Positions 1 through 64,000 of a DNA stretch of 64,000 nt are shown here, piece by piece; the stretch's first letter is position 1; each line of letters starts with the position of its first letter. Made by a program: the position numbers and the translations under genes. Origin of the DNA: Escherichia phage JS98. A model generated the notes under the pieces. That model ran no database searches. It was not told the DNA's origin and saw nothing but the letters and a program-made list of their open reading frames with translations. The stretch lies in the sequence record NC_010105.1, one strand, 5' to 3'.

Positions 1-147
1 AGAGACTAGGATAATGTTAGGGATTAGGCCCTTATTAACAATAGCTTGGAGAGTTTCTTTATCATGAGCAGGCAGAATACATTCAGATAAAGTACCTGGA
101 CGATATTTCTGTTCCCACATGAATTCATTATTATTTACTGTAAGCAT
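1..147 (-). CDS. 44: clamp-loader large subunit gp44, N-terminal fragment (gene runs off window start)
   Basis: RC of 1-147 reads MLTVNNNEFMWEQKYRPGTLSECILPAHDKETLQAIVNKGLIPNIILVS, matching T4 gp44 N-terminus; directly downstream of gene 45. Confidence 0.8.
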   Translation of the reverse strand, partial: MLTVNNNEFMWEQKYRPGTLSECILPAHDKETLQAIVNKGLIPNIILVS

Positions 148-208
148 ATTAATTTCCTCAGGTTTGTTTTTACATTATACTCCAAGGGAGGAAATTCCTC
201 CCTATGCT

Positions 209-907
209 TTAGAACGAGTGGCTTGAGCCTGCTTCCATAGCTAATACATAAGAAGCTTGTGTACCTTCAAACTTAGCTGCAAATCGAGCATCCTGACCTT
301 CACCGCGTGCCCATAACAACACATGATAATCGGCTGGCATCATTTTCATATTGGTTTTGTTAATGATGAACTTAAAGTCAGGACCATCATGGTCAGCCAC
401 GACCAGAGAATACAATGGACGAGTTAATTCTTTATCGTCGACTTGTTTATAACCATTGATAACAATTTTACCATCGTCTACAGTGATTGCAAATGTATCA
501 ATACTCAGACCAGAGGACACACGCATCAACTGTTGATAATCTTCGGCTTTCAAATCGAAAATAACTTCAGCCACAGGGAACGGAATAGCTTTACTTGGGA
601 ATGCGATTGTGCTTGGGTCAGCAATAGGCCACTTAATTGTTGAACGTTGGTCTTTAATAATTAATGTGGTTTGGTCTTCACTTACCGAAACTTCAGCACT
701 TTCTGATACCAAAGACAGAATACTTAAGAAGCCATTCAAATCATAGATTGCCGCTTCGATATCGAAGGTATCACTTACAGTGGCTTCACCATAACTTGCA
801 CCGGTAACAGATCGGGTCAGAATGGTGTTACCTGGTTTAAGCATAATGCCTGGGTTAATACCGGAGAAGTTTTTAAGAATGTTCAGGGTTTCTTTAGAGA
901 ATTTCAT
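209..907 (-). CDS. 45: sliding clamp gp45
   Basis: 232 aa, colinear with T4 gp45 (MK.SK.T...LKNF...GIMLK...DLNGFL..LSLV); size and position match. Confidence 0.9.
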   Translation of the reverse strand: MKFSKETLNILKNFSGINPGIMLKPGNTILTRSVTGASYGEATVSDTFDIEAAIYDLNGFLSILSLVSESAEVSVSEDQTTLIIKDQRSTIKWPIADPSTIAFPSKAIPFPVAEVIFDLKAEDYQQLMRVSSGLSIDTFAITVDDGKIVINGYKQVDDKELTRPLYSLVVADHDGPDFKFIINKTNMKMMPADYHVLLWARGEGQDARFAAKFEGTQASYVLAMEAGSSHSF

Positions 908-931
908 AATGTTTCCTTATCAAGTCAAAAA

Positions 932-1393
932 TTAAGCAATAACGATCATTTGTTTACGAATGGATTCAGGCAGAGATTCAATATACTCTGGAATCTGGGA
1001 AGCAACAATAGCACCGGCTTCAAGCAACTGCTCATCAGGGTCGACGCAATAATCATCTTCTAAACGTTCAGAACCGTCGCGGTCGATAACAAGTTTAGCA
1101 CCTGCAGCCAGTGAATCATTATAATGGCGACGCATAATTTCTACCCACTTATCAGATACGTCGTTATCAATAATACCGTAGAGCATGAACTTAGTTTCTT
1201 GTGGAAGAGACTGCAATCGACGTGCGGAGTTGGTATCAATATTCAGTACCCATGATTTACGGATACGGTTCTGATTATGTGGGTTGGAATCAGTACGGAT
1301 GGTTTTAACTTGGATATCTTTAACGGTAACGCCATTAGAAGTAGCAAACATAATATTTTCTCTCATTTGGTTGGTAAATGTATTATAAATCAA
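932..1393 (-). CDS. hypothetical protein at the rpbA position (RNA polymerase-binding protein-like); start may be internal Met
   Basis: 153-aa ORF between 45 and 45.2 as rpbA is in T4; identity positional only. Confidence 0.4.
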   Translation of the reverse strand: MIYNTFTNQMRENIMFATSNGVTVKDIQVKTIRTDSNPHNQNRIRKSWVLNIDTNSARRLQSLPQETKFMLYGIIDNDVSDKWVEIMRRHYNDSLAAGAKLVIDRDGSERLEDDYCVDPDEQLLEAGAIVASQIPEYIESLPESIRKQMIVIA

Positions 1394-1407
1394 TATTTTA
1401 AAGCAAT

Positions 1408-1599
1408 TTAATCAAAGTACTCGTAGACAAACCATGCTGGATTTCTATTTGACATGATTGTAACATATTCTGACTTAAAAGCATTTTGGAGATAATCTTC
1501 AGTAACAAGATGTTCGTCTCCAGAGAAGTTGTTAACTAAAACATATCTCTTTATTTCCGGGGCGGCCAACAAATGCTGGCCTGTTATAAAATCACTCAT
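1408..1599 (-). CDS. small conserved protein at the 45.2 position
   Basis: 63-aa ORF, stop overlaps start region of gene 46 array; positional. Confidence 0.45.
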   Translation of the reverse strand: MSDFITGQHLLAAPEIKRYVLVNNFSGDEHLVTEDYLQNAFKSEYVTIMSNRNPAWFVYEYFD

Positions 1600-3278
1600 T
1601 CCATCACCGTGAATCGTCCAACTTTCTTCATTTGAAGATGTTGGCCATAAGCTTGTGGGTCATGGTCTCGGTGAGAGATAATGAACACGTTCGTATCCTC
1701 AAGGCTATTCAAGATGGTTGCAATGCTCTTAACGCCTTCAGCGTCAGTTGCACTGTCAAATACCTCATCAAGAATCAGTGTGGATATATTAACACCTGAT
1801 ACCCTAGAAGCAATATCACGCCATGTAAAAAGAAGTGCGATATCAATACGTGCTTTCTCACCCTGTGAAAATGAAGCATAACTAAAGTCTTCACGTCCAC
1901 GTGATTTAATCGTCTCATTGAATTCTTCGTCTAGGGTAAAGACGTAGTCCGCTTCCATAATCTTCAAATAAGAATTAATCTGCTTATTAAAGATAGGAAT
2001 GTATTTCTTAATAATGGAACCTTTAATACCGGTATCCTTCAACATTTCTGTCAGAATTCCACGATGATATTTTTCCATTACCAAGGACGATTTGGTAGAG
2101 ACGATTTTATCAAGCTCTGCTTGAAGCGCAGCAATCTCTTCGGCATTACTTACGAACTCAGCTGCTGCCTGGTCAATTAATACCTTAACCTTTTTAGCTT
2201 TCTCTACAGCAGTAATGGCTTGCTGTTTATGAGTAGCTATCTGAGATTTAATAGCCAACGCTTTATTGCGTTGTTCTGCTACTTGGTCTTTAATGAGCTT
2301 GAGCTCTTGGTACTGCTCATTAATCTTATCCAAAGATTTTTGAAGCTCAAAGTTTTTATCCTTAATTTTAGTAAGGATATTACCATGCTCTTCTAACCCT
2401 TGCATACACGTAGGGCAGTGACCACCGGTTTCGTATAACTTAACTACCTTTGTAAAGGTTGCCATATCATTTTTGATTGCAAATCCTTTATTACTCAGGT
2501 CACTCATGGAGTCGCTAGGGTCATCATCTACGATAACATTGAGTAATTCATCAGTCAGGGATTCTATGCTCGCCTTCGCAGTCCTGGCTTCTTTAACGAG
2601 CTCATCATACATTAATTGTAGACGGGCTGCGTTCTCACCAGATAATTTACGTTGACGTTCTTCGTTGTCGTTATAAATTTTAATTTGTTGGGTAATAGAA
2701 TCTTGCTTAACGTCTATTACTTGGATTTGGCTATTAGTCTCACGAATCAAAGATTTATTCAACTTATCCATATCCGCTAATACAGAAACCTCTAAGAGGT
2801 CTTCGACGAGTTTTCTTCTTGCAGGAGTGGATAGGCCCATAAAAGGGGTATATCCAGCTGTGCCGAGTACGACAATTTGTTTGAAGCTTGCATAGGACAT
2901 TCCGATAAGCTGTTCAAATTCCGCTTGGAAGTCTTTACTGCTGGCAGATTCATCAAGACGTTCACCGTCACAAGAGATTTCAAAAACGTTGGGTTTTTGC
3001 CCGCGTTTGATATAGTATTCTTTGCCATCATATTCCATCCACAGTTCGACCAAAAGGTCTTTCTTGTTACTTGAGTTAATCAACTGCCCTTTCTTAACAT
3101 CGCGAAAAGGCTTACCAAACAGAGCAAATGTTACAGCTTCAAGGAATGTTGATTTCCCTGCACCATTTTTACCAGTGACTAAGGTCTTTTGGACCTTGTC
3201 AAGTTGGATTGTAATAGGCTGCTGCCCTACCGACATAATATTTTTATACGTTACTTTCTTAAGCTTAAACGTTTTCAT
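1596..3278 (-). CDS. 46: recombination endonuclease subunit gp46 (Rad50/SbcC-like ATPase)
   Basis: 560 aa; Walker A GKNGAGKST near N-terminus, long coiled-coil middle, C-terminal ATPase signature; same length as T4 gp46. Confidence 0.9.
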   Translation of the reverse strand: MKTFKLKKVTYKNIMSVGQQPITIQLDKVQKTLVTGKNGAGKSTFLEAVTFALFGKPFRDVKKGQLINSSNKKDLLVELWMEYDGKEYYIKRGQKPNVFEISCDGERLDESASSKDFQAEFEQLIGMSYASFKQIVVLGTAGYTPFMGLSTPARRKLVEDLLEVSVLADMDKLNKSLIRETNSQIQVIDVKQDSITQQIKIYNDNEERQRKLSGENAARLQLMYDELVKEARTAKASIESLTDELLNVIVDDDPSDSMSDLSNKGFAIKNDMATFTKVVKLYETGGHCPTCMQGLEEHGNILTKIKDKNFELQKSLDKINEQYQELKLIKDQVAEQRNKALAIKSQIATHKQQAITAVEKAKKVKVLIDQAAAEFVSNAEEIAALQAELDKIVSTKSSLVMEKYHRGILTEMLKDTGIKGSIIKKYIPIFNKQINSYLKIMEADYVFTLDEEFNETIKSRGREDFSYASFSQGEKARIDIALLFTWRDIASRVSGVNISTLILDEVFDSATDAEGVKSIATILNSLEDTNVFIISHRDHDPQAYGQHLQMKKVGRFTVME

Positions 3279-3499
3279 GTATTGTTCTCACGAATTGTTT
3301 GTTCAGCATATTCTAGCATTTCTTCGGAAGAAGCAAACACGTCGTCAAGTTCCATGGCCCATGAAACACCTTCAGAATATTCAGAAGTGACATACATAGT
3401 TCCGGTATACCAAGAACCATCCACGTCCCATTCTACATTACCGAACCAGCCATCGCCAATATGAAAATCATGTTTATACATTTTCATCATTATAAGCAT
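3275..3499 (-). CDS. hypothetical protein (46.1 position)
   Basis: 74-aa ORF packed between 46 and 47. Confidence 0.45.
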   Translation of the reverse strand: MLIMMKMYKHDFHIGDGWFGNVEWDVDGSWYTGTMYVTSEYSEGVSWAMELDDVFASSEEMLEYAEQTIRENNT

Positions 3500-3737
3500 C
3501 CTTGATGCATGATTCAGCCATATGAATTAATGTTTCTGGAGTATCATCTACCATTACATTAAAGCTAAATTCTACAGCCCAATCGGTAGCAACATAAACT
3601 TTAATAAGCTCGCAGGTATCACGAGTGCTCACGGCTTCAAACCAGAACTTAATTGTACTAGGTTGGCCATCATCGTCAATAACTATACAGTCGTGTTCCA
3701 GTTCAAGTCCTGATTTTTTGAATTCATCTAAAGTCAT
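3474..3737 (-). CDS. hypothetical protein (46.2 position)
   Basis: 87-aa ORF packed between 46 and 47. Confidence 0.45.
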   Translation of the reverse strand: MTLDEFKKSGLELEHDCIVIDDDGQPSTIKFWFEAVSTRDTCELIKVYVATDWAVEFSFNVMVDDTPETLIHMAESCIKDAYNDENV

Positions 3738-4756
3738 CGTGTAACCTCATTATAAAGTTGTGCGGTCATAGTCTTAAGGGCTTTAACATCTTCTTCAGTG
3801 TGGCCATCAGGAAGGGCGTCGATATAATCATACATCATATCCAAGAGGGATTTAACTTCATCTTCCTCTTCAGAATCATCGATATCAACACTATTATCTA
3901 CCTTAGACACGATACGTAAAGAGTGAACAACCTTTTCAAGCTCTGATTCGAACTTAGTAAGGCCGTCATCGATTTTATCGACTATAACACGAACTGCGAT
4001 ATTTGTAAAATCTTTGTAATCGATAGTCGCATTAGGATAATGAATCTTACGATGCCAACAGGTTTCATTAATGATGAAATCCATTTTATGAGTTTCGGTA
4101 TCGAAAATCCAGAAACCACGAGGGTCGTTCTCATCACCTGCAGTCAGGGTCCATGGAGTACCAATGTACTTAACGTTTGCTGCATCAGAAATAGTGTGGA
4201 AGTGGCCTGACCAAACTTGCTTATACTTTTTAAGGAAATCAGGTTCTAAACCATGGGATTTCATTCCTTTATAGAAATAGAAACCATTTAATTCCCAATG
4301 ACCAACACAGAAATCTGCTGTAGTATTTTTGATATGGTCCATGATATCAGTCGTGTTTTCTTCACACATCCATGGAATCAAATCAATTTCGGTGCCATCA
4401 AAGTTAACCGTAGTAGGTTTTTCAATAACCTTGATATGGTCATATTTACCCAGAACTTCAGAAGCTGCGTTAGGAGTCAAGGTATTTTTGTAGTGCATAT
4501 CATGATTACCAACAATGGTATACATGGTAATGCCATTAGCTTTAAGCAAATCAGAGATTTCGCGAGCGAATTCCATACACTTATGGGTAATTGCTTTACG
4601 AACGTCAAAGATATCGCCGTATTGAATCCATACGGTAATACCATTTGCTTTAGAATAATCAATAGCGTCTTGGATACCTTGACGTTGGATATTTTGTACC
4701 CACACATCATCGGCCTTCACTCCAAGGTGCCAGTCACCTGTGTTTAATATTTTCAT
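3734..4756 (-). CDS. 47: recombination endonuclease subunit gp47 (Mre11/SbcD-like phosphoesterase)
   Basis: Start taken at MKILNTGDWHLG (ATG at 4754-4756), not the upstream in-frame Met of the ORF track; GDWH and GNHD phosphoesterase motifs; colinear with T4 gp47. Confidence 0.9.
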   Translation of the reverse strand: MKILNTGDWHLGVKADDVWVQNIQRQGIQDAIDYSKANGITVWIQYGDIFDVRKAITHKCMEFAREISDLLKANGITMYTIVGNHDMHYKNTLTPNAASEVLGKYDHIKVIEKPTTVNFDGTEIDLIPWMCEENTTDIMDHIKNTTADFCVGHWELNGFYFYKGMKSHGLEPDFLKKYKQVWSGHFHTISDAANVKYIGTPWTLTAGDENDPRGFWIFDTETHKMDFIINETCWHRKIHYPNATIDYKDFTNIAVRVIVDKIDDGLTKFESELEKVVHSLRIVSKVDNSVDIDDSEEEDEVKSLLDMMYDYIDALPDGHTEEDVKALKTMTAQLYNEVTR

Positions 4757-4896
4757 AAGCCGAGCACCGTTATCGCAATGCAAAATAAAATTATTGAGAT
4801 GAACCCATCAGGAGTAGAAAAGAATCCTATCCAACAGGCTCGTGTGAATGTGTAGAATGCCATGAATAACACGACATATCCTAAAAGTAATTCCAT
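4753..4896 (-). CDS. small hydrophobic protein (47 aa)
   Basis: MELLLGYVVLFMAFYTF... preceded by GAGGAGAA RBS; stop TGA overlaps gp47 ATG (ATGA coupling). Confidence 0.35.
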   Translation of the reverse strand: MELLLGYVVLFMAFYTFTRACWIGFFSTPDGFISIILFCIAITVLGL

Positions 4897-4939
4897 ATGT
4901 TCTCCTCAGTTGGTTCATTTTATCATCCGAATATAAAGC

Positions 4940-4960
4940 AAAAAAGGAGCCTAAGCTCCT
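4940..4960 (-). terminator. rho-independent terminator (palindrome GGAGC-CTAA-GCTCC with flanking A/T runs)
   Basis: Perfect 5-bp stem, 4-nt loop, T-run on the minus strand immediately after the 4951-5124 ORF. Confidence 0.5.
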
Positions 4961-5124
4961 TTACCAATTAATACACCATACAGAGGTTCATGAGAAGACC
5001 TGAACTTGATAGGCTTATAGGTAATAGTACCTTCATTTTCCGCTTTAATACGAGCAGCTTCAAATTTAAGTATCATCTCATTTTTGTCAGATTTAATCTT
5101 ATCAAAATCCATCGAATTCGTCAT
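4951..5124 (-). CDS. hypothetical small protein (57 aa)
   Basis: MTNSMDFDKIKSDKNEMILKFEAARIKAENEGTITYKPIKFRSSHEPLYGVLIGKGA, GAGG RBS upstream; below ORF-track cutoff. Confidence 0.3.
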   Translation of the reverse strand: MTNSMDFDKIKSDKNEMILKFEAARIKAENEGTITYKPIKFRSSHEPLYGVLIGKGA

Positions 5125-5396
5125 TCATAAAACCTCTTAAACTTTTTCGTATTCGTCATTCATAGCTTAAAAATCCGGATGTTCGTCTTTCATTAGCCAC
5201 CTGTCCATGTTATCATCGTTGCCACCACTTCTTAAGTTGATGTGAATCCACCCAAACCTTGGCTACAGGCTCAATCCGAAAAATTTCATCGGAATACTGC
5301 CCAACCATTTTATATTCGGTTTCAGTCTGCTTAATACAAATATTACCGTATGAGCGAAGTCTGAAGGCGGCTCCAATAAGAAGCCGTTTAAAGGGT

Positions 5397-5708
5397 TTAT
5401 TTACTAGCGCCATTGATAATTTCCCAAATCTGTTTACGCGTAGTTTCCCACATAACTCTAACGATTTCGTCAGTAGTTGGTTGACGGTAAATACCACGTA
5501 ATTTAATTATAGCATATTTGTAAGCTTCGAAATTGTTTTCGAGAACAGCGCCCTGAGCATGTGTATTAAGACGCTTAATTTCACGGGCATTCTTTTTAAG
5601 AATTTTGGCAGCTTGAGAAGCGGCTTCTTTAGCATTATTCTCTTCTAAACGCTTCTGGGCTTCTTCAATTTGCTCTTCGGTCAATTGAGAAATGTCGGTG
5701 CTTTGCAT
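5397..5708 (-). CDS. hypothetical protein (103 aa)
   Basis: Coherent ORF with AAGGA RBS before ATG. Confidence 0.5.
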   Translation of the reverse strand: MQSTDISQLTEEQIEEAQKRLEENNAKEAASQAAKILKKNAREIKRLNTHAQGAVLENNFEAYKYAIIKLRGIYRQPTTDEIVRVMWETTRKQIWEIINGASK

Positions 5709-5709
5709 A

Positions 5710-5937
5710 TTAATCCTTGTAATTCAGTTTTATATAAAAATCTTCGTCGGTAACGTGATAGTTATAAGTTAATGTTCCTTTTTCAGCTTTAATTTCTACC
5801 GAATCAGGGTGTTTTGGGTCTATTACAATAGGAAGCTTGGCAATATCCTTAAGATACATTTTAAGAACATAAGGAATTGCCGAATACTCTCCATCTACTT
5901 CTTCTAAAAGGCCTACCAGGTTAATCTTGAGTTCCAT
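5710..5937 (-). CDS. hypothetical protein (about 75 aa)
   Basis: ORF immediately downstream of gene 55; start set at internal Met to avoid long overlap. Confidence 0.4.
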
Positions 5938-6478
5938 ATAAAAAATCCAGCTCACCAACTTTAGATTCAGCGCTCTTATCAGACCCTGGCGCTTTAACTA
6001 AAGAGGTTTCATACTGAGTCATTTTGTCGTAAATATCCTGGATAAAAGTTTCATCTGCGATACCTACCATGTCGTCGTCATTGGCGTCATAAACGTTATG
6101 GACGAAGTAGCTGTATTTCTTTGCCATTTCTTTACGTTCTTTCTTGATACGCTGAACAAAGGCATTAAAACAAGCCATAGTGATATATGCATGTGGGTTG
6201 TCGTATTTTGTTTCGTCGAAGTTATGAAGACCTTTAATAGAGGCTTCGATTCCATCAGCAATCATTTCTTGCTTCCAAGATTGGGTATATCCGGAGAAGT
6301 TGAACCGCTTAGAAAGGCCTTCAGCAATGAGCATAATAGCCAAGCCGATAACGTCGTTCTGACGAACTATTTTATTAGGGTCGGTATTTTCTCGGAGTTC
6401 CGTTTTCCACTGGGTAATGGCTTTCAGAAGCTCCTTATTATTTACATAGTTATTTTTAGTCAGTTTAATTTCGGTCAT
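5921..6478 (-). CDS. 55: late-transcription sigma factor gp55
   Basis: 185 aa; NYVNNKELL...WKTEL...[58 protein letters not shown] matches T4 gp55 nearly residue for residue. Confidence 0.92.
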
Positions 6479-6544
6479 TGTTACCTCAGATAACTCAAAT
6501 CATAGGTCTATTATATCATAGTATTTGGAGACCCGTTTAAAGCA

Positions 6545-6808
6545 TCAACGGAGTAAGCAATAAGCCTGAAATACTGTTTCAAGGATTTGTATGAACTCGG
6601 GATAAGAAATTGTATCAGTACATCCATGTTCGGACATATATCCGCAAAATTCTTTAAAAAGTTCCGGATAATCCCGATGGTTGTATTTGGAAATATGAGA
6701 CTTCCATACTAAAGAAGTCTCACCACAAACAAACTCAACATCCATACAGTTATCTATTAAGAAAAATCCGAGACCTTCATAAGCGAGGGTGGTGGATATG
6801 GGTTTCAT
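6545..6808 (-). CDS. hypothetical protein (87 aa, Cys-containing)
   Basis: Intact ORF in leftward array. Confidence 0.4.
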   Translation of the reverse strand: MKPISTTLAYEGLGFFLIDNCMDVEFVCGETSLVWKSHISKYNHRDYPELFKEFCGYMSEHGCTDTISYPEFIQILETVFQAYCLLR

Positions 6809-7071
6809 TGTAGGAATCGAGCTCCTTCTAATGCATCATCAAGATTATCAAACTCATCGACGTAATCAATACCGCCAACTTCATCTTTAGCGTATAGCCA
6901 GTACCGTTTAAATTCATATTCGATAATAAAGTGGTCACCTTCAATCTGGAGAGCCCCATCACCATTAAATTGGACTGCATAACCTGTAAAGCGGACATCA
7001 TTCAGGAGTTCTTCTTTCATAGCAATCATTTCCAAGTTTTTATCGTAATTAGAGAGTTTTATTTTAATCAT
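6805..7071 (-). CDS. hypothetical acidic protein (88 aa)
   Basis: Intact ORF, stop/start overlap with neighbours. Confidence 0.4.
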   Translation of the reverse strand: MIKIKLSNYDKNLEMIAMKEELLNDVRFTGYAVQFNGDGALQIEGDHFIIEYEFKRYWLYAKDEVGGIDYVDEFDNLDDALEGARFLQ

Positions 7072-7397
7072 TTCGCAGCCTTAACAATTTTCAGGTCAAC
7101 GAATTTTTTCTTACGCTGGTTCTTCATACGACGGATGGTTTTGTCTGTGATTTCACCTGGGTGCCAAGCTTTAGATTCAACACCGAAGGCAGCAACATCA
7201 AACTCATCAAGAATATATTGAACCAGGATTTCACGAATACCGTTCTTACCAATTTTTTGGTCTTTAGAGTGCATGATTGGTAACAGTTCAGCAACCCATT
7301 GGTCAAGAACCTGAGGAGTTACAAAGCCAGTTTTCATCAGTTCATTAACTTTATCGAAAGCGAAAGAGTTCAGTACGTTTTTAATAGCTTGTGACAT
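7068..7397 (-). CDS. hypothetical protein (109 aa), starts MSQAIKN
   Basis: ORF with GAGGAAATT RBS; 5' leader and first codons identical to those of the 14377-15222 gene. Confidence 0.5.
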   Translation of the reverse strand: MSQAIKNVLNSFAFDKVNELMKTGFVTPQVLDQWVAELLPIMHSKDQKIGKNGIREILVQYILDEFDVAAFGVESKAWHPGEITDKTIRRMKNQRKKKFVDLKIVKAAK

Positions 7398-7436
7398 AAT
7401 AATTTCCTCAGTTTAAAATTTATAATCCGTGGGACC

Positions 7437-7466
7437 ATTATACTCTGGTCCCAAGAGTTTGTAAAC
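7437..7466 (-). promoter_or_regulatory. sigma70-type early promoter (GTTTACA -35, 17-bp spacer, TATAAT -10) with inverted repeat GGGACC/GGTCCC flanking the -10
   Basis: Read on minus strand: GTTTACAAACTCTTGGGACCAGAGTATAATGGTCCC upstream of 7068-7397. Confidence 0.55.
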
Positions 7467-7666
7467 TATTTTTGTGCTAGTGCGCCTTTCCAACCTTCAT
7501 ACATCGCGGCGGCTGATATTAATATTGCTCCTGCGCATTTTGAATATTTGTTATTCCAAAACCAGTTTAGAAAAACTTCGTCATCAATACCTTGAGCTAC
7601 CATATTTTCAAAGAACTGACGACGGGCTTCAGCAATTCGTTGTGATAATTTAGATTCAGGATTCAT
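7466..7666 (-). CDS. hypothetical protein (66 aa)
   Basis: Intact ORF. Confidence 0.4.
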   Translation of the reverse strand: MNPESKLSQRIAEARRQFFENMVAQGIDDEVFLNWFWNNKYSKCAGAILISAAAMYEGWKGALAQK

Positions 7667-7805
7667 TTAAATTTTCCAGTTGCCGTTTTCATCAATAAAT
7701 TCAATCCAGTCATTTACTGACCACTTAGTCGTATCGCCTTTTGGAGCAACATTTAAGGTGTATAATCCTTGTTTAAAAAGCATACGTTTGATATTCATAT
7801 TTTCC

Positions 7806-8099
7806 TCAGCTGTAACGATAGCACTCGTTTGATTTACGTTTTGCAACTCGATGAGAAGTATTGTAATCAGGTTCATCGTCGTTGTAAACATCTTTTTTCA
7901 GCTTTCTCACTTCTTTACGAAGTTGGCGATTCATTTCATTCTTAACTTCAGAATCAACGCCACGCATACGTTTCCACTTGTCAGAACGGAAGATATTTTC
8001 TTCAACTCGTTCCTGACTTACGCCGTCTGGTGCTTTACGACGTCCGGAATAATAAAAATCTTTTACAGACAATTCTTTACGACGGATAGTTTTACCCAT
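7806..8099 (-). CDS. hypothetical basic protein (97 aa)
   Basis: Lys/Arg-rich ORF. Confidence 0.4.
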   Translation of the reverse strand: MGKTIRRKELSVKDFYYSGRRKAPDGVSQERVEENIFRSDKWKRMRGVDSEVKNEMNRQLRKEVRKLKKDVYNDDEPDYNTSHRVAKRKSNECYRYS

Positions 8100-8101
8100 A
8101 G

Positions 8102-8356
8102 TTACCTCAACAGTTTGTATCCAATAAGGTTTTTAATGTACTGGATGTCTTTGATATCCAAATCCAACTTAAGGTCTTTCAGACGGTCGGCCAGGGTCAA
8201 AAAGGTTACATGCTTCCAATTCTTCACTGGGCAGCAATAAGTCTTAGGACCATTTGCAATTTCAATATTCTTATCAGTGACGGTGAGAAAAATTAGGCGC
8301 TCATCATCCAGATTAAGGGTGACGACATTTTTCATTGAATGCAATTTCAGGCTCAT
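8102..8356 (-). CDS. hypothetical protein (84 aa)
   Basis: Intact ORF. Confidence 0.4.
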   Translation of the reverse strand: MSLKLHSMKNVVTLNLDDERLIFLTVTDKNIEIANGPKTYCCPVKNWKHVTFLTLADRLKDLKLDLDIKDIQYIKNLIGYKLLR

Positions 8357-8558
8357 AATTTAATTTCCTTAGCTATCGAACAAAACACACCGCGGTCACA
8401 AATCATTTTAATATTAAGGTCAATTATGGTATACCACACGTCCAGGCTAGATATTTCAGTTACTAGAACAGCTTTGCCGTTGATTGAATAATACTGGTTG
8501 ACTTTAATTTCTTTATCTTGGATAGTCATAATGTTCTCCTCATGTGTTGATAGGATAG

Positions 8559-8587
8559 ACTATAACACGTGAGGAGAGGAAGTAAAC
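8559..8587 (-). promoter_or_regulatory. early promoter (GTTTAC -35, 17-bp spacer, TATAGT -10)
   Basis: Minus-strand GTGTTTACTTCCTCTCCTCACGTGTTATAGTCTATCC, followed by GAGGAG RBS and a 53-aa ORF. Confidence 0.4.
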
Positions 8588-8588
8588 A

Positions 8589-8906
8589 CTAATCTTCAAT
8601 TAAATCTCGGTCATAGCCAAGTTCAATCAAAAGGGATTTGAAGGCAGGAATATTTTCTATTTTCTTATTATCAACAAAGATTACAGGATAGCGTATAGCT
8701 AAGCTCTTGAAGCCAGCACGTTTGGCCAATGATACTATAAGAGGCTTATCATATACTGCGCCTGACGGCGTCTGGTTAATTACAGGATAGAAAGTATATT
8801 GGATAGAAAGGGAATTTAGGAGCGATAGAACTGCAATGCACCCTGGACAGCGCATGACCGTCTCAGGGATACCGTAAATCTCAATTTTAGTTAACTTTTG
8901 GTCCAC
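8589..8906 (-). CDS. glutaredoxin/NrdH-like redoxin (CPGC active site)
   Basis: KIEIYG beta-strand then CPGC dithiol and C-terminal glutaredoxin-like region; start placed at GTG 8904-8906, 8 nt after an AAGGAG RBS (start uncertain). Confidence 0.5.
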   Translation of the reverse strand: MDQKLTKIEIYGIPETVMRCPGCIAVLSLLNSLSIQYTFYPVINQTPSGAVYDKPLIVSLAKRAGFKSLAIRYPVIFVDNKKIENIPAFKSLLIELGYDRDLIED

Positions 8907-9183
8907 AGGAAATAACTCCTTGGTAGTCCCAAGTTTTGATAACTTCGTCTTCATTAGTTCCATACGGGATGTAAATCTGGATAAGGAACCCAGTATCATC
9001 AAAAGAGAAGTAGACGGTAGGTTTAATACCGTGAATCTCTGAAAGAGCATAGATGTCCTTGAGGTCATCTTCCTTACCGATAAAGAATTCTGGGTTCAGG
9101 TCACAGTCATGGAAGTACCATTCTTGGCCAAACTTGTCCCAAGCCGCCCAATCAGTAGCTACATACTCTTCAAAACGTTTCAT
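8887..9183 (-). CDS. hypothetical protein (98 aa)
   Basis: Intact ORF; 20-nt overlap with glutaredoxin start. Confidence 0.4.
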   Translation of the reverse strand: MKRFEEYVATDWAAWDKFGQEWYFHDCDLNPEFFIGKEDDLKDIYALSEIHGIKPTVYFSFDDTGFLIQIYIPYGTNEDEVIKTWDYQGVISCGPKVN

Positions 9184-9407
9184 TCTTTCACCTTCATCAT
9201 TTTAGAAATAACACTATGAACAGACTGGATTCGTTTTTCGAACTCAGACTCTTCAAGACCCTTTTCAGTACTCAGCGCACCAATCATCACAAACAGCAAT
9301 CCAAATGGGATAACCAGGATTAAAAGGCACACAATAAACAGGACAAATGTAATATTGGCCAGGATATCAGAAGCAGCATTACGAAATTTATTCATACGAT
9401 AGTCCAT
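9180..9407 (-). CDS. small membrane protein (75 aa, one TM helix)
   Basis: Hydrophobic stretch ITFVLFIVCLLILVIPFGLLFVMIGAL. Confidence 0.4.
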   Translation of the reverse strand: MDYRMNKFRNAASDILANITFVLFIVCLLILVIPFGLLFVMIGALSTEKGLEESEFEKRIQSVHSVISKMMKVKE

Positions 9408-9501
9408 GTATTAGTTACAACAAATAACCATTGAGCAGGATACTCAACACCCATGCGCCGGATAATATCATTCATAGATTCGGTTAAGGCGTAAAAATTA
9501 A

Positions 9502-9975
9502 TCATTTAAGCGATTTCCTCAGTTGTTTTTTAAATGAATCAACCATTTGTTTCTTTGTGTCAGATTCATTATAAGTCATTCCATGTGAAAGCATTTCAGC
9601 AATCATTTCTTCCTTACCTAATCTACTGAACTCTTTGGTTTTATCAGGAACGAAATTAGGATGGATATTGTTTTCAGTGTAATCAGATTTCAGATAGACC
9701 AGCAAATTCTCTAACCATTCGAGGTAGTCAACGTTTTGACCTTTAAGACCAGAACGGTTGAACTTATGCTTCATTTGTCCTTCTGCAGCATTGCACAGGT
9801 TACATAGTAAACCACGAACCTTACCAGCTTTTGGCCCGCTCAATTCATGGTCGTGGTCAAGGTGGTTACTTTGAACATCAGGGTTTAATTCACGTTTACA
9901 AATCAAACACTTACCACATTGTGCATCATAAAGTTTTTGTTTTTCTTCTTTGTATAATTTGCCGGTCAACAACAT
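9502..9975 (-). CDS. 49: endonuclease VII (Holliday-junction resolvase) gp49
   Basis: 157 aa; MLLTGKLYKEEKQK.YDAQ.GKCLIC.RELNPDVQ.NHLDHDHEL.GPKAGKVRGLLCNLCNAAEG is essentially T4 endo VII. Confidence 0.93.
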   Translation of the reverse strand: MLLTGKLYKEEKQKLYDAQCGKCLICKRELNPDVQSNHLDHDHELSGPKAGKVRGLLCNLCNAAEGQMKHKFNRSGLKGQNVDYLEWLENLLVYLKSDYTENNIHPNFVPDKTKEFSRLGKEEMIAEMLSHGMTYNESDTKKQMVDSFKKQLRKSLK

Positions 9976-10010
9976 AATAAACCCTTACCATTATTAGATA
10001 AGGGTATTTA

Positions 10011-10196
10011 TTATTTTTCAAATGTGCTATAGAACGAACGGTGCAACCGTTTAAATTGACGAATCATCTTTTTGGTAGGACGAGTATACAATCCCACACA
10101 GGTGGCCATAAACTGGTCAGTAGGGCTTCCTTTGATAAGAAGTTTCCAGACCTTGTCACCGTTTAACTTTTCGGTATAGACTAATGCAGTTTTCAT
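10011..10196 (-). CDS. hypothetical protein (61 aa)
   Basis: Intact ORF. Confidence 0.35.
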   Translation of the reverse strand: MKTALVYTEKLNGDKVWKLLIKGSPTDQFMATCVGLYTRPTKKMIRQFKRLHRSFYSTFEK

Positions 10197-10495
10197 GCGA
10201 CCTCAAATTCATTATCATCGTTAGTCCAAAAACACCAGAATGAAGCTTTAGTATCTTCAAACATTTCTTTAGTGTATTCGTATACCTTACCATTGAATTC
10301 GATAGCAGTTACGCCAATGATTTCAGGATTGCCCCATGGAGAAATCTCCACCTTCAAGATTTTAACTTCAGCACCTTCACAGAGCTCGCCTGACTCAAAA
10401 CCGCGATTGCCGTTTAATTCAGGCCAGTCAACATAATGGTCGACATCTTCTTCAGTAATACGAACAGTTTTACCTTCAAATTCAAATAAATTCAT
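10193..10495 (-). CDS. hypothetical acidic protein (100 aa)
   Basis: Intact ORF. Confidence 0.4.
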   Translation of the reverse strand: MNLFEFEGKTVRITEEDVDHYVDWPELNGNRGFESGELCEGAEVKILKVEISPWGNPEIIGVTAIEFNGKVYEYTKEMFEDTKASFWCFWTNDDNEFEVA

Positions 10496-10708
10496 CAGAA
10501 GGCCTCATCAGAAAAGCGGAGTTGAGCTTCAAGCCAATGGATATAATCGGCTGCGGCTTTAATTAAATCAGACTCTAGGTCAGGTAAAGAACCCGAATCC
10601 GATAACTCGTAAAGCGAATGTTCAATCAGACGGCCTTTATGACGGCCAATTTCAATTTTGGTACTCATATCCAAACTCCATATCGATTAAATCATTGTTT
10701 GAAGGTTC

Positions 10709-10738
10709 ATTATACTCTATTTCGGAATCGTTGTAAAC
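10709..10738 (-). promoter_or_regulatory. early promoter (GTTTACA -35, 17-bp spacer, TATAAT -10)
   Basis: Minus-strand CGGTTTACAACGATTCCGAAATAGAGTATAATGAACC upstream of a 57-aa ORF (10497-10670). Confidence 0.5.
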
Positions 10739-10784
10739 CGGTTCCTCTGGCTCGGTAGTTTCCCACCGAGCGACATACCATGGC

Positions 10785-11093
10785 TTAATGGTCACGCCAC
10801 CAACTACTTACTTCAAAATCAGGCTCGCCGTCTTCCCAATACCAAGGGCCGATTGGATGCCAATCACCATGCTCATCTTCTTCAAATTCTTCGGATTCGA
10901 GCCCAACGTATTGCCATTGGACTTCATAAGCAATGTCACCGATTACAACGGTGTTCTCGCCATACGGATTAGCCACAACAAAGTCTATACCTTCTGCTTT
11001 AGCCAGCCAAACCATATATTCGTATAGTTTATATTCTAGGTCATCTTCGGTGCCATCACCTAGAAAAATGGTTTGTTCGTTTAATTCAATCAT
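10785..11093 (-). CDS. hypothetical acidic, Trp-rich protein (102 aa)
   Basis: Intact ORF. Confidence 0.4.
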   Translation of the reverse strand: MIELNEQTIFLGDGTEDDLEYKLYEYMVWLAKAEGIDFVVANPYGENTVVIGDIAYEVQWQYVGLESEEFEEDEHGDWHPIGPWYWEDGEPDFEVSSWWRDH

Positions 11094-11347
11094 AATTCCA
11101 CCATAAATTCAAATAGCTGGTCACGTACACAAGTATCAGTCCAACCCCATTCAGTGGCTTCTTCTTTTAACCAATCCGGGAGATTTACCAATACGGTTTC
11201 TTTACTAGGCGCGGGAGTATCAAACTCACTTGCAAACTCTCTTGCGCAGGTTTTATAGGCCATATCAAATTCGGTCATTTGAAGTTCCAGAATGAAGCAC
11301 CAACCAGAAATAAAGGCCAACAAATCATAGACGTCAGCCACCAACAA
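11090..11347 (-). CDS. hypothetical protein (85 aa)
   Basis: Intact ORF. Confidence 0.4.
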   Translation of the reverse strand: MLVADVYDLLAFISGWCFILELQMTEFDMAYKTCAREFASEFDTPAPSKETVLVNLPDWLKEEATEWGWTDTCVRDQLFEFMVEL

Positions 11348-11432
11348 AAGTCACCGGAATCATCTAATTTAGCTAGGGTCTTAGCATAACCAATACCGAT
11401 GATAAGATACAAAACACCCAACGATAATTCAA

Positions 11433-11696
11433 TCATTTGAAATATGCTCGCAGTTGGTCAAAGCCACCAATAGAAGTTCCGTCTGGAGCAAATACCTGAG
11501 GCATGGTCAAACCTACTTGAGATTCACGTCCAAGAGCAGCCAGGAGTTCAGCAATCTTCTCATCATCAAATACGCCTTTTTCCGGCATCACGTTAATGAA
11601 TTCGTAAGGTTGTTTCTTAACATCAAGCAGACGTTTGGCATTATCACAGAAAACACAACGGTGAATATTTGAATCGTAACCATAAACTTTAAACAT
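11433..11696 (-). CDS. nrdC: phage thioredoxin/glutaredoxin NrdC
   Basis: 87 aa; MFKVYGYDSNIH.CV.CDNAKRLL.VKKQP.EFIN.MPEKGVFDDEKIAELL matches T4 NrdC, CVxC active site. Confidence 0.9.
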   Translation of the reverse strand: MFKVYGYDSNIHRCVFCDNAKRLLDVKKQPYEFINVMPEKGVFDDEKIAELLAALGRESQVGLTMPQVFAPDGTSIGGFDQLRAYFK

Positions 11697-11697
11697 T

Positions 11698-11936
11698 TTA
11701 AATTCCTAATACTTGTTTGAATGCTTCAGAACGGTCAAGTTCTGTTCCATATTTTTCTAGGTGTTCGTATTTTAAATCATACACATCAGATAGTATATTA
11801 TTATACGAACGAGTTAAAGCAGATTTCAATACTGAATAACTGTCCGGGAATTTACCATGCTCTTTATAATAAGCCAGAGTAAGTTCGCGGACTGCCTTAT
11901 CGGCAGCCTCTACATATTCTTTACGCTTTGCCATTT
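11698..11936 (-). CDS. hypothetical protein (about 79 aa)
   Basis: ORF; start set at internal Met after upstream stop. Confidence 0.35.
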
Positions 11937-12142
11937 TCATCTCGCTCAAATCGGTGTTTACAATGACGGCATTTATACTGAAGCGGATTATGACGCCATT
12001 GAACCAACTGGACCTGTTCAGTTCCACATTCAGGACAGTTTGGAACATTCTTAGAAGCTTTTTCACGACGTTCGACAATTTTAATAACAGCATTCCAATC
12101 AGGAATAGTTTGGTCAATATCGTCAGCTAATTGGTATTTCAT
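11921..12142 (-). CDS. zinc-ribbon protein (73 aa)
   Basis: CPEC...CRHC four-Cys arrangement. Confidence 0.45.
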
Positions 12143-13146
12143 TTCAACAGCTCCAGGGCTTGTTCCAGTTTATCCAGACGATTGGTAGACTCTTCCCAAA
12201 GTTTCTTGGCAGCAGTATATTGTCCGGTCAGTTTTTTGTTAATAGCCAAGGCATCTTTATACGCTTTTTCTAAGGCAACGATTTCCGGTAACTTGGATTT
12301 AGTAATTGGTGTATGGGCCATGATAGGGCTGTTCAAGTCGTTAATCAAGTCTTCTAATGTAGCAGGCTCTTTATCAGTGTTCACAATTTCCTCACATTTT
12401 TCTTGGTAAATTTCAGCATCGGTTTTTGGAACAGGGCATTTGATTTCGCGAACTGTTACTAAAACTTCATATCCTTTCCAGCCTAAGTGGTGGTTGATTT
12501 CTTGAATCTCATATTTCTCTACTGTATCCATCAAAGCTAAAGCTTGTTCTACAATATTCAGGGTATTGTAGGAAATATCTTGGTATTTCGAAACTTCAAC
12601 TTCTTTAGGTTTCCAACTAGGCGACCAAATAATAGAAATAAGTACCTTCCCTTTATAGTTGTTTGTTTTAATCATGCCATCAGCCATAGGGTGGATAGTA
12701 CGACAATCACCCTTTACAAAGGTTTTGGTTGCTGCTTTTAGAATTAATGCGGAGTTAGCCTTAAATTCACCGGCCCAACGTAAAGGAAATAAGCCCTTAG
12801 GGTCGGTACCTTTCATTTTGATATAGCTTTTTAAAACATCACCAAACCATTGGTAGCTAACAACGTGGCTGGAACCTGGGTGTTTCTCTCTGCCAAACTC
12901 TGAAAGGATATCCTTATTAACCAGCCGCGAAAGCAGTCGAGAACCTTTAAATGTATCTATGATATCAGGGATAAACAAACGCCCTGCAATCTTTTCGATT
13001 TCATCTTTGAAACAACCGGATAAGGCTTTATCAATTTGGTCTACCCATTTATTGATATTGGAAACTATCACCTCATATGGGGTTAATGGAGGGGTATTGT
13101 CAGTGATATACTTAGTAAAGGCATTGATGTATTCAGTACGGGTCAT
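12139..13146 (-). CDS. hypothetical protein (335 aa) with C-terminal coiled coil
   Basis: Start at MTRTEYINAF (ATG 13144-13146) after GAGGAGAATATC RBS; no motif recognised. Confidence 0.5.
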   Translation of the reverse strand: MTRTEYINAFTKYITDNTPPLTPYEVIVSNINKWVDQIDKALSGCFKDEIEKIAGRLFIPDIIDTFKGSRLLSRLVNKDILSEFGREKHPGSSHVVSYQWFGDVLKSYIKMKGTDPKGLFPLRWAGEFKANSALILKAATKTFVKGDCRTIHPMADGMIKTNNYKGKVLISIIWSPSWKPKEVEVSKYQDISYNTLNIVEQALALMDTVEKYEIQEINHHLGWKGYEVLVTVREIKCPVPKTDAEIYQEKCEEIVNTDKEPATLEDLINDLNSPIMAHTPITKSKLPEIVALEKAYKDALAINKKLTGQYTAAKKLWEESTNRLDKLEQALELLK

Positions 13147-13174
13147 GATATTCTCCTCAGTAGTTGATAAAAGG

Positions 13175-13204
13175 ATTATACTCCATCCGTCCTTGGATGT
13201 AAAC
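13175..13204 (-). promoter_or_regulatory. early promoter (GTTTACA -35, 17-bp spacer, TATAAT -10)
   Basis: Minus-strand GTGTTTACATCCAAGGACGGATGGAGTATAATCC upstream of 12139-13146. Confidence 0.55.
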
Positions 13205-13205
13205 A

Positions 13206-14099
13206 CTATTTTAGAGCTAATAGTGCCGCGCTGAGCTTGTCACGCTGGTTTTCCATATTCTTGATGCGAATCAATACGTCTTGAATGCTCTTTTTCTCAT
13301 CTTCAATCTGACCATTTAAACGGTGGATTGATTCCTGAATGCTATCTGCATAATAGGTCTCAATAGGTTTCATCGTAGGGTTAGTAACAACCAAAGAATT
13401 ATCAGGTTTAATTTTCCAATGATATGGTTTGGAATTGAATGGACTAGGCACAGCAGTGGTTTTGAATTTATCATAGGCTGCATACTGGCCTACGCTGTCA
13501 CATGATACTGCAGAGATACGACGTTCCATTTGTGGGTCCTTTTGTTGGGATTGATAAGGGGCATAAGACAAAAGATATTCACGAGTTAGTTTAACATTAA
13601 AATACACTGCATCGGCTCGCCCAGAACAATCAGCGTATTCATCGGTTGTAACTTTATATGATTCTACGGCCTTAATACGAGTCATTGCTTCTCTGAATAA
13701 GGTTTCGAATGCTTCACGAAGGGCCTTATTACCTTTTGAGGTAGGACGGAAACGAACTTGAATACCGTCAGCCAGAATATTAATGACTAGGTTACGAGCC
13801 GTAAAATTAATACTTTTGATATTAACAGGAACCGTAGAAATACGCCCTGCAGTGGCCAAGAGGTCTTTGATATTAGCCCGCAATGTTGCACCAAACAGGT
13901 GGGCTGGGCAACGGCAATAATCGTTCAAAGAACCGATATAAGTTCCTTTACGGCCTACACCATAAGTATAATTACCATTACAAATATGACCAAAGTCAGC
14001 TAGCCGATCGATAGCGATACGACGAGTCGTGTCATGGTCGTATATAGAGTATTCTTTACGTGTTTTAATGTTCATATTAAAGTCCAAATAATTTTTCAT
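13206..14099 (-). CDS. hypothetical protein (297 aa) with C-terminal coiled coil
   Basis: Intact ORF; no motif recognised. Confidence 0.5.
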   Translation of the reverse strand: MKNYLDFNMNIKTRKEYSIYDHDTTRRIAIDRLADFGHICNGNYTYGVGRKGTYIGSLNDYCRCPAHLFGATLRANIKDLLATAGRISTVPVNIKSINFTARNLVINILADGIQVRFRPTSKGNKALREAFETLFREAMTRIKAVESYKVTTDEYADCSGRADAVYFNVKLTREYLLSYAPYQSQQKDPQMERRISAVSCDSVGQYAAYDKFKTTAVPSPFNSKPYHWKIKPDNSLVVTNPTMKPIETYYADSIQESIHRLNGQIEDEKKSIQDVLIRIKNMENQRDKLSAALLALK

Positions 14100-14292
14100 A
14101 GAATTTAGCGAAAGGCCATGCGATACACATTATAATGCCCACTATCCAAAACATAGGCCATACTAGTGTAATGAATACTGCATCATAGCTTGATTCAATT
14201 TCGATTGGATTCCAATCACCTGATTTATGAATGATAAAGGTCGTCATAAATCCTAGCACAAAGTAAAGGAGAATAAAACCTAAGATTTCCAT
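14077..14292 (-). CDS. small membrane protein (71 aa, two TM helices)
   Basis: Hydrophobic segments ILGFILLYFVLGFMTTFII and FITLVWPMFWIVGIIMCIAW. Confidence 0.4.
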   Translation of the reverse strand: MEILGFILLYFVLGFMTTFIIHKSGDWNPIEIESSYDAVFITLVWPMFWIVGIIMCIAWPFAKFYEKLFGL

Positions 14293-14376
14293 ATTAACCT
14301 ATAATGTTTGAGAAAATTAGCCACAGAACACCCGTGGCTACGATTACATATCCAAGAACGGCGAGCCATTCCATAA

Positions 14377-15222
14377 TTAATCCTTAAGAAGATTTAGGAT
14401 ATCGATATATTTCTGGCGTTCAGCCTTAGCTTTGGCATTTAGACCAGAGAGTCGGAAAATCTCATCATCTTGTTGTTGGATTGTAACATTCAAGCAAGTA
14501 AGCAAATTGCTAAAATACTCAATTTGGGCTTGATGTTTCTCATTGCTGCGCACTGGTGCAGGTTCCATTTTAGGAGCTTGTTCTGAATGCTCTTCAGCCA
14601 GGTCTTTAATTTTATAAAGTTTAATACGCTGACCTACTCCAGTTTCAGCATCACCAAAACTAAGAACACCGTGCTGTTCTAATTCAGACAGGGCCAAGCG
14701 CAGATGGAACTTCCAGTTGTCGTATTGACACCCACTGTAATGGGAAATAGTATACTCGTTTTCATTTCTTGGATGATTAACAATATTAAAGATAATCCAA
14801 TCACCTGAACCGTTAGTCTTAAAGGTCATTTGTTTATCTTGACCTTTTGCAAGGCGAGCACCAAGGGCCAGTAGACGACGTTGATTAGTATTAAGGTCTT
14901 TAACAACTTCATCAAATGTCATCGCCGGGATTAAACGACCATAAAGGTCGTAGCCTTTGTTATAATTTTTAAGAATAATTTTGGCATTAGCACGAGACAA
15001 CATACCTGTTTTACGAAGAGTTTTCATGACTCGGTCTTCTAAGGTAAACGAACCTTTAGTCTTGTCAAAGATTTTAATGAAGTCATCTTTAACAGTACAA
15101 ACATTGAACTTGTCCCACATCATATATAGGACCTTTTCAACTACTTCTTTAGAACTAGGAATACGACCAAATTTAACAACTTTTTTAACTTCAGAACGAA
15201 TTTGATTAATTGCTTGTGACAT
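14377..15222 (-). CDS. hypothetical protein (281 aa), starts MSQAINQ, C-terminal coiled coil
   Basis: Intact ORF with GAGGAAATT RBS; 5' end identical to that of 7068-7397. Confidence 0.5.
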   Translation of the reverse strand: MSQAINQIRSEVKKVVKFGRIPSSKEVVEKVLYMMWDKFNVCTVKDDFIKIFDKTKGSFTLEDRVMKTLRKTGMLSRANAKIILKNYNKGYDLYGRLIPAMTFDEVVKDLNTNQRRLLALGARLAKGQDKQMTFKTNGSGDWIIFNIVNHPRNENEYTISHYSGCQYDNWKFHLRLALSELEQHGVLSFGDAETGVGQRIKLYKIKDLAEEHSEQAPKMEPAPVRSNEKHQAQIEYFSNLLTCLNVTIQQQDDEIFRLSGLNAKAKAERQKYIDILNLLKD

Positions 15223-15259
15223 AATAATTTCCTCAGTAAGTAATTAAGAACCTAGAACC

Positions 15260-15288
15260 ATTATACCATCCTTGGTATAAAGCGTTTA
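15260..15288 (-). promoter_or_regulatory. candidate extended -10 promoter (TGGTATAAT) inside palindrome TTATACCA-TCCT-TGGTATAA; weak -35
   Basis: Minus-strand CCAAGGATGGTATAATGG upstream of 14377-15222. Confidence 0.3.
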
Positions 15289-15810
15289 TGCGAGAACCGT
15301 CTTTAAACGCTCTTCAAATTTCTGAAGCAGAGCTTGGCGTTCAGCTCGTTGTGATTTGTACTGCTCGATACGACCTGAAGTGAGGGCGTACTGTTCGTTT
15401 ACTGATTCCCGCATGAATTCAGGAATCTCTTTACAAGCTTTGATTTCGTCAAACTTATCAATAACCGCTTGTTGTTCAGCAATCAAGTTATCAAAATAAG
15501 CGATATCTGATTTAATGTTTGCCAGGTCAGATTCAGTAGGCATTAAACGTTTATTACGCTCAGCTTGATAAGCTTGGTTGGTTTCACGACTCCAGTGAAG
15601 AGTACGTTTTTTGTTAGTGTTTTTATAGAGCTCTACAATACCAACTGAATCGATGATAACAATCCAGTTCCAACGGCTTTTGTAAATCTCTCCTCCAGAT
15701 ATGGTAATCTCATTACCACAAGCAACGTCGTTAAAGAACTTGCTTTGTTTTTCAGATTTGAAATTACCATTGTTAAAATTAATCAGTGAAAAAATATCTT
15801 TAGCGTTCAT
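15286..15810 (-). CDS. hypothetical protein (174 aa) with C-terminal coiled coil
   Basis: Intact ORF. Confidence 0.45.
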   Translation of the reverse strand: MNAKDIFSLINFNNGNFKSEKQSKFFNDVACGNEITISGGEIYKSRWNWIVIIDSVGIVELYKNTNKKRTLHWSRETNQAYQAERNKRLMPTESDLANIKSDIAYFDNLIAEQQAVIDKFDEIKACKEIPEFMRESVNEQYALTSGRIEQYKSQRAERQALLQKFEERLKTVLA

Positions 15811-15824
15811 GATAACCTCCAGTA

Positions 15825-15866
15825 GTTGATAGGTCTATAGTATCATGTCTAATGGAGATGTAAACA
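15825..15866 (-). promoter_or_regulatory. conserved early-promoter cassette (PeSL-like): GTTTACA -35, extended -10 TGaTACTAT, conserved AGACCTATCAA downstream
   Basis: Minus-strand GTTTACATCTCCATTAGACATGATACTATAGACCTATCAACTACTGG; one of at least 11 near-identical copies. Confidence 0.55.
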
Positions 15867-15867
15867 A

Positions 15868-16209
15868 CTAATAGAAACTTTTTTCACCGGCTTGCCCACT
15901 AAACCAGGCGGATTGTGTGTTCTCTTTCCGTTGGTGTTTAATACGAATAAGGTATTCGTTCCTGATGGCGCAGAGTTCATCTCTGAAGTCGCCTGCCAAC
16001 TTAACCTGCTTACGGTCTAGATTTATTAAGGCTTGGGTCTTAGCTGCCAAGAGCAGTCTCCTGTAGTCTCCTTCTTCGCAATCCGTTTTATAAACCTTCT
16101 CAGCGAATTTGTGTTTAGATTCATTATCATAGTCTTCAATAGACTGTTTCATGGCATTAGAGTATTTCAACTCTGCTTTTACAAGGTCATAACTAAATTG
16201 TTCAAACAT
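15868..16209 (-). CDS. hypothetical protein (113 aa)
   Basis: Intact ORF. Confidence 0.4.
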   Translation of the reverse strand: MFEQFSYDLVKAELKYSNAMKQSIEDYDNESKHKFAEKVYKTDCEEGDYRRLLLAAKTQALINLDRKQVKLAGDFRDELCAIRNEYLIRIKHQRKENTQSAWFSGQAGEKSFY

Positions 16210-16219
16210 AATTTCACCT

Positions 16220-17200
16220 TTATTTCAGAAGGGTAACTTCAGCGATTTCGCTCCAGTCATTTTTATCGGTGGCAATGAAGTCCGCCAGATAAAGAGCTGT
16301 ACGTAATGATACGTTACGAAGACGAGATACATTGGCCTTCATCCATGCTAGAGCTTGATAAGTCTCAGCATCAGTCAGACCTCGGTTTTGCATCATATCG
16401 GTGGACAGGATAACGTCTTCAACACGAACCATAATCTCTTCATTCGAGTGAACTCCGAGGTCTAAGTAAACTGAACGAGATACTAAAGCTTGGAGGTGTG
16501 GAGCAAGTTTAGTTCCACGCTCTAATTCACGGTCAATATCAACGTTGGTGATGAACACGATGGTGCCTTCGTATTCGAATTCTTTATCGATATTTTTATC
16601 ATCGAGATAAGAACTTGAAGTGCTCCAGCATACCTTACGTTTCTCACCGGTATCCAATGCCGCTTTCAGAAGGTTCAGGATATCCATGTCAGAGAATACA
16701 TCAACATCATCAATAAGAAGAACACTATTAGGGCCGCGGTTATTCCAAAGTTGCTCGTAAAGACCGATTCCACTAATCTTTCCGTTGATTGATTTATATT
16801 CGATAGTTTCATTTTCGTGGGCATTTTGTAATGCTTTATCCAAAGAGTATGTTTTACCAATACCTGCGGCACCAGAGATGATAAGGGAACGAATTTTACC
16901 ATCGATGATTCCGTTAGTCATCATGTTCATTACTTTAAAACGTTTGTTGATGCGATGTTTCATTTCTTCAGCGGATTCAGTAACCGTTGCAGGTGCTTCA
17001 GCGCCTTCCATTTCAACGTCACATTTGAACACCCATACACCACGTTCAACACCATCAATCTGCACGAATACCTTGCCGTCACCGAGGTGAGCTTCAGATT
17101 CATGAATTTTATTAGGGAACCAGGTTTTACCTGAACTCATGAACGTACCAGAGATTTCATTACCGCGATAGATACCTTTGTTGATTTTGATAGTTAACAT
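16220..17200 (-). CDS. AAA+ family ATPase
   Basis: Walker A GAAGIGKT, Walker B LLIDDVD, sensor-1-like TIVFITN; start at MLTIKINKG (ATG 17198-17200) after GAAGGAG RBS. Confidence 0.6.
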   Translation of the reverse strand: MLTIKINKGIYRGNEISGTFMSSGKTWFPNKIHESEAHLGDGKVFVQIDGVERGVWVFKCDVEMEGAEAPATVTESAEEMKHRINKRFKVMNMMTNGIIDGKIRSLIISGAAGIGKTYSLDKALQNAHENETIEYKSINGKISGIGLYEQLWNNRGPNSVLLIDDVDVFSDMDILNLLKAALDTGEKRKVCWSTSSSYLDDKNIDKEFEYEGTIVFITNVDIDRELERGTKLAPHLQALVSRSVYLDLGVHSNEEIMVRVEDVILSTDMMQNRGLTDAETYQALAWMKANVSRLRNVSLRTALYLADFIATDKNDWSEIAEVTLLK

Positions 17201-17225
17201 TTTATTCTCCTTCACTCAGTAGATT

Positions 17226-17263
17226 TGATAGGTCTATAATAACATGTTTAAAGCAGATGTACA
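17226..17263 (-). promoter_or_regulatory. conserved promoter cassette variant containing TGCTTTA (MotA-box-like) upstream of TATTAT
   Basis: Minus-strand GTGTGTACATCTGCTTTAAACATGTTATTATAGACCTATCAAATC upstream of AAA+ gene. Confidence 0.45.
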
Positions 17264-17266
17264 CAC

Positions 17267-17497
17267 TTATTTTGCAATAATTTCACAGAAGCCATCTTTA
17301 TAGCGGGCCCATGTTTCACCATTTACTGTATAAAGAGCAGCTTTACGGCCATTAGGCATAACAACTTGTTTACCTTTGTTTTTAGTTACAGCTTCAATAA
17401 TTTCGTATTCTTCAGCACGATCAGCTTTAAAGGTATCTTCCAGAGCGATCAAGTTAGTAGTGTAAGAACCGTATTTGTAATTTTTGATAGCGTACAT
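17267..17497 (-). CDS. hypothetical protein (76 aa)
   Basis: Intact ORF. Confidence 0.4.
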   Translation of the reverse strand: MYAIKNYKYGSYTTNLIALEDTFKADRAEEYEIIEAVTKNKGKQVVMPNGRKAALYTVNGETWARYKDGFCEIIAK

Positions 17498-17538
17498 TTT
17501 TATATCTCCGTTTGGTTTAAGTTTTCAGCTCTTTAGCT

Positions 17539-17576
17539 GATAGGTCTATAATAACATGTTTAAAGCAGATGTACAC
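17539..17576 (-). promoter_or_regulatory. conserved promoter cassette variant with TGCTTTA element (near-identical copy of 17226-17263)
   Basis: Minus-strand GTAGTGTACATCTGCTTTAAACATGTTATTATAGACCTATCAGC upstream of 17267-17497. Confidence 0.45.
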
Positions 17577-17591
17577 TACTTTTTTGCACTA

Positions 17592-17618
17592 AACCCAAAA
17601 AAGGCCCGAAGGCCTTTT
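17592..17618 (-). terminator. rho-independent terminator
   Basis: Minus strand: stop codon then AAAAGGCC-TTCG-GGCCTTTT hairpin followed by TTGGGTTT. Confidence 0.6.
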
Positions 17619-17619
17619 A

Positions 17620-18630
17620 TCATTTATAATACGAGTTATGGTTTTCTAGGTAAACCTGCTCAACGAACTTGTCCCAGAACTTCATGTCTACCTTATCAGG
17701 CATACCGTTCTTAGCGGCCCAGATAGCATTAGTTTCGACTTCATCAACGATAGCTTCAAGTTCGGCCTGTACATCTTTAAAAGCATGTAGCCCTTGTTTG
17801 ATTTCAAGGATAAATGGTGCTGTTCGTAAAGGATATTGAAGGTCACCGGTCATATAGATTTCCTTCAACTGATATCCAGCACGATAAGCATGGCTCAGAG
17901 CTTTCCAATCAATGCCTTCATTAGCTTCGGCCTTACGAGCACGTTCACCATATTCAGCATCAAGTTTATTCAGAGATTGCTTGAGCTCGATTAATGACAA
18001 AGTAGTTTGGTATTTACGACCTAGAACAGTATAGAACGTTTGAGGACCTGTTTTCTCGTGGTTATGGAACACCCATTCACAGAACTCGTTTTCAGGGAGT
18101 CGGTGCTTAATATCTTCTACCTTAGTACGACGTTGCTTAGTAGAACCATCTTCTTGATAATCAACCCACTGTTCAGGAATCTGGTTAACAATTGCCAGCA
18201 CACCACGTAAAGCGGCCAGTCGAGAACCCTTAACACCATATTTAGAAGCTTGCTTACGGACGTACCCTAAATAGGCTTTCATGTTAGTTGTATAGAAACG
18301 CGAACGGTTATCTTGGATAAATTTCCATACATCAGGTAAATCAGATTTAACCACCATTTCGGGTGGAGTGTGGAGCATATCTAGAGCAACGGTTTCGCCA
18401 TCAGCAGCCAGTTTAAAGAAATATTTCAGACTGTAAAGCTCATGGTCAACATCATCTTTAGTGTTTTTGGAAGCAGTGTTATTCGTGTTCAGGTTGGTAT
18501 GGTTCATAGCCGTACCTAACAGAATATCACGCGGATGCGGAACAAAGATTTCTTTAAAATCGACATCAGATTCCGGAGTACTTGTTCCATAAAGATGGCT
18601 ACCGAAGTAGCCTTTCATAACTGTTCTCAT
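17620..18630 (-). CDS. nucleotidyltransferase-fold protein (Pol-beta-like GS...DxD motif)
   Basis: N-terminal GSHLYGTSTPESDVDF fits hG[GS]x9-13Dh[DE]h; ATG overlaps upstream stop (ATGA). Confidence 0.5.
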   Translation of the reverse strand: MRTVMKGYFGSHLYGTSTPESDVDFKEIFVPHPRDILLGTAMNHTNLNTNNTASKNTKDDVDHELYSLKYFFKLAADGETVALDMLHTPPEMVVKSDLPDVWKFIQDNRSRFYTTNMKAYLGYVRKQASKYGVKGSRLAALRGVLAIVNQIPEQWVDYQEDGSTKQRRTKVEDIKHRLPENEFCEWVFHNHEKTGPQTFYTVLGRKYQTTLSLIELKQSLNKLDAEYGERARKAEANEGIDWKALSHAYRAGYQLKEIYMTGDLQYPLRTAPFILEIKQGLHAFKDVQAELEAIVDEVETNAIWAAKNGMPDKVDMKFWDKFVEQVYLENHNSYYK

Positions 18631-19079
18631 TCTTTATTCTCGAAGTGAATTACAGGACACATCTTAGATTTACGAGCTTTAATGTATTGGACGACGATAT
18701 TTTCTTTAGTTTCTCGGCCTTCACGCTCAGCTTGAATACGTTGCCATTCCTTTTCTTCTCTACGTGCATCATACCACGCGTGTAAATTCATCGCACCTAA
18801 TGCCAAACCAATGGATAGAGCAATAATAAGAGCTATTGCAATCAACCCTAAAACAAACCCTAGACTCAACAGAACAGGAGTACTTAATACAAAGAAATGC
18901 TCTAATACACCAGCTCCTGCAACAGTTAATCCAAAAAGCGTACTACCTGCAACAACAGCACAAGCAAAACAAGCCCAAACCATTTTCCAGAAATAAGCAC
19001 ACAAAGAGTGTGGTCGAGAATGACGGTCATAAAAACGGTCGTGTAATTTAACGTGCCAAGAGTTTGAATTGATAATCAT
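18627..19079 (-). CDS. membrane protein (150 aa, 3-4 TM helices, charged C-terminal tail)
   Basis: Hydrophobic segments WACFACAVVAGSTLFGLTVAGAGVL and LLSLGFVLGLIAIALIIALSIGLALGAM. Confidence 0.5.
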   Translation of the reverse strand: MIINSNSWHVKLHDRFYDRHSRPHSLCAYFWKMVWACFACAVVAGSTLFGLTVAGAGVLEHFFVLSTPVLLSLGFVLGLIAIALIIALSIGLALGAMNLHAWYDARREEKEWQRIQAEREGRETKENIVVQYIKARKSKMCPVIHFENKE

Positions 19080-19089
19080 AATATTTTCC

Positions 19090-19650
19090 TTAAGGGTTCA
19101 TAGTTGGGATAACAGAGTTCAGATAAGAGACTAAAACTTTTAGCTCGTCTTTAGTAAATACCACTTCATTTTCACCATCGTGTCTTTGGGTCAAGGATAG
19201 CAAATCACGACCCTGGTGTTGATACACGGATAATTCGGTATCATAATCCAGTTCTTCTTCATCACCTTCAAATGTTTCACTAGAACGAATCACCGCATCT
19301 TGGCCTGGAACTTTCCATTCAACTTCTGGCTTGCATTCTTCCTGGAACAGTTTAAAAATACATTTAAAGAAATTACTAGAATTCCTAATGCTTAGACATT
19401 CAGTATCAGTTTCGATATTAAATCCGTCTTCATTTTTATAAATCTGGGCCCATACATCGTCGTTAATATCAAACGATGCTCTATGGCGTCCATCAAGATA
19501 CCCATCTTTATCCAAAACCTTTAAATCATAAAGTGGTTTAATATCTTGGATAGTTAGTACGATTTTATCGTCTTCTTGACAAAGCTCAATTGCATTATTA
19601 ACTACTTCAGCGGTCAGTTCGCCAAACAATTCAGTTGTTTCAATAATCAT
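19090..19650 (-). CDS. hypothetical acidic protein (186 aa)
   Basis: Intact ORF. Confidence 0.45.
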   Translation of the reverse strand: MIIETTELFGELTAEVVNNAIELCQEDDKIVLTIQDIKPLYDLKVLDKDGYLDGRHRASFDINDDVWAQIYKNEDGFNIETDTECLSIRNSSNFFKCIFKLFQEECKPEVEWKVPGQDAVIRSSETFEGDEEELDYDTELSVYQHQGRDLLSLTQRHDGENEVVFTKDELKVLVSYLNSVIPTMNP

Positions 19651-19660
19651 TTTCTGTTCC

Positions 19661-19879
19661 TCAACGGTTGTGTTTTAAAATACTGTACAGTTCTTCGACT
19701 TGGCTCGCATTCAGACAAATCATATCATTTTCTTGCTGGATTGTGATTCCGCCTTTTTCTTCCCAATCTTTAACAAAAATGTCATCGTCAGACTCTTCAA
19801 CATCTGCCAAAAGGACAATAATACCGTCTTCAGAATTACCACTTGGGTCGTATAACATTACAGTTTCCTCGCTAGCCAT
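19661..19879 (-). CDS. hypothetical acidic protein (about 72 aa)
   Basis: ORF; start set at MASEETVMLYD. Confidence 0.35.
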   Translation of the reverse strand: MASEETVMLYDPSGNSEDGIIVLLADVEESDDDIFVKDWEEKGGITIQQENDMICLNASQVEELYSILKHNR

Positions 19880-19949
19880 GAAAAGAATAAACCTATTAAA
19901 ACTGGACCAATAAGCATTGTAAGCCAAGCCCAAGGTTCAAGATAGTAAA

Positions 19950-20207
19950 TCATCTCATGCTCCTGTGCCAACAGTTACGTGGCTCACGTTTAAAAATTTC
20001 ATCATGCATTGACTGACAACCTATACAATATATCACACCTTTGATAGCTTGACGTCGTGCTTCAGGAATCTCTTCATCACAATCAAAACAATATTTAGCC
20101 GATTCACGTTCAACTGCTACTTGCTTACGGGCGTGTACTATAGCGGCCTGAACGACCGCTTCCATTTCGAGCTGTTCGGCTCCGTCCTTAGCAAATCCAA
20201 CAGCCAT
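19950..20207 (-). CDS. DksA/TraR-like C4 zinc-finger protein
   Basis: C-x2-C-x17-C-x2-C (CFDCDEEIPEARRQAIKGVIYCIGC). Confidence 0.5.
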   Translation of the reverse strand: MAVGFAKDGAEQLEMEAVVQAAIVHARKQVAVERESAKYCFDCDEEIPEARRQAIKGVIYCIGCQSMHDEIFKREPRNCWHRSMR

Positions 20208-20389
20208 TATGCTTTCAACTCATTAAGATACTCAGCCAAGGCCGCTTTGGAGTTAGCCAAATCTCGTTTACACTGCTCTATTCCAGAATATGAATAACCT
20301 TCGCAATATTCAACAGCTAGGTCATTGGATGCGTTTTCAATATGCTGGGCGAGTTTAATAATTTTCTCAATCTGTTCGGTAGTTAACAT
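20207..20389 (-). CDS. hypothetical protein (60 aa)
   Basis: Intact ORF. Confidence 0.35.
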   Translation of the reverse strand: MLTTEQIEKIIKLAQHIENASNDLAVEYCEGYSYSGIEQCKRDLANSKAALAEYLNELKA

Positions 20390-20393
20390 AATA

Positions 20394-20630
20394 TCACCAG
20401 TATTTGTTGATAGTAGAAATTAATTCTTGGGCTTGAGTGGTCTTCAGCTTACACCCACAACCCTTTAATGTGTCTTTAAGGAGCCATGGTTCCTTGAGCT
20501 CGTCCTTTTCTAAGCGAATTCTGTACCCTCGGTAGTCGGCAAAGATACTTCGGTCGTCGAATATCTTAATCTCAAGGAGGCGATTATTGATTTCATATTC
20601 TAATGAAACCGTAGTACTTGTAAGTTTCAT
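20394..20630 (-). CDS. hypothetical protein (78 aa)
   Basis: Intact ORF just downstream of promoter cassette. Confidence 0.4.
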   Translation of the reverse strand: MKLTSTTVSLEYEINNRLLEIKIFDDRSIFADYRGYRIRLEKDELKEPWLLKDTLKGCGCKLKTTQAQELISTINKYW

Positions 20631-20649
20631 ACTGTTCTCCTCATTAGTT

Positions 20650-20686
20650 GATAGGTCTATAGTATCACGTTCCTAGAGGATGTAAA
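20650..20686 (-). promoter_or_regulatory. conserved early-promoter cassette (PeSL-like)
   Basis: Minus-strand ATTTACATCCTCTAGGAACGTGATACTATAGACCTATCAACTAATGAGG. Confidence 0.5.
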
Positions 20687-20727
20687 TACTAAAACGAAAA
20701 AAGGTCCCACCGAAGTGAGACCTTTGA

Positions 20728-21114
20728 TTATTCTAACGTTAACAAATACTTAGTCTGGTAAAAGACACCAGTGATGTCGTCCAAAGTCGATTGGATGGCC
20801 TTAGGAAGATTTTTGTAGATTTTATCAGACGCTTTAATAAGTTCATCAAGAAAATCTATGGGGTCTTTAGGCAGTTCTGAAGCAGATGGTAGTGATGCTT
20901 TATATTCTTTGCCACTAAATCCTAAATACTGTTCACTGAACTGGTCTAGTGGTCCTTGAACTTCTGTATAATAGAAGTCATATGCTTTGTGTCTTGCATA
21001 GCTTTTGGTTTCCAAATGGGCTGACTTAAAATAGGCTAAAGAAACCAACAGCCAACCAATATAAGAATCTACTTCAGTCCCTCGACTAAGTACGAAATCA
21101 TTGAATTTCATCAT
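20728..21114 (-). CDS. hypothetical protein (128 aa)
   Basis: Intact ORF. Confidence 0.4.
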   Translation of the reverse strand: MMKFNDFVLSRGTEVDSYIGWLLVSLAYFKSAHLETKSYARHKAYDFYYTEVQGPLDQFSEQYLGFSGKEYKASLPSASELPKDPIDFLDELIKASDKIYKNLPKAIQSTLDDITGVFYQTKYLLTLE

Positions 21115-21391
21115 CTACCTTCATTAGTTTAGCGTATCGTTCTCCGATAGCCCGACCTTCAATCGAGCAAGACTCTATTGTATTGCAATTTGAAATTTTC
21201 CAAGAAGCAGTTACATAAGCCCAGTAGTCTTCGGAGGCCTTTACACTAGGTTTACTCATTTGCGCATAAACTGGCATCGCACTACTAGCAAAGGCGTCCA
21301 TCAATTTAGGGTCGGATTTGTTTGCTAGTGAAGATGTTGGGCTTAAACATCCAATCATAAGGATACAAGCCACTGTACGGAAAATACCCAT
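21098..21391 (-). CDS. small secreted/periplasmic protein (signal peptide)
   Basis: N-terminal FRTVACILMIGCLSPTSSLA signal-like region. Confidence 0.4.
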   Translation of the reverse strand: MGIFRTVACILMIGCLSPTSSLANKSDPKLMDAFASSAMPVYAQMSKPSVKASEDYWAYVTASWKISNCNTIESCSIEGRAIGERYAKLMKVDDEIQ

Positions 21392-21478
21392 ACAAAAGTC
21401 CTTTGTTATTTTATACGAATTTGCCTTTCGGCCTTAACCGATAGCGATTACCAAAAGCTCTACGGTTAGTATTACTAT

Positions 21479-21757
21479 TTATAGCTTTTTAAGCTTACGA
21501 CAATAAGAATAGAACACGTCGTTAAAATTATATTCAACCCAATTCCTCTGTATAGGCGAGGTAATGGAAAGCATATAATGTGCTTTAATTAAATCCATTC
21601 CATTTTTATTAGGGCATTCTTTATTATTAGCATTATACGTCGCTGCTACAACTTCTATCTCTCTTTTGTAAGCCGCATCATCCATGATGGGCGAAAGAAC
21701 AATATAAGAGATGGCCACAGCGAACGCTAGAATTAAAATCTTTGAATTTAGGTCCAT
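21479..21757 (-). CDS. small secreted/periplasmic protein (signal peptide)
   Basis: N-terminal KILILAFAVAISYIVLSPI hydrophobic leader. Confidence 0.4.
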   Translation of the reverse strand: MDLNSKILILAFAVAISYIVLSPIMDDAAYKREIEVVAATYNANNKECPNKNGMDLIKAHYMLSITSPIQRNWVEYNFNDVFYSYCRKLKKL

Positions 21758-21764
21758 AGTACCC

Positions 21765-22337
21765 TCAACTCGTTATTTCTATCCAGTGCTTCCTGCACAA
21801 TGACACGTAAGAATCGTTGCCACCTATAGAAACTTGGGCTCCGTCCTTAATTGCGACACCATCTTGGACCCTAGCAGTCATAGTAGCTTTACGGCCGCAA
21901 TGGCACACACCTTTGTACTCAACGAGTTTATCTGCCGTAGCGAGTAATTCAGCAGAACCAGGAAACAGTTTACCCTGAAAATCAGTTCTTAGCCCGTAAC
22001 ACATAACCGGAACATTATAATTGTCTACTATCTTTGCCAGTTGTTTTATCTGTGCAGGTTCTAAGAACTGTGCTTCATCCACAAACACACAGTGGATATC
22101 TTTTTGAGATTCAGCCCAACGATAGAACTCGTATAGGTCCATATCCGGAGTCACTGCATTAGCCTCTTGACTAATCCCTATACGAGACGAAATGGTATGG
22201 CTTGATTCTCTATTGTCTATCGCAGGCTTTAAAAGGAGCACGCCCATACCATGTTCTTTGTAGTTATGAGCTGCCGTTAGCAATGAAGCGGTCTTACCTG
22301 AGTTCATTGCCGCATAATGAAAATAAAGTTGAGCCAT
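21765..22337 (-). CDS. tk: thymidine kinase
   Basis: 190 aa; P-loop AAMNSGKTASLL, VFVDEAQFL and C-terminal Cys cluster; colinear with T4 Tk. Confidence 0.93.
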   Translation of the reverse strand: MAQLYFHYAAMNSGKTASLLTAAHNYKEHGMGVLLLKPAIDNRESSHTISSRIGISQEANAVTPDMDLYEFYRWAESQKDIHCVFVDEAQFLEPAQIKQLAKIVDNYNVPVMCYGLRTDFQGKLFPGSAELLATADKLVEYKGVCHCGRKATMTARVQDGVAIKDGAQVSIGGNDSYVSLCRKHWIEITS

Positions 22338-22346
22338 ATTACCTTC

Positions 22347-22532
22347 TTAAAGCGTATTCACATAAGCTATTAATTCGTTTTCTTTCTCATCAAACCGATC
22401 AGCAAATTCTTCTTGCTGTTCAGGAGATAGCGGACCATATTCATCGTAAAAAGCGTTTGCTTCGGTATGTTCATCCAAAAGCTCGTGAATAAGCTCAAAC
22501 AATCTACTTTTCTGACTAATACTTAAACTCAT
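22347..22532 (-). CDS. hypothetical acidic protein (61 aa)
   Basis: Intact ORF. Confidence 0.4.
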   Translation of the reverse strand: MSLSISQKSRLFELIHELLDEHTEANAFYDEYGPLSPEQQEEFADRFDEKENELIAYVNTL

Positions 22533-22735
22533 TTAGGTTCACCATATCGCACAAATTTAGGATGTTCGCAATAACCAGAATGAAAACCTTCACCCTTATG
22601 ATTGGAACATCCTTTATTAGAACAGTACCACCAGTAATCAAATTCGCATTCCATTCCATCGTTGCATAAAGCTGCGATTACTGGCCATTCGCATTTTTCA
22701 CATTTAGCCGTTTTAAGAATTCTGGCTTGGCTCAT
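22529..22735 (-). CDS. Cys-rich small protein (about 68 aa)
   Basis: Start at MSQARILK with ATGA overlap to upstream stop; eight Cys. Confidence 0.4.
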   Translation of the reverse strand: MSQARILKTAKCEKCEWPVIAALCNDGMECEFDYWWYCSNKGCSNHKGEGFHSGYCEHPKFVRYGEPK

Positions 22736-22944
22736 AACCATTGCACCTTTAAGCAATATTCTTCTACATGCTGTTTACGTTTATTTTTATCTATAAAAGT
22801 ATATTCAACGTATTCACCAATATACCATTTATCGGTGTTATGCTGACTTTTTATAGGGCATTTAGTTACTCGAGTTTCGGTCCAGCGCCGAATAATTTCC
22901 GCTTTGTTTTTAGGGTCAAACGGATGTGGGTAATGTGCTTTCAT
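22732..22944 (-). CDS. hypothetical protein (70 aa)
   Basis: Intact ORF. Confidence 0.35.
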   Translation of the reverse strand: MKAHYPHPFDPKNKAEIIRRWTETRVTKCPIKSQHNTDKWYIGEYVEYTFIDKNKRKQHVEEYCLKVQWL

Positions 22945-23395
22945 AATCCACCACTATTAAATCAATATCAGGGGTAAACATATCAATTAATTGAGAAACC
23001 TTGTCCCAATCACCACCAGCAATACCACAACCAATGCGAGGAATATAAATTCTTGGTTTAAACAAAAGGTCATTTGCTTGTAGATTTAATTCTATCATAC
23101 AGTTTACTAAAGCACCGTAATCAAGATTAGGGCCTGGTTCGTATTGGGTGTATAAATTATAGCACATTGCAAATCCATTAGGCTTATGTTTAAAAACAAT
23201 AGACATATCACCTAATTTATCACGAGAGCCGTATTCGGTAGTAGTCTTATCAATTTCTAAAATTTTAGGATAAGCTCTTGCTAATTGACCCGCTACACCT
23301 GAACCCATAGTGTGAAAACAATTACACCCATGTGCAATAATATTACCTTGGAGAAACAGGGCGACGATATCGCCCTTAATATAATCAATAATCAT
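22916..23395 (-). CDS. macro-domain protein (ADP-ribose binding/processing fold)
   Basis: N-terminal IIAHGCNCFHTMGSGVAGQL and later IPRIGCGIAGGDW match the two glycine-rich macro-domain motifs. Confidence 0.55.
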   Translation of the reverse strand: MIIDYIKGDIVALFLQGNIIAHGCNCFHTMGSGVAGQLARAYPKILEIDKTTTEYGSRDKLGDMSIVFKHKPNGFAMCYNLYTQYEPGPNLDYGALVNCMIELNLQANDLLFKPRIYIPRIGCGIAGGDWDKVSQLIDMFTPDIDLIVVDYESTLPTSV

Positions 23396-23748
23396 TTAGA
23401 GTTTAGCCCTCGGTTGTAAGAGTCAACGAGTCTGTCTACCATAGACGCGCACATTTCTTTGTACTTTTTATCAGATGGAACACATTCAGTAACGTTTAGA
23501 CGTTGCTCGTATCTTTTAGAAAGAGTTTTCTCTTTCATTCGGCGATGCTCGACGTCGTTCTGCCCATCTTTAAAAGCAGCTGTTATTTTTGAACTGAATT
23601 CAATAACACATTCAGTATTACTCGGATGACAATAATCTTTTGCTGTACGGGTGGCATACTCGACAATTGAATTATTTGTATCATCAACCTGTGATGCTAA
23701 TACTCCCGGAGCAATCAACATAAGCGCTATAGTCATCTGTTTAATCAT
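23392..23748 (-). CDS. hypothetical secreted protein (118 aa)
   Basis: Signal-like MIKQMTIALMLIAPGVLASQ. Confidence 0.4.
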   Translation of the reverse strand: MIKQMTIALMLIAPGVLASQVDDTNNSIVEYATRTAKDYCHPSNTECVIEFSSKITAAFKDGQNDVEHRRMKEKTLSKRYEQRLNVTECVPSDKKYKEMCASMVDRLVDSYNRGLNSK

Positions 23749-24288
23749 TTAATATACCGCCTCAAACATCTTTTTAGATTTTAGGTAATTGGCCTTTTCT
23801 AGAACTTCGGAAGCATATTTACTGCCTGCTTTGACATTCCAGCCCGCATTATAAGAAGCAATCGCTTTTCTCAGGTCACCTTTGTGAACATTAATCCAAT
23901 AAGACAGCTCAATGTAGGCCCAAGAGGCACTGTTCTGTCGTTTTTGGACCATACGAATTATTTCTTTGTCTGACATCTTCCAACCTACCTGTTGAACACG
24001 ACTTCTTAACGTAGGCAAGTAATTTTGGAACATGCCATAAGCATGGTGCTTATCTTTATTTAAACCTTGATTAATTCCAGCAGATGATTCCTGCCATAAT
24101 AATCCGGCCATTATATATCCTAATCCTTTTTGATTAGGGTTTTCTTTGAACTTTCCCGACTTTTGGTATTGTTCACCGAAAGCATACGCATAATGTAAAT
24201 TATCGAGTTGTTCATTACTGAAAGTAGGCTCTACGCTATAGGCAGACATACTAACTGTCAATAGTAAAGTGGCTAATACTTTTTTCAT
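23749..24288 (-). CDS. secreted lytic-transglycosylase-like protein
   Basis: Signal peptide MKKVLATLLLTVSMSAYS; WQESS and AYNAG motifs resemble SLT-domain catalytic and substrate-binding motifs. Confidence 0.45.
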   Translation of the reverse strand: MKKVLATLLLTVSMSAYSVEPTFSNEQLDNLHYAYAFGEQYQKSGKFKENPNQKGLGYIMAGLLWQESSAGINQGLNKDKHHAYGMFQNYLPTLRSRVQQVGWKMSDKEIIRMVQKRQNSASWAYIELSYWINVHKGDLRKAIASYNAGWNVKAGSKYASEVLEKANYLKSKKMFEAVY

Positions 24289-24300
24289 GAGACCTCATTA

Positions 24301-24759
24301 TTAAAGATAGATTACTTTCGTGCTGGTTTTACCTTCTAAACGTTTAGAGTTAACAAATGCCATACGACATTTTAATGAATATCCTTTATCAGGATGTTTA
24401 CGATCTACGGTCATACCCAACCATAAGGTTTTATCGGTAATCTCGAGACGCAGTGGACGATACACTTTACCTGGGACAATTTCAGATTCTACGTCAGGAA
24501 GAGGCTCCTGGATTAAAAATTCATGGATTTCTTTAACATGATTGTGGAGCTTCTTGAACAAAGAGAAAACATATTTTTCGTCAATTTCACGTTGGATAGC
24601 ACGGTCCAACAAGTGATTAGAGTACTTAATAAAGAAAGCTGGGACACCGCTCTTAATGGCGGCTTTTTTGATGGACGCGTTAAGTTCACGAAATTCGGTT
24701 TCGAACTGACGACGTAATTTGTTGCGGCGGATGAATACTTCTGAATTAATTTCTGACAT
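24301..24759 (-). CDS. regB: endoribonuclease RegB
   Basis: Start at MSEINSEVFIRRNKLRR (ATG 24757-24759); colinear with T4 RegB. Confidence 0.88.
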   Translation of the reverse strand: MSEINSEVFIRRNKLRRQFETEFRELNASIKKAAIKSGVPAFFIKYSNHLLDRAIQREIDEKYVFSLFKKLHNHVKEIHEFLIQEPLPDVESEIVPGKVYRPLRLEITDKTLWLGMTVDRKHPDKGYSLKCRMAFVNSKRLEGKTSTKVIYL

Positions 24760-24778
24760 TTTGTAATCTCCTGTAGTT

Positions 24779-24816
24779 GATAGGTCTATAGTACCATGTC
24801 TACAGGAGATGTAAAC
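24779..24816 (-). promoter_or_regulatory. conserved early-promoter cassette (PeSL-like) with inverted repeat TCCTGTAG/CTACAGGA
   Basis: Minus-strand GTTTACATCTCCTGTAGACATGGTACTATAGACCTATCAACTACAGGAG upstream of regB. Confidence 0.55.
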
Positions 24817-24821
24817 TGCTT

Positions 24822-25100
24822 TTAGTATTTTTCTTCGGGTTGGAAAACAGAACGACAGGCCCACATGGAGGCTTCTTTCAAGCGTTCTATTGCCGTACGA
24901 ATCTGGGCGAGACGTTCATGAGTGAGGTCGAATTCTTCATCACTCATTTTATCAACACCTGAGCATGTAAAGGCTTCAACGTATTCTTCTTCTAATGCTT
25001 TAAAGATTAAGCCTAATCGAACTTCAGCATCTTTAATGGCATTCACTTTACTGATTTTATCGTCGGTATGTGGCTTGTAACCCTTGATATCTTCAATCAT
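24822..25100 (-). CDS. hypothetical small protein (92 aa)
   Basis: Intact ORF between denV and regB. Confidence 0.4.
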   Translation of the reverse strand: MIEDIKGYKPHTDDKISKVNAIKDAEVRLGLIFKALEEEYVEAFTCSGVDKMSDEEFDLTHERLAQIRTAIERLKEASMWACRSVFQPEEKY

Positions 25101-25315
25101 TTCACTTCCTCATCAGATGCAATATCATATTCTACAAAACGAAGGCCATCGTATCCACCACTAACAGAGATATACGTAGTCGGGTAAACAATTTCTTTAC
25201 CATTCCATTGGCCACCGTCCCAACATTCCATAAAGCCTTGTTCGCCCTGTTCGTGGAACCAGTCAACAAACATCTTCAGGGCTTCATCAGAGCCTTCAAT
25301 TGTCAATTTAGACAT
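25097..25315 (-). CDS. hypothetical protein (72 aa)
   Basis: Intact ORF. Confidence 0.35.
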   Translation of the reverse strand: MSKLTIEGSDEALKMFVDWFHEQGEQGFMECWDGGQWNGKEIVYPTTYISVSGGYDGLRFVEYDIASDEEVK

Positions 25316-25604
25316 ATTTTTTCCAGTCAGAAATCATATGAATCTCTTGGTCATACGTCAAGAGACTGCGAGTTATAATACCCTTACAAGGCCCAGAGAT
25401 GAACTCGAGGGTGAAGTAAGGAACCTGTTTCATTAATCGGATACTAGGAGCGTGGCATCTAAAACGAGAGCCCTTAAAGGGCCCTGACATGAATACGTAT
25501 TCTAATGGATAGAAATAAGCATATTCGAAATTTGCAGTAAGGTCCTCTCTTCGAACCTTACGTGAGAAATAACAGAACTCAAAAAGTTCTTCATCGGTCA
25601 TCAT
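25308..25604 (-). CDS. hypothetical protein (98 aa)
   Basis: Intact ORF. Confidence 0.35.
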   Translation of the reverse strand: MMTDEELFEFCYFSRKVRREDLTANFEYAYFYPLEYVFMSGPFKGSRFRCHAPSIRLMKQVPYFTLEFISGPCKGIITRSLLTYDQEIHMISDWKKYV

Positions 25605-26197
25605 TGCATTCCTATCACAAAGAACAGAGGGCGAGTAGTTTGATTGCTTTCTTCACATGATGCACGACAGCAATGTTGCACCACCTTTATATGGGCATCA
25701 TAAATCTTATCCATATCAGGTGTTTTAACAGGCTCATCAATTATATACAGAACCCGTGAAAGTGATAATCCACGGAATTTGCATGCAGTGTTACCAATAA
25801 AACTACGAACAGAATCAGTGTACAAACGGTACTTAATACTTTCTGTATGGTTATTAAAATATTCCTTTCGGATTGCAGCAGCCGAAACATTAGCATACGC
25901 GGCGCAATTAGACAAAATAATTACAGTCCCGCCACCTGCGAGCCAATCAGACGCAAAAATGGATACTGCCCTTGTTTTACCAGATTGGCGTCCACCATCA
26001 AGTTTTAGGGTGCAGCATTCTTTAAACAGGGTTTGTGAATCAGGTACATAAAACCCACTATTACAAATGTGTTCTACTCTAGCATCAGAATGGTTTGCAA
26101 AAGCATTCATCAGGGATAGATAACTACCGGTTAAAAACGTTTTCATAATTGTCTCTTTTTTAAGTTGGGGCCATTCCTTGGCACATAATTCATCCAT
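25601..26197 (-). CDS. P-loop NTPase-like protein
   Basis: Walker A-like GGRQSGKT and Walker B-like VLYIIDE. Confidence 0.45.
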   Translation of the reverse strand: MDELCAKEWPQLKKETIMKTFLTGSYLSLMNAFANHSDARVEHICNSGFYVPDSQTLFKECCTLKLDGGRQSGKTRAVSIFASDWLAGGGTVIILSNCAAYANVSAAAIRKEYFNNHTESIKYRLYTDSVRSFIGNTACKFRGLSLSRVLYIIDEPVKTPDMDKIYDAHIKVVQHCCRASCEESNQTTRPLFFVIGMQ

Positions 26198-26309
26198 GTA
26201 TCCGTATGTAAACCCTTTACCGCACTTGGGCTCGACCTTATTACAGGTAGGGAAAGGTCCATCACTCAGAGGACGCGACGTTCATGAGGAGAGGGCCGGC
26301 TTGCCTTTA

Positions 26310-26609
26310 TTAGAAAGAACCAGAACCTTTAATTGTGTTCTGGCGACCTTTATTTTCCAATTCGGAGTGGTCGATTTCGTATGCTTGGGCTACACCAAAG
26401 GCTTTTTTAACTTTAGCTAAAGAGCCTTTAGATGTAACAATATTAAAAGTATTACCTTTAGTAAAATCAACCAAATCCACTTGTACGCCCTGTTTACCGA
26501 GGCTTGCTACAATAGCATCAACATATTCTTGGTCTAAGGTGCCTTGGACACCTATTTGGAATGCTTTAGGAGCTTTGGCTTCTGTAATAAATTCTTGATA
26601 AGTTTTCAT
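26310..26609 (-). CDS. internal-protein-like (capsid-targeted) protein
   Basis: N-terminal MKTYQEFITEA matches the T4 internal-protein capsid-targeting leader. Confidence 0.5.
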   Translation of the reverse strand: MKTYQEFITEAKAPKAFQIGVQGTLDQEYVDAIVASLGKQGVQVDLVDFTKGNTFNIVTSKGSLAKVKKAFGVAQAYEIDHSELENKGRQNTIKGSGSF

Positions 26610-26651
26610 ATTATTCCTTAAGTTGATAGAAGTATTCTATCACGGATTTAA

Positions 26652-27068
26652 TTAAGCGTAAATAGCCTTGCCGTAGTGTTTGTACCAGGTAGGACGTTGT
26701 GCAATTTTTTCGTCCAAACGAGCTTGTGAAATAGCGATAGAAGCTTCGTGAGGAACATAATCACCACGGAATTCCTGAGGAATATCACTAATGTCCTGGA
26801 CCGTAGTATCCTTGATATTAAAGCCACGTTTTAAACATTCGGCTATAAGCTCGATTTGACGCTTACGTAAAAATTCAAGCTTATCATAAAAGAATGTAAC
26901 GTGGCCTGTACCAAGGATAAAAGTAGGGCTGATTTTAAAATCACGAACACGTTTACCGTTAGCAACATGCTTACGAACTGCACCGAAAACACGTGGTAAT
27001 TCACGATATTCAGCCATTAAGTGTTGGTCAGCCAATTCAGATACTAAGGTAAGGTTGATACGAGTCAT
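26652..27068 (-). CDS. denV: endonuclease V (pyrimidine-dimer DNA glycosylase) DenV
   Basis: 138 aa, [41 protein letters not shown]..., near-identical to T4 DenV. Confidence 0.95.
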
Positions 27069-27086
27069 TTTTAATCTCCTGTAGTT

Positions 27087-27124
27087 GATAGGTCTATAGT
27101 ATCATGCCTACAGGAGAAGTAAAC
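27087..27124 (-). promoter_or_regulatory. conserved early-promoter cassette (PeSL-like); inverted repeat CTCCTGTAG/CTACAGGAG pairs the spacer with the denV RBS
   Basis: Minus-strand AAGTTTACTTCTCCTGTAGGCATGATACTATAGACCTATCAACTACAGGAGATTAAAAATG. Confidence 0.55.
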
Positions 27125-27523
27125 TTATTTGTAAGTTTTCATCCAATTCTTGAACAGAGCTGCAACGTCTTTCTCTTTAACGTTCAATTTAACGTCCAGC
27201 ATTTTGCCACCGGCGGCACGTGTCTGACGAATCTTGGCCGTACCGGTTTCGCCATTCCACTCAACATAATACTGCCCGGTGTTCATAGCGATACCATCGC
27301 CATAGTCTTCGTTCTTAGAAGTAGTGAATGCCAACTTCATGGTCTTAGAGACACGGGCCTGCATGCCTGTCTGCAGAGCGTTACGAACGCGAATAACCTG
27401 AGGAGTGGCCTGGGTTAGGTTCTCGTTCAGTTCTTCGGTGAACTCTTCTGATTCAAACATTGCCAAAAGTTCAGCGGGCGCCGGGATTACAGCTTCGGCG
27501 ATAAATTCATTATAAGTTTTCAT
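27125..27523 (-). CDS. ipII: internal protein II-like
   Basis: MKTYNEFIAEA leader; position between denV and ipIII as in T4. Confidence 0.6.
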   Translation of the reverse strand: MKTYNEFIAEAVIPAPAELLAMFESEEFTEELNENLTQATPQVIRVRNALQTGMQARVSKTMKLAFTTSKNEDYGDGIAMNTGQYYVEWNGETGTAKIRQTRAAGGKMLDVKLNVKEKDVAALFKNWMKTYK

Positions 27524-27563
27524 ATAGGTCCTTTAAAGGTAAATGTGTTTAAGTATAGGCTTA

Positions 27564-28160
27564 TTAATTACCACGGGCTGCATTAGCAACGGCGTAAGCG
27601 TACTGAATATTAGCGTCTTTAAACGTACCTTTAGAGGTATCTAGTTCTGCCTTAAAGCCGGCCTTAGTCATAACATCGGCAAATTCTTTACGGAAAGCCA
27701 TTGTATCAAGACCTTTCCATGCTGATTTATGCTTGGCAAATTCAAGACCAGCGAAGTTGACTGCTTTAGCCAATTTATTATCAATAGTCCATTTACCTGC
27801 TTTAGGTACAAATACCGGACCTTTCTGTTTAGAGAACAGTTTTAAATTCCAGCGACGAAGGTCGCCGTCGGCTTTAACAAAAGCTGCGTCCAAGTTACTA
27901 GCAACAACATCTTGAATATGGCCAAATTTAAGCCCATCAGCTTCAATATTTAGGTCGTTACGCCAGCGAAGTCCTTCCCAGGCGAAAGCTTTAAAGTCGG
28001 AAGCTTTTGTAGCTAAATACCGTTCAATAGGAGCTGTTTTAGCGTCAAAGCCGTTTCCTGGGTTGTCAACGCCGTTTCCTCGGTAGGTCCACTCATCTTT
28101 ATTAATGCCTTTGACCTTTCCTGCAGTAGCTTCGGCGATAAATTCTTTATACGTTTTCAT
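27564..28160 (-). CDS. ipIII: internal protein III-like
   Basis: MKTYKEFIAEA leader, 198 aa basic protein, position next to e as in T4. Confidence 0.6.
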   Translation of the reverse strand: MKTYKEFIAEATAGKVKGINKDEWTYRGNGVDNPGNGFDAKTAPIERYLATKASDFKAFAWEGLRWRNDLNIEADGLKFGHIQDVVASNLDAAFVKADGDLRRWNLKLFSKQKGPVFVPKAGKWTIDNKLAKAVNFAGLEFAKHKSAWKGLDTMAFRKEFADVMTKAGFKAELDTSKGTFKDANIQYAYAVANAARGN

Positions 28161-28209
28161 ACGGGTCCTTCAAATGTAAATATTTAATTAGTCTGTTCAA
28201 GTAACTGTA

Positions 28210-28241
28210 GATATACTATCACAATTCTAGGAGATGTAAAC
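28210..28241 (-). promoter_or_regulatory. early promoter (GTTTACA -35, TGataGTATAT -10) of the conserved family
   Basis: Minus-strand AGTTTACATCTCCTAGAATTGTGATAGTATATC upstream of ipIII. Confidence 0.45.
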
Positions 28242-28246
28242 TGCTT

Positions 28247-28735
28247 TTATCTATAAGCAGCCCAAGTACCTGTTTTAAAGGTGGCAATAACACGCTTGGC
28301 ACGATTCGGGGTTTGCTTGTACCAACGAGACTGCGCCAGGTTAACTGCGGCATCATCCCAACGTTTCTGTTGGAGCATACGCAGAGAGTTGGTAAATCCT
28401 GCTACACCAGCTTCGCCCATTTGGAAGACCATATTAATCAATGCGCAACGACGAACTTCGTCCAACACATCATAAACCGGTTTCAATTTAGGATTGCGCA
28501 TTATAGCTCTACGAGCATTTTCCACTGAACGATTAAAGAGCTGTTCAGCTTCAGCCATAGTAATACGACCATTACAAACTCGACCCATAAGCTTATCAAG
28601 TTCAGCGCGAGCAACATCTTTAGATGGGTTCTTGGTAACTAACTGGCCTATACCAATAGTCCAATAACCTTCAGTGTCTTTATAAAGATTTAAATCAAGA
28701 CCTTCGTCTTGACGTAACATATCAAAAATATCCAT
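28247..28735 (-). CDS. e: lysozyme (endolysin) gpe
   Basis: 162 aa; [32 protein letters not shown]...; catalytic Glu11/Asp20 context conserved; colinear with T4 lysozyme. Confidence 0.95.
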
Positions 28736-28758
28736 AATTACCTCCTGATTATAGGAGG

Positions 28759-28766
28759 TATTTATA
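28759..28766 (-). promoter_or_regulatory. late promoter TATAAATA for gene e, inside an RBS-sequestering inverted repeat
   Basis: Minus-strand GATATAAATACCTCCTATAATCAGGAGGTAATTATG; CCTCC...AGGAGG hairpin encloses the RBS. Confidence 0.6.
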
Positions 28767-29216
28767 TCAAAAGAGCGAATCTAAAACCTTAAACATCGAC
28801 GGGCCCATGACATATTCCCATTGCGGACGTTTAATCAAAGCGAAAGCGTCGAATTCCGGAATCGTACGACCATCAGGGAACGTATGGTAAGCTGTACATT
28901 TGCAATTCTTGAACTGCTCGTGTTCGACAGGCACAGTATATAAGAACAGGTGTAGATTCTTATTGCTTGAATATTTGAACTCACCTAGGTCTTTCAGGAA
29001 CGCAGGGTCGTATGCCGTGAATCCAATCTCTTCTTCGGTTTCACGCATTGCTGCTTGAATAGGCTCTTCACCTGGTTCGACATGACCTTTAGGAATGTCC
29101 CATTTATGACGCATGTTCTCTGGATTACGAGAGCCTGTTACACGACCCATAACCAATTCTTTATCGGCGGTCATGAACAAAATACCAGCAGATAGTTCTT
29201 TCACTTTCTTACTCAT
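28767..29216 (-). CDS. nudE: Nudix hydrolase NudE
   Basis: Start at MSKKVKELS (ATG 29214-29216); Nudix box [22 protein letters not shown]. Confidence 0.75.
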
Positions 29217-29445
29217 CGTCTCGTTCCCATGATTGTTTAAAGATATCTCGTATAATAATTTCAACACATGTTTCTGTTGACGGACTTTCACTATCAGATA
29301 TTTGGACCATATAATCAGAAATAGGTCGGAACAAATCCAAGTCACTTTCTAAATCTTCTTTGATTTTCTCTTCTGATGTCCCGGTGTCATAGGAATACAG
29401 ATAAGAATCGCATGACTCGGATTTAATATAAATCGCAATACTCAT
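29209..29445 (-). CDS. hypothetical acidic protein (78 aa)
   Basis: Intact ORF. Confidence 0.4.
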   Translation of the reverse strand: MSIAIYIKSESCDSYLYSYDTGTSEEKIKEDLESDLDLFRPISDYMVQISDSESPSTETCVEIIIRDIFKQSWERDDE

Positions 29446-30029
29446 TTACGGCATTCCTCAATAAAAGAGTTTAATGTATTTTTCTTAGTGATATCGTCAT
29501 ATACCTTTTTAACTTTAGAAATACGAAAAGGTACTTCAATAACTGCAGTCCATAAAAATGATGCGATAAGTCCTAAGATAGCCGCAGACATCGCTGAAGC
29601 AAATAGCGTAATAGGCAGGTCATTATCCGTTGTCAGGAAAAACCCTAGGAGTGGGAAAAATAATATCCCCATCCAAACATAGAACCTAGAACTCACTAAT
29701 TTGTCGTATTCATCACTCCATGTACGAAAGCCGTATTTTTTGCTATAACAAATCAATGGGTCTGGTGTCTGTTCTTTATGGGGTTCCGGTTGCCAACCAT
29801 TTACGATATAGCCCATTTTATATTCCTCAATTAAAAGTTGTTTCATTTCAGCAGTACAACCCGACCAATCTATTGTACTGGCTGAAATTCCTTCATCGCC
29901 ATCATCAATATTTCGCCATGACTTTTTAATAATCATATTCTCACCACTTGGGATAATGATTCCGGCATTTTCGGGCCGACGGATGAAGTTTACATCAACA
30001 CCCATACAACCCGGTTCATAAAGGGCCAT
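29442..30029 (-). CDS. membrane protein (195 aa; soluble N-domain, C-terminal TM helices)
   Basis: Hydrophobic segments FYVWMGILFFPLLGFFL and LFASAMSAAILGLIASFLWTAVI. Confidence 0.45.
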   Translation of the reverse strand: MALYEPGCMGVDVNFIRRPENAGIIIPSGENMIIKKSWRNIDDGDEGISASTIDWSGCTAEMKQLLIEEYKMGYIVNGWQPEPHKEQTPDPLICYSKKYGFRTWSDEYDKLVSSRFYVWMGILFFPLLGFFLTTDNDLPITLFASAMSAAILGLIASFLWTAVIEVPFRISKVKKVYDDITKKNTLNSFIEECRK

Positions 30030-30715
30030 TACCAGCCCTCCATAGGGAATTCCAGATATACTTGGGCATTAACGCGGATTTCATTTGTAATCTTTTTAAC
30101 ACGGTCTGTATTACGAGACACACGACCAAACCAGCGCCAGCCATTACTTACTGCACGAGAACCTGTATGCCATGTCTGCCAATCAAACTGGAGCAATGTG
30201 CGGTCAGGAGCATCCCACTTGGTTAATTCATTAGACTCAATTTTTTCCAGAACTTCTTTATGCCACTGGCGATAGATAAGTTCGCCTTCAGGAATCTGGC
30301 TAAATTGTACAGTTCCGGTTGCAAAATAAGTAGGACACACATCAGCGTTAACAAGACCAAGAATATGTTCAGAATGGTATCGAGGATTATCATAATCAGG
30401 TTGCCCTGCAGTAATAAAGTGTTGACCAACTGGAATATCCGGACGCGGTACATCATCATGGTGATAACCTGGGATAGCAGGATACCAACCAGGCATAAGC
30501 ATATGAACTCGAGAATCAAATACAACCTGGTCGGTGTTCCAATCGTCCGGCAGGTTCATGATGAAGCTGCGAGTAATAGGACCACCGTTATCAAAAGCGA
30601 AGGCCAACGAACTGTTGAAGAACATAGTTTCGTTTTTGATTTTATCGTTAGAAATTTTACCGGCAAAACTACCTACTGCACGAGCTTGAGAATTAAAAGT
30701 TTTCGGGCTGTTCAT
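30029..30715 (-). CDS. hypothetical protein (228 aa); possible Fe(II)/2-oxoglutarate oxygenase-like (HxD...H...R)
   Basis: GYHHDD then about 100 aa later WHTGSRAVS...R; motif-level guess only. Confidence 0.45.
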   Translation of the reverse strand: MNSPKTFNSQARAVGSFAGKISNDKIKNETMFFNSSLAFAFDNGGPITRSFIMNLPDDWNTDQVVFDSRVHMLMPGWYPAIPGYHHDDVPRPDIPVGQHFITAGQPDYDNPRYHSEHILGLVNADVCPTYFATGTVQFSQIPEGELIYRQWHKEVLEKIESNELTKWDAPDRTLLQFDWQTWHTGSRAVSNGWRWFGRVSRNTDRVKKITNEIRVNAQVYLEFPMEGW

Positions 30716-30729
30716 AATATTTTCCTCAA

Positions 30730-30942
30730 TTACTTTTTGTTGAAAAAGTACATTTTACCTTTAGGGGATAAGGATACACGAAGTGCGTTACCGATACCAA
30801 CTGAACATTTAACCAGGTCAGCAGATTTCAATTCACCAAATGCTTGACGAAGGTCACCGTCACGAGTGTTAACCATCAGGCATTTAGCACCAGCTGCACG
30901 AACTTCGTTTAACATGTTGATTGCTTGGTTAGAAAGTTTCAT
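30730..30942 (-). CDS. hypothetical protein (70 aa)
   Basis: Start at MKLSNQAIN (ATG 30940-30942) after GGAGAA RBS; ORF-track N-extension runs through the promoter. Confidence 0.4.
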   Translation of the reverse strand: MKLSNQAINMLNEVRAAGAKCLMVNTRDGDLRQAFGELKSADLVKCSVGIGNALRVSLSPKGKMYFFNKK

Positions 30943-30970
30943 TTTATTCTCCATTTCACTCTGTTGTTTT

Positions 30971-31008
30971 GATAGGTCTATAGTATCACACCTATAGACC
31001 TTGTATAC
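30971..31008 (-). promoter_or_regulatory. conserved early-promoter cassette (PeSL-like)
   Basis: Minus-strand GTATACAAGGTCTATAGGTGTGATACTATAGACCTATCAAAACAACAG. Confidence 0.5.
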
Positions 31009-31020
31009 TGTTTTATGCAA

Positions 31021-31980
31021 TTATTTTGTGAAAGGACGAATTAAATGTTGGTTATCTTGGAACCGCTTGATGTAGTCATTTTCACCTAGCGTCTTATACA
31101 TATTCACTACAGCTTGGTAGTTTTCCCAGGCATACTCGCGGAACCAGCCTGAAGTGATTGAGGTACACACTTTCTCAAGAGCCATATAGAAACTTAACGA
31201 TGGTGAAATATTGAAGTCATTAGGAACCTGTGAACGTTCTAGGGCCAACACACAAGTTTCTTCATATACGCCAGCCAGTTTAATAGCTTCAGGCAAAGCT
31301 TCAAACTTCTCGCGTGAGGTCATGACTTCAGAACCGTCTTTCATATAAAAGGTATACGCTGGGCGTCCAGCCAATGCCACAGCTTCATGGATAGAGTCAT
31401 GGTCTAATGTATAAATGGTATCATTAAAGAACGATGATTTGTTTACATCCAATTTAGGATGAGAATAGCTCAACGTTTCTTTCTGGCGTTGCAGCATGAT
31501 TTCTTGGAGCTCTTCATTCAAGGTTACACCTTTATTACGAAGATATTTGATGTGGGACATCGTCTTCAAAAAGAACGGGTTGTTCTTCAAATAACGATGG
31601 CTCATTTTGATGGCCAGACAGATATCAGGTGTGGCCCAATAGAAACCCGTAAGACGGTCCTTTTTAATATGATTTTCGGCATATTTCAGGAGACGATAAC
31701 TTGAGGTGAAATCTTCGTCCTGAAGCTCGCCGGTGATTTCTCGTACGTTAGTCAGGGCACGGACGATATAAGCTTCAAAATAGGTTTCTTTACCATTGTA
31801 CATACATTTAAAGGCCTGGACATCAGGATTATCCACAGGAACATGGGCACCGAACATCCGAGCTTTAAAGTGATTCCACGAGCCTTGGTCGGCAATAAAA
31901 TCCCAATCAGAATTTTCGATATACTTACTTTCAATCAGACCAGCGTGGTGCAGTGCACGAGAACCAATAACTAGCATCAT
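31021..31980 (-). CDS. hypothetical protein (319 aa) with N-terminal GS...DxD nucleotidyltransferase-like motif
   Basis: GSRALHHAGLIESKYIENSDWDF near N-terminus; GAGGAAAAT RBS. Confidence 0.45.
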   Translation of the reverse strand: MMLVIGSRALHHAGLIESKYIENSDWDFIADQGSWNHFKARMFGAHVPVDNPDVQAFKCMYNGKETYFEAYIVRALTNVREITGELQDEDFTSSYRLLKYAENHIKKDRLTGFYWATPDICLAIKMSHRYLKNNPFFLKTMSHIKYLRNKGVTLNEELQEIMLQRQKETLSYSHPKLDVNKSSFFNDTIYTLDHDSIHEAVALAGRPAYTFYMKDGSEVMTSREKFEALPEAIKLAGVYEETCVLALERSQVPNDFNISPSLSFYMALEKVCTSITSGWFREYAWENYQAVVNMYKTLGENDYIKRFQDNQHLIRPFTK

Positions 31981-31992
31981 AATATTTTCCTC

Positions 31993-32162
31993 ATTAATAA
32001 AGACGAGTTACTTCATATTTACCCAGTTCAGATTTTTTTGCTTCAATACGCGTTGCGGCTAGATTAGCAGCCTCTAGTGAAGAAAATTGGACCACTTGGG
32101 AAGTATTCTGCCTTACACCACCTTGTGGGTGAGTAACAAAAACAATAAGAACATTATACATA
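31993..32162 (-). CDS. hypothetical small protein (56 aa)
   Basis: MYNVLIVFVTHPQGGVRQ... with GAGGAAAATATT RBS; below ORF-track cutoff. Confidence 0.3.
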
Positions 32163-32182
32163 ATATTTTCCTCAGAGTAAAC

Positions 32183-32422
32183 TTAAATTTCAGCAACGTA
32201 ATCGTTATGCAATTCCCACATATCATCAGAATTATTCTTAATGATAGGAATTATCTCATTAGAGATTTCTTCTGCATAAGGGTCATTGATACAGTGGGCA
32301 TCTTCAAAACGAACACCGTAATCAGACTTCTTATAGGCAAAGCCATAAATCTTTTTAAACTTAGCACGACTAATTCGTACCGGCTCATCAGACTTATCAG
32401 ACAGCGGAGAGTAATACCACAT
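32183..32422 (-). CDS. hypothetical protein (79 aa)
   Basis: Intact ORF. Confidence 0.4.
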   Translation of the reverse strand: MWYYSPLSDKSDEPVRISRAKFKKIYGFAYKKSDYGVRFEDAHCINDPYAEEISNEIIPIIKNNSDDMWELHNDYVAEI

Positions 32423-32466
32423 AGTGTTCTCCTCATGTTGGTGTACGGTAATAGTATCACGGTTTT

Positions 32467-32811
32467 CTAGAGTTGTACATCACTTCTACAATATTCTAAA
32501 AATAATTTATCGTTGTCTACTGTATCCCAACGTCGCCAAGATGGATTCCAGACCAAAGCGTTGTCACCACAATCATTGAGCTTAAAATGGTCATAGTACA
32601 TAGCTATGTGTCTAGTCTCGTCACCAGAGAACCCTAGTATAGGCTCGCCGTGGGTATGATACATATGATGGTGCATTGAGAGGTCGCATTTATAAAACAT
32701 CTCACGTTTACCACGGACGAACAAGAAAGCTTGCCCATTCATATAGAATTCTTTATCCGTTTTCAAAAGGTATTTGAATACTGAATCTTTATGCATAAGT
32801 CCTCCTACCAC
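32467..32811 (-). CDS. hypothetical His-rich protein (114 aa)
   Basis: HHHMYHTH cluster. Confidence 0.4.
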   Translation of the reverse strand: MVGGLMHKDSVFKYLLKTDKEFYMNGQAFLFVRGKREMFYKCDLSMHHHMYHTHGEPILGFSGDETRHIAMYYDHFKLNDCGDNALVWNPSWRRWDTVDNDKLFLEYCRSDVQL

Positions 32812-32826
32812 ATCCTTGTGGTTAAA

Positions 32827-33054
32827 TTATTTTCCTAACGAAATACGAGTAGGTTTTTTGCCAAAATATTCTTCATAAGAACCATCTAAACGACCTGCTT
32901 TAGACCGACAATACGAATCGTACTTTTTGTAATAAGTCATCTCAGTATTATAACGCGGGTGTCTATCGGCCATAATAATACTTAACGGCCAACCTTTGGC
33001 ATAATCACGAAGACCGTTTATTTTACGAATGTATCTTTTCTTTAATTTTAGCAT
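32827..33054 (-). CDS. hypothetical basic protein (75 aa)
   Basis: Intact ORF. Confidence 0.4.
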   Translation of the reverse strand: MLKLKKRYIRKINGLRDYAKGWPLSIIMADRHPRYNTEMTYYKKYDSYCRSKAGRLDGSYEEYFGKKPTRISLGK

Positions 33055-33272
33055 GAGCTCGGGTACCAGATTTTACCATCGGGACGAGCAACGAAGGTGC
33101 GACCAGCTTCTTCGCCGTAACAAGAGCTATTCAGCCAATCTTCAAGACGAACTTCACCATCGTAATCGTCTAACTCAACACCAAAACTTTGAGCAGAAGC
33201 CATATCTTTTACTTTCTTATACAGGGCAGCCAGTTCAAGAGCAGCTTTTTCTAATTCATCAATATCAGTCAT
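33048..33272 (-). CDS. WSSS-C tail family paralog 1 (74 aa), ends WYPSSC
   Basis: Acidic helical protein; internal WLNSSC and terminal WYPSSC. Confidence 0.5.
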   Translation of the reverse strand: MTDIDELEKAALELAALYKKVKDMASAQSFGVELDDYDGEVRLEDWLNSSCYGEEAGRTFVARPDGKIWYPSSC

Positions 33273-33282
33273 TTTTTATTCC

Positions 33283-33492
33283 TTAGCAAGACATAGAGGA
33301 GCTAAACCAGAAACCTTCACCTTCTGGGATACCGTAGTCATCACGGACCCATTCGTAATCATCATATTCCGGACTAGAAGCCGGAATATATTCTTCGCCA
33401 CCAGCGTGGAAGTGCTGACCTGTTTCGTCAGCCACGGACTGGCCTTTACGTACTAATTCACGGATTTGTTTTTCGATTTCATCAATAGTCAT
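33283..33492 (-). CDS. WSSS-C tail family paralog 2 (69 aa), ends WFSSSMSC
   Basis: Shared C-terminal motif. Confidence 0.5.
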   Translation of the reverse strand: MTIDEIEKQIRELVRKGQSVADETGQHFHAGGEEYIPASSPEYDDYEWVRDDYGIPEGEGFWFSSSMSC

Positions 33493-33501
33493 TTTATTAC
33501 C

Positions 33502-33699
33502 TTAGCATTCGTAAGAGGATGATACCCAAGAGGTACCACTAATAGTAATACAACCGTTATAAAGCGTGATATGTCGTTCTAAGTCACGAACACCATCGAT
33601 ATAGATATCAGCTTCTTCGCGTTCTTCTTTACAAATCTGGATAACGTTTTCAATAGCTGCGGCGGCAGTACGGATTGCACAATCTAATTCACGAGACAT
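33502..33699 (-). CDS. WSSS-C tail family paralog 3 (65 aa), ends WVSSSYEC
   Basis: Shared C-terminal motif. Confidence 0.5.
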   Translation of the reverse strand: MSRELDCAIRTAAAAIENVIQICKEEREEADIYIDGVRDLERHITLYNGCITISGTSWVSSSYEC

Positions 33700-33708
33700 A
33701 ATATTTCC

Positions 33709-33990
33709 TTAACATTCAGAAGAAGAGGACACCCAACCACCATTTTCCAGGTCAGTTGTATAGTCATGAGTATTAACAATAGCCCATTCAGGATGACCAT
33801 CTTCTTCCCAATGGGCAAGGTCAGCTTTCAAGGCACCAGGAGAATAATAGTCACCGCCCATACCGCGAGCAGGGTATATATTAAAATGAGTCTCATATTT
33901 GTCTGCAATTTCCTCGGCACGACGAATAGCTTCATGAATTTCTTTTACTGCGGCCAGAAGCTCTGGGTTGTTATGATTATCATTCATCAT
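33709..33990 (-). CDS. WSSS-C tail family paralog 4 (93 aa), ends GGWVSSSSEC
   Basis: Shared C-terminal motif. Confidence 0.5.
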   Translation of the reverse strand: MMNDNHNNPELLAAVKEIHEAIRRAEEIADKYETHFNIYPARGMGGDYYSPGALKADLAHWEEDGHPEWAIVNTHDYTTDLENGGWVSSSSEC

Positions 33991-33999
33991 AGCTTTTCC

Positions 34000-34290
34000 T
34001 TAGCACATTGCTGAAGAGGAGACCCAGGCACCAACTGTAACGACACCGTTTTCAACTTCACCGCCATTGTTTTCAATTTCATCTTTAAACCACTGGGAGC
34101 ATTCATAACCAACAGGGTAGTATGTACGTCCTGAGCCATAATCACCTGTTCCGAATTGAATACCATACTTATCGGCAATAGCTTCACATTTGTGTTCGAT
34201 GATATCCACTTTATTCAGAAGAGCATAGATAGCCTTTTCTGCAGATTTCTCGTCGTTGTATTCAGGGATTTCAATTTCAATTTTATTCAT
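34000..34290 (-). CDS. WSSS-C tail family paralog 5 (96 aa), ends GAWVSSSAMC
   Basis: Shared C-terminal motif plus internal YECSQWF. Confidence 0.5.
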   Translation of the reverse strand: MNKIEIEIPEYNDEKSAEKAIYALLNKVDIIEHKCEAIADKYGIQFGTGDYGSGRTYYPVGYECSQWFKDEIENNGGEVENGVVTVGAWVSSSAMC

Positions 34291-34640
34291 GATTTACATT
34301 CCTTAATAAAGGTTTCAAGGTCATTACGGTTGGTTTGTTTTACATACTCATTATAATTAGCCATCTCTAAAGCATATCTCTTACGGATGGGAGCATTCAA
34401 AGCATTTGTATGGCAAATATCATACACGAGAGGGATAAAATAAGCCACGACGGCCGGAGCGATTATCATATAGAAACCCATCTCAATAGGCATGACTCCT
34501 TCGATTGCAGCCATAACTGTGGTCATTACCAGACCAACCAGACCGCCGAGCATACCTGTGACAATTCCCGTGAATAAGGAAATAGCAATATCATATTCAG
34601 CCAATTGATAAACATGCGATGAAAGACTAGGCCGTTCCAT
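34287..34640 (-). CDS. membrane protein (about 117 aa, 2-3 TM helices)
   Basis: Hydrophobic segments GIVTGMLGGLVGLVMTTVMAAI and FYMIIAPAVVAYFIPLV. Confidence 0.45.
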   Translation of the reverse strand: MERPSLSSHVYQLAEYDIAISLFTGIVTGMLGGLVGLVMTTVMAAIEGVMPIEMGFYMIIAPAVVAYFIPLVYDICHTNALNAPIRKRYALEMANYNEYVKQTNRNDLETFIKECKS

Positions 34641-35169
34641 TTTGAACCTCTTTAGCGTATTCACGGCATTCAGCAATAAAACGATTAAGCTTCCGTTGTT
34701 GTTTACGACTTTCTAATGTGTACTCAGCAGTTAAGATACCAAGCTCGGCTTTATCATAATTTTTAATATCGGTGTAAGATGGCCGACGGTCGACCATTCC
34801 AAATACATCACCATTTTCTAAAGCCACATAGCATACTAAATGGTAATCATCGTCTGCCATATTAAGAAGCACACAATCATTGCTCTCATTTAAAGAATAT
34901 ACTGAATAACGTAGTCCAGCGAATTCCACTCGTTGAATAGCCAGATTTACGTCAATAATTTCCAAAGCATCTTCAAAAGAAAGGTCTTCAGCTAAAGCAA
35001 AAATAAAAGGTAATTTGGTAGTATCGCCACGGCTAGATGTTCTGCTTAAGAAATCGTTTGAATAGCCTAGGTCTTGGCGAATTCTATAAAGAACTGAATT
35101 GGTTTCATGGGAAAGACCACTATTTTTAAACCAATCAATATTTGATATAAGGTTATCATATAAACTCAT
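34627..35169 (-). CDS. hypothetical protein (180 aa)
   Basis: Intact ORF; first gene after terminator hairpin. Confidence 0.45.
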   Translation of the reverse strand: MSLYDNLISNIDWFKNSGLSHETNSVLYRIRQDLGYSNDFLSRTSSRGDTTKLPFIFALAEDLSFEDALEIIDVNLAIQRVEFAGLRYSVYSLNESNDCVLLNMADDDYHLVCYVALENGDVFGMVDRRPSYTDIKNYDKAELGILTAEYTLESRKQQRKLNRFIAECREYAKEVQNGTA

Positions 35170-35193
35170 AATATTCTCCTCTCCTCCAAATAG

Positions 35194-35210
35194 GGAGACC
35201 GAAGTCTCCC
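35194..35210 (-). terminator. terminator-like hairpin GGGAGAC-TTCG-GTCTCCC (weak U-run)
   Basis: Perfect 7-bp stem directly after the stop of 35218-35811. Confidence 0.4.
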
Positions 35211-35217
35211 GGTAACA

Positions 35218-35811
35218 TTACTTAAGTGAATTAATGTAGTCTTCGATATCGGCTGAAGTCGTGTCCATTCCAACTTGTGGGCCTTTAAACGTTTCTACAC
35301 GCAGCAGAGTATCTTCAATATCAATCTTAGTCAGTGCAGCTATTTCAACCACATCATCGGCAGTAGCAATACCAAGGGCGGCCATATTACGAGTTTCACG
35401 GATGTACTCGAGCTTAACAGCCAGTTCCTGACGAGAGTCATCAAGTTCCTTGACCTTCAGTTTAATTTCATTACGCATTTCGATATAATCGTCAGCTTTC
35501 TTACGAAGTTGAGTGGCTGTACGACGATAAAGGAGGCCGAGTTTAGCATGTACCTGAACATCGGCGCCTTCGGCAATCAGTTTACGAATTTCGCGTTCTT
35601 TAGAAGCAGCCAGTTGGTCTTTTTCATTTGCCAATGCACGAATGCGTTTTTCTTCATTCACAGACTTAACATGAGCAGTCTGGAGTTCGGTAATTTTATC
35701 AATCAGGGTAGAAGCAGCTTTAGTATACTGGTCTTCGATTGACAGGTTCTGAGTCATTGCGGTACCCAGTTTAGAACGGATGAACTCAACAATTTTCTTT
35801 AAAGTATTCAT
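35218..35811 (-). CDS. coiled-coil protein (about 197 aa); possible PspA/IM30-like
   Basis: Start at [14 protein letters not shown] (ATG 35809-35811); long heptad-like helices; PspA likeness is impressionistic. Confidence 0.45.
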
Positions 35812-35854
35812 AGTATTTCCTTCAGTCGGTTGGTATTTTGTAATCCATGAGGAC

Positions 35855-35884
35855 ATTATACCCTGTCCTCTGAGGGTTGTAAAC
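35855..35884 (-). promoter_or_regulatory. early promoter (GTTTACA -35, 17-bp spacer, TATAAT -10) with inverted repeat GAGGAC/GTCCTC around the -10
   Basis: Minus-strand TGTTTACAACCCTCAGAGGACAGGGTATAATGTCCTCATGG. Confidence 0.55.
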
Positions 35885-35887
35885 ATT

Positions 35888-36286
35888 TTATTTCATTTTA
35901 GCGAGGCAGATTTCATTGGCTTCCCATTGAGCTTGCTTAATAATAGCTTTGGATACAGGAACCTTTTGACCATAAGTTTTTGACGTTGAGAGAACAATAT
36001 ATTTGTTTGCCTCATTATGCCAACCTAGTGATTTTTCGCCATGACTACCTTTAACCACAGCTGACACCTCAACAGAGCAACCACCATCAGAAATCTTGGT
36101 TTCTACAATCCATTCATTTCTCTCGGCAGCTTCAATTTCCGATCTCCTTTTTTCTTCATACATGGTGGCCCAATCGGTTTTTGCCAAGTTGAAAGCAAGA
36201 GCTTTCTCTAATTCTTTGGCAGCTTTTTGTTGTTCAGGTGTTAATGAATTATATAACTCTTGCATTTCTTTATCTTCGATATTCAT
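35888..36286 (-). CDS. hypothetical protein (132 aa)
   Basis: Intact ORF. Confidence 0.4.
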
Positions 36287-36343
36287 TATGTTCTCCTCAA
36301 ATTACGGGCTCATAATATCTCAATCATGGGCCCATGTAAACAA

Positions 36344-36607
36344 TTATTTCATATTATTGAAATAATCTTCTGCATTAAAATCGTTATCATGGTAAACTTT
36401 GGTAGACGTTTTGGCGTAGCCTTCAGCTGAGAACATATTAATCACAACTTTAATTGTATACCACTGTCCATCTTCGTTACCCATTACTGCATAGGTTTCA
36501 TACACTGGGTGTTCAGGACCGATAACCTTAATATCGTTAACAGTAGCACCAAATTCTTCAGGAACGCATTTCATAAAGAAATTAAACAATTCACCATAAT
36601 TATCCAT
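36344..36607 (-). CDS. hypothetical protein (about 87 aa)
   Basis: Start at MDNYGELF (ATG 36605-36607) after GAAGGAGAG RBS. Confidence 0.4.
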   Translation of the reverse strand: MDNYGELFNFFMKCVPEEFGATVNDIKVIGPEHPVYETYAVMGNEDGQWYTIKVVINMFSAEGYAKTSTKVYHDNDFNAEDYFNNMK

Positions 36608-36633
36608 TTTACTCTCCTTCACACTGTTGTTTT

Positions 36634-36671
36634 GATAGGTCTATAGTATCATGTTTAAAGGAGGTGTAAAC
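36634..36671 (-). promoter_or_regulatory. conserved early-promoter cassette (PeSL-like)
   Basis: Minus-strand GTTTACACCTCCTTTAAACATGATACTATAGACCTATCAAAACAACAG. Confidence 0.5.
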
Positions 36672-36706
36672 AACTTTGTGAAATTATTTTTAGTTTAAAC
36701 CCCCTA

Positions 36707-36728
36707 AAAGGAGACCAAAGTCTCCTTT
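36707..36728 (-). terminator. rho-independent terminator (AAAGGAGAC-CAAA-GTCTCCTTT palindrome)
   Basis: Hairpin immediately after stop of 36731-37348, followed by TTTAGGGGG on minus strand. Confidence 0.5.
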
Positions 36729-36730
36729 CA

Positions 36731-37348
36731 TTATTTACGGGTCTTTTCGAACTGTGCTGCGTCACCTGCAAGGCGGCGGGCTTGACGAAGTTTGTTATCA
36801 ATTTCTTCGTGCATAGGCTGGGTATACTTAAGGCCTTCAACCGTCAGGTAAAGACGATAGAGGTCCGGGGTATCTAGGTTGTTAATGTGCTGCCCATTAC
36901 GAAGGGCGTTGAATTCTCGAACGAGTTGTTTAGTTTCGGATTCGATTTCAGAAACCAAAGAAGCCAGCTGGTTATATTTTTTAACAATAGTGCTGGTGTC
37001 GAACTTGATTTTAGGTTTAGGAGCTTCTTTTACAGGCTCTGCTTTAGGTGTAGGTTTCGGCGCTGCAACTTTGGTCTGAGCCGCGGGTTTAGAAACAGGA
37101 GCTTTAGCTGGTTTAGCAGGCTTAGTAGAGCCACCGGCTACGATATCTTTAAAAGCTTTGGAAGCTTTGTAATATTCTTTCTGGCTACTAGTATCAAAAC
37201 CATACATATCATAAACGTTTTTAAAGAACTCGGTAGTGGTTTTAGTCCCGGAAATTTTATCATAAGCAGCTTGCCACATATCTTTAGTCATGCGCACGCC
37301 GGCTTCATTCAGAACGCTTTCGTTCAAAAATTCATTGTAAGTTTTCAT
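36731..37348 (-). CDS. internal-protein-like protein (205 aa) with Ala/Pro/Lys-rich linker
   Basis: MKTYNEFLNES capsid-targeting leader; KPAKPAKAPVSKPAAQTK low-complexity segment. Confidence 0.55.
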   Translation of the reverse strand: MKTYNEFLNESVLNEAGVRMTKDMWQAAYDKISGTKTTTEFFKNVYDMYGFDTSSQKEYYKASKAFKDIVAGGSTKPAKPAKAPVSKPAAQTKVAAPKPTPKAEPVKEAPKPKIKFDTSTIVKKYNQLASLVSEIESETKQLVREFNALRNGQHINNLDTPDLYRLYLTVEGLKYTQPMHEEIDNKLRQARRLAGDAAQFEKTRK

Positions 37349-37376
37349 TATTGTTTCCTGTGTTAATTAACTTATC

Positions 37377-37384
37377 TATTTATA
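37377..37384 (-). promoter_or_regulatory. late promoter TATAAATA
   Basis: Minus-strand TATAAATAG about 30 nt upstream of the 36731-37348 ATG. Confidence 0.55.
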
Positions 37385-37385
37385 C

Positions 37386-37412
37386 AAAAAGGCCCAACCT
37401 TTCGGAAGGGCC
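37386..37412 (-). terminator. rho-independent terminator (GGCCC...GGGCC stem followed by T-run)
   Basis: Minus-strand GGCCCTTCCGAAAGGTTGGGCCTTTTTGTATA right after stop of 37418-37972. Confidence 0.6.
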
Positions 37413-37417
37413 GTAAA

Positions 37418-37972
37418 TCAGTTCTTGTAGAACCGGAACGGGTTCACGTGGAAGGCCAACATAGCTTTAGGGATTTTACGAGACAAAAGACTCTTAAGCT
37501 TCCAGCCACAGTACACGCGAAGGTAAAATGTGATTCCGCCGACCTTAAGATAAGGAACTGAAGCAAATACACCCCAGGCGTCATCATTCCACATCCACAA
37601 CCAACCATGGTGAGCTTTATCAGGAGAACCTGATTCTACGTCAGGATTACCACGATAATGGAATTCCGAGCTACAATCACGGCCTAGTTTATGATAAGCA
37701 AAGTTATAAGCTTTATTTCGCCATAGCCAAGCTACTCTCTGGAGATAAACACCACCAGGCATTTTCCTGATTTTAGCCCAACGTTTAATATGACCTTTAT
37801 CGCCGTCAATTGGATTATCGTATGTCATCATCCAATCAAAACCGTATGGCAATTTACCAGTCTTTTTATTATGAAAAGGAACCACAAAAGGCGCAAGGAT
37901 AACGGCTAGAACCATAGAGATAAAATCTAGTGGGACCAACAGAATCCAACTCAAATATTTTAAAAGTTTCAT
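37418..37972 (-). CDS. membrane-anchored Trp-rich protein (184 aa; N-terminal TM helix)
   Basis: N-terminal LKYLSWILLVPLDFISMVLAVILAPFVV; bracketed by two copies of the same promoter/terminator repeat. Confidence 0.5.
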   Translation of the reverse strand: MKLLKYLSWILLVPLDFISMVLAVILAPFVVPFHNKKTGKLPYGFDWMMTYDNPIDGDKGHIKRWAKIRKMPGGVYLQRVAWLWRNKAYNFAYHKLGRDCSSEFHYRGNPDVESGSPDKAHHGWLWMWNDDAWGVFASVPYLKVGGITFYLRVYCGWKLKSLLSRKIPKAMLAFHVNPFRFYKN

Positions 37973-37998
37973 ATTATTTCCTAAGTTAGTTTACTGTA

Positions 37999-38006
37999 TA
38001 TTTATA
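37999..38006 (-). promoter_or_regulatory. late promoter TATAAATA
   Basis: Minus-strand TATAAATATACAGTAAACTAACTTAGGAAATAATATG upstream of 37418-37972. Confidence 0.55.
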
Positions 38007-38035
38007 CAAAAAAGGCCCAACCTTTCGGAAGGGCC
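38007..38035 (-). terminator. rho-independent terminator closing the tRNA/small-RNA transcription unit
   Basis: Same GGCCCTTCCGAAAGGTTGGGCC hairpin plus T-run as at 37386-37412. Confidence 0.6.
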
Positions 38036-38040
38036 TTTAA

Positions 38041-38205
38041 CCTAGGGTAACCTTGTCGGGGTTCCACCTGCTAGGCAAGTGTTCTGTGCGCCGTTTCAGC
38101 TGTGAGATAAGGGACTTTAAGAGGAACTCATGTACTCCTTAAAGTCGGGTCTTATTCAGGGAACTTCAGTCCGACGACTTACCGGTAGCGACCCGGTTTC
38201 TTGTT
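38041..38205 (-). ncRNA. candidate structured small RNA downstream of the tRNA cluster
   Basis: Non-coding interval between tRNA-Arg and the terminator with a 9-bp inverted repeat (GACTTTAAG...CTTAAAGTC); no cloverleaf found. Confidence 0.25.
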
Positions 38206-38281
38206 TGGTCGAGACAGTAGGGATCGAACCTACGACCTACGGTTTAGAAGACCGTTGCTCTTCCTTCTGAGCTATGCCTCG
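38206..38281 (-). tRNA. tRNA-Arg (anticodon UCU)
   Basis: Hand-folded cloverleaf: acceptor CGAGGCA/TGTCTCG, D-arm GCTC..GAGC, anticodon loop CTTCTAA, T-arm GTAGG-TTCGATC-CCTAC, encoded CCA. Confidence 0.7.
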
Positions 38282-38285
38282 TATT

Positions 38286-38360
38286 TGGCGGACATGCATG
38301 GATTCGAACCATGGACCAATTGATTAACAGTCAACTGCTCTACCGCTGAGCTACACATCC
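38286..38360 (-). tRNA. tRNA-Asn (anticodon GUU)
   Basis: Hand-folded: acceptor GGATGTG/CATGTCC (two G-U pairs), D-arm GCTC..GAGC, anticodon loop CTGTTAA, T-arm CATGG-TTCGAAT-CCATG, encoded CCA. Confidence 0.65.
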
Positions 38361-38364
38361 AAAT

Positions 38365-38438
38365 TGGTGGCCCTGGGTGGAATCGAACCACCATCCAGCG
38401 ATTATGAGTCGCTCGCTTGACCGTCCAGCTACAGGGCC
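38365..38438 (-). tRNA. tRNA with CAU anticodon (Ile-lysidine type or Met)
   Basis: Hand-folded: acceptor GGCCCTG/CAGGGCC, anticodon stem AGCGA/TCGCT with loop CTCATAA, T-arm GGTGG-TTCGATT-CCACC, encoded CCA; short D-stem. Confidence 0.6.
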
Positions 38439-38443
38439 TTAAT

Positions 38444-38716
38444 TTAAATTACAAATCCAGCAGGAGCATTATCGTCTTTAGCCATGTGCTGAATTGTATG
38501 ATAAGTCATTTCTTCAGGAGCAACCAGATAAGCCGCAGCATTAACTAGTGGAATTATTTTTGGTTTAGCGAATGTGCTATCGGCAATTGCCATAAAGGGC
38601 TCGCCGTCGGTCTCAACTTCGCCAAATTGGCATTCATATGAAATAGAACAACGTTTAGTAGTTGTTGTCTTGGTTTCTGGGTCATAAAAAGCTAATTTTA
38701 ATACTAACATAAACAC
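38444..38716 (-). CDS. hypothetical protein (90 aa)
   Basis: Intact ORF just upstream of tRNAs. Confidence 0.4.
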   Translation of the reverse strand: MFMLVLKLAFYDPETKTTTTKRCSISYECQFGEVETDGEPFMAIADSTFAKPKIIPLVNAAAYLVAPEEMTYHTIQHMAKDDNAPAGFVI

Positions 38717-38839
38717 CTCAAATAAAATTAAGTAAAGTAAGTTTGATTAATAGACCTTGTCTATTATGAAAGGCTCTTTGAGGGAAGAACCTTTGGTAAT
38801 AGAGGGTATTAATGATAGAGTAATAATATCACATAATTC

Positions 38840-39325
38840 TTAAAGCATATCAAGTGCTTTCACATCAGGGATTTTAATTTCTTCTTCAATAATATACAGC
38901 TTAACGTAAGAAATTACACGGATGAAATCACCATCATATTCACAAGCCATACCAAGGAGCTCAGTAAGGGCTTCATTCAAGTAGTATTCTTCTTCGTCAT
39001 CGTTCAGCAAGGCTTCTAAGTCTTGGATACCGAGGACTTTATCTAAAAATTCAGGAGTCAATTGGCCTGATTTTACACCAGATTCAATGTGGGCAATAAC
39101 CAGATGCTTAACTACGTCCCATTCCGAATTACCACATTTATCCGGGTTGTTGCAATGAGAACCATGGAAAAGTTCTAGGATATATTTGTACTGTTGGATT
39201 TCATGTTCTTCTACGCCAAATACAGTCTGGGTTTTATAGTTATCGCCATCATTTTCCCAGGTTTCAATTTCAATTGCATAACCTTTAGGGATAATTTGTC
39301 CGAATTTAATATTCATTGTGGCCAC
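38840..39325 (-). CDS. hypothetical acidic protein (161 aa)
   Basis: Intact ORF. Confidence 0.45.
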   Translation of the reverse strand: MATMNIKFGQIIPKGYAIEIETWENDGDNYKTQTVFGVEEHEIQQYKYILELFHGSHCNNPDKCGNSEWDVVKHLVIAHIESGVKSGQLTPEFLDKVLGIQDLEALLNDDEEEYYLNEALTELLGMACEYDGDFIRVISYVKLYIIEEEIKIPDVKALDML

Positions 39326-39603
39326 ATATTAATGTAATCAAGTTTAATAGAAGCAATTTTCAAAGGATTTTTAAAGATGTCATATTCGACCAACCCATTT
39401 TCATTTGCCGTATAAAAAGTAAAGTTAACAGAATTATAGCGTTGGCTGTTAACTTTGAGTTTAACATCGCTTGAACTACGGCCAATATTAACCTGTTGAA
39501 CATCAAGCACAGCATCTTTGCCGTAATTTCGAATCAACAACTCAGCTGCAACCTGATCGGATTTATAGCCATTCTCTGGATTAGTAACCTTAACGTATAA
39601 CAT
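39313..39603 (-). CDS. hypothetical protein (96 aa)
   Basis: Intact ORF. Confidence 0.4.
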   Translation of the reverse strand: MLYVKVTNPENGYKSDQVAAELLIRNYGKDAVLDVQQVNIGRSSSDVKLKVNSQRYNSVNFTFYTANENGLVEYDIFKNPLKIASIKLDYINMWPQ

Positions 39604-40005
39604 TTAACCCTCGTCTACAATAGTGTGGGTATTGGCATTAACAATCTGCCACCAGCCAAAACGATTAGAACCGTAAAGAGGCTTATTCTCGTTTTCTTTA
39701 ATGATATCGCGCAGTTCATCTTCAGAGAAGGCTTTAGCGATTAAATCAGTATACCCACCGCGTGGATAATAATTATCACCCGCAAACAAAAGGAAATTTA
39801 CCTTTCCGGAAGGAACATATGCTTCCTTAGGATACTTGTTTCCTGCGTGGTCGACAACTTCAATATAACGGTAAGGAATATCAGTACTTTCAACCCATTG
39901 CCATGCTGCTGCAGGGGATTCAAAAGCATCAACACCTAAACGATTATCTTCATCTTTAGACGGATTATTTTCGTAATCCGCATATACATAATATTCAACG
40001 TTCAT
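39604..40005 (-). CDS. hypothetical protein (133 aa)
   Basis: Intact ORF. Confidence 0.45.
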   Translation of the reverse strand: MNVEYYVYADYENNPSKDEDNRLGVDAFESPAAAWQWVESTDIPYRYIEVVDHAGNKYPKEAYVPSGKVNFLLFAGDNYYPRGGYTDLIAKAFSEDELRDIIKENENKPLYGSNRFGWWQIVNANTHTIVDEG

Positions 40006-40202
40006 TATTCACCTTTAGAGATTTTATCCATAACGAAAGAGATTGAACCAATTAAGAATGCCACTACTAAAGAGATTGTATTCTCGGAAGTTGTAAGCAA
40101 ATCCAACATGAATCCTGCAAACATACTAAAGCCAAAAGCAGTAACGGCGGTCAGTGCAGTAACATTTCTAATTAATTCACAACGTTTCATTTTATTCTCC
40201 AA
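40005..40202 (-). CDS. small membrane protein (65 aa)
   Basis: TM-like VTALTAVTAFGFSMFAGFML and LVVAFLIGSISFV. Confidence 0.4.
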   Translation of the reverse strand: MENKMKRCELIRNVTALTAVTAFGFSMFAGFMLDLLTTSENTISLVVAFLIGSISFVMDKISKGE

Positions 40203-40217
40203 TCACTCATTTGTTTT

Positions 40218-40257
40218 GATAGGGCTATAGTATCATCAACTAAAGCCCGTTGTAAAC
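40218..40257 (-). promoter_or_regulatory. conserved early-promoter cassette (PeSL-like, GGGCT variant)
   Basis: Minus-strand TTGTTTACAACGGGCTTTAGTTGATGATACTATAGCCCTATCAAAACAAATG. Confidence 0.5.
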
Positions 40258-40259
40258 AA

Positions 40260-40553
40260 TTATTTTGTAATTTCTTTGATTTTAGAAACTACTTTATCTT
40301 TGGTAAGACCGGAAAAAGTCTTATATTTTGTAAAGTGGATATCATCACCAAGATTAATATAATATTTCTTTTTAACCGTATTGAATGCTATACTAACAGG
40401 TTTACCATTTACTGTAATAGTAATTTGCTGAGCCTTATCAACATCACCTGAGCCAAAGGCTCTTTTAATATCGCTACTAATATCGGCCATAGCCGCTTTG
40501 TTAATGGAATACAAATCTGTCGATTCTTTGATAAATTCTTGATAAGTTTTCAT
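40260..40553 (-). CDS. ipI: internal protein I-like
   Basis: MKTYQEFIKES capsid-targeting leader, 97 aa, located next to 57B as ipI is in T4. Confidence 0.55.
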   Translation of the reverse strand: MKTYQEFIKESTDLYSINKAAMADISSDIKRAFGSGDVDKAQQITITVNGKPVSIAFNTVKKKYYINLGDDIHFTKYKTFSGLTKDKVVSKIKEITK

Positions 40554-40583
40554 TTTTTGTTTCCGTTAGGTTGGGTTTGTTTT

Positions 40584-40621
40584 GATAGGGCTATAGTATC
40601 ATGCCTATAGACCTTGTAAAC
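40584..40621 (-). promoter_or_regulatory. conserved early-promoter cassette (PeSL-like)
   Basis: Minus-strand GTTTACAAGGTCTATAGGCATGATACTATAGCCCTATCAAAACAAACCC. Confidence 0.5.
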
Positions 40622-40632
40622 ATCTTTTTAAA

Positions 40633-41516
<884 letters not shown>

Positions 41517-41524
<8 letters not shown>

Positions 41525-42278
41525 TTTTATTTCCTAATAATTTATCAATAGTAGTGTATAGTTCAGAAAGAGTGCCGTTATTTTCAACAACAACGTCACC
41601 AGGTAAAATTGGTAGACCCGCTTCAGTGATGTGCGAGTCTTGTACTTGACCGGTTTCAGCGCGAACTACATGAATAATCGTAGCACCCATCGCTCTGAGC
41701 GAATCAATTTCATGTGTTTGACGAACATCAGGTACGACATAGTATTTCGCATCAGAGTATATTTTATCAAAATAGTCTAAAGCGAACAACTTAACCCAAT
41801 ACATCTTATCAAATTGGTTAACAATAATATCAGTCCCAAGGGTCTGCATGAGACGACGTACTGACCAATTGTTATTTTTATTTATTACTTCAAATAGCTG
41901 GTCTTTTGTTTCTTCAGACAGATACTGGACCGGGGTAAGACCATAATGATATGCGGTAAGAACATCAATTCCTGGAATAGGAAGGATATTATTCAGTTTA
42001 ACAATAGCATGTTCAAAAATATCAACCACATCATATGGTTTTAAAGGAAGGATTTCTTCACGGTCGTAACCGATACCTTCAAAACAGTTAAAATCAAGTT
42101 TAGGCATATAACTACGGTCGAATACAGGGTCATCAGATATGTATTCATAAGCTTCAGCCAGATACTTTTTAATAGGACCAGCGAGTTGGAATTTTACGGA
42201 ATCCATATTCTCAATTACATAGTTAGCAACGGTATCCTTACCGCTACGTTTGATTCCTACAATTGATATTAGTTTCAT
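41517..42278 (-). CDS. 1: deoxynucleoside monophosphate kinase gp1
   Basis: P-loop GIKRSGKDT, WSVRRLMQ.LGTD, MYWVKLFALDY, RAMGAT.IHVVR colinear with T4 gp1. Confidence 0.9.
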
Positions 42279-42868
42279 TATTTTCTCATAGATGGATGCA
42301 TAGACATACGAGCCACACGTTGTTCGGCATACGAATCAATTTGTGGACGACCTGTAACTATTGTACCATCTATTTCTACAGCAAACGATTTGAAGTTGAA
42401 TGTTGCTGTAGCGATTATCGCAGGGTCGGAATCTTCTTTATAAGAGTACTGAATCTCGGAAAGGTCGGATGGCCAACCGCCGTAGTAATGAATGCTCATT
42501 ACGATTTTCTGTTTGTTGTTATCAAGAATGTGGAGGGTGATAGCCTCAGGCTGGCCTTTAGGATGCCAGGCTTCTGAATCATGGGTTACATAGTTGTTTA
42601 ATGACAGCATCCACTTATAAACGTCAAGCCATGATTTCAATTCACGGTCTACAAGAAAGTTCACAATCAACGGGTCGAATTCTACTGTAGAACCTGGCAT
42701 CTTAGCACGGTGTATGCCCTGGGTCGATCCTGGGACGTCTGAGACCGGAATATGGATACCAGGTAGTGTTACATCTTGCACGTTTAATTTGAATGCCTGC
42801 GTCATTCCTGCGTCACTAACCTCTAAGATAAAGTTGGTAGTGTTAGTTTGGTTAAATAAACCGTTCAT
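42278..42868 (-). CDS. 3: tail completion / sheath stabiliser gp3
   Basis: Position between genes 1 and 2; start set at MNGLFNQT (ATG 42866-42868). Confidence 0.65.
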   Translation of the reverse strand: MNGLFNQTNTTNFILEVSDAGMTQAFKLNVQDVTLPGIHIPVSDVPGSTQGIHRAKMPGSTVEFDPLIVNFLVDRELKSWLDVYKWMLSLNNYVTHDSEAWHPKGQPEAITLHILDNNKQKIVMSIHYYGGWPSDLSEIQYSYKEDSDPAIIATATFNFKSFAVEIDGTIVTGRPQIDSYAEQRVARMSMHPSMRK

Positions 42869-42953
42869 ATGATTCCTATATTGCTTAAGTCCTAGCCAGT
42901 GTATAATGGTCCTAGGTCTGTTCCATTCAATAACTGGCTGGGATAATAGATTA

Positions 42954-43781
42954 TTATGCGTTCTTCCATACTTTCTGAGCTGAGTAACGCTTACCTTTAG
43001 ATACAAATTGCTGAAGCGGAAGCATGACTACATTAGCCCAATCAGAAGGTTTTATCTCTACTAAAGGACCCTTGATATTTCCAGGGATATAAGCCTTAAT
43101 CATCACGTCAGCGCCAGCGAATCCTTTTACCTTACTCCAATCGATTTTTAATTTAGTCGAGTTCGTAATGGTAGGCGTACTCGCGTATTGCTTCAGCAAT
43201 TCTTCTAGAAATTGCTGGCGTGCTTTAGGCGGAATATAGTGTAAGTTCAACCCGTACATCAGATTATGCTTACCAAGCCCAAGATAAATGATTAAAGGAT
43301 ATTTGTCCCAGTAGGGTAATGTGTCCTTGTGTTTAGCATCATAGATATAAGCATAAAGCTTACCAGGAGATGGTTTAGATACCTGGTGTCCACGAATTCC
43401 TTTCTTTAATGTTTCTGTAAACCATTTAGCTGATTTATTGTTTACAGCAGCGCCTTCGTTAGCAATCTTATCACGAATACTCTTTCTAAAACTATTCACC
43501 AAAATTAATTGACGCTCAGCTTTGGTTAATTTATTGCCAGGTTTCTTCTGGAGTTTTTCGACCTGTACAGCAGTTTTAATTCGACTCGAGTATCGAGACA
43601 TCGCAGATGTAAAGCTAGAATACTTAATGCCTTTATCTTCAGCGAATTTCTTAGCCGAGACGCCTTTGGCCTTAGCTTTGGCATATTCAACACCTAAAGC
43701 TATCCATTGTTGCTCTGAACGAGTAGGCTTAGAACCTTTTGTGGTTTCAGTGGCCTCATTGATGTAGGAAAATATACTCAT
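42954..43781 (-). CDS. 2: DNA end protector gp2
   Basis: About 275 aa basic protein at the gene 2 position; ATGA overlap with gene 4 stop. Confidence 0.65.
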
Positions 43782-44227
43782 CCTTTCCATCCTAATTTTT
43801 TCAGTGAGTTTTCAGTTATCAATCTAAAATTGATTCCCATTTTATCTGCTGTAGCTTTAGCAGCTTTCCATTTATCTTTATTTACACTCCATGTATAATG
43901 TTCGTTGATATATCTCTTTTTAGCGGCTGTAGTCATTTTAGCAGGAGCCGCTGGAGGATGGGTTTCTTTAAAAGGTTTGACTTCAAAAAAGAATTGTTGG
44001 CCGTTATCAAACTTAACCCAGAAGTCCATAAAATATCGACGTTTCTTTCCATCAGCATTACTAAAATACGGAATAACTACCTCTTCAGAGTTCCATTGGA
44101 CTACGTTAGGATGATTGTCAAGCCAACGCATGAGCCATGCTTCCCATGAGGAACGATATTGGATTTTCTTCCAGTCACCTTTATATTTTTGTAAGTTGGT
44201 AGGTTTAAATTTCCCTGAGTAAGCCAT
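43778..44227 (-). CDS. 4: head completion protein gp4
   Basis: 149 aa at the gene 4 position, divergent from gene 53. Confidence 0.65.
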
Positions 44228-44238
44228 AGTTGCCTCCT

Positions 44239-44246
44239 TATAAATA
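44239..44246 (+). promoter_or_regulatory. late promoter TATAAATA for gene 53
   Basis: TATAAATA about 28 nt upstream of gene 53 ATG. Confidence 0.6.
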
Positions 44247-44253
44247 TTAATAT

Positions 44254-44261
44254 TATTTATA
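44254..44261 (-). promoter_or_regulatory. late promoter TATAAATA for gene 4 (divergent)
   Basis: Minus-strand TATAAATA about 27 nt upstream of gene 4 ATG. Confidence 0.55.
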
Positions 44262-44273
44262 CTCGGAGGCCCT

Positions 44274-44876
44274 ATGCTCTTCTCATTTTTCGATCCTATC
44301 GATTACGAATCAAAAACAGTCAAGCCAGATTCCGGCTCATTAACAAATGCCGATGTATTGAGCGTGCCGATGACTGATATATTTAGAAATTATAAAGAAT
44401 ACTTTGATAGAGTGGCTAAAAATTATACACTAAAAACTTATTATATCAATGGAGCCCCGCGTCCGGAAGAATTAGCCCATCTTCTTTATGGCAATGTCCA
44501 ATTATATTGGGTTCTACTGATGTGTAATAATATATACGACCCGTATTATGGATGGATTACCGGCCAAGAAGCCGCCTACCAAGCAGCCATCCAAAGATAT
44601 TCTACTGCTGGTGGAAACCAGGTCCTTTACCATGTAAACGAAAAAGGCGAGAAATTCTGGAATCTTGTCAACACACCGGAAAATCCGTATACTTGGTATG
44701 ATAAAGGCGATACAGAAAAACGCTATCCTCAATACGAAGGCCCATTGGCCGCAGTAGATATTTACGAGGATGCTATTCGCAAAAATGAATATAAGCGCGA
44801 AATAAAAATTATAGACCCTAATGATATTGAGTCTTTTATTTCTGCTCTTATTCGTGAAATGGAGAAAGCCCTCTAA
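44274..44876 (+). CDS. 53: baseplate wedge protein gp53
   Basis: 200 aa, first late gene, immediately followed by gene 5. Confidence 0.8.
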   Translation: MLFSFFDPIDYESKTVKPDSGSLTNADVLSVPMTDIFRNYKEYFDRVAKNYTLKTYYINGAPRPEELAHLLYGNVQLYWVLLMCNNIYDPYYGWITGQEAAYQAAIQRYSTAGGNQVLYHVNEKGEKFWNLVNTPENPYTWYDKGDTEKRYPQYEGPLAAVDIYEDAIRKNEYKREIKIIDPNDIESFISALIREMEKAL

Positions 44877-46618
44877 TGATTAACATGTCTGATAATTTAA
44901 GTTGGTTCGTCGGTGTAGTTGAAGACCGAATGGACCCACTCAAACAGGGCCGAGTACGCGTACGCGTCTGGGGTATGCATCCATATGAAAAAGTACAAGG
45001 TCCTGTAAAAGGCCTTCGTACAGAAGATTTACCATGGATGTCGGTATTAATGCCTACATCTTCTGCCTCTGTTTCAGGTATCCAAACCGCTATGACTGGT
45101 ATGGTCCCAGGTACACAAGTTTATGGCCATTTTCTTGATAAGTGGAAATTAAACGGGCTTGTCCTCGGCACATATGGTTCAGCTTCAAAACAAAAGGCAA
45201 ATCCAAACGAAGGTTTTAGTGACCCAACAGGACAGTATCCGCTTTATTTAGGTAATGATGCCGCTGCACTAAACCGAGGCGGTGAAGTTGGATATGATGC
45301 CACTTCTAACGTAATACAAGATGCAAACACTGATGTAGGTATTAATCCTGACGGTTTGGATTTAAGCCAAGTTAAGCCTGATGATAATCCTAATTTCACA
45401 ATAGAAAACATGCTTCATCGTGATGAGGGTCTTCGTCTGAAGGTATATTGGGATACCGAAGGATATCCTACCATAGGTATAGGTCACCTTATTACTCCAC
45501 AACCTATTAGAGATATGAATCAGATAAACAAAATATTATCTAATCAAATAGGTCGAGAAGTTAAAGGTAACCCTGGTGCAATATCAATGGACGAGGCTTC
45601 TAAGTTATTCCAAGAAGACCTTAAAAAAGTTCAAAACGATATAGGCCGGCATAGTGTTGTAGGTCCTGTTTACAATAAAGAAAACCGTTCAAGACAAATG
45701 GCTCTTGAAAACATGGCTTTCCAAATGGGTTTAGGTGGACTTGCTAAATTTAAAACGATGCTCGGTGCAATGTTAGTCGGAGATTATAAGAAAGCATTTG
45801 ATGCCGCTCGTGATTCTGTATGGTTTAACCAAACTAAAGGCCGTGCCTCAAGGGTATCAATGATTATCCTTACAGGTAATATGGAATCATACGGTATTAT
45901 GGCCCCTAAAGAAAGAGAATTTAATGGCCGTTCTTATAGGATGATTCAAACCTTTGCAGCCCCTACAAATTCTGACCCTGCCGACCCGTGGACTCCGGAA
46001 GATACAAGGATTCTTTTTAAAGAACCTGATTCTAGTTATAAAGGCGAATACCCATATGTCCAAACCATGCAAACTGAAGGCGGGCATATCCAAGAATTCG
46101 ATAACACCCCAGGGCAAGAACGTTACCGATTAATCCACCCTACAGGTAGTTATGAAGAAGTCGCTCCTGACGGACGTAAAACTTCTAAGACGGTAGCCGA
46201 CGGGTATTATATGACCCAAGGCGATTCTAATACTTATGTTGGTGGTAATAATAAAGTCAATATAGGTGGCGATGAAACCTATTATAATATGGCAAACGTT
46301 CGACGTCAAACTGACGGTTCTGAAAGCATCCATATTCGTGGTAATGAAACCAAAACGGTAGAAGGCGACGGGACCCTTATTGTTAAAGGAAATGTTACGG
46401 TTATTGTTGAAGGCAATGCTGATATAACTGTTAAAGGTGATGCAAAAACCTTAGTCGAAGGCAACCATGATTATACAGTAAATGGAAATGTTAAGTGGTC
46501 GGTAAACGGAAACGTCGATATGACTGTTGCCGGTAATTGGTCTGAAACTATGTCGACTATGAGTTCTATTGCGTCCGGTCAATATACTATTGATGGTTCG
46601 AGGATTGACATTGGCTAA
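44876..46618 (+). CDS. 5: baseplate hub / tail lysozyme gp5
   Basis: 580 aa; central lysozyme domain (MLHRDEGLRLKVYWDTEGYPTIGIGHLI) and C-terminal beta-helix repeats (VEGDGTLIVKGNVTVIVEGNADITVKGD). Confidence 0.92.
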   Translation: MINMSDNLSWFVGVVEDRMDPLKQGRVRVRVWGMHPYEKVQGPVKGLRTEDLPWMSVLMPTSSASVSGIQTAMTGMVPGTQVYGHFLDKWKLNGLVLGTYGSASKQKANPNEGFSDPTGQYPLYLGNDAAALNRGGEVGYDATSNVIQDANTDVGINPDGLDLSQVKPDDNPNFTIENMLHRDEGLRLKVYWDTEGYPTIGIGHLITPQPIRDMNQINKILSNQIGREVKGNPGAISMDEASKLFQEDLKKVQNDIGRHSVVGPVYNKENRSRQMALENMAFQMGLGGLAKFKTMLGAMLVGDYKKAFDAARDSVWFNQTKGRASRVSMIILTGNMESYGIMAPKEREFNGRSYRMIQTFAAPTNSDPADPWTPEDTRILFKEPDSSYKGEYPYVQTMQTEGGHIQEFDNTPGQERYRLIHPTGSYEEVAPDGRKTSKTVADGYYMTQGDSNTYVGGNNKVNIGGDETYYNMANVRRQTDGSESIHIRGNETKTVEGDGTLIVKGNVTVIVEGNADITVKGDAKTLVEGNHDYTVNGNVKWSVNGNVDMTVAGNWSETMSTMSSIASGQYTIDGSRIDIG

Positions 46619-46628
46619 TATTTTACCT

Positions 46629-47150
46629 ATGAGCACAGATTTAGGAGACTCCATGGAAGGAGCCTCAATCGATGTTACGTTTACCGCTCAATTAGAAACA
46701 AACGAAACATTAGTTGAAATAAATATAACAGAATATGAGCCAACAGAAGGCATTATTGTCGATGGGGCTCGTTTATACGGAACCTATGAATCGGTATTCG
46801 GATTTTCTGAAGATGCGTTAAAATATCGATTAGGCGATGAATTTAAAACAGCAGGTTCATGGAAAGATTTACCAGAGGACAAGAGCACTCAATTATACCT
46901 CTGGAAAGCCCCTGGTAATCTTCAGAAGACTTTTTCCTATACCGTCACATTAATCTATGACTTTCAGGAAGAGTCATCAGGAGGTGATACAGGGAGCTCA
47001 GGAGGAAGTAATTCTAGAGCCGGTAACGAAACAGACCCTCCTCCAGCACCAGTAAGAAAAACTCTTACTAAGGTTTATACCAAGGTTATAGTGGGTAATT
47101 GGAGCAAATGGGCTAATCAACTCAGAGAATATGTATATGCGAGGCCATAA
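46629..47150 (+). CDS. hypothetical baseplate-region protein (5.1 position)
   Basis: Start at MSTDLGDS; Gly/Ser-rich C-terminal segment. Confidence 0.45.
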
Positions 47151-47443
47151 TGTCGGGCTTAAGTTATAACCAATGCGTAACAGCAGGTCATGAAGCATGG
47201 CCTCCTACAGTAATAAATGCCACCCAGGGTAAAGTATTTACAGGCGGTATTCCTGTATTAGTCGATGGGGACCCAATAACTCCTCATACAGAAATTAAAA
47301 AACCATATGAAACCCACGGTGGGGTAACCCAACCTAGAACATCAAAGGTATATGTTACAGGCAAAAAGGCTGTCCAAATGGCAGACCCTATTTCGTGCGG
47401 AGATACAGTCGCACAAGCCTCATCTAAAGTATTCATAAAATAG
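47150..47443 (+). CDS. 5.4: PAAR-like spike tip protein gp5.4
   Basis: 97 aa, same length and position as T4 gp5.4. Confidence 0.7.
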
Positions 47444-47451
47444 GAATTAAA

Positions 47452-49410
47452 ATGGCTACTCCTACGAATTACCAATTAACAAGAACCGTTAACGCTATCC
47501 CAAAAGTATTTGTGGGAGCTACGTTTGAAGAAATTAAAAAGAATATTATCGATTGGCTTTCCAGCCAGGAAGAATTTAAGGATTACGATTTCGTTGGTTC
47601 TCGAATGAATATCCTTATTGATATGCTTGCTTATAATACTCTTTATATACAGCAATTTGCTAACACAGCTTTATACGAGTCTTTTATAGGAACGGCAAAC
47701 CTTCGTTCTTCGGTTGTCCAAGCTGCACAAGATAACGGATATCTTCCTAGTTCTAAATCAGCGGCAAAAACAAGTATTATGTTGACCTGTACTCAGGCCC
47801 TGAATGAAAAGAATATTCGTATCCCACGTGGTACTAAATTCTTGGCCTATGCTCGTGATACTTCAGCAGACCCGTATGCTTTTGTTACCACGGAAAACGT
47901 TATTGCCGTACGTGATGTTAATAACCAATATCTCCCTATTGTATCTTTAGCACAAGGTCGTATTATTCGTACCGAACTTAAGTATGACCCTAAAACTCCT
48001 ATTCTTATTCGTGACCCGGATATTGATAGACAAGAAGTTAAACTTTATGTCGATGGTGCAGAATGGACTAACTGGACTAATAAATCCATGGTTCATGCTG
48101 GTAGTACATCAACCATTTACTATATGCGTGAAACCGTAGATGGTAATACTGAATTCTTCTTTGGTGAAGGCGTTGCCGAAAAATCAGTTGCGGGTGGTGT
48201 ATTAGAAGCTAACTATATTGGTGGTTTAAAACCTGTTAAAGATGCTACCATTGTTATAGAATATCTTCGTACCGACGGTGAAGTTGCTAACGGAGCAGTG
48301 GACTTTAGTTATGCGGATTCTTTGGCATATATTACGGTTGAAAAAATTACAGAAAACTATGATGGGAACCCGGATTATGTAGGTGCTGATGGTGGTGGTG
48401 ACCCTGAAGATATCGAACGTATTCGTGAACTGGCTGTAGTTAAACGCGAAGCCCAGATGCGTGCCGTAACTGGTACGGATTATGATACATTCGTTTCAGA
48501 ACGATTTGGTTCTATTGTACAAGCAGTACAAACATTTACAGACCCAAATAAACCAGGTTACGCCTTTGTTACTATTAAACCTAAATCAGGATTGTATTTG
48601 ACTGCGGTTCAACGTGAAGATATCCAAAATTATCTTTCAGAATTTAACTTGGCGCCTATTACTCCTTCGGTTATTTCTCCAGACTACTTGTTCTTAAAGC
48701 ATAAAATTAAGGTTTCATATGCACTGAACAAATTACAGGAATCCGAACAATGGCTAACGGCTCAAATCCTTTCCCAAATAGACCGTTATTATATTAACGA
48801 AGTTGAAATATTCAACCATGGATTTGCCAAGTCTAAAATGCTGACTTATATTGATAATGCAGACCACAGTATCCTTGGCTCTTCGGCTACGGTAACAATG
48901 GTTCGCGAGGTATTAAACTTCTTCAAAACACCTGAAGCGGGTATTAAATACTATAATCAATACACCAACCGTTCTGTAACTTCTAGTGAATTTGAGTTCG
49001 TCCCAACAAACGTATCGGATGATATTAAATCTTATAACGTACGTATTGTTGCCACAGATAAAGACGAACGAGGCGATGGTAAAATGGTTATAGGTCCTTT
49101 CCGTCCAGGTGATGTAATTGAAAACCAATACATCCAACCTTATACCGGAGATGACTTCGATAAAATGGCAGCTCCTGCAGACCAATCGGTCTACTATGTT
49201 ATTGGCGAAATTGATTATTACTCAGACTTTATTTTCTGGGATATCGCCGCAATAGGCCTTACTTCCGACCGTTTTGAAGTCCAGTCTATTGAACTTTATG
49301 CAGGACCAGACCAAGACAACATCTTTACCAAAGACGGTTCTTTAATCGTATTTGAAGATGACCTTCGTCCTCAGTACACAACTATAGAGTTGGAACCAAT
49401 TACAATATAA
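47452..49410 (+). CDS. 6: baseplate wedge protein gp6
   Basis: 652 aa, order and size as T4 gp6. Confidence 0.85.
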   Translation: MATPTNYQLTRTVNAIPKVFVGATFEEIKKNIIDWLSSQEEFKDYDFVGSRMNILIDMLAYNTLYIQQFANTALYESFIGTANLRSSVVQAAQDNGYLPSSKSAAKTSIMLTCTQALNEKNIRIPRGTKFLAYARDTSADPYAFVTTENVIAVRDVNNQYLPIVSLAQGRIIRTELKYDPKTPILIRDPDIDRQEVKLYVDGAEWTNWTNKSMVHAGSTSTIYYMRETVDGNTEFFFGEGVAEKSVAGGVLEANYIGGLKPVKDATIVIEYLRTDGEVANGAVDFSYADSLAYITVEKITENYDGNPDYVGADGGGDPEDIERIRELAVVKREAQMRAVTGTDYDTFVSERFGSIVQAVQTFTDPNKPGYAFVTIKPKSGLYLTAVQREDIQNYLSEFNLAPITPSVISPDYLFLKHKIKVSYALNKLQESEQWLTAQILSQIDRYYINEVEIFNHGFAKSKMLTYIDNADHSILGSSATVTMVREVLNFFKTPEAGIKYYNQYTNRSVTSSEFEFVPTNVSDDIKSYNVRIVATDKDERGDGKMVIGPFRPGDVIENQYIQPYTGDDFDKMAAPADQSVYYVIGEIDYYSDFIFWDIAAIGLTSDRFEVQSIELYAGPDQDNIFTKDGSLIVFEDDLRPQYTTIELEPITI

Positions 49411-49437
49411 GCCTCTTCGGAGGTTTAAGGAGATTTA

Positions 49438-52400
49438 ATGTCTGTACAAGCGCCTTATGTTACTAGTCTGAGAATTGATAAGCTCTCGGCTAACCATGTG
49501 AGCATTCTTTGGGATGACGTAGGCGCCAACTTCTATTATTTCGTAGAACTGGCCCAAACGAAGGATGCGGGTGTAGAAATTCCCGACGATAGATTATTTT
49601 GGAGAAATTTAGGTTACACCCCTAATAACGAATGGTTTGAAGAGGCATTCATTTCTCCTAATTCATTTTATAAAATGCGAGTTGCGGTAGCTGCTCAGGG
49701 GTTTGAGCAGTCTGAGTGGGTTTACACTGAAGAATTTGAAACTTTCTCTACCAACGCATATACATTTGAGCATATGCGCGAATTCACGTTGTCTAATAAA
49801 TTTATTGAAGAAAAATTCACAAAAAATAATCAGAATTATGTGAACTTTAATACTGATGCCATTATGGCTTCCTTAATGACGGAAGATTTTAACTTTACGC
49901 CGGCGTATTCGCATTTGTCATCTATATCAAATTATGTTTTAAAAGCCGACCGATTCCATGAAATCCAAGGAAGCATTCAAGCAGTTTGTAAAGACCCTAG
50001 ACGTTCTATTTTAATGGAACTTGGTGGAGTTCTGTATCTTTTAGAAAGATTCCAAAGCACAGCTAAAGTTTCTAATGATAAAGGACAAAACTGGCACTAT
50101 ATTAGATTGTTTAACGATAGAGTGGGTAATCCAGTATCTAGAACGGCTCATTACCAAACAGAAACTACTACATACGTACTAGGTTATGACCAAATATTTT
50201 ACGGGCGTAAATCAAGTGATATTAGATGGTCTGCTGATGACGTTCGCTTTAGTTCTCAGGACGTAACATTTGCTAAAATCGGTAGTGATATAGACCTTCC
50301 GTTTGAAATAGAAATATTTGGGTCATACGCAAAACTCCCATTGCCTATTTCCACTATTGCCGAAGCTATGTGTGCTTCTGACGATTTCATTTATGTTGCG
50401 GGTAGAGACAGAGTTTATAAAGCAAAAACATCAGAGGCCCCTATAGACACTGACCCTAGCTCACCAACTTACGGCGAGAAGATATTTGAAAGCGGATATT
50501 CAACTATAACAGGGAACCCTAAAGCTGTTTGCTATAAATTAGATTCTATCCAAGGGCATACGTTTGCTTTAATTACAGGTGAAGTTAAAGAAGAAAAAAT
50601 GGACCCTACAGTAGAGGCTAATGTAATTGATTCTGAATCTAAAGGTGTCTATTGGTTGGATGTAGAAACAGATACTTGGACTCGCGTATTCGGAAATACT
50701 GAAGAAGAACGTCGTCGTATAGAGCATGGTTATACTAGCATGTCTACAGATGGCGAAGAGTTATTTTTCAGTTCAAGCAACTTTAGATATGAAGTAGAGG
50801 TTGATTCTGAACTTCCTTGGAAATATCCTGAAATTGTTACTTCGGCTGTTAAATACGTTAAAGACGAACAGTGGATTCATAATAAGCATTATTTGATGAT
50901 GAGCTTTAGGTCTAACTCTAAATCAGATTTTAAAGAATTTAAACCAGGTCGTATGGCTTATTATGCTGAACCATTCTTCAGTTGGTCACGTCGTGATGGA
51001 ACCCGTTCTTGGATTACTACAGGTGACCATGCGATGGTTGTTTATAACGATGCTTTGTATCAGAAAATAATCGACCTTAATAGTGGTTCATCGCCGGAAC
51101 GTATTGTTCACGAGATTTGGAATAAAGGATTTTGCAAAGTTACATCCCCTAATATCGAATTTAATGGCTTTAAAAAATATTCCTCTGGTATGATGATTCA
51201 CAAATCTACAGGTGAATTAGTTGGTTATTTTGAATTCGACTATCGTGTGCGTGATGAAGTCCGTGTTATTTGGAAGCCTAAAGAAATTATGTTTACGGCA
51301 GAGCTCCAAAACCAAGAGCATGAAATTCCATGGGCCCCTAAAGAAGAGACCGGCGAACAAGACCCTGATTTGAAACCGTTATTGGTCAAAATGGTTCCGG
51401 ATAGTTATTTACTCCAAGATTCCAATTTTGAAAAATTCTGCGAATATTATCTACAGTTTATTAGTGATGGTTCTGGCACTCATTATAATAATTTGTTAAA
51501 CCTTATTCGTAATCAGTATCCTCGTGAAGAAGACTCATGGGAATACCTATGGTCTGAAATTTATAAACGTAATATCTATTTGTCAAAAGAAAAACGCGAC
51601 GAAGTTGTTAGATTTTTCCAAGCTCGTCAGTCTGATTTTTGGTCAACTAAAGGTACTGAGGCTTCATATAAATTCCTGTTTAAATTGCTTTATAATGAAG
51701 ATGTCGAAATTGATATCGAGTCCAAGAACTCTATCGAATATGATATCATCGTAGAATCCGACAATATCAGTGAAGATATCGTAGGCCAAACAATTTATAC
51801 TCCTACAGGAAGAAGTAATGTTACTTATATAGAACGAAATTACAAAGATGGTAAATTGCAATGGCGTTTAACCATTCATAATCTTTTAGGTCGTTTTATA
51901 GTCGGTCAGGAAATCAAATCTGAACGTACTTCATTTAAGGGTATGATTGTTCAAGGCGTTCGTGGTAAAGAGCTTTTGAGTAACAATATCGATTATATCA
52001 ACCGTAACCGTTCTTACTATGTGATGACTATCAAGTCTAATCTCCCGACCTCTCGTTATCGCAATGACGTTTTGAGATTTGTTCATCCGGTAGGTTTCGG
52101 CTTTATAGGTATAACTTTGCTTTCTATGTTTGTTAACGTTGGTTTAACACTAAAACATACAGAAACCATTATTAATATCCTTAAGAACTATAAATGGGAC
52201 TCAGGTTTGCCATCTGAATGGTACGATAGAGTTGCTGTAATAGGTTTTGATGGTAATATAGAACGAGACCCTCGTACAGGTGCTCCGATGTACAACGTTG
52301 GACCTAAAGCAGGTGAACCGTTTGATATTCCTGCCGATTATGATGCAGAAAATGATTTCTCTGTATTCCAAGGTCAATTACCACACGAACGTATTAAAAA

Positions 52401-52533
52401 GCATAGTCCATTGTTTGACCAAAGTGCTGTGACTTTTGCCAATTGGCGTGCACTGGTTGATAAGCGTCTTAAAGACGATATTGGAAATCCTAGAGACCCT
52501 AAAGTTCCAACTCAGGTAAAAATTAATGATTAA
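49438..52533 (+). CDS. 7: baseplate wedge protein gp7
   Basis: 1031 aa, order and size as T4 gp7. Confidence 0.85.
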   Translation: MSVQAPYVTSLRIDKLSANHVSILWDDVGANFYYFVELAQTKDAGVEIPDDRLFWRNLGYTPNNEWFEEAFISPNSFYKMRVAVAAQGFEQSEWVYTEEFETFSTNAYTFEHMREFTLSNKFIEEKFTKNNQNYVNFNTDAIMASLMTEDFNFTPAYSHLSSISNYVLKADRFHEIQGSIQAVCKDPRRSILMELGGVLYLLERFQSTAKVSNDKGQNWHYIRLFNDRVGNPVSRTAHYQTETTTYVLGYDQIFYGRKSSDIRWSADDVRFSSQDVTFAKIGSDIDLPFEIEIFGSYAKLPLPISTIAEAMCASDDFIYVAGRDRVYKAKTSEAPIDTDPSSPTYGEKIFESGYSTITGNPKAVCYKLDSIQGHTFALITGEVKEEKMDPTVEANVIDSESKGVYWLDVETDTWTRVFGNTEEERRRIEHGYTSMSTDGEELFFSSSNFRYEVEVDSELPWKYPEIVTSAVKYVKDEQWIHNKHYLMMSFRSNSKSDFKEFKPGRMAYYAEPFFSWSRRDGTRSWITTGDHAMVVYNDALYQKIIDLNSGSSPERIVHEIWNKGFCKVTSPNIEFNGFKKYSSGMMIHKSTGELVGYFEFDYRVRDEVRVIWKPKEIMFTAELQNQEHEIPWAPKEETGEQDPDLKPLLVKMVPDSYLLQDSNFEKFCEYYLQFISDGSGTHYNNLLNLIRNQYPREEDSWEYLWSEIYKRNIYLSKEKRDEVVRFFQARQSDFWSTKGTEASYKFLFKLLYNEDVEIDIESKNSIEYDIIVESDNISEDIVGQTIYTPTGRSNVTYIERNYKDGKLQWRLTIHNLLGRFIVGQEIKSERTSFKGMIVQGVRGKELLSNNIDYINRNRSYYVMTIKSNLPTSRYRNDVLRFVHPVGFGFIGITLLSMFVNVGLTLKHTETIINILKNYKWDSGLPSEWYDRVAVIGFDGNIERDPRTGAPMYNVGPKAGEPFDIPADYDAENDFSVFQGQLPHERIKKHSPLFDQSAVTFANWRALVDKRLKDDIGNPRDPKVPTQVKIND

Positions 52534-53530
52534 TTCTACAGTAGTTTATCGTTCTATTGTTACTTCAAAATTTAGAACGGAAAAAATGTACAACTTTTAC
52601 AGAACAATAGGTGATGGCGAAGACCAGAACACTATGTATGTATCTTTCGGAAGGGCCCGACCATGGGCCGATAACGAAAATGACCCTGGTTTTGCACCAC
52701 CCTATCCTGTAGATGATTCTGAAGGCGTAGAAGACGTCTGGACCAACATGATGGGTTGTGTTAAGGTTTATAAGAGTATGCTGGATTGTGTTGTCCCACG
52801 CAAAGACTGGGGTGACACAACTTATCCTAACCCATTTACTTTCCAGATCGGCGAAATTGTGGTAGCGAATAGCCAGCCACAAAACCGTACTGATGTAGGT
52901 GCCGGGTGGATGGTTTATCGTTGTGTAGATATTCCTGAATCAGGTACATGTTCTATTTTGTCCCTTGATAATAAAACCGAGTGTATTAAACTTGGTGGCA
53001 AATGGACTTCAAATGTGCAATCAGTTAAAGCCCCAGCAGGACAGGGTGATACGGAAGGTATGGTGGATACTGGTGATGGATATCTCTGGGAATATTTGTA
53101 TGAGATTCCACCTGATGTAAGTATTAACCGATGCACTAATGAATATATTGTAGTTCCATGGCCAGAAGAAATTGCTGAGGACCCAGAACGTTGGGGATAT
53201 GAGAATAACCTCACTTGGCAACAAGACGATTATGGATTAATTTACCGTATTAAAGCCAATACTATTCGCTTTAAAGCATTCTTAGATTCGGTTTATTTCC
53301 CTGAATTTAGTTTGCCAGGCAACAAAGGTTTTAGACAGCTTTCGATAATTTCTAACCCGTTAGAAGCTAAAGCTCACCCATCCGATCCGATCATTAAAGC
53401 CGAAAAAGAGTATTATGATGTTATAGACCTCTCCCGCCACTCCGGTGAAATGATTTATATGGAAAACCGTCCTCCGGTTATTCGTTCCATGGACCAAACA
53501 GAAGAAATTAACATTGTCTTCGAATTCTAA
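52526..53530 (+). CDS. 8: baseplate wedge protein gp8
   Basis: 334 aa, order and size as T4 gp8. Confidence 0.85.
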   Translation: MINSTVVYRSIVTSKFRTEKMYNFYRTIGDGEDQNTMYVSFGRARPWADNENDPGFAPPYPVDDSEGVEDVWTNMMGCVKVYKSMLDCVVPRKDWGDTTYPNPFTFQIGEIVVANSQPQNRTDVGAGWMVYRCVDIPESGTCSILSLDNKTECIKLGGKWTSNVQSVKAPAGQGDTEGMVDTGDGYLWEYLYEIPPDVSINRCTNEYIVVPWPEEIAEDPERWGYENNLTWQQDDYGLIYRIKANTIRFKAFLDSVYFPEFSLPGNKGFRQLSIISNPLEAKAHPSDPIIKAEKEYYDVIDLSRHSGEMIYMENRPPVIRSMDQTEEINIVFEF

Positions 53531-53533
53531 TAA

Positions 53534-53556
53534 GGGCCGCAAGGCCCTTTCGGGTT
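53534..53556 (+). terminator. terminator-like hairpin GGGCC-GCAA-GGCCC followed by TTTCGGGTTT
   Basis: Between gene 8 stop and gene 9 start. Confidence 0.45.
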
Positions 53557-53591
53557 TAATAAATACAGTATATCAATAATGAGGCATACCT

Positions 53592-54452
53592 ATGATTAAG
53601 CAAACTGGTAAAGAACTAATTGACGTCGGTGAAATTGGTAATGCCAGCACCGGCGACATTCTTTATGACGGCGGTGTTAAACTGAACACTGACTTAAACA
53701 ACATCTATAATACTTTCGGCGACCAACGTAAAACAGCTTTAACCGGCGAATTGACCGGCCAGAAATTACACGCTACAGGGTATTATCAAAAATTTGGTGA
53801 TATGGACCAAGCAAGCTCGGTTGATTTAGGCTCTTTGGTGGATATCGATGCTTCTAGCGGTTCTATCGTATTAACCACTGTAAAGGGTGCAGTTGGTGAA
53901 GGAATTGAGATTATCAACTCTAACGGAAGTATTTCATCTACTAACTATCTTGAAATCCGTATATTAGATACTTTTGCAAGTCATCCTACTTCAACCCTGC
54001 GTATTGTAACCCCTTATACCCGAGTTCTTTTATGGTGCGTATCGGATACAAACGGTGTTGCGGTATGGGATTATTCAATTGAAAGCATGTTTGGTGATAA
54101 ACGAGTTCCATTAAATAAGACATATAATATATCTTCTGTCGCTCGTGATATCCCGGTGGTTTATTCAGGTCAGTATTCATTGGTCAAACTTTTAGTTACT
54201 GCAGTGAATGCCAACGAAACCATTTACAAAGCTTCAGAATATCTTGTGTTTATCGACAACCAAGCTAAAAAGATTTATTCCACTGAATACGCAGTTATTA
54301 AACGTGGACAAACTTCAGATGATGACGAAATTTATTCTCTAGATTTTAAATTCGATACATCAAACTATATTATCGCGACCGCTTCTTCTGTCAATCCTAT
54401 GAGGCTTGCAATTAAGGTCGTAGAAACCCAAACTATTGGAGTTCCAGTATAA
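53592..54452 (+). CDS. 9: baseplate protein gp9 (long tail fibre socket)
   Basis: 286 aa, order and size as T4 gp9. Confidence 0.85.
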   Translation: MIKQTGKELIDVGEIGNASTGDILYDGGVKLNTDLNNIYNTFGDQRKTALTGELTGQKLHATGYYQKFGDMDQASSVDLGSLVDIDASSGSIVLTTVKGAVGEGIEIINSNGSISSTNYLEIRILDTFASHPTSTLRIVTPYTRVLLWCVSDTNGVAVWDYSIESMFGDKRVPLNKTYNISSVARDIPVVYSGQYSLVKLLVTAVNANETIYKASEYLVFIDNQAKKIYSTEYAVIKRGQTSDDDEIYSLDFKFDTSNYIIATASSVNPMRLAIKVVETQTIGVPV

Positions 54453-56263
54453 TGAAACAAGACTTAAAAGTAGGTTCCGCTGTTGATGACGGGTCCGGTG
54501 ATTACCTGCGTGCAGGTGGTCTTAAAATTAATAACAACTTCAATGAGCTTTATTACCAATTAGGCGACGGCAATAACCCACATGCCGCAGGCGCTTGGAA
54601 ACAACATTCTACTGAAGACGGTGCTTTGTTGAATGCCGTAATGGGCCATAGCTATACCCTTAATACCCAGGGTGGGCGTATTAACGTCCAGCTTCCTAAA
54701 GGCTCTCCTGAAGAATATAACTTTGTTATCCGTGTACGTGACGTGTATTCTTCATGGCAAGCTAACCCAGTAACCTTAATCCCTGCCACAGGTGATACCA
54801 TTAAGGGTTCAGCTACTCAAGTTGAAATTGCTCGCAACTTCTCTGACCTTGAATTGGTTTATTGTGCGCCTGGTCGTTGGGAATATGTTGAAAATAAGCA
54901 AGTAAACCGTATTCCAAATAACGACCTTGCTACCGTAGCAACTAAACAGTTTATTGCAACTGAAGGTCAAACAGATTTTCTAGATGTTTTCCCTGGCCTT
55001 TCTTACAACGTAGCAAGTTTAAGCGTTTCACAACGTGGTAACAATTTGTTCTATGGTGTTGATGATATTTTTGATGCTGCTACCGCAGAGTTTGGTTCTC
55101 CAGGTGCTCAACCAGGCGAATTGGTTGCCTTGAATGGTAAGGACATTCGTTTAAAATATCCATGCGAAGCAGGTGATACTGTTATTATCAAATCGTATAA
55201 TGACGGACTTGCCCAATGGCGCAGTTCTTATAACCGCCGTGATATAACAATCAAAAGTTCAGAATTGACTAAAGACGTTTCTGTTCCTGGCTCTTCTTTC
55301 GTGGGTGATTTGAGTACTTCACATGTTATATCAGCAGCTGATTTGAATATTTCCGTTAACAGTCCTATCAACCCAAATGCTTGCCAAGTCATGCTTAATA
55401 GCACATTACTTCATCAAGCTGGTACTGCTGGCCTTCCTTCGTTTTATTGTGAAGGTGCCGACGGACGTACTGCTACCGAGTGTTTTAATGCAGGTGGGCA
55501 ATGGACCCAATCTAAATCAGACTATATTTTTAATTTGACCCCTGAAGATAAGATTGAATCCATCGAATTTGGACGTGACTTTGAACATGGTGATATTCTT
55601 ACGGTAATTTGGTATAATAACGATATCGGCACCACCATGGAAATTGATGAGATTTTGGATTATACCAATAACATCTATATTTCTAAAGGCCCTTCTATTG
55701 ATATATCAGGCCAGGTTCGTATCACTGATGTAGATAATCCTTTTGCACCTAACGTTGAACCTGTCGCCCCATCTAATATTACAATAGATACAGCATCGAC
55801 ATTTTTTGATTTAATTTACCCTGTAGGAACCATCTATGAGAACACGGTGAACCCTAATAACCCTAAAACTTATATGGGCTTTGGTTCATGGAAGCGTTTA
55901 TCTGATGTGTTCTTGGTAGGTTGGTCTCCTGACGCTGGTTCTTTGTTTAATGCAAATAATAACGACCTGGATTCAGCGGGTGTTCCACAATCAACTGCAG
56001 GCGGGACTGGTGGTGCTCATGTGGCTAATTTGAAATATGAGAATATCCCAGAACTTAATACAGATGATAAAGTCCTTATTGCTGATAACGATGGCCCTAT
56101 TTTTGTAGGTGGATGTTTAGTTGACCCTGATTCACAAGGACCGGCTTATACAAAATATCGTGAAGATAAAGCCAGTATTAATAAGGCTCAAGGGACCACT
56201 CCTATCCCGGTTAATACTCTACCACCATACTTAACTGTTCATCGCTGGATGAGGATTGCATAA
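54452..56263 (+). CDS. 10: baseplate wedge protein gp10
   Basis: 603 aa, order and size as T4 gp10. Confidence 0.85.
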   Translation: MKQDLKVGSAVDDGSGDYLRAGGLKINNNFNELYYQLGDGNNPHAAGAWKQHSTEDGALLNAVMGHSYTLNTQGGRINVQLPKGSPEEYNFVIRVRDVYSSWQANPVTLIPATGDTIKGSATQVEIARNFSDLELVYCAPGRWEYVENKQVNRIPNNDLATVATKQFIATEGQTDFLDVFPGLSYNVASLSVSQRGNNLFYGVDDIFDAATAEFGSPGAQPGELVALNGKDIRLKYPCEAGDTVIIKSYNDGLAQWRSSYNRRDITIKSSELTKDVSVPGSSFVGDLSTSHVISAADLNISVNSPINPNACQVMLNSTLLHQAGTAGLPSFYCEGADGRTATECFNAGGQWTQSKSDYIFNLTPEDKIESIEFGRDFEHGDILTVIWYNNDIGTTMEIDEILDYTNNIYISKGPSIDISGQVRITDVDNPFAPNVEPVAPSNITIDTASTFFDLIYPVGTIYENTVNPNNPKTYMGFGSWKRLSDVFLVGWSPDAGSLFNANNNDLDSAGVPQSTAGGTGGAHVANLKYENIPELNTDDKVLIADNDGPIFVGGCLVDPDSQGPAYTKYREDKASINKAQGTTPIPVNTLPPYLTVHRWMRIA

Positions 56264-56928
56264 TGACTTTAACTGAAATGAAAAGCGGGTTAAAATCCCG
56301 CTTAGCTGACTATTTGGAATTATCTTACACCAGTGACAAGCCTACTGCTGTTGCTGACCAACGACCTATCGGTGGGCCTTCTGCAAACCAAACCCAGAAG
56401 GGTGTTTATTTTCCTACAGTCCAAAGTGCAATAGATGATATTGCATTTAGAACAGAGCTTCCTGTGAACTCTGTTATTATTACCACAGAAAACAGAGCAC
56501 CTGGATTTATCCAACAATCTGATAAAATTACATTCACCGGTTCTATTTCTTCAGGCGGCGAACTTGGAGACCCGGTTATTATTAAAGTGTTTGGACTTCC
56601 TGTAGAGGTCTTAGTTGGTGATTCATCTGTATTGGTTGCATCTAAAGTAAATGATGTATTTTTAGACGCCATTGCTAATAGCTATATTTTAGCCGAAACA
56701 GCTATTGACGCCTTAGACCAATCTACCTTGAATATTAAATACAATGACTATCAGAATCATATTTTTTCACCATATAAACAATCGGGTTGTACAATTTCCC
56801 ATACTATAGTCCAGCAGCCAAGGGCCGGATATGGTAAGTGGGAATACTTAGGTAACTCTACCCAATCGTTAGCAGGTGGTACAGTTAACGGCACGATTCC
56901 TTTATATTACTATAAGAGATTATATTAA
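56263..56928 (+). CDS. 11: baseplate wedge protein gp11
   Basis: 221 aa, order and size as T4 gp11. Confidence 0.85.
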   Translation: MTLTEMKSGLKSRLADYLELSYTSDKPTAVADQRPIGGPSANQTQKGVYFPTVQSAIDDIAFRTELPVNSVIITTENRAPGFIQQSDKITFTGSISSGGELGDPVIIKVFGLPVEVLVGDSSVLVASKVNDVFLDAIANSYILAETAIDALDQSTLNIKYNDYQNHIFSPYKQSGCTISHTIVQQPRAGYGKWEYLGNSTQSLAGGTVNGTIPLYYYKRLY

Positions 56929-58454
56929 TGTCAACAAACACACTAAAACACATTAGTGATAAATCGGAATTCAAATCATTCGACCCTACTGGGTCGAATT
57001 TCCCGCCTGATATTACTAATGTTCAAGAAGCATTGGCGGCTATTTCATTAATCGGTGTCACGGGTAATGTTCCTTCAGCCACAGAAACATCCCAAGGTAT
57101 TATTCGTCTTGCCACAACACAAGAAGTAATGGATGGGTTGGATGCTTATAGTGCAGTGACTCCAGCAACTTTAAAAGCACGTTTAGATATTCCTACTCAG
57201 GCAACAGAAACTTATGTAGGTATTACCCGTTATGCTACTAATGCTGAAGCTATAGCAGGCACAGAGCCCCAGGCTGCAATCGTAGCAACCTCTTTGAAAG
57301 CGGTAATGGATTATACATTTGAGAACCGTTTATCAACAGAGAACACTACAGGCGTTATCAAGATTTCAACTACACCTGCTGCATTAGCTGGTACCGATGA
57401 TACCACAGCAATGACCCCGCTTAAAGTATCTCAAGCAATTGGTGCGGCCACAGCAGCGTTACCGGTTTATTCTACGGCAACGACCACAAATGAAGGTTTG
57501 GTTCGTTTAGCTACTAATGCTGAAGTTGGCAATGGAAGTCTTTCGGTAGGTATTGCTATTTCTCCAGCCGGATTAGCCACATTAACTTCCACCGAAGCCA
57601 GAAGTGGTATTATTAAACTCGCAGGTTGGGATATGGTATCTAATGGTACTGACCATACTGCCGCTGTTACTCCGGCATCTTTGCTAGCTCGTACAGGTAA
57701 TACAGGACGAATTGGCTTGGTGCGTTTAACTACTACAGTAGGACAAGGCGATGGTAATACGGCCCTGGCTTATAATGCTAACGTTATTTCTACTTCAGGT
57801 GGTGAAATATGGGGTACTTTAAACGTTAATGGCGCATTACGTCGTAATGGTGTTGATGTTGTTACCCATGACCAATTATCAGATAGCGTTCCAGTAGGTA
57901 CTATTTGTATGTGGGGTGGACATGAAGGTAATATCCCAGGCAAATGGCGAGCTTGTGTAGGTGGGACTTATACTGGTGGTGCATATTTAAATGCTGTTGG
58001 TGGACGTTGGGGATGGTGGGGTGCTATTCCAGATTTCCGTGGATTGTATCCTCGCGGCGCTAACATGGTTGGTGGATATTCTGAAGGTGAAGTTAACCCA
58101 CATATTGCCGGTAACCGAGGAGAAGACGGTAAAGGTAAAGCCCGTTTAGGTAACGGTGTAGGTTCGTTCCCACAATCTTCTGTTCAAGCCCAAGCATTAC
58201 GTTATCATAAACACGCCGGTGGTTTTGGTGAACATGATAACTATGGTGCTTTTGGTAACACCGCTAACTCTGGGTATGTTGGTACTCGTAAAGGACTTGA
58301 CTGGGATAACCGTAGTTATTATACTAACGAAGGGTTTGAGACCACTGAACCTTGGAACCGTGATGGCCATACCACACTGAATAGTGAAGGACTTATTGCA
58401 AATGAAACACGTCCTTGGACAATGTCCGTTCTTTTTATTATTAAAGTAGAATAA
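56928..58454 (+). CDS. 12: short tail fibre gp12
   Basis: 508 aa with repeated VTPA(T/S)L-type fibre repeats, order as T4 gp12. Confidence 0.85.
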   Translation: MSTNTLKHISDKSEFKSFDPTGSNFPPDITNVQEALAAISLIGVTGNVPSATETSQGIIRLATTQEVMDGLDAYSAVTPATLKARLDIPTQATETYVGITRYATNAEAIAGTEPQAAIVATSLKAVMDYTFENRLSTENTTGVIKISTTPAALAGTDDTTAMTPLKVSQAIGAATAALPVYSTATTTNEGLVRLATNAEVGNGSLSVGIAISPAGLATLTSTEARSGIIKLAGWDMVSNGTDHTAAVTPASLLARTGNTGRIGLVRLTTTVGQGDGNTALAYNANVISTSGGEIWGTLNVNGALRRNGVDVVTHDQLSDSVPVGTICMWGGHEGNIPGKWRACVGGTYTGGAYLNAVGGRWGWWGAIPDFRGLYPRGANMVGGYSEGEVNPHIAGNRGEDGKGKARLGNGVGSFPQSSVQAQALRYHKHAGGFGEHDNYGAFGNTANSGYVGTRKGLDWDNRSYYTNEGFETTEPWNRDGHTTLNSEGLIANETRPWTMSVLFIIKVE

Positions 58455-58463
58455 GGGTAAAAA

Positions 58464-60719
58464 ATGATTAACAAATTGGAACTTAGTGAGTTACCATTTG
58501 TTGACGGCGTACCTGATGCTCCTCAAAAGCGTATCCAATGGATACGCGAGGGTGATTGTATGTCTGCAGCAAAAACAAAATACGGCAATGAAGGTAATTT
58601 GAACGCTGCTGCTTTAGGAGTTCAGAAAAACGTAGAAGCTCTTGATGCCAACGATTTAAAAACTGCTGATAAAGTTAATGAGCTTATAGAAAACGTTAAT
58701 AATATCAATGACGCTTTAGAAATGTCAACAGATATTTCTATCATTCAACAAATAGAGAAAAACCGTGTTGATATTGTAGACCTTAAAAAAGTCACCGAAG
58801 ATACAACAGAAAAATTAGACACCTTAACAACCAATTTTGATTTCTTGCGTGAAGATGTTGGATACCATGACCCTTTACAAGACGGCCCATATTTAACTGT
58901 ACGTGAAAATATTGTTCTTCTTAAAAATGAAATTGGTCACTATGAGGACCAGGATATAAACGGTAATCCTTTACCTCCGGGTGAAACTAGTGAAGCCACT
59001 GGTATAAAACGCCGCATCATGGATAATACCACTGAATTGGTGGACCACCGTCTTCGTATTGATACCCTTGAAAGAAACTATGAAGATTCTGATGTTGGGC
59101 AATTAGGTATTAAACTAAATGAAATTCGTGCCGAATTAGGACCACATTCTGATACGGTAGGTAAACAACCCGCTTACACCCGAATTTCAGTATTAGAAAC
59201 GGCTGCAGTTAATTTTAATACGGCTATTGACGAAATTAAGGATAATATTGATTTCTCTGGTATGCCTATAAAGGACCGAGTAACTACTTTAGAAAGCAAA
59301 ACCTTTACCTTAGAAAATTCAGTTAACGTTGATTTAAAACCTAGAGTAACTTCTATAGAAACTCAAATCGGTTCTGAGTCTGCACCAGCATCTATTAATG
59401 GACGTTTAAGTGGGCTTCGTACTGATGTAAATGATTTAAAAACCGTTGTTGGTAATAGTTCTAGTGAAGGGCTTCGTTTCCAGGTTTCCGATATTAATCG
59501 ACGCCTTGGTAGTGAAGTGTCTCCTGCAGCTGGCACTATTAATAAGCGTTTGAATGATGTTATTATTCAAGCAAACCAATCTACCTCATCCATCCAGGAT
59601 ATTCAGGTAGAAATTGGTAACAACCAATCCGGTATAAAAGGTACTTTGCTTAAGCTCACAAATAAGGTTGACGGAACGAACCCTAACGGAGCTACCGTAG
59701 AAGAACGTGGTCTTATTAATGCGGTTACTTCTTTAGAAACCCAGATGCAAGGTAAATTAGGTGACGCGCCTTCTGATGGTAAACTCTATGCACGTCGAAA
59801 TGCGGCATGGGCTGAAGTTGTTAATAATTCCACAGAAATAGAAACTGTTAAAGCCGATTTGGTTGTTACTAATGGTAAAGTGACCGCTTTAACTTCTAGA
59901 GTAGATGATAACGATACTTCTATTTCATCTCTTAATACTCGCACCACTGCTCTAAATACTTCGGTTGGTGAGATTAAAGCCGATATAGTTACTATAAAGG
60001 CCAAAGATGTTGAACAGGACGGTCGTTTAACTTCTTTGGAAGAGGCTGATGTTACTATTAACGGTAAAATTGCTGCTCTTGAAACTAAGACAGATACCAC
60101 TGATGATGATGTCACAGCACTGGCTTTAGACGTTTCTTCTTTAGAGAACCAATTGACTCCTATAAAAGCCGATATTACCAAAAACAAAGGTGATATTGTT
60201 GCCTTAACTGGTCGAGTGGCTTCTACTGAAGGTGAAATTACCGCAATTAAAGTTGATACAGCCAAAATTGCTCCTTTAACAACTAGAGTTACTACGGCAG
60301 AAGGTAAAATCACTACTTTAGAAACAGGGCTTGCCGCTGTTAAAGTCGAATCCGATAAAGTAGCAGGAATCAATACCCGCCTTGGCACTGCAGAAGGTGA
60401 CATCGGAACACTTAAAACAGGGTTGGCTGAAGTTAAGGGTGAATCCGATAAAGTAGCAGCTATAGATACCCGTTTGGGTGTTGTTGAAGGCGAAGTTGGT
60501 ACTCTTGAAACAGGTTTGGCTGCTGTTAAAGTTGAATCTGATAAAGTTGCTGACTTAGGAACCCGTTTAACCGCTGCCGAAGGTAAAATTACAGCCTTAG
60601 AAACAGAATTATCTAAACGTCCACCGGTGGCTCCTGCCGCAGACGGACTTCCGTATGTTCTGGTTGATAACGCATGGGTATTATTGTCTGATTTTGTGAC
60701 TTTAAACTCAGCACCATAA
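58464..60719 (+). CDS. wac: fibritin (neck whiskers) wac, extended form
   Basis: 751 aa; N-terminal LSELPFVDGVPDA as in T4 fibritin, long heptad coiled coil, C-terminal foldon-like PYVLVDNAWVLLSDF. Confidence 0.8.
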   Translation: MINKLELSELPFVDGVPDAPQKRIQWIREGDCMSAAKTKYGNEGNLNAAALGVQKNVEALDANDLKTADKVNELIENVNNINDALEMSTDISIIQQIEKNRVDIVDLKKVTEDTTEKLDTLTTNFDFLREDVGYHDPLQDGPYLTVRENIVLLKNEIGHYEDQDINGNPLPPGETSEATGIKRRIMDNTTELVDHRLRIDTLERNYEDSDVGQLGIKLNEIRAELGPHSDTVGKQPAYTRISVLETAAVNFNTAIDEIKDNIDFSGMPIKDRVTTLESKTFTLENSVNVDLKPRVTSIETQIGSESAPASINGRLSGLRTDVNDLKTVVGNSSSEGLRFQVSDINRRLGSEVSPAAGTINKRLNDVIIQANQSTSSIQDIQVEIGNNQSGIKGTLLKLTNKVDGTNPNGATVEERGLINAVTSLETQMQGKLGDAPSDGKLYARRNAAWAEVVNNSTEIETVKADLVVTNGKVTALTSRVDDNDTSISSLNTRTTALNTSVGEIKADIVTIKAKDVEQDGRLTSLEEADVTINGKIAALETKTDTTDDDVTALALDVSSLENQLTPIKADITKNKGDIVALTGRVASTEGEITAIKVDTAKIAPLTTRVTTAEGKITTLETGLAAVKVESDKVAGINTRLGTAEGDIGTLKTGLAEVKGESDKVAAIDTRLGVVEGEVGTLETGLAAVKVESDKVADLGTRLTAAEGKITALETELSKRPPVAPAADGLPYVLVDNAWVLLSDFVTLNSAP
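60322..60600 (+). repeat. three tandem 93-bp (31-aa) repeats inside wac coiled-coil region
   Basis: AAACAG repeat landmarks at 60322, 60415, 60508, 60601; units TGLAAVKVESDKVAGINTRLGTAEGDIGTLK / TGLAEVKGESDKVAAIDTRLGVVEGEVGTLE / TGLAAVKVESDKVADLGTRLTAAEGKITALE. Confidence 0.7.
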
Positions 60720-60720
60720 T

Positions 60721-60742
60721 AAAAGGGCTTCGGCCCTTTTTT
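60721..60742 (+). terminator. rho-independent terminator after wac
   Basis: AAAAGGGC-TTCG-GCCCTTTT hairpin plus T-run. Confidence 0.65.
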
Positions 60743-60744
60743 GC

Positions 60745-60752
60745 TATAAATA
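60745..60752 (+). promoter_or_regulatory. late promoter TATAAATA for gene 13
   Basis: TATAAATA about 22 nt upstream of gene 13 ATG. Confidence 0.6.
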
Positions 60753-60773
60753 CGGTTATTAGAGGAATAAAAC

Positions 60774-61709
60774 ATGGCAAGTGAATCATATAACCCTAAG
60801 CAACTCAAGGACGCTATTCTGCGCCGCCTGGGTGCACCGATTACAAATATTGAAGTAACTACTGACCAAGTATATGATTGCATCCAGAGGGCTCTAGAGC
60901 TCTACGGCGAATACCATTATAACGGGTATAACAAAGGTTATCAGGCTTTTTATATCGGCCATGACGATGAAGAAAAATTCCGTAATGGCGTATTCGACCT
61001 TAAAGGACGTAATATATTTGCAGTAACACAAATTTTGAGAACTAATGTAGGTTCTTTAACATCTATGGACGGGCAAGCAACTTATCCATGGTTTACAGAT
61101 TTTGTACTAGGTTTGGCAGGTATTAATGGTGGTCTTGGGTCTTCATGTAACAGCTTTGGACCTAATGCCTTCGGCGCTGACCTTGGTTATTTTACACAAT
61201 TAATGCAATATCGTTCTATGATGCAGGACCTTTTGGTTCCACTGCCTGATTATTGGTATAATGATGCCACTGAACAATTGAAGGTAATGGGCAACTTTGT
61301 TAAAGGCGACTTTATTGTAATTGAAGTTTATACCCGTTCATTTAATGGCGTTGATTCCATGGTCGGGAATACAGCAGGATATGGATACGCTTCCGGTGGC
61401 TGTGACGAAAATGAATGGAGTCCTGGGGCTATTTGGGACAATCCTGCACGTCGAATTTCAGGAATGAGAGCTGGTGAGGACCTTGGACTACAAGATGGTG
61501 CGTATAATAACCGTTGGGTCAAAGATTACGCTACGGCATTAGTTAAAGAGGTCAATGGTAATATTTTAGCCAAACACCAAGGTATGCAATTAGCTGGCGG
61601 AACCACTGTAGATGGCATTCGATTGATTGAAGAAGCTCGTTTAGAAAAAGAACGTCTTCGCGAAGAATTAGATTTGCTCGACCCACCAACACCTATTTTA
61701 ATTGGATAA
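60774..61709 (+). CDS. 13: neck protein gp13
   Basis: 311 aa, order and size as T4 gp13. Confidence 0.85.
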
Positions 61710-61711
61710 TT

Positions 61712-62485
61712 ATGGCTACTTTCGATTCGAGTTTATTTGCTAAGCTGGAAAATAACACCGGCTATGCTAACACGAACGAAACTGAAATAATGAACCCTTT
61801 CGTCAACTTTTATCGCCATGAGAACACTCAAACATTGGCTGATGCTTTAGTTGCTGAGTCTATTCAAATGCGTGGTATCGAGCTTTATTATATACCACGC
61901 GAATACGTTAATCCTGACCAGCTATTTGGCGAAGACCTTCAGAACAAATTTACTAAAGCCTGGAAGTTTGCGGGTTATTTGGATTCCTTTGAAGGTTATT
62001 CCGGTGACAATACTTATTTCAGTAAGTTCGGTATGATGGTTAATGATGAAGTAACAATCACAATTAACCCTAACCTTTTTAAACATCAATGCAACGGTAC
62101 TGAACCTGTTTCAGGTGATTTGATTTATTTCCCAATGGATAACAGCCTATTTGAAATTAACTGGGTTCAGCCTTATGACCCATTCTATCAAGTCGGTACA
62201 AACGTCCAGCGTCGCATTACTGCTACCAAGTTCATTTATAATGGTGAAGAACTTCGTCCTGAATTACAGAGAAATGAAGGCATTAATATTCCTGAATTCA
62301 GTGAGCTTGATTTAATGCCTGTTAAGAATATTGATGGGTTGGCTGATATCTCTGATATCCAATATGAAGAGGTTAATGAGATTAATGCTGAAGCGGCGGA
62401 ATTCGTACACCCTTATGTAGTGATTAACGGTAGAGGAGAAGATGCTCCTCCTACAGCATTTGATGATGCTTTTTTAGATGATTAA
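61712..62485 (+). CDS. 14: neck protein gp14
   Basis: 257 aa, order and size as T4 gp14. Confidence 0.85.
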
Positions 62486-62493
62486 ATAATACA

Positions 62494-62514
62494 TGGCGCA
62501 TCCCGCGCCATTTT
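62494..62514 (+). terminator. terminator-like hairpin TGGCGC-ATCCC-GCGCCA followed by TTTT
   Basis: Between gene 14 stop and gene 15 RBS. Confidence 0.5.
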
Positions 62515-62521
62515 AGGAGGT

Positions 62522-63391
62522 TTGATGTTTGGACATTGGTATAATAGTTCGCTACGTCGCTATATTGTTTTGATGGGTGATTTATTTTCCCATGTTCAAG
62601 TAGCACGTCAAAGAGAAGATACAGGGCTTAAATTTATTAAGGTTCCTATTACGTATGCTTCTAAAGAAAGATTTATGGCTAACTTAGGTAAATGGACGGC
62701 AGTACAGAATATCCCAAATCCTAATATGACGCCAAAAGAAAGGGCTGAACAAAAAGCTAAGGTGGAAACTGTTCTTCCACGTATGAACCTCCAAATGGTT
62801 GACATGCTTTATAACTCACAATACAAAACAGCTCTTCAAAATAGAACACAAATTCAATTTGAGAATGGGGACCCTCGTAAACGAGTCAGCCAATATTCTC
62901 CTACTCCAGTAAAAATGATTTTTGAACTGGGTATTTACACTAGAACTCAAGATGATATGTTCCAGATTGTGGAACAAATTATGCCGTATTTCCAACCTCA
63001 CTTTAATACAACAATTACCGAACTCTATACAAACGAAATTAAATTTGACCGTGATATTCGTATTGTGTTCCAATCTATAGCAATGGACGAACAATTAGAA
63101 GGCGATACCACTTCACGTCGTCGCTTAGAATGGTCTATGATGTTTGAGGTTAACGGATGGCTATATCCTCCTGTTAAAGAAATGGAAGGCGAAATCAAAA
63201 CCATTTATCTTGATTTCTTTGCCAACTCTAAAGAACTCGCTCCTGAAGGTAATTTTGAATCGGTTGATAGCGAAGTAGTTCCTAGAGGTGTAGAAGAAAA
63301 AGAATGGGACGGTAAGTCCATTCAAACGTATTCACAAGATATTCCGGTGCCTGTTGAACCAGAACCTCCAGCACCAAGGAGAAACCCATGA
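62522..63391 (+). CDS. 15: tail sheath stabiliser / tail terminator gp15
   Basis: 289 aa, order as T4 gp15. Confidence 0.85.
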
Positions 63392-63879
63392 GCGATTTAG
63401 ATATCAATAAATTAATGGATATTACCGACCTCCCTGGCTTGACCGGGGAGGAAGTTACAGCCTACGAACCAATAGTATTAAAAGAAGTGGAAAGTAATCC
63501 ACAGAACCGTACTCCTGATTTAGAAGACGACTATTCTGTGGTTCGTAGAAACCTCCATTTTCAACAGCAAATGTTAATGGATGCAGGTAAAATATTTTTA
63601 GAAGTTGCTAAGAACGCTGAATCGCCGCGTCATATGGAAGTATTTGCCACATTAATGGGGCAGATGACTACCACCAACAAAGAGCTTTTAAAACTTCATA
63701 AAGAAATGAAAGATATTACCGCTGAACAAATCGGTACTAAAGGTGGAGAGCCTAACCAAACTAATATCCAAAATGCTACTATTTTTATGGGTTCACCAAC
63801 CGATTTAATGGATGAAGTGGGCGATGCTTATGAAGCCCAGGAAGAACGTGAGAAGGTAATTAATGGAACAACCAGTTAA
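63388..63879 (+). CDS. 16: terminase small subunit gp16
   Basis: 163 aa, order and size as T4 gp16; ATGA overlap with gene 15. Confidence 0.85.
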
Positions 63880-64000
63880 CGTATTAAGCGATGACCATCC
63901 ACTAAACGAAGGCAAGACTATAGTCATTAAGCCACCGGGTTCGCTTGAACGTAAAACAGAAGAAGGTATCAATTGGATTAAATCCCAATGGGACGACAAA
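63863..64000 (+). CDS. 17: terminase large subunit gp17, N-terminal fragment (continues beyond window end)
   Basis: [46 protein letters not shown] matches T4 gp17 N-terminus. Confidence 0.85.

Follow-up and report, generated by a model that had tools for sequence, protein, structure and literature searches.

Genes and sequence elements of the gene 4/53 gap

The DNA analyzed, a 64,000-nucleotide stretch of Escherichia phage JS98 (NC_010105.1; hereafter the window), comes from a T4-like phage in the JS10/JS98 group (Dhakavirus). Over its full length, it aligns collinearly with Escherichia phage JS10 (Dhakavirus, Tevenvirinae) from ~30265 onward, interrupted by a small number of insertions and deletions. 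The segment described here (43700-44900) is 99.4% identical to JS10 DNA and matched 79 phage records at high stringency. Elsewhere, JS10 carries a ~600-bp homing-endonuclease gene (segC/mobE) between genes 5.1 and 5.4 that is missing from the window at the corresponding place (~47147-47150).

Two late genes diverge within this segment. Gene 4 (43778-44227, minus strand), a 149-aa ORF assigned from the annotation of gp4 in the near-identical region of JS10, encodes the head completion protein and opens the leftward late unit 4-2-3. Its product has a Pfam TnsA-like endonuclease N-terminal domain (E 2.9e-24). Gene 53 (44274-44876, plus strand), a 200-aa ORF that matches Pfam Phage_gp53 (E 4e-73) and carries the same annotation in JS10, encodes a baseplate wedge subunit and is the first gene of the rightward late unit 53-5-..., with gp5 coming after it. 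The gene 4 start codon ends at 44227 on the minus strand and the gene 53 ATG begins at 44274, leaving a gap of 46 bp (44228-44273) that is 67% A/T.

Read directly, the gap is cat-AGTTGCCTCCT-TATAAATA-TTAATAT-TATTTATA-CTCGGAGGCCCT-atg, where cat and atg are the start codons of genes 4 and 53. From left to right, its elements are the gene 4 Shine-Dalgarno (SD) sequence AGGAGG (44233-44238, minus strand), which lies 5 nt before the ATG and abuts the plus-strand box; an exact TATAAATA on the plus strand (44239-44246), the candidate box of a rightward late promoter, P53, predicted to occupy -13 to -6; a 7-bp all-A/T spacer, TTAATAT (44247-44253); an exact TATAAATA on the minus strand (44254-44261), the candidate box of a leftward late promoter, P4, with the same predicted position; and the gene 53 SD sequence GGAGG (44265-44269, plus strand), 4 nt before its ATG. 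The CCTCC block beside the plus-strand box and the SD sequence of gene 53 are both kept in homologous gaps. Overall, the sequence from 44223 to 44278 is an imperfect inverted repeat with a start codon, an SD sequence, and a box on each arm. The first-pass annotation had placed two copies of TATAAATA in a 46-bp gap, each at the expected distance from its own ATG. On re-reading, the coordinates were exact, and the distances are 27 nt for gene 53 and 26 nt for gene 4.

The same annotation took the gap to be the only strand switch in the window, and this holds. In JS10, annotated genes are all on the minus strand to the left and all on the plus strand to the right, and our own codon-usage gene call on the window agrees, with 98 minus-strand genes followed by 16 plus-strand genes. 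A greedy call based on length only had placed five plus-strand ORFs to the left of the gap; we rejected these, as they have negative coding scores, overlap positive-scoring minus-strand ORFs, and are at odds with the JS10 annotation. Since the strand switches only here, each late unit needs its own promoter in the gap, which is the divergence point of two late structural units, 4-2-3 to the left and 53-5-6... to the right. In Aeromonas phage avDM10-HWA (Biquartavirus), gene 4 lies away from a strand switch. As its flanking annotated genes, including a gp5-like gene, are all on gene 4's strand, the divergent promoter pair is absent from that lineage.

Late-promoter features and recognition machinery

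T4-type late promoters have a TATAAATA box at -13 to -6, the first position of which tolerates T or A (PMC1524935; PMC2988020), and an A/T-rich segment directly downstream (PMC2988020). The late open complex is unwound from -12 to +2 (PMC7892883). Both strands of the gap agree with this description. Beyond the exact boxes, positions 44239-44261 form 23 consecutive A/T bp, with 15 A/T bp after each box; the boxes are a short distance, 26 and 27 nt, 5′ of genes 4 and 53, which are orthologues of T4 late genes; and the predicted starts, A44252 and A44248, are both purines. The DNA upstream of each box, where a -35 element would be sought, is the SD sequence and coding start of the other gene, which are conserved for other reasons. 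No sigma-70 promoter was reported within the gap.

Components of the machinery that would use these promoters are encoded in the window. These are gp55, the sigma-like late-promoter recognition factor (5921-6478, minus strand; phmmer E 1.1e-93 to T4 gp55 of the cryo-EM structures 7D7C and 7D7D, chain 7D7C_F), and gp45, the sliding clamp that activates T4-type late transcription (209-907, minus strand; Pfam gp45-slide_C, E 1.6e-34, and DNA_PPF, E 3e-13); gp33 is not in the window. Contacts with the -10-like element or the template strand have been reported for the gp55 residues N13, L54, R57, F86, H95, Y97, T99, and R114 (T4 numbering; PMC7892883). In our alignment, all eight of these reported DNA-contact residues are identical between the window and T4, and for this reason the recognition specificity should be that of T4.

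Placement of late boxes in the window

Across the window as a whole, TATAAATA is not enriched, with 7 copies compared to 7.4 ± 3.0 in dinucleotide shuffles. However, a motif whose total count is at chance level can still be clearly functional once its placement is considered. None of the seven copies is inside a called gene, all seven are oriented in the sense direction of the next gene, and the distance to the start codon is 21-28 nt for six of them; the seventh, at 84 nt, is an outlier. Although intergenic DNA makes up 7.1% of the window, six copies are wholly intergenic by strict counting, compared to 0.78 expected and a maximum of 5 in 2000 shuffles. Conversely, coding DNA contains essentially no copies where composition predicts ~8, which suggests selection against stray late promoters within genes. 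In shuffles of the gap itself, both boxes occurred together in only 3.4e-5 of 2,000,000.

The window's other sense-oriented boxes, four TATAAATA and two of the variant AATAAATA, lie 21-29 nt from a start codon, save the outlier at 84 nt. The two AATAAATA variants precede the positions of genes 9 and 49 by 26 and 29 nt. Late-type boxes elsewhere in the window also lie before gene 13, rI (lysis inhibition), and lysozyme e, all three of which are late genes in T4. In addition, two genes of unknown function carry putative late promoters amid otherwise early-type genes. One is a 205-aa ORF (36731-37348, minus strand; PHROG 2280) with an exact TATAAATA 28 nt before it; this ORF is inside a ~1.1-kb block (36297-37386) that has no counterpart in the JS10 stretch compared. 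The other is the ORF at 37418-37972 (minus strand; PHROG 2143), with TATAAATA 26 nt before it.

The two predicted promoters interlock

The first-pass annotation described the pair as back-to-back, and here its account needs correction. Divergent promoters are said to have been classified by Beck and Warren in 1988. In a back-to-back pair, the order is leftward start, minus-strand box, plus-strand box, rightward start, and the two promoters share no DNA. In the JS98 gap, the plus-strand box is on the gene 4 side and the minus-strand box is on the gene 53 side, such that neither element is upstream of and outside the other transcription unit. With starts predicted from the -13 to -6 placement of the boxes, the order along the DNA is plus-strand box (44239-44246), leftward start (~44248), rightward start (~44252), and minus-strand box (44254-44261). 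The promoters are therefore interlocked, or overlapping.

The predicted geometry is tight. For the rightward promoter, the box at 44239-44246 would direct initiation at A44252 from a bubble spanning 44240-44253. For the leftward promoter, the box at 44261-44254 would direct initiation at A44248 on the minus strand from a bubble spanning 44260-44247. These bubbles, which correspond to the two predicted open complexes, overlap in exactly the 7-bp spacer, and the two starts, which could be off by 1-2 nt, are 4 bp apart. Each box falls at about +3 to +10 of the opposite predicted transcript and is thus inside its leader. The predicted leaders are ~22 nt for gene 53 and ~21 nt for gene 4, and each has UAUUUAUA followed by a strong GGAGG.

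Conservation of the box pair

We assembled homologous gaps from 13 further phages with annotated gaps and from 80 IMG/VR loci found by gp4 alignment. The box pair, NATAAATA on the plus strand and then TATTTATN, in this order and 0-30 nt apart, was present in 41 of the 59 distinct gaps upstream of gene 4, compared to 0.05 per set in shuffles (maximum 2), with the qualifications that the regular expression (NATAAATA on the plus strand, then NATAAATA on the minus strand) holds 7 of the 8 box positions fixed by design and that the gaps are phylogenetically related and do not represent 41 independent events. Related though these sequences are, the boxes have been preserved against a background that has diverged. 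An unbiased MAFFT alignment of 21 gaps gave a similar picture: ATAAATA is near-invariant and TATTTAT is invariant or near-invariant, while the spacer between them and the SD-to-ATG spacers are variable.

The pair spans at least 12 genera, plus metagenomic relatives. Phages that contain it include members of Tequatrovirus, Mosigvirus, Dhakavirus, Gaprivervirus, Kanagawavirus, Winklervirus, Moonvirus, Gelderlandvirus, Marfavirus, and Krischvirus, as well as Acinetobacter and Shewanella phages. The metagenomic relatives in the set have gp4 identities as low as 45-49%, and in two of the four that were tested, the partner ORF is gp48-like. Among 40 homologues, the spacers vary in sequence but are 79% A/T overall. 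Crossed pairs have spacers of 0-26 nt, and the length distribution peaks at 7, 10, and 15; at lengths above 11 nt, the 5′ ends of the two transcripts would overlap each other. In several metagenomic contigs from distant T4-like relatives (L074, L075, L078-L081, L085, L091, and L099), the plus-strand box overlaps the gene 4 start codon (CAT followed directly by ATAAATA), such that the rightward promoter would begin inside gene 4's initiation codon.

Comparison with T4 and other relatives

A divergent late promoter pair at the gene 4 gap is already known in kind, and at this very locus in T4 and RB69; the present result matters little beyond correct annotation. The T4 region (NC_000866.4, 77338-77384) has the same genes in the same orientation, with SD sequences flanking the boxes, and its gap is 47 bp. 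TATAAATA occurs at 77349-77356 on the plus strand and 77364-77371 on the minus strand, separated by a 7-bp spacer as in JS98, and the gap reads cat-TGGATTCTCCT-TATAAATA-GATAATA-TATTTATA-AACAGGAGGGCCC-atg. The two phages differ in the spacer (GATAATA in T4, TTAATAT in JS98) and in the SD-to-ATG spacers, and the flanking genes are only ~66% identical at the DNA level. In RB69, the late promoters Pl:80613 (plus) and Pl:80684 (minus) were predicted using a hidden Markov model (Nolan et al., 2006; PMC1524935, Additional file 5), and we mapped both to the gene 4/53 gap. The RB69 sequence, TATAAATA-GTATTAT-TATTTATA, has the crossed order and 7-bp spacer of JS98. At 61 bp, the RB69 gap is longer than that of JS98; 15 additional nt precede the gene 53 SD sequence, the start codon is TTG, and the promoters are model predictions.

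Some relatives have a different layout. The Aeh1 late promoters Pl:122785 (plus) and Pl:122835 (minus), also predicted by Nolan et al. (2006; PMC1524935), map to the gene 4 gap of that phage (locus L064 in our set). Gaps of the Aeh1 and KVP40/nt-1 types resemble JS98 in having a divergent late promoter pair at the strand switch beside gene 4. However, these pairs are truly back-to-back, with the minus-strand box on the gene 4 side (TATTTAG, then CTAAATA). They also use a variant consensus, CTAAATA, have gp48 as the partner gene, and have predicted leaders of only ~13-15 nt. At two other loci, L030 and L037, the boxes overlap as TATTTATAAATA in a gap of 66-67 nt, and the box-to-ATG distance is near 26-28 nt. 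T4-like phages have two solutions to the strand switch: crossed boxes in a gap of ~46-51 bp, or back-to-back boxes with either a gap of ~66 bp or very short leaders. Both layouts keep the box-to-ATG distance within a narrow range. Because the back-to-back layout needs a ~66-nt gap or short leaders, crossing the boxes keeps a normal leader length within 46-51 bp.

Compared to T4 late promoters in general, which depend on gp55, gp33, and gp45 (P23 is an example), the JS98 pair has the same TATAAATA at -13 to -6 and A/T-rich downstream DNA 5′ of late structural genes; T4 late promoters have no -35 element. The difference is that the JS98 promoters are predicted to share one melted region, while most T4 late promoters stand alone. 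A T4 dRNA-seq preprint lists 150 T4 start sites. Our full-text literature search returned no paper with mapped transcript ends at the gene 4/53 gap of T4 or its relatives, and the GenBank records of T4 (NC_000866, AF158101, and X14845) and JS10 contain no promoter features at this gap.

A probable interlocked pair of divergent late promoters

We propose that transcription leaves the gap in both directions from two T4-type late promoters, each dependent on gp55. The rightward promoter would start the baseplate unit 53-5-6..., and the leftward promoter would start the unit 4-2-3. Each promoter would consist of the 8-bp TATAAATA box alone, roughly a helical turn upstream of the start. In the open complex (-12 to +2), a promoter's own box would be melted together with the common spacer, and the same box would also serve the opposite promoter as A/T-rich DNA transcribed early (+3 to +10). 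As polymerase covers tens of bp on either side of a start, the two promoters should not be occupied at once. Both polymerases would need the same ~50 bp, with one promoter occupied at a time, and the interlocking thus predicts competition for a single polymerase-binding site. This mutual exclusion is deduced from the general dimensions of polymerase. We consider it very probable (roughly 0.85), from the sequence evidence, that the gap is an interlocked pair of divergent T4-type late promoters that start these two units. Activity at both sites, the exact starts, and late timing are what we infer. The earlier description of the gap as a compact divergent late control region therefore survives with regard to sequence, placement, conservation, the presence of gp55 and gp45, and the match to T4 and RB69; the back-to-back geometry is abandoned, and promoter activity is a prediction.

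One alternative is that the two 8-mers are functionless chance products of A/T-rich intergenic DNA. The composition of the gap and the chance-level count of TATAAATA in the window (7 versus 7.4 in shuffles) are what such an origin would predict. However, the rarity with which shuffling the gap produces both boxes, the restriction of all window copies to intergenic, sense-oriented positions, and the conservation of the pair across genera against a variable background all speak against it, and given this placement and conservation, a chance origin is effectively refuted. It is also conceivable that only one box works as a promoter. The other box would then be a passive mirror image within the palindrome or an A/U-rich leader element, and its gene would be transcribed from elsewhere. 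A review of T4 late transcription cautions that not all 50 listed late sites have been proven active (PMC2988020), and a few relatives have a single recognizable box (five distinct gaps with only the plus-strand box and one with only the minus-strand box). Yet at the sole strand switch, neither unit has an upstream gene on the same strand from which it could be transcribed. Moreover, both boxes are exact matches to the consensus at a normal distance from the ATG, and both are kept in 41 of 59 gaps despite spacers of 0-26 nt, which break simple mirror symmetry. We therefore regard a single working promoter as very improbable.

A predicted hairpin in RNA that crosses the gap

Since the start codon, SD sequence, and box are present in mirror image on the two arms of the inverted repeat, RNA that crosses the whole gap is predicted to fold as a hairpin. 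The predicted folding energies of the read-through RNAs are -20.8 kcal/mol for the minus strand (z -4.3) and -20.2 kcal/mol for the plus strand (z -5.3). In each hairpin, the downstream gene's SD sequence and AUG (those of gene 4 in the minus-strand RNA) are base-paired to the complement of the ribosome-binding site of the opposite gene, such that both ribosome-binding sites would be hidden. The predicted late starts are in the 7-nt loop, and RNAs that begin there would lack the 5′ arm. The energies of these RNAs, -4.8 and -4.3 kcal/mol, are no better than those of shuffles, and we take the RNAs to be unstructured.

In T4, translation of genes e, soc, 49, and I-TevI is gated by a late promoter that lies inside a hairpin (PMC3014915). 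In silico, the gene 4/53 gap has the features of the gene e type: the SD sequence and AUG of the long transcripts are sequestered in a stable helix, and the predicted late start is inside the structure, yielding a late RNA without the 5′ arm. The likeness is incomplete, as the 5′ arm at the gene 4/53 gap is formed simply by the opposite gene's own promoter and ribosome-binding site in mirror image, and the hairpin here is a folding prediction. These features raise the possibility that the inverted repeat is primarily an RNA element, by which gap-crossing RNA (leftward early, middle, or anti-late) would be blocked for translation until late transcripts start inside the loop. Such a role would be added to the promoters and would not replace them. 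The gene e paradigm is documented, and the folding energies are as it would predict, with stable read-through RNAs and late-start RNAs at the level of shuffles. In addition, folding predicts a similar hairpin for almost every one of the 21 homologous gaps (-9 to -26.5 kcal/mol), and the SD-to-ATG spacers, which are otherwise unconstrained, are perfectly complementary in phage GEC-3S and locus L021. However, each paired block (the boxes, the SD sequences, and ATG/CAT) is conserved for another reason, and with two symmetric promoters and ribosome-binding sites, the pairing is automatic. The predicted pairs are invariant or nearly so, and covariation consequently says nothing either way. The arms are also persistently asymmetric, with 1 nt between SD sequence and box on one side and 3-4 nt on the other, which argues against selection for a perfect stem. 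Finally, there is no established upstream promoter for read-through, and the review of such gating (PMC3014915) does not give the gene 4/53 site as an example. On balance, we treat the RNA-element interpretation as tentative, with the odds clearly against it on the folding models, and a real gating role for the hairpin as doubtful.

A bolder version combines the promoters and the hairpin. The crossed layout could be a selected design in which alternate firing from the shared melted spacer couples the output of 4-2-3 and 53-5-6..., and in which the palindrome silences gap-crossing RNA for both first genes, such that gp4 and gp53 would be made only from transcripts born in the loop. If the crossed layout were selected in this way, gating of the gene e or I-TevI type would extend to a bidirectional element. 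We consider this unlikely. A bidirectional terminator was also considered and rejected: the stem is mostly A/U, lacks a T-run, and was not flagged by a terminator scan.

In some homologues, the symmetry is greater than in JS98. The gap of GEC-3S (L018, 1779-1833) is almost perfectly palindromic over its full length, TTTAGCACCCT...AGGGTGCTAAA, and its read-through hairpin reaches -26.5 kcal/mol. The SD-to-ATG spacers of L021 mirror each other exactly. Symmetry in these two gaps goes beyond what the promoters and SD sequences need and may reflect either selection or sequence homogenization between the arms.

Antisense within gene 53 (44389-44528, minus strand), we detected an 11/12 match to a sigma-70-type promoter (TTGATA-16-TATAAT, 44449 to 44422), as well as two sites that match at 10/12. 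Also antisense in this gene is a terminator-like hairpin followed through by a T-run (44339 to 44321, minus strand), and all of these elements point toward the gap. The number of antisense sigma-70-like matches in gene 53 is at chance level (6 compared to 4.0 ± 2.5). The hexamers are not conserved in T4, RB69, or other genera, and neither these sites nor the terminator-like hairpin are conserved outside close relatives. Compared to T4, RB69, CBH8, Moon, and CGG4-1, gene 53 of JS98 contains a 24-nt in-frame insertion at ~44331-44354 (codons ~20-27), which Kosakonia phage 305 and vB_EcoM_RZ also have, and the terminator-like hairpin sits in this lineage-specific insertion.

Follow-up and report, generated by a model that had tools for sequence, protein, structure and literature searches.

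The wac gene of Escherichia phage JS98 most probably (we put the probability at about 0.85) encodes a double-foldon fibritin, in which a repeat-built coiled-coil spacer separates an internal from a C-terminal foldon motif. The gene was analysed within a window of 64,000 nucleotides of the JS98 record NC_010105.1. The observation is real, ordinary and already known, and it does not overturn current understanding. In the available text of Letarov & Krisch 2013 (PMC3797505), where Latypov et al. 2007 is cited for this type of protein, JS98-type fibritin is described as having two foldon motifs like that of T4, linked by a coiled-coil spacer that varies in length. All the described features are present in JS98 Wac, and nothing in it is different in kind. 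The spacer is not dissected in the available portion of that source, beyond which we found no literature on Dhakavirus whiskers or on repeats in the spacer. What is added here are incremental details, namely a structure of 17- and 14-residue modules, the order of these modules in 20 relatives, and recombinant junctions.

Foldon-like motifs of the wac product

The ORF at positions 58464..60719 (+ strand) encodes 751 amino acids plus a stop. A search with the full-length protein returned the 'fibritin neck whisker' of Escherichia phage JS98 (P0020) with 100% identity over 100% of the 751 residues; the ORF is thus wac of this phage, the type example of 'JS98-type' fibritin. The first-pass annotation, made from the letters alone, had named the gene correctly and was also right in contrasting its 751 residues with the 487 of T4 fibritin (gp wac; PDB 2bsg_A). 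The gene is flanked by a gp12-like ORF (56928-58454) and a gp13-like ORF (60774-61709), and the order gp12, wac, gp13 is likewise annotated in NC-G, JS10, VR5, MX01 and others. Gene 12 is that of the short tail fibre and gene 13 a neck gene, and wac of T4 also lies between these two. In T4 the collar and whiskers help the long tail fibres to attach and retract (PMC3004832; available text of PMC3797505). By analogy, JS98 Wac is presumed to have the same collar/whisker role, helping long-tail-fibre attachment and retraction.

The protein was compared with the T4 fibritin structures 2bsg, 1aa0, 1avy and 1ox3 and with the foldon structure 1rfo. Residues 5-428 (58476..59747, + strand) align with residues 4-430 of 2bsg_A in a single colinear alignment (phmmer, E 4.8e-73), so that the N-terminal neck-attachment domain and the segmented coiled-coil shaft are colinear in the two phages. 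Within this part, residues 6-68 match structures of the T4 N-terminal fragment (1ox3, 2ibl) with E values of about 1e-13. According to the available text of PMC3797505, the N-terminal domain of fibritin, of about 50 residues, anchors the fibre to the neck. The coiled coil of T4 fibritin is segmented and interrupted (PMC3004832).

The T4-homologous part is directly capped by a foldon-like motif, as judged from sequence matches and a predicted fold, at residues 434-453 (DAPSDGKLYARRNAAWAEVV; 59763..59822, + strand). The Pfam family Fibritin_C scores 100 bits at residues 371-454, against a curated cut-off of 21 bits, and the match (profile positions 2-92 of 93) ends at residue 454; its location is thus internal and not C-terminal. 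Fibritin entries of the PDB matched by the motif align at the T4 foldon, but with weak E values (0.28-0.6) because the motif is short, and the top PDB match is 8rk3, a DUF2793 protein (E 2.5e-4). AlphaFold2 (AF2) predicts a beta-hairpin in the motif, at residues 442-445 and 448-451. Direct sequence comparison with T4 shows that the acidic/Arg pair (D...R) of the foldon is kept here and that its hydrophobic tail WVLLSTFL is absent.

A second motif lies at the C-terminus, where a Pro-rich linker (RPPV) and foldon 2 occupy 60618..60716 (+ strand), the core being residues 723-745 (APAADGLPYVLVDNAWVLLSDFV; 60630-60698, + strand). The C-terminal 25 residues align with the T4 fibritin M and foldon entries in phmmer (1avy, E 0.006; 1rfo; 4ncv), a beta-hairpin is predicted by AF2 at residues 731-734 and 737-740, and the linker and foldon region is unchanged over 26 homologues. 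T4 and JS98 share the terminal foldon-like motif P-x-x-DG-x-x-Y...W-V-L-L-S-x-F. In foldon 2 the tail is kept, and V...L replaces the D...R pair of T4. JS98 Wac thus has two foldon motifs, at residues 434-453 and 723-745, on the evidence of these matches and of the model. T4 fibritin has one, with about 27 residues of coiled coil from the equivalent of residue 428 to it, whereas in JS98 a foldon-like motif follows residue 428 immediately, and after it the chain continues with about 265 additional coiled-coil residues up to another foldon. For annotation, Wac is best labelled a JS98-type (double-foldon) fibritin.

Homologues place this architecture in a wider family. Single-foldon short fibritins of 455-459 residues (e.g. 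Pectobacterium phage PM2, P0038), homologous over about 60% of the query, have their C-terminal foldon at residues 436-441, the position of foldon 1 in JS98 (motif at about residue 438); the chain ends there, with no extension. Other relatives carry two motifs (P0034-P0036, P0041) or three (P0069, 1016 residues) and, like JS98, alternate foldon-like motifs with coiled-coil spacers, but these spacers are shorter or unrelated and A/B modules, described below, were not detected in them. Module A is present in Yersinia-phage-type proteins of 543-558 residues (P0004, P0005). That the internal motif sits exactly where the shorter relatives end, and that the extension has a trimerisation motif of its own, could mean that residues 455-751 are a separate product, either an ancestral downstream gene fused to wac by a sequencing error or a fragment cleaved off after the internal foldon, with mature whiskers of T4 size. 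We consider this very unlikely, as the frame is open and continuous in 17 of 17 genomes examined and in metagenome proteins, and the junction shows no stop, start or ribosome-binding signal. In addition, the available text of PMC3797505 presents JS98 fibritin as a single protein containing two foldon motifs, one that is reported to trimerise without a chaperone. The double-foldon chain also provides protein engineering with a natural case of a foldon-like motif tolerated in mid-chain.

A coiled-coil spacer built in part from A/B modules

The spacer between the two motifs (residues 455-718, about 265 residues) is helical by AF2 prediction and heptad-patterned. Its first part, a heptad coiled coil of 140 residues (455-594; 59826..60245, + strand), was delimited by autocorrelation, the AF2 model and comparison with relatives. 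Autocorrelation peaks at lags 7, 14, 21, 28, 42, 49 and 63 (z 4.7-6.6), and AF2 places helices at residues 455-543 and 548-597. In the model (mean pLDDT 84) long helices run between the two hairpins; it was computed for the monomer alone (pTM 0.28) and informs on secondary structure, not on the trimer or on how 3-residue breaks are accommodated. The heptad periodicity and predicted helices are compatible with a parallel homotrimeric coiled coil. In the virion the extension would thus be a parallel trimer, adding roughly 1.5 Å per residue; each AB unit would then contribute about 4.6 nm, and the spacer of JS98 would measure about 39 nm. As in T4, the terminal foldon would nucleate trimerisation and contact the long tail fibre.

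The second part of the spacer (residues 595-718; 60246..60617, + strand) is an array of four units of 31 residues (93 bp), defined by tandem-repeat detection, lag identity and module alignment. In the protein register the units lie at 60246-60338, 60339-60431, 60432-60524 and 60525-60617. TRF reports a period of 93 at 60339-60583 (2.2-2.6 copies, 73-75% matches), and repeat-family detection finds three copies at 60294-60572 (family D1). DNA identity at lag 93 is 0.58-0.74 within the repeats versus 0.30 +/- 0.05 elsewhere in wac, and lag 31 in the protein stands out from shuffled sequences with z = 16. Between units, identity is 57-73% in DNA and 48-71% in protein, and the longest exact repeated DNA tract in the array is 19 bp.

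Each unit begins with module A, whose 17 residues comprise two heptads and an insertion of 3 residues, and ends with the 14-residue module B, made of two clean heptads. The core positions are V1, S5, V8, I11, L15, A18, I22, L25 and L29. As 31 = 4x7+3, a canonical unbroken a/d heptad register was not found in the array; instead, one 3-residue heptad phase shift per unit occurs at a fixed position, K-(V/G)-E-S-D-K, within module A. This break is of the stammer type, and in the AF2 monomer the helix runs through it unbroken. Because every unit carries its own fixed discontinuity, the copies are mutually in register although the unit is not a multiple of 7. The agreement of the copies with the heptad pattern had been proposed as a check on the coiled-coil reading, which was not refuted by it.

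The first-pass annotation had described wac as lengthened by three near-perfect 93-bp tandem repeats in the coiled coil just before the foldon-like C-terminus. The location holds, given the 93-bp period and the PDB foldon matches downstream of it; number, perfection and share of the extra length do not. The protein register contains four units, and even in the register proposed at first (60322-60600) the copies reach an identity of only 66-71% at the DNA level and 61-71% at the protein level. Near-identical copies, as expected of a recently expanded tandem repeat, were not found. Of the 264 residues that JS98 Wac has in excess of T4 fibritin, the four units contribute 124, the remainder being the 140-residue coiled coil and second foldon downstream of motif 1. 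These figures bear on the possibility that Wac is a single-foldon, T4-type fibritin recently stretched by three near-perfect 31-residue repeats before its foldon. Such an origin would fit the 264 additional residues and the 93-bp periodicity immediately before the C-terminal foldon. It is nevertheless very unlikely, since the units are four in number, divergent, and supply only 124 of those residues, a foldon-like motif follows immediately where colinearity with T4 ends, and forms of 514-529 residues without the array retain the two foldon motifs.

The divergence of the units also argues against a wrongly collapsed or expanded repeat number. Assemblies are known to go wrong at tandem repeats, and some related records are flagged UNVERIFIED, but the JS98 units, which diverge at 27-43% of positions and have no exact match above 19 bp, can be placed uniquely by ordinary reads. 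Independently sequenced NC-G has the same ABABABAB string in 751 residues, a metagenome protein (P0030, 749 residues) has it too, and every observed length variant is in frame and respects module boundaries. An assembly artefact is therefore extremely unlikely.

Length variation of the spacer among relatives

Among Dhakavirus relatives Wac ranges from 514 to 827 residues, and the differences are confined to the spacer. Spacer part 1 is constant in length among all long forms, and the array begins at residue 595 in each long-form relative. Module strings were determined for 20 relatives. They run from ABAB (689 residues) through ABABAB (718-720), ABBABAB (734), ABABAAB (737), ABABABAB (749-751) and ABABAABAB (768) to ABABAABABAB (799), and the 827-residue forms contain extra 7-residue half modules. 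The first and last array units are kept in all long forms. In the 529-residue forms, residues 481-702 are missing and the junction falls in a shared motif, LT(S/T)RV|TTAE.

Several junctions bear traces of recombination. An indel of exactly 51 bp, with the direct repeat CGTTTGGGTG(T/A)TGTTGAAG on its flanks, separates EcWhh-1 from JS98. The third B module of JS98 is a hybrid whose 5' part corresponds to B4 and whose 3' part corresponds to B5 of JS10, the intervening 93 bp being absent. NC-G, for all its equal length and string, has a different internal unit. By module strings and alignments, copy number thus differs between close relatives by in-register indels: those of 51 and 93 bp are seen among wac genes that are 93-97% identical, in unpolarised alignments where gain and loss are not distinguishable. 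Module gain and loss, in-register indels, direct repeats and the hybrid module together indicate, from sequence comparison, that inter-module recombination alters the encoded whisker length. Unequal recombination as a source of length change, as suggested in the first-pass annotation, is in line with the 51- and 93-bp indels and the hybrid module. The word 'rapid' is not: exact identity between units inside one genome is only 14-41 bp, and inter-unit recombination should therefore be infrequent.

The short DNA identities between modules most probably permit out-of-register homologous recombination or replication slippage, by which entire modules (A, B or AB) and on occasion 7-residue half modules are added or removed. 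Because each crossover joins equivalent positions of two modules, the hydrophobic core pattern is preserved and the trimeric fibre should still fold from its terminal foldon after a module change. The result is a genus-wide series of predicted whisker lengths. This series constitutes a natural set of whiskers, about 514 to 827 residues long, on otherwise similar virions, and would lend itself to studying the effect of length on long-tail-fibre attachment and retraction. To protein engineers, the coiled coil offers an example that is extendable by steps of 7, 14, 17 and 31 residues with the register retained.

In the same genomes, gp34 (proximal half of the long tail fibre) spans 3969-4053 bp; its length was compared with that of Wac, and the two do not covary. 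Within the genus Wac length varies by 60% (514-827 aa), gp34 by only 2%. In a reading that we regard as rather doubtful, spacer length is not neutral, and the A/B array acts as an adjustable ruler, set by recombination, that fixes where the terminal foldon lies with respect to the long tail fibre or another target. The internal foldon would in that case be an in-line clamp or hinge, letting the distal segment fold and move independently. Given the contrast in length variation, the extension might then have a role other than holding the fibre knee, for instance to tune the conditions of fibre release or to contact surfaces.

The 3' flank of wac and the antisense reading frame

Directly after the wac stop, a hairpin with a UUCG loop and a T-run lies at 60721-60740 (+ strand; fold energy -11.1 kcal/mol, z -2.1). 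The terminator scan gave no call at this hairpin, a G+C stem of only 4 pairs being too short for it. The motif TATAAATA, the T4 late-promoter consensus, is found at 60745-60752 (+ strand), 22 nt upstream of the gene 13 ATG. As it occurs 7 times in the whole window versus 7.4 expected, i.e. not above chance, its reading as a late promoter depends on position only.

On the opposite strand, the ORF list contains a frame of 365 codons with an ATG (59786..60883, - strand), which had been put down as a spurious product of the repeats. It is indeed spurious, but the cause is the amino-acid composition of the whole extension, from which Tyr and His are absent and Gln nearly so. Sense codons starting with TA or CA, which stops in this antisense frame require, number 4 in the last 310 codons versus 28 in the first 441. 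A real overlapping gene served by the repeat structure could be argued from the length of the frame, its ATG and the hypothetical protein annotated in phage IME540; codon-position counts between units are uninformative here, as the frame shares its wobble position with wac. We find such a gene scarcely credible. No Pfam family matched its product, and the openness of the frame is explained by the sense composition. It would also have to start inside gene 13 and cross the wac terminator hairpin, running against the gp12 ORF, wac, gene 13 and the ORFs after gene 13, all on the + strand. The antisense ORF should thus not be called a gene, although one GenBank record (IME540) annotates it. In relatives, the stop-free antisense stretch scales with spacer length, from 149 to 483 codons, and is interrupted at differing sites in NC-G, VR5, Ec2-ASingh and Esco_phi_B-01.

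Architecture of the JS98 fibritin

The 751-aa ORF at 58464..60719 (plus strand; ORF scan of the window) is wac, as the first-pass annotation had it. This identification is secure, because Wac matches T4 fibritin (2bsg_A, 487 aa) with an E-value of 4.8e-73 (phmmer) and scores 100 bits against Pfam Fibritin_C (cut-off 21). A 751-aa protein entry, "fibritin neck whisker" of Escherichia phage JS98, is 100% identical to it, so the window represents JS98 or a genome identical to it. Megablast assigned wac to the genus Dhakavirus (T4 relatives, JS98/JS10 group), the closest match in the phage collection being NC-G (97.6%). The ORF scan placed a 508-aa ORF upstream (56928..58454) and a 311-aa ORF downstream (60774..61709), whose counterparts in NC-G and other related records are annotated as gp12 short tail fibre and gp13 neck protein, respectively.

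Colinearity with T4 fibritin ends at Wac aa 428, i.e. T4 residue 430 (phmmer), and the Fibritin_C match lies in mid-protein (aa 371-454). The segment aa 434-453, DAPSDGKLYARRNAAWAEVV, resembles the T4 foldon, EAPRDGQAYVRKDGEWV. PDB fibritin matches to this very short query align at the T4 foldon with weak E-values, and of all PDB entries it matches best a DUF2793 protein, 8rk3 (E 2.5e-4). AlphaFold2, run on the monomer (aa 400-751, 26 homologues, mean pLDDT 84), predicted a beta-hairpin in this segment (aa 442-445/448-451), helices at aa 455-543, 548-597 and 599-717, and a second hairpin (aa 731-734/737-740) inside the C-terminal motif APAADGLPYVLVDNAWVLLSDFV, which also matches PDB foldon entries. 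In relatives of 455-459 aa, the terminal foldon is found exactly at the position of the JS98 internal motif. Together, the end of T4 colinearity, the Fibritin_C and foldon matches, the hairpins and the shorter relatives lead to the conclusion that Wac consists of a T4-like fibritin capped by a foldon-like motif of its own (foldon 1), then a 265-aa coiled-coil extension and, last, a second foldon (foldon 2). The first-pass annotation had recognized the foldon-like C-terminus but overlooked the internal one, and had attributed the lengthening to the repeats, which make up only 124 of the 264 residues of excess over T4 fibritin. Over its remaining 140 aa (aa 455-594), the spacer has a plain heptad period (lags 7, 14, 21, 28, 42, 49 and 63; z 4.7-6.6). 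Other fibritin relatives carry two foldon motifs, and one, the metagenome protein P0069 (1016 aa), has three foldon-like motifs (at aa 684, 850 and 979); spacer-separated foldon-like chains thus exist beyond the JS98 type.

This architecture has already been published for JS98 itself. With reference to JS98 protein accessions, Letarov & Krisch (2013) set up a JS98 type of fibritin, in which a coiled-coil spacer separates two T4-like foldon motifs, and describe the chaperone-free trimerisation of JS98 fibritin by its foldon motifs (PMC3797505); the paper also mentions spacer length variation among JS98-like fibritins, citing Latypov et al. 2007 (PMC3797505). Our literature search found no other paper on JS98-type fibritin. 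What is new here is limited to the dissection into modules and the evidence from the junctions. T4 fibritin is a segmented, interrupted coiled coil (PMC3004832). Its N-terminal domain attaches the trimer to the neck, where the fibre makes the collar and whiskers; its C-terminal part touches the long tail fibre near the knee, and the foldon nucleates trimerisation. It aids long-tail-fibre attachment and keeps the fibres retracted in adverse conditions (PMC3004832, PMC3797505). By homology, JS98 Wac is expected to function at the neck, whisker and fibre as in T4, and foldon 2 would be the terminal nucleating and fibre-contacting part. At about 1.5 A per residue, each AB unit of the extension would lengthen the fibre by about 4.6 nm and the 265-aa spacer by about 39 nm; the whole T4 fibre measures 53 nm. 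No compensation was seen in the gp34 gene of the same related phages, whose length (3969-4053 bp) does not track that of Wac: 3972-4053 bp with Wac of 529 aa, 4050-4053 bp with 720 aa and 3969-3972 bp with 751-827 aa.

A diverged array of A and B modules

Tandem Repeats Finder detected a 93-bp period at 60339-60583 (2.2-2.6 copies, 73-75% matches), and a separate repeat search three 93-nt copies at 60294-60572 (65-72% identity). In protein register, four 31-aa units occupy aa 595-718 (60246-60617): IKVDTAKIAPLTTRVTTAEGKITTLETGLAA, VKVESDKVAGINTRLGTAEGDIGTLKTGLAE, VKGESDKVAAIDTRLGVVEGEVGTLETGLAA and VKVESDKVADLGTRLTAAEGKITALETELSK. Lag-93 DNA identity is 0.58-0.74 in the repeat region versus 0.30 +/- 0.05 in the rest of wac, and lag-31 protein autocorrelation reaches z = 16, far above background. 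Pairwise, the units are 57-73% identical in DNA and 48-71% in protein, with 19 bp as the longest exact DNA tract common to two of them. From these values the repeat is real, but old and diverged, with four units. The period of the "three near-perfect 93-bp tandem repeats" initially described therefore stands, but neither their number nor their near-perfection does; cut in that register (60322-60600), the copies share 66-71% DNA identity.

Each unit combines module A (17 aa, VKVESDKVAGINTRLGT; two heptads plus a break) and module B (14 aa, AEGKITTLETGLAA; two clean heptads). A phase scan gave the core positions V1(d), S5(a), V8, I11(d), L15(a), A18(d), I22(a), L25(d), L29(a) and the next V1(d). 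Since V8 can serve both as the d of the run before it and as the a of the run after it, there is one additional 3-residue step per unit (31 = 4x7+3). The break, which we take to be a stammer-type discontinuity, sits at the conserved K-(V/G)-E-S-D-K, and the helix runs unbroken through it in the predicted structure (AlphaFold2, monomer only). The copies are off heptad register only trivially, in that 31 is not divisible by 7; as all have the break at the same place, they are equivalent.

For wac from 16 related genomes and for five database proteins, we divided the stretch between aa 595 and the linker into modules. The arrays range from ABAB (PSD2002, 689 aa) through ABABAB (IME540, MX01, dhabil and the database protein P0027, 718-720 aa), ABBABAB (UP19, 734 aa), ABABAAB (vB_EcoM_005, 737 aa), ABABABAB (JS98, NC-G and the database protein P0030, 749-751 aa), ABABAABAB (EcWhh-1 and VR5, 768 aa) and ABABAABABAB (JS10 and IME08, 799 aa) to the latter with 7-aa half modules (Ec2-ASingh and Esco_phi_B-01, 827 aa). 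All parsed arrays start at aa 595 and keep their first and last units, turnover being confined to internal ones. The 529-aa forms (Bp7, KIT01, MN04) lack aa 481-702, with the junction in LT(S/T)RV|TTAE, a motif common to spacer part 1 (aa 455-594) and module A. At the DNA level, JS98 and EcWhh-1 (96.7% identical) differ by one exact 51-bp indel with the direct repeat CGTTTGGGTG(T/A)TGTTGAAG on its flanks. The third B module of JS98 is hybrid, joining the 5' part of JS10 B4 to the 3' part of JS10 B5 without the 93 bp between them, and NC-G, although equal in length to JS98, has a third unit matching the fifth of JS10.

Such indels and hybrid junctions are the marks left when modules recombine homologously out of register or when slippage occurs between them. 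They uphold the earlier proposal of whisker-length change by unequal recombination, but not that it is rapid, exact inter-module homology being short (14-41 bp) in all genomes compared. The repeat count of JS98 could alternatively be an assembly artefact. This is unlikely, because the units are too diverged for collapse, the ABABABAB layout recurs in independent assemblies (NC-G, P0030), and every length variant is in frame and respects module boundaries.

In P0004 and P0005 (database proteins of 543-558 aa, Yersinia phage vB_YenM_P8 type), an A module, IKLDTAKIAPLTTRVTT, begins the spacer directly after an internal foldon-like motif that has DN in place of DG, so the A/B modules also occur beyond Dhakavirus. 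wac appears to have been exchanged mosaically between otherwise close genomes. MN04 (MT129654.1) is assigned to the species Dhakavirus JS98 yet carries the short 529-aa wac, the 5' part of which is only ~86% identical to the window. In IME08 (HM071924.1, locus 600-3068), the annotated wac start is 69 nt too far upstream and overlaps gene 12 (product beginning LVTKTVLG...); the conserved MIDKLSIKELPF start at locus 669 gives 799 aa, not 822.

The antisense ORF and the flanks of wac

A 365-aa ORF lies on the minus strand at 59786..60883 (ORF scan). It had been dismissed as a spurious product of the repeats. A stop in this frame needs a sense codon starting TA or CA after a codon ending in T or C. 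The extension contains no Tyr or His and only 0.8% Gln, and stop-giving sense codons number 4/310 in the last 310 codons versus 28/441 in the first 441. In most relatives, the Leu441-Tyr442 codons within foldon 1 close the open stretch, and its length follows the spacer, from 149 codons in the 529-aa forms to 483 in IME08. The ORF is indeed spurious, its product having no match in a Pfam search and the frame being broken at differing sites in NC-G, VR5, Ec2-ASingh and Esco_phi_B-01, but what gives rise to it is the composition of the extension as a whole rather than the repeats in particular. In IME540 (MT150133.1, locus 1923-2927, minus strand), the counterpart within wac carries a hypothetical-protein annotation (QJA42695.1), which is likely an artefact.

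Directly 3' of the wac stop, a hairpin, AAAAGGGC-UUCG-GCCCUUUU, is followed by a T-run (60721-60752 region; -11.1 kcal/mol, z -2.1). Downstream of it, TATAAATA, the T4 late-promoter consensus, precedes the ATG of gene 13 (60774) by 22 nt; across the whole window this motif is no more frequent than expected by chance. A short 27-bp tandem repeat (2.1 copies, 80% matches) occupies 58218-58273, close to the 3' end of the gp12-like ORF. The vB_EcoM_005 record (MK295203.1), with a genome of only 155 kb, divides gene 13 between two CDSs, both called "neck protein" (locus 3169-3826), which suggests a frameshift or assembly problem in that record.
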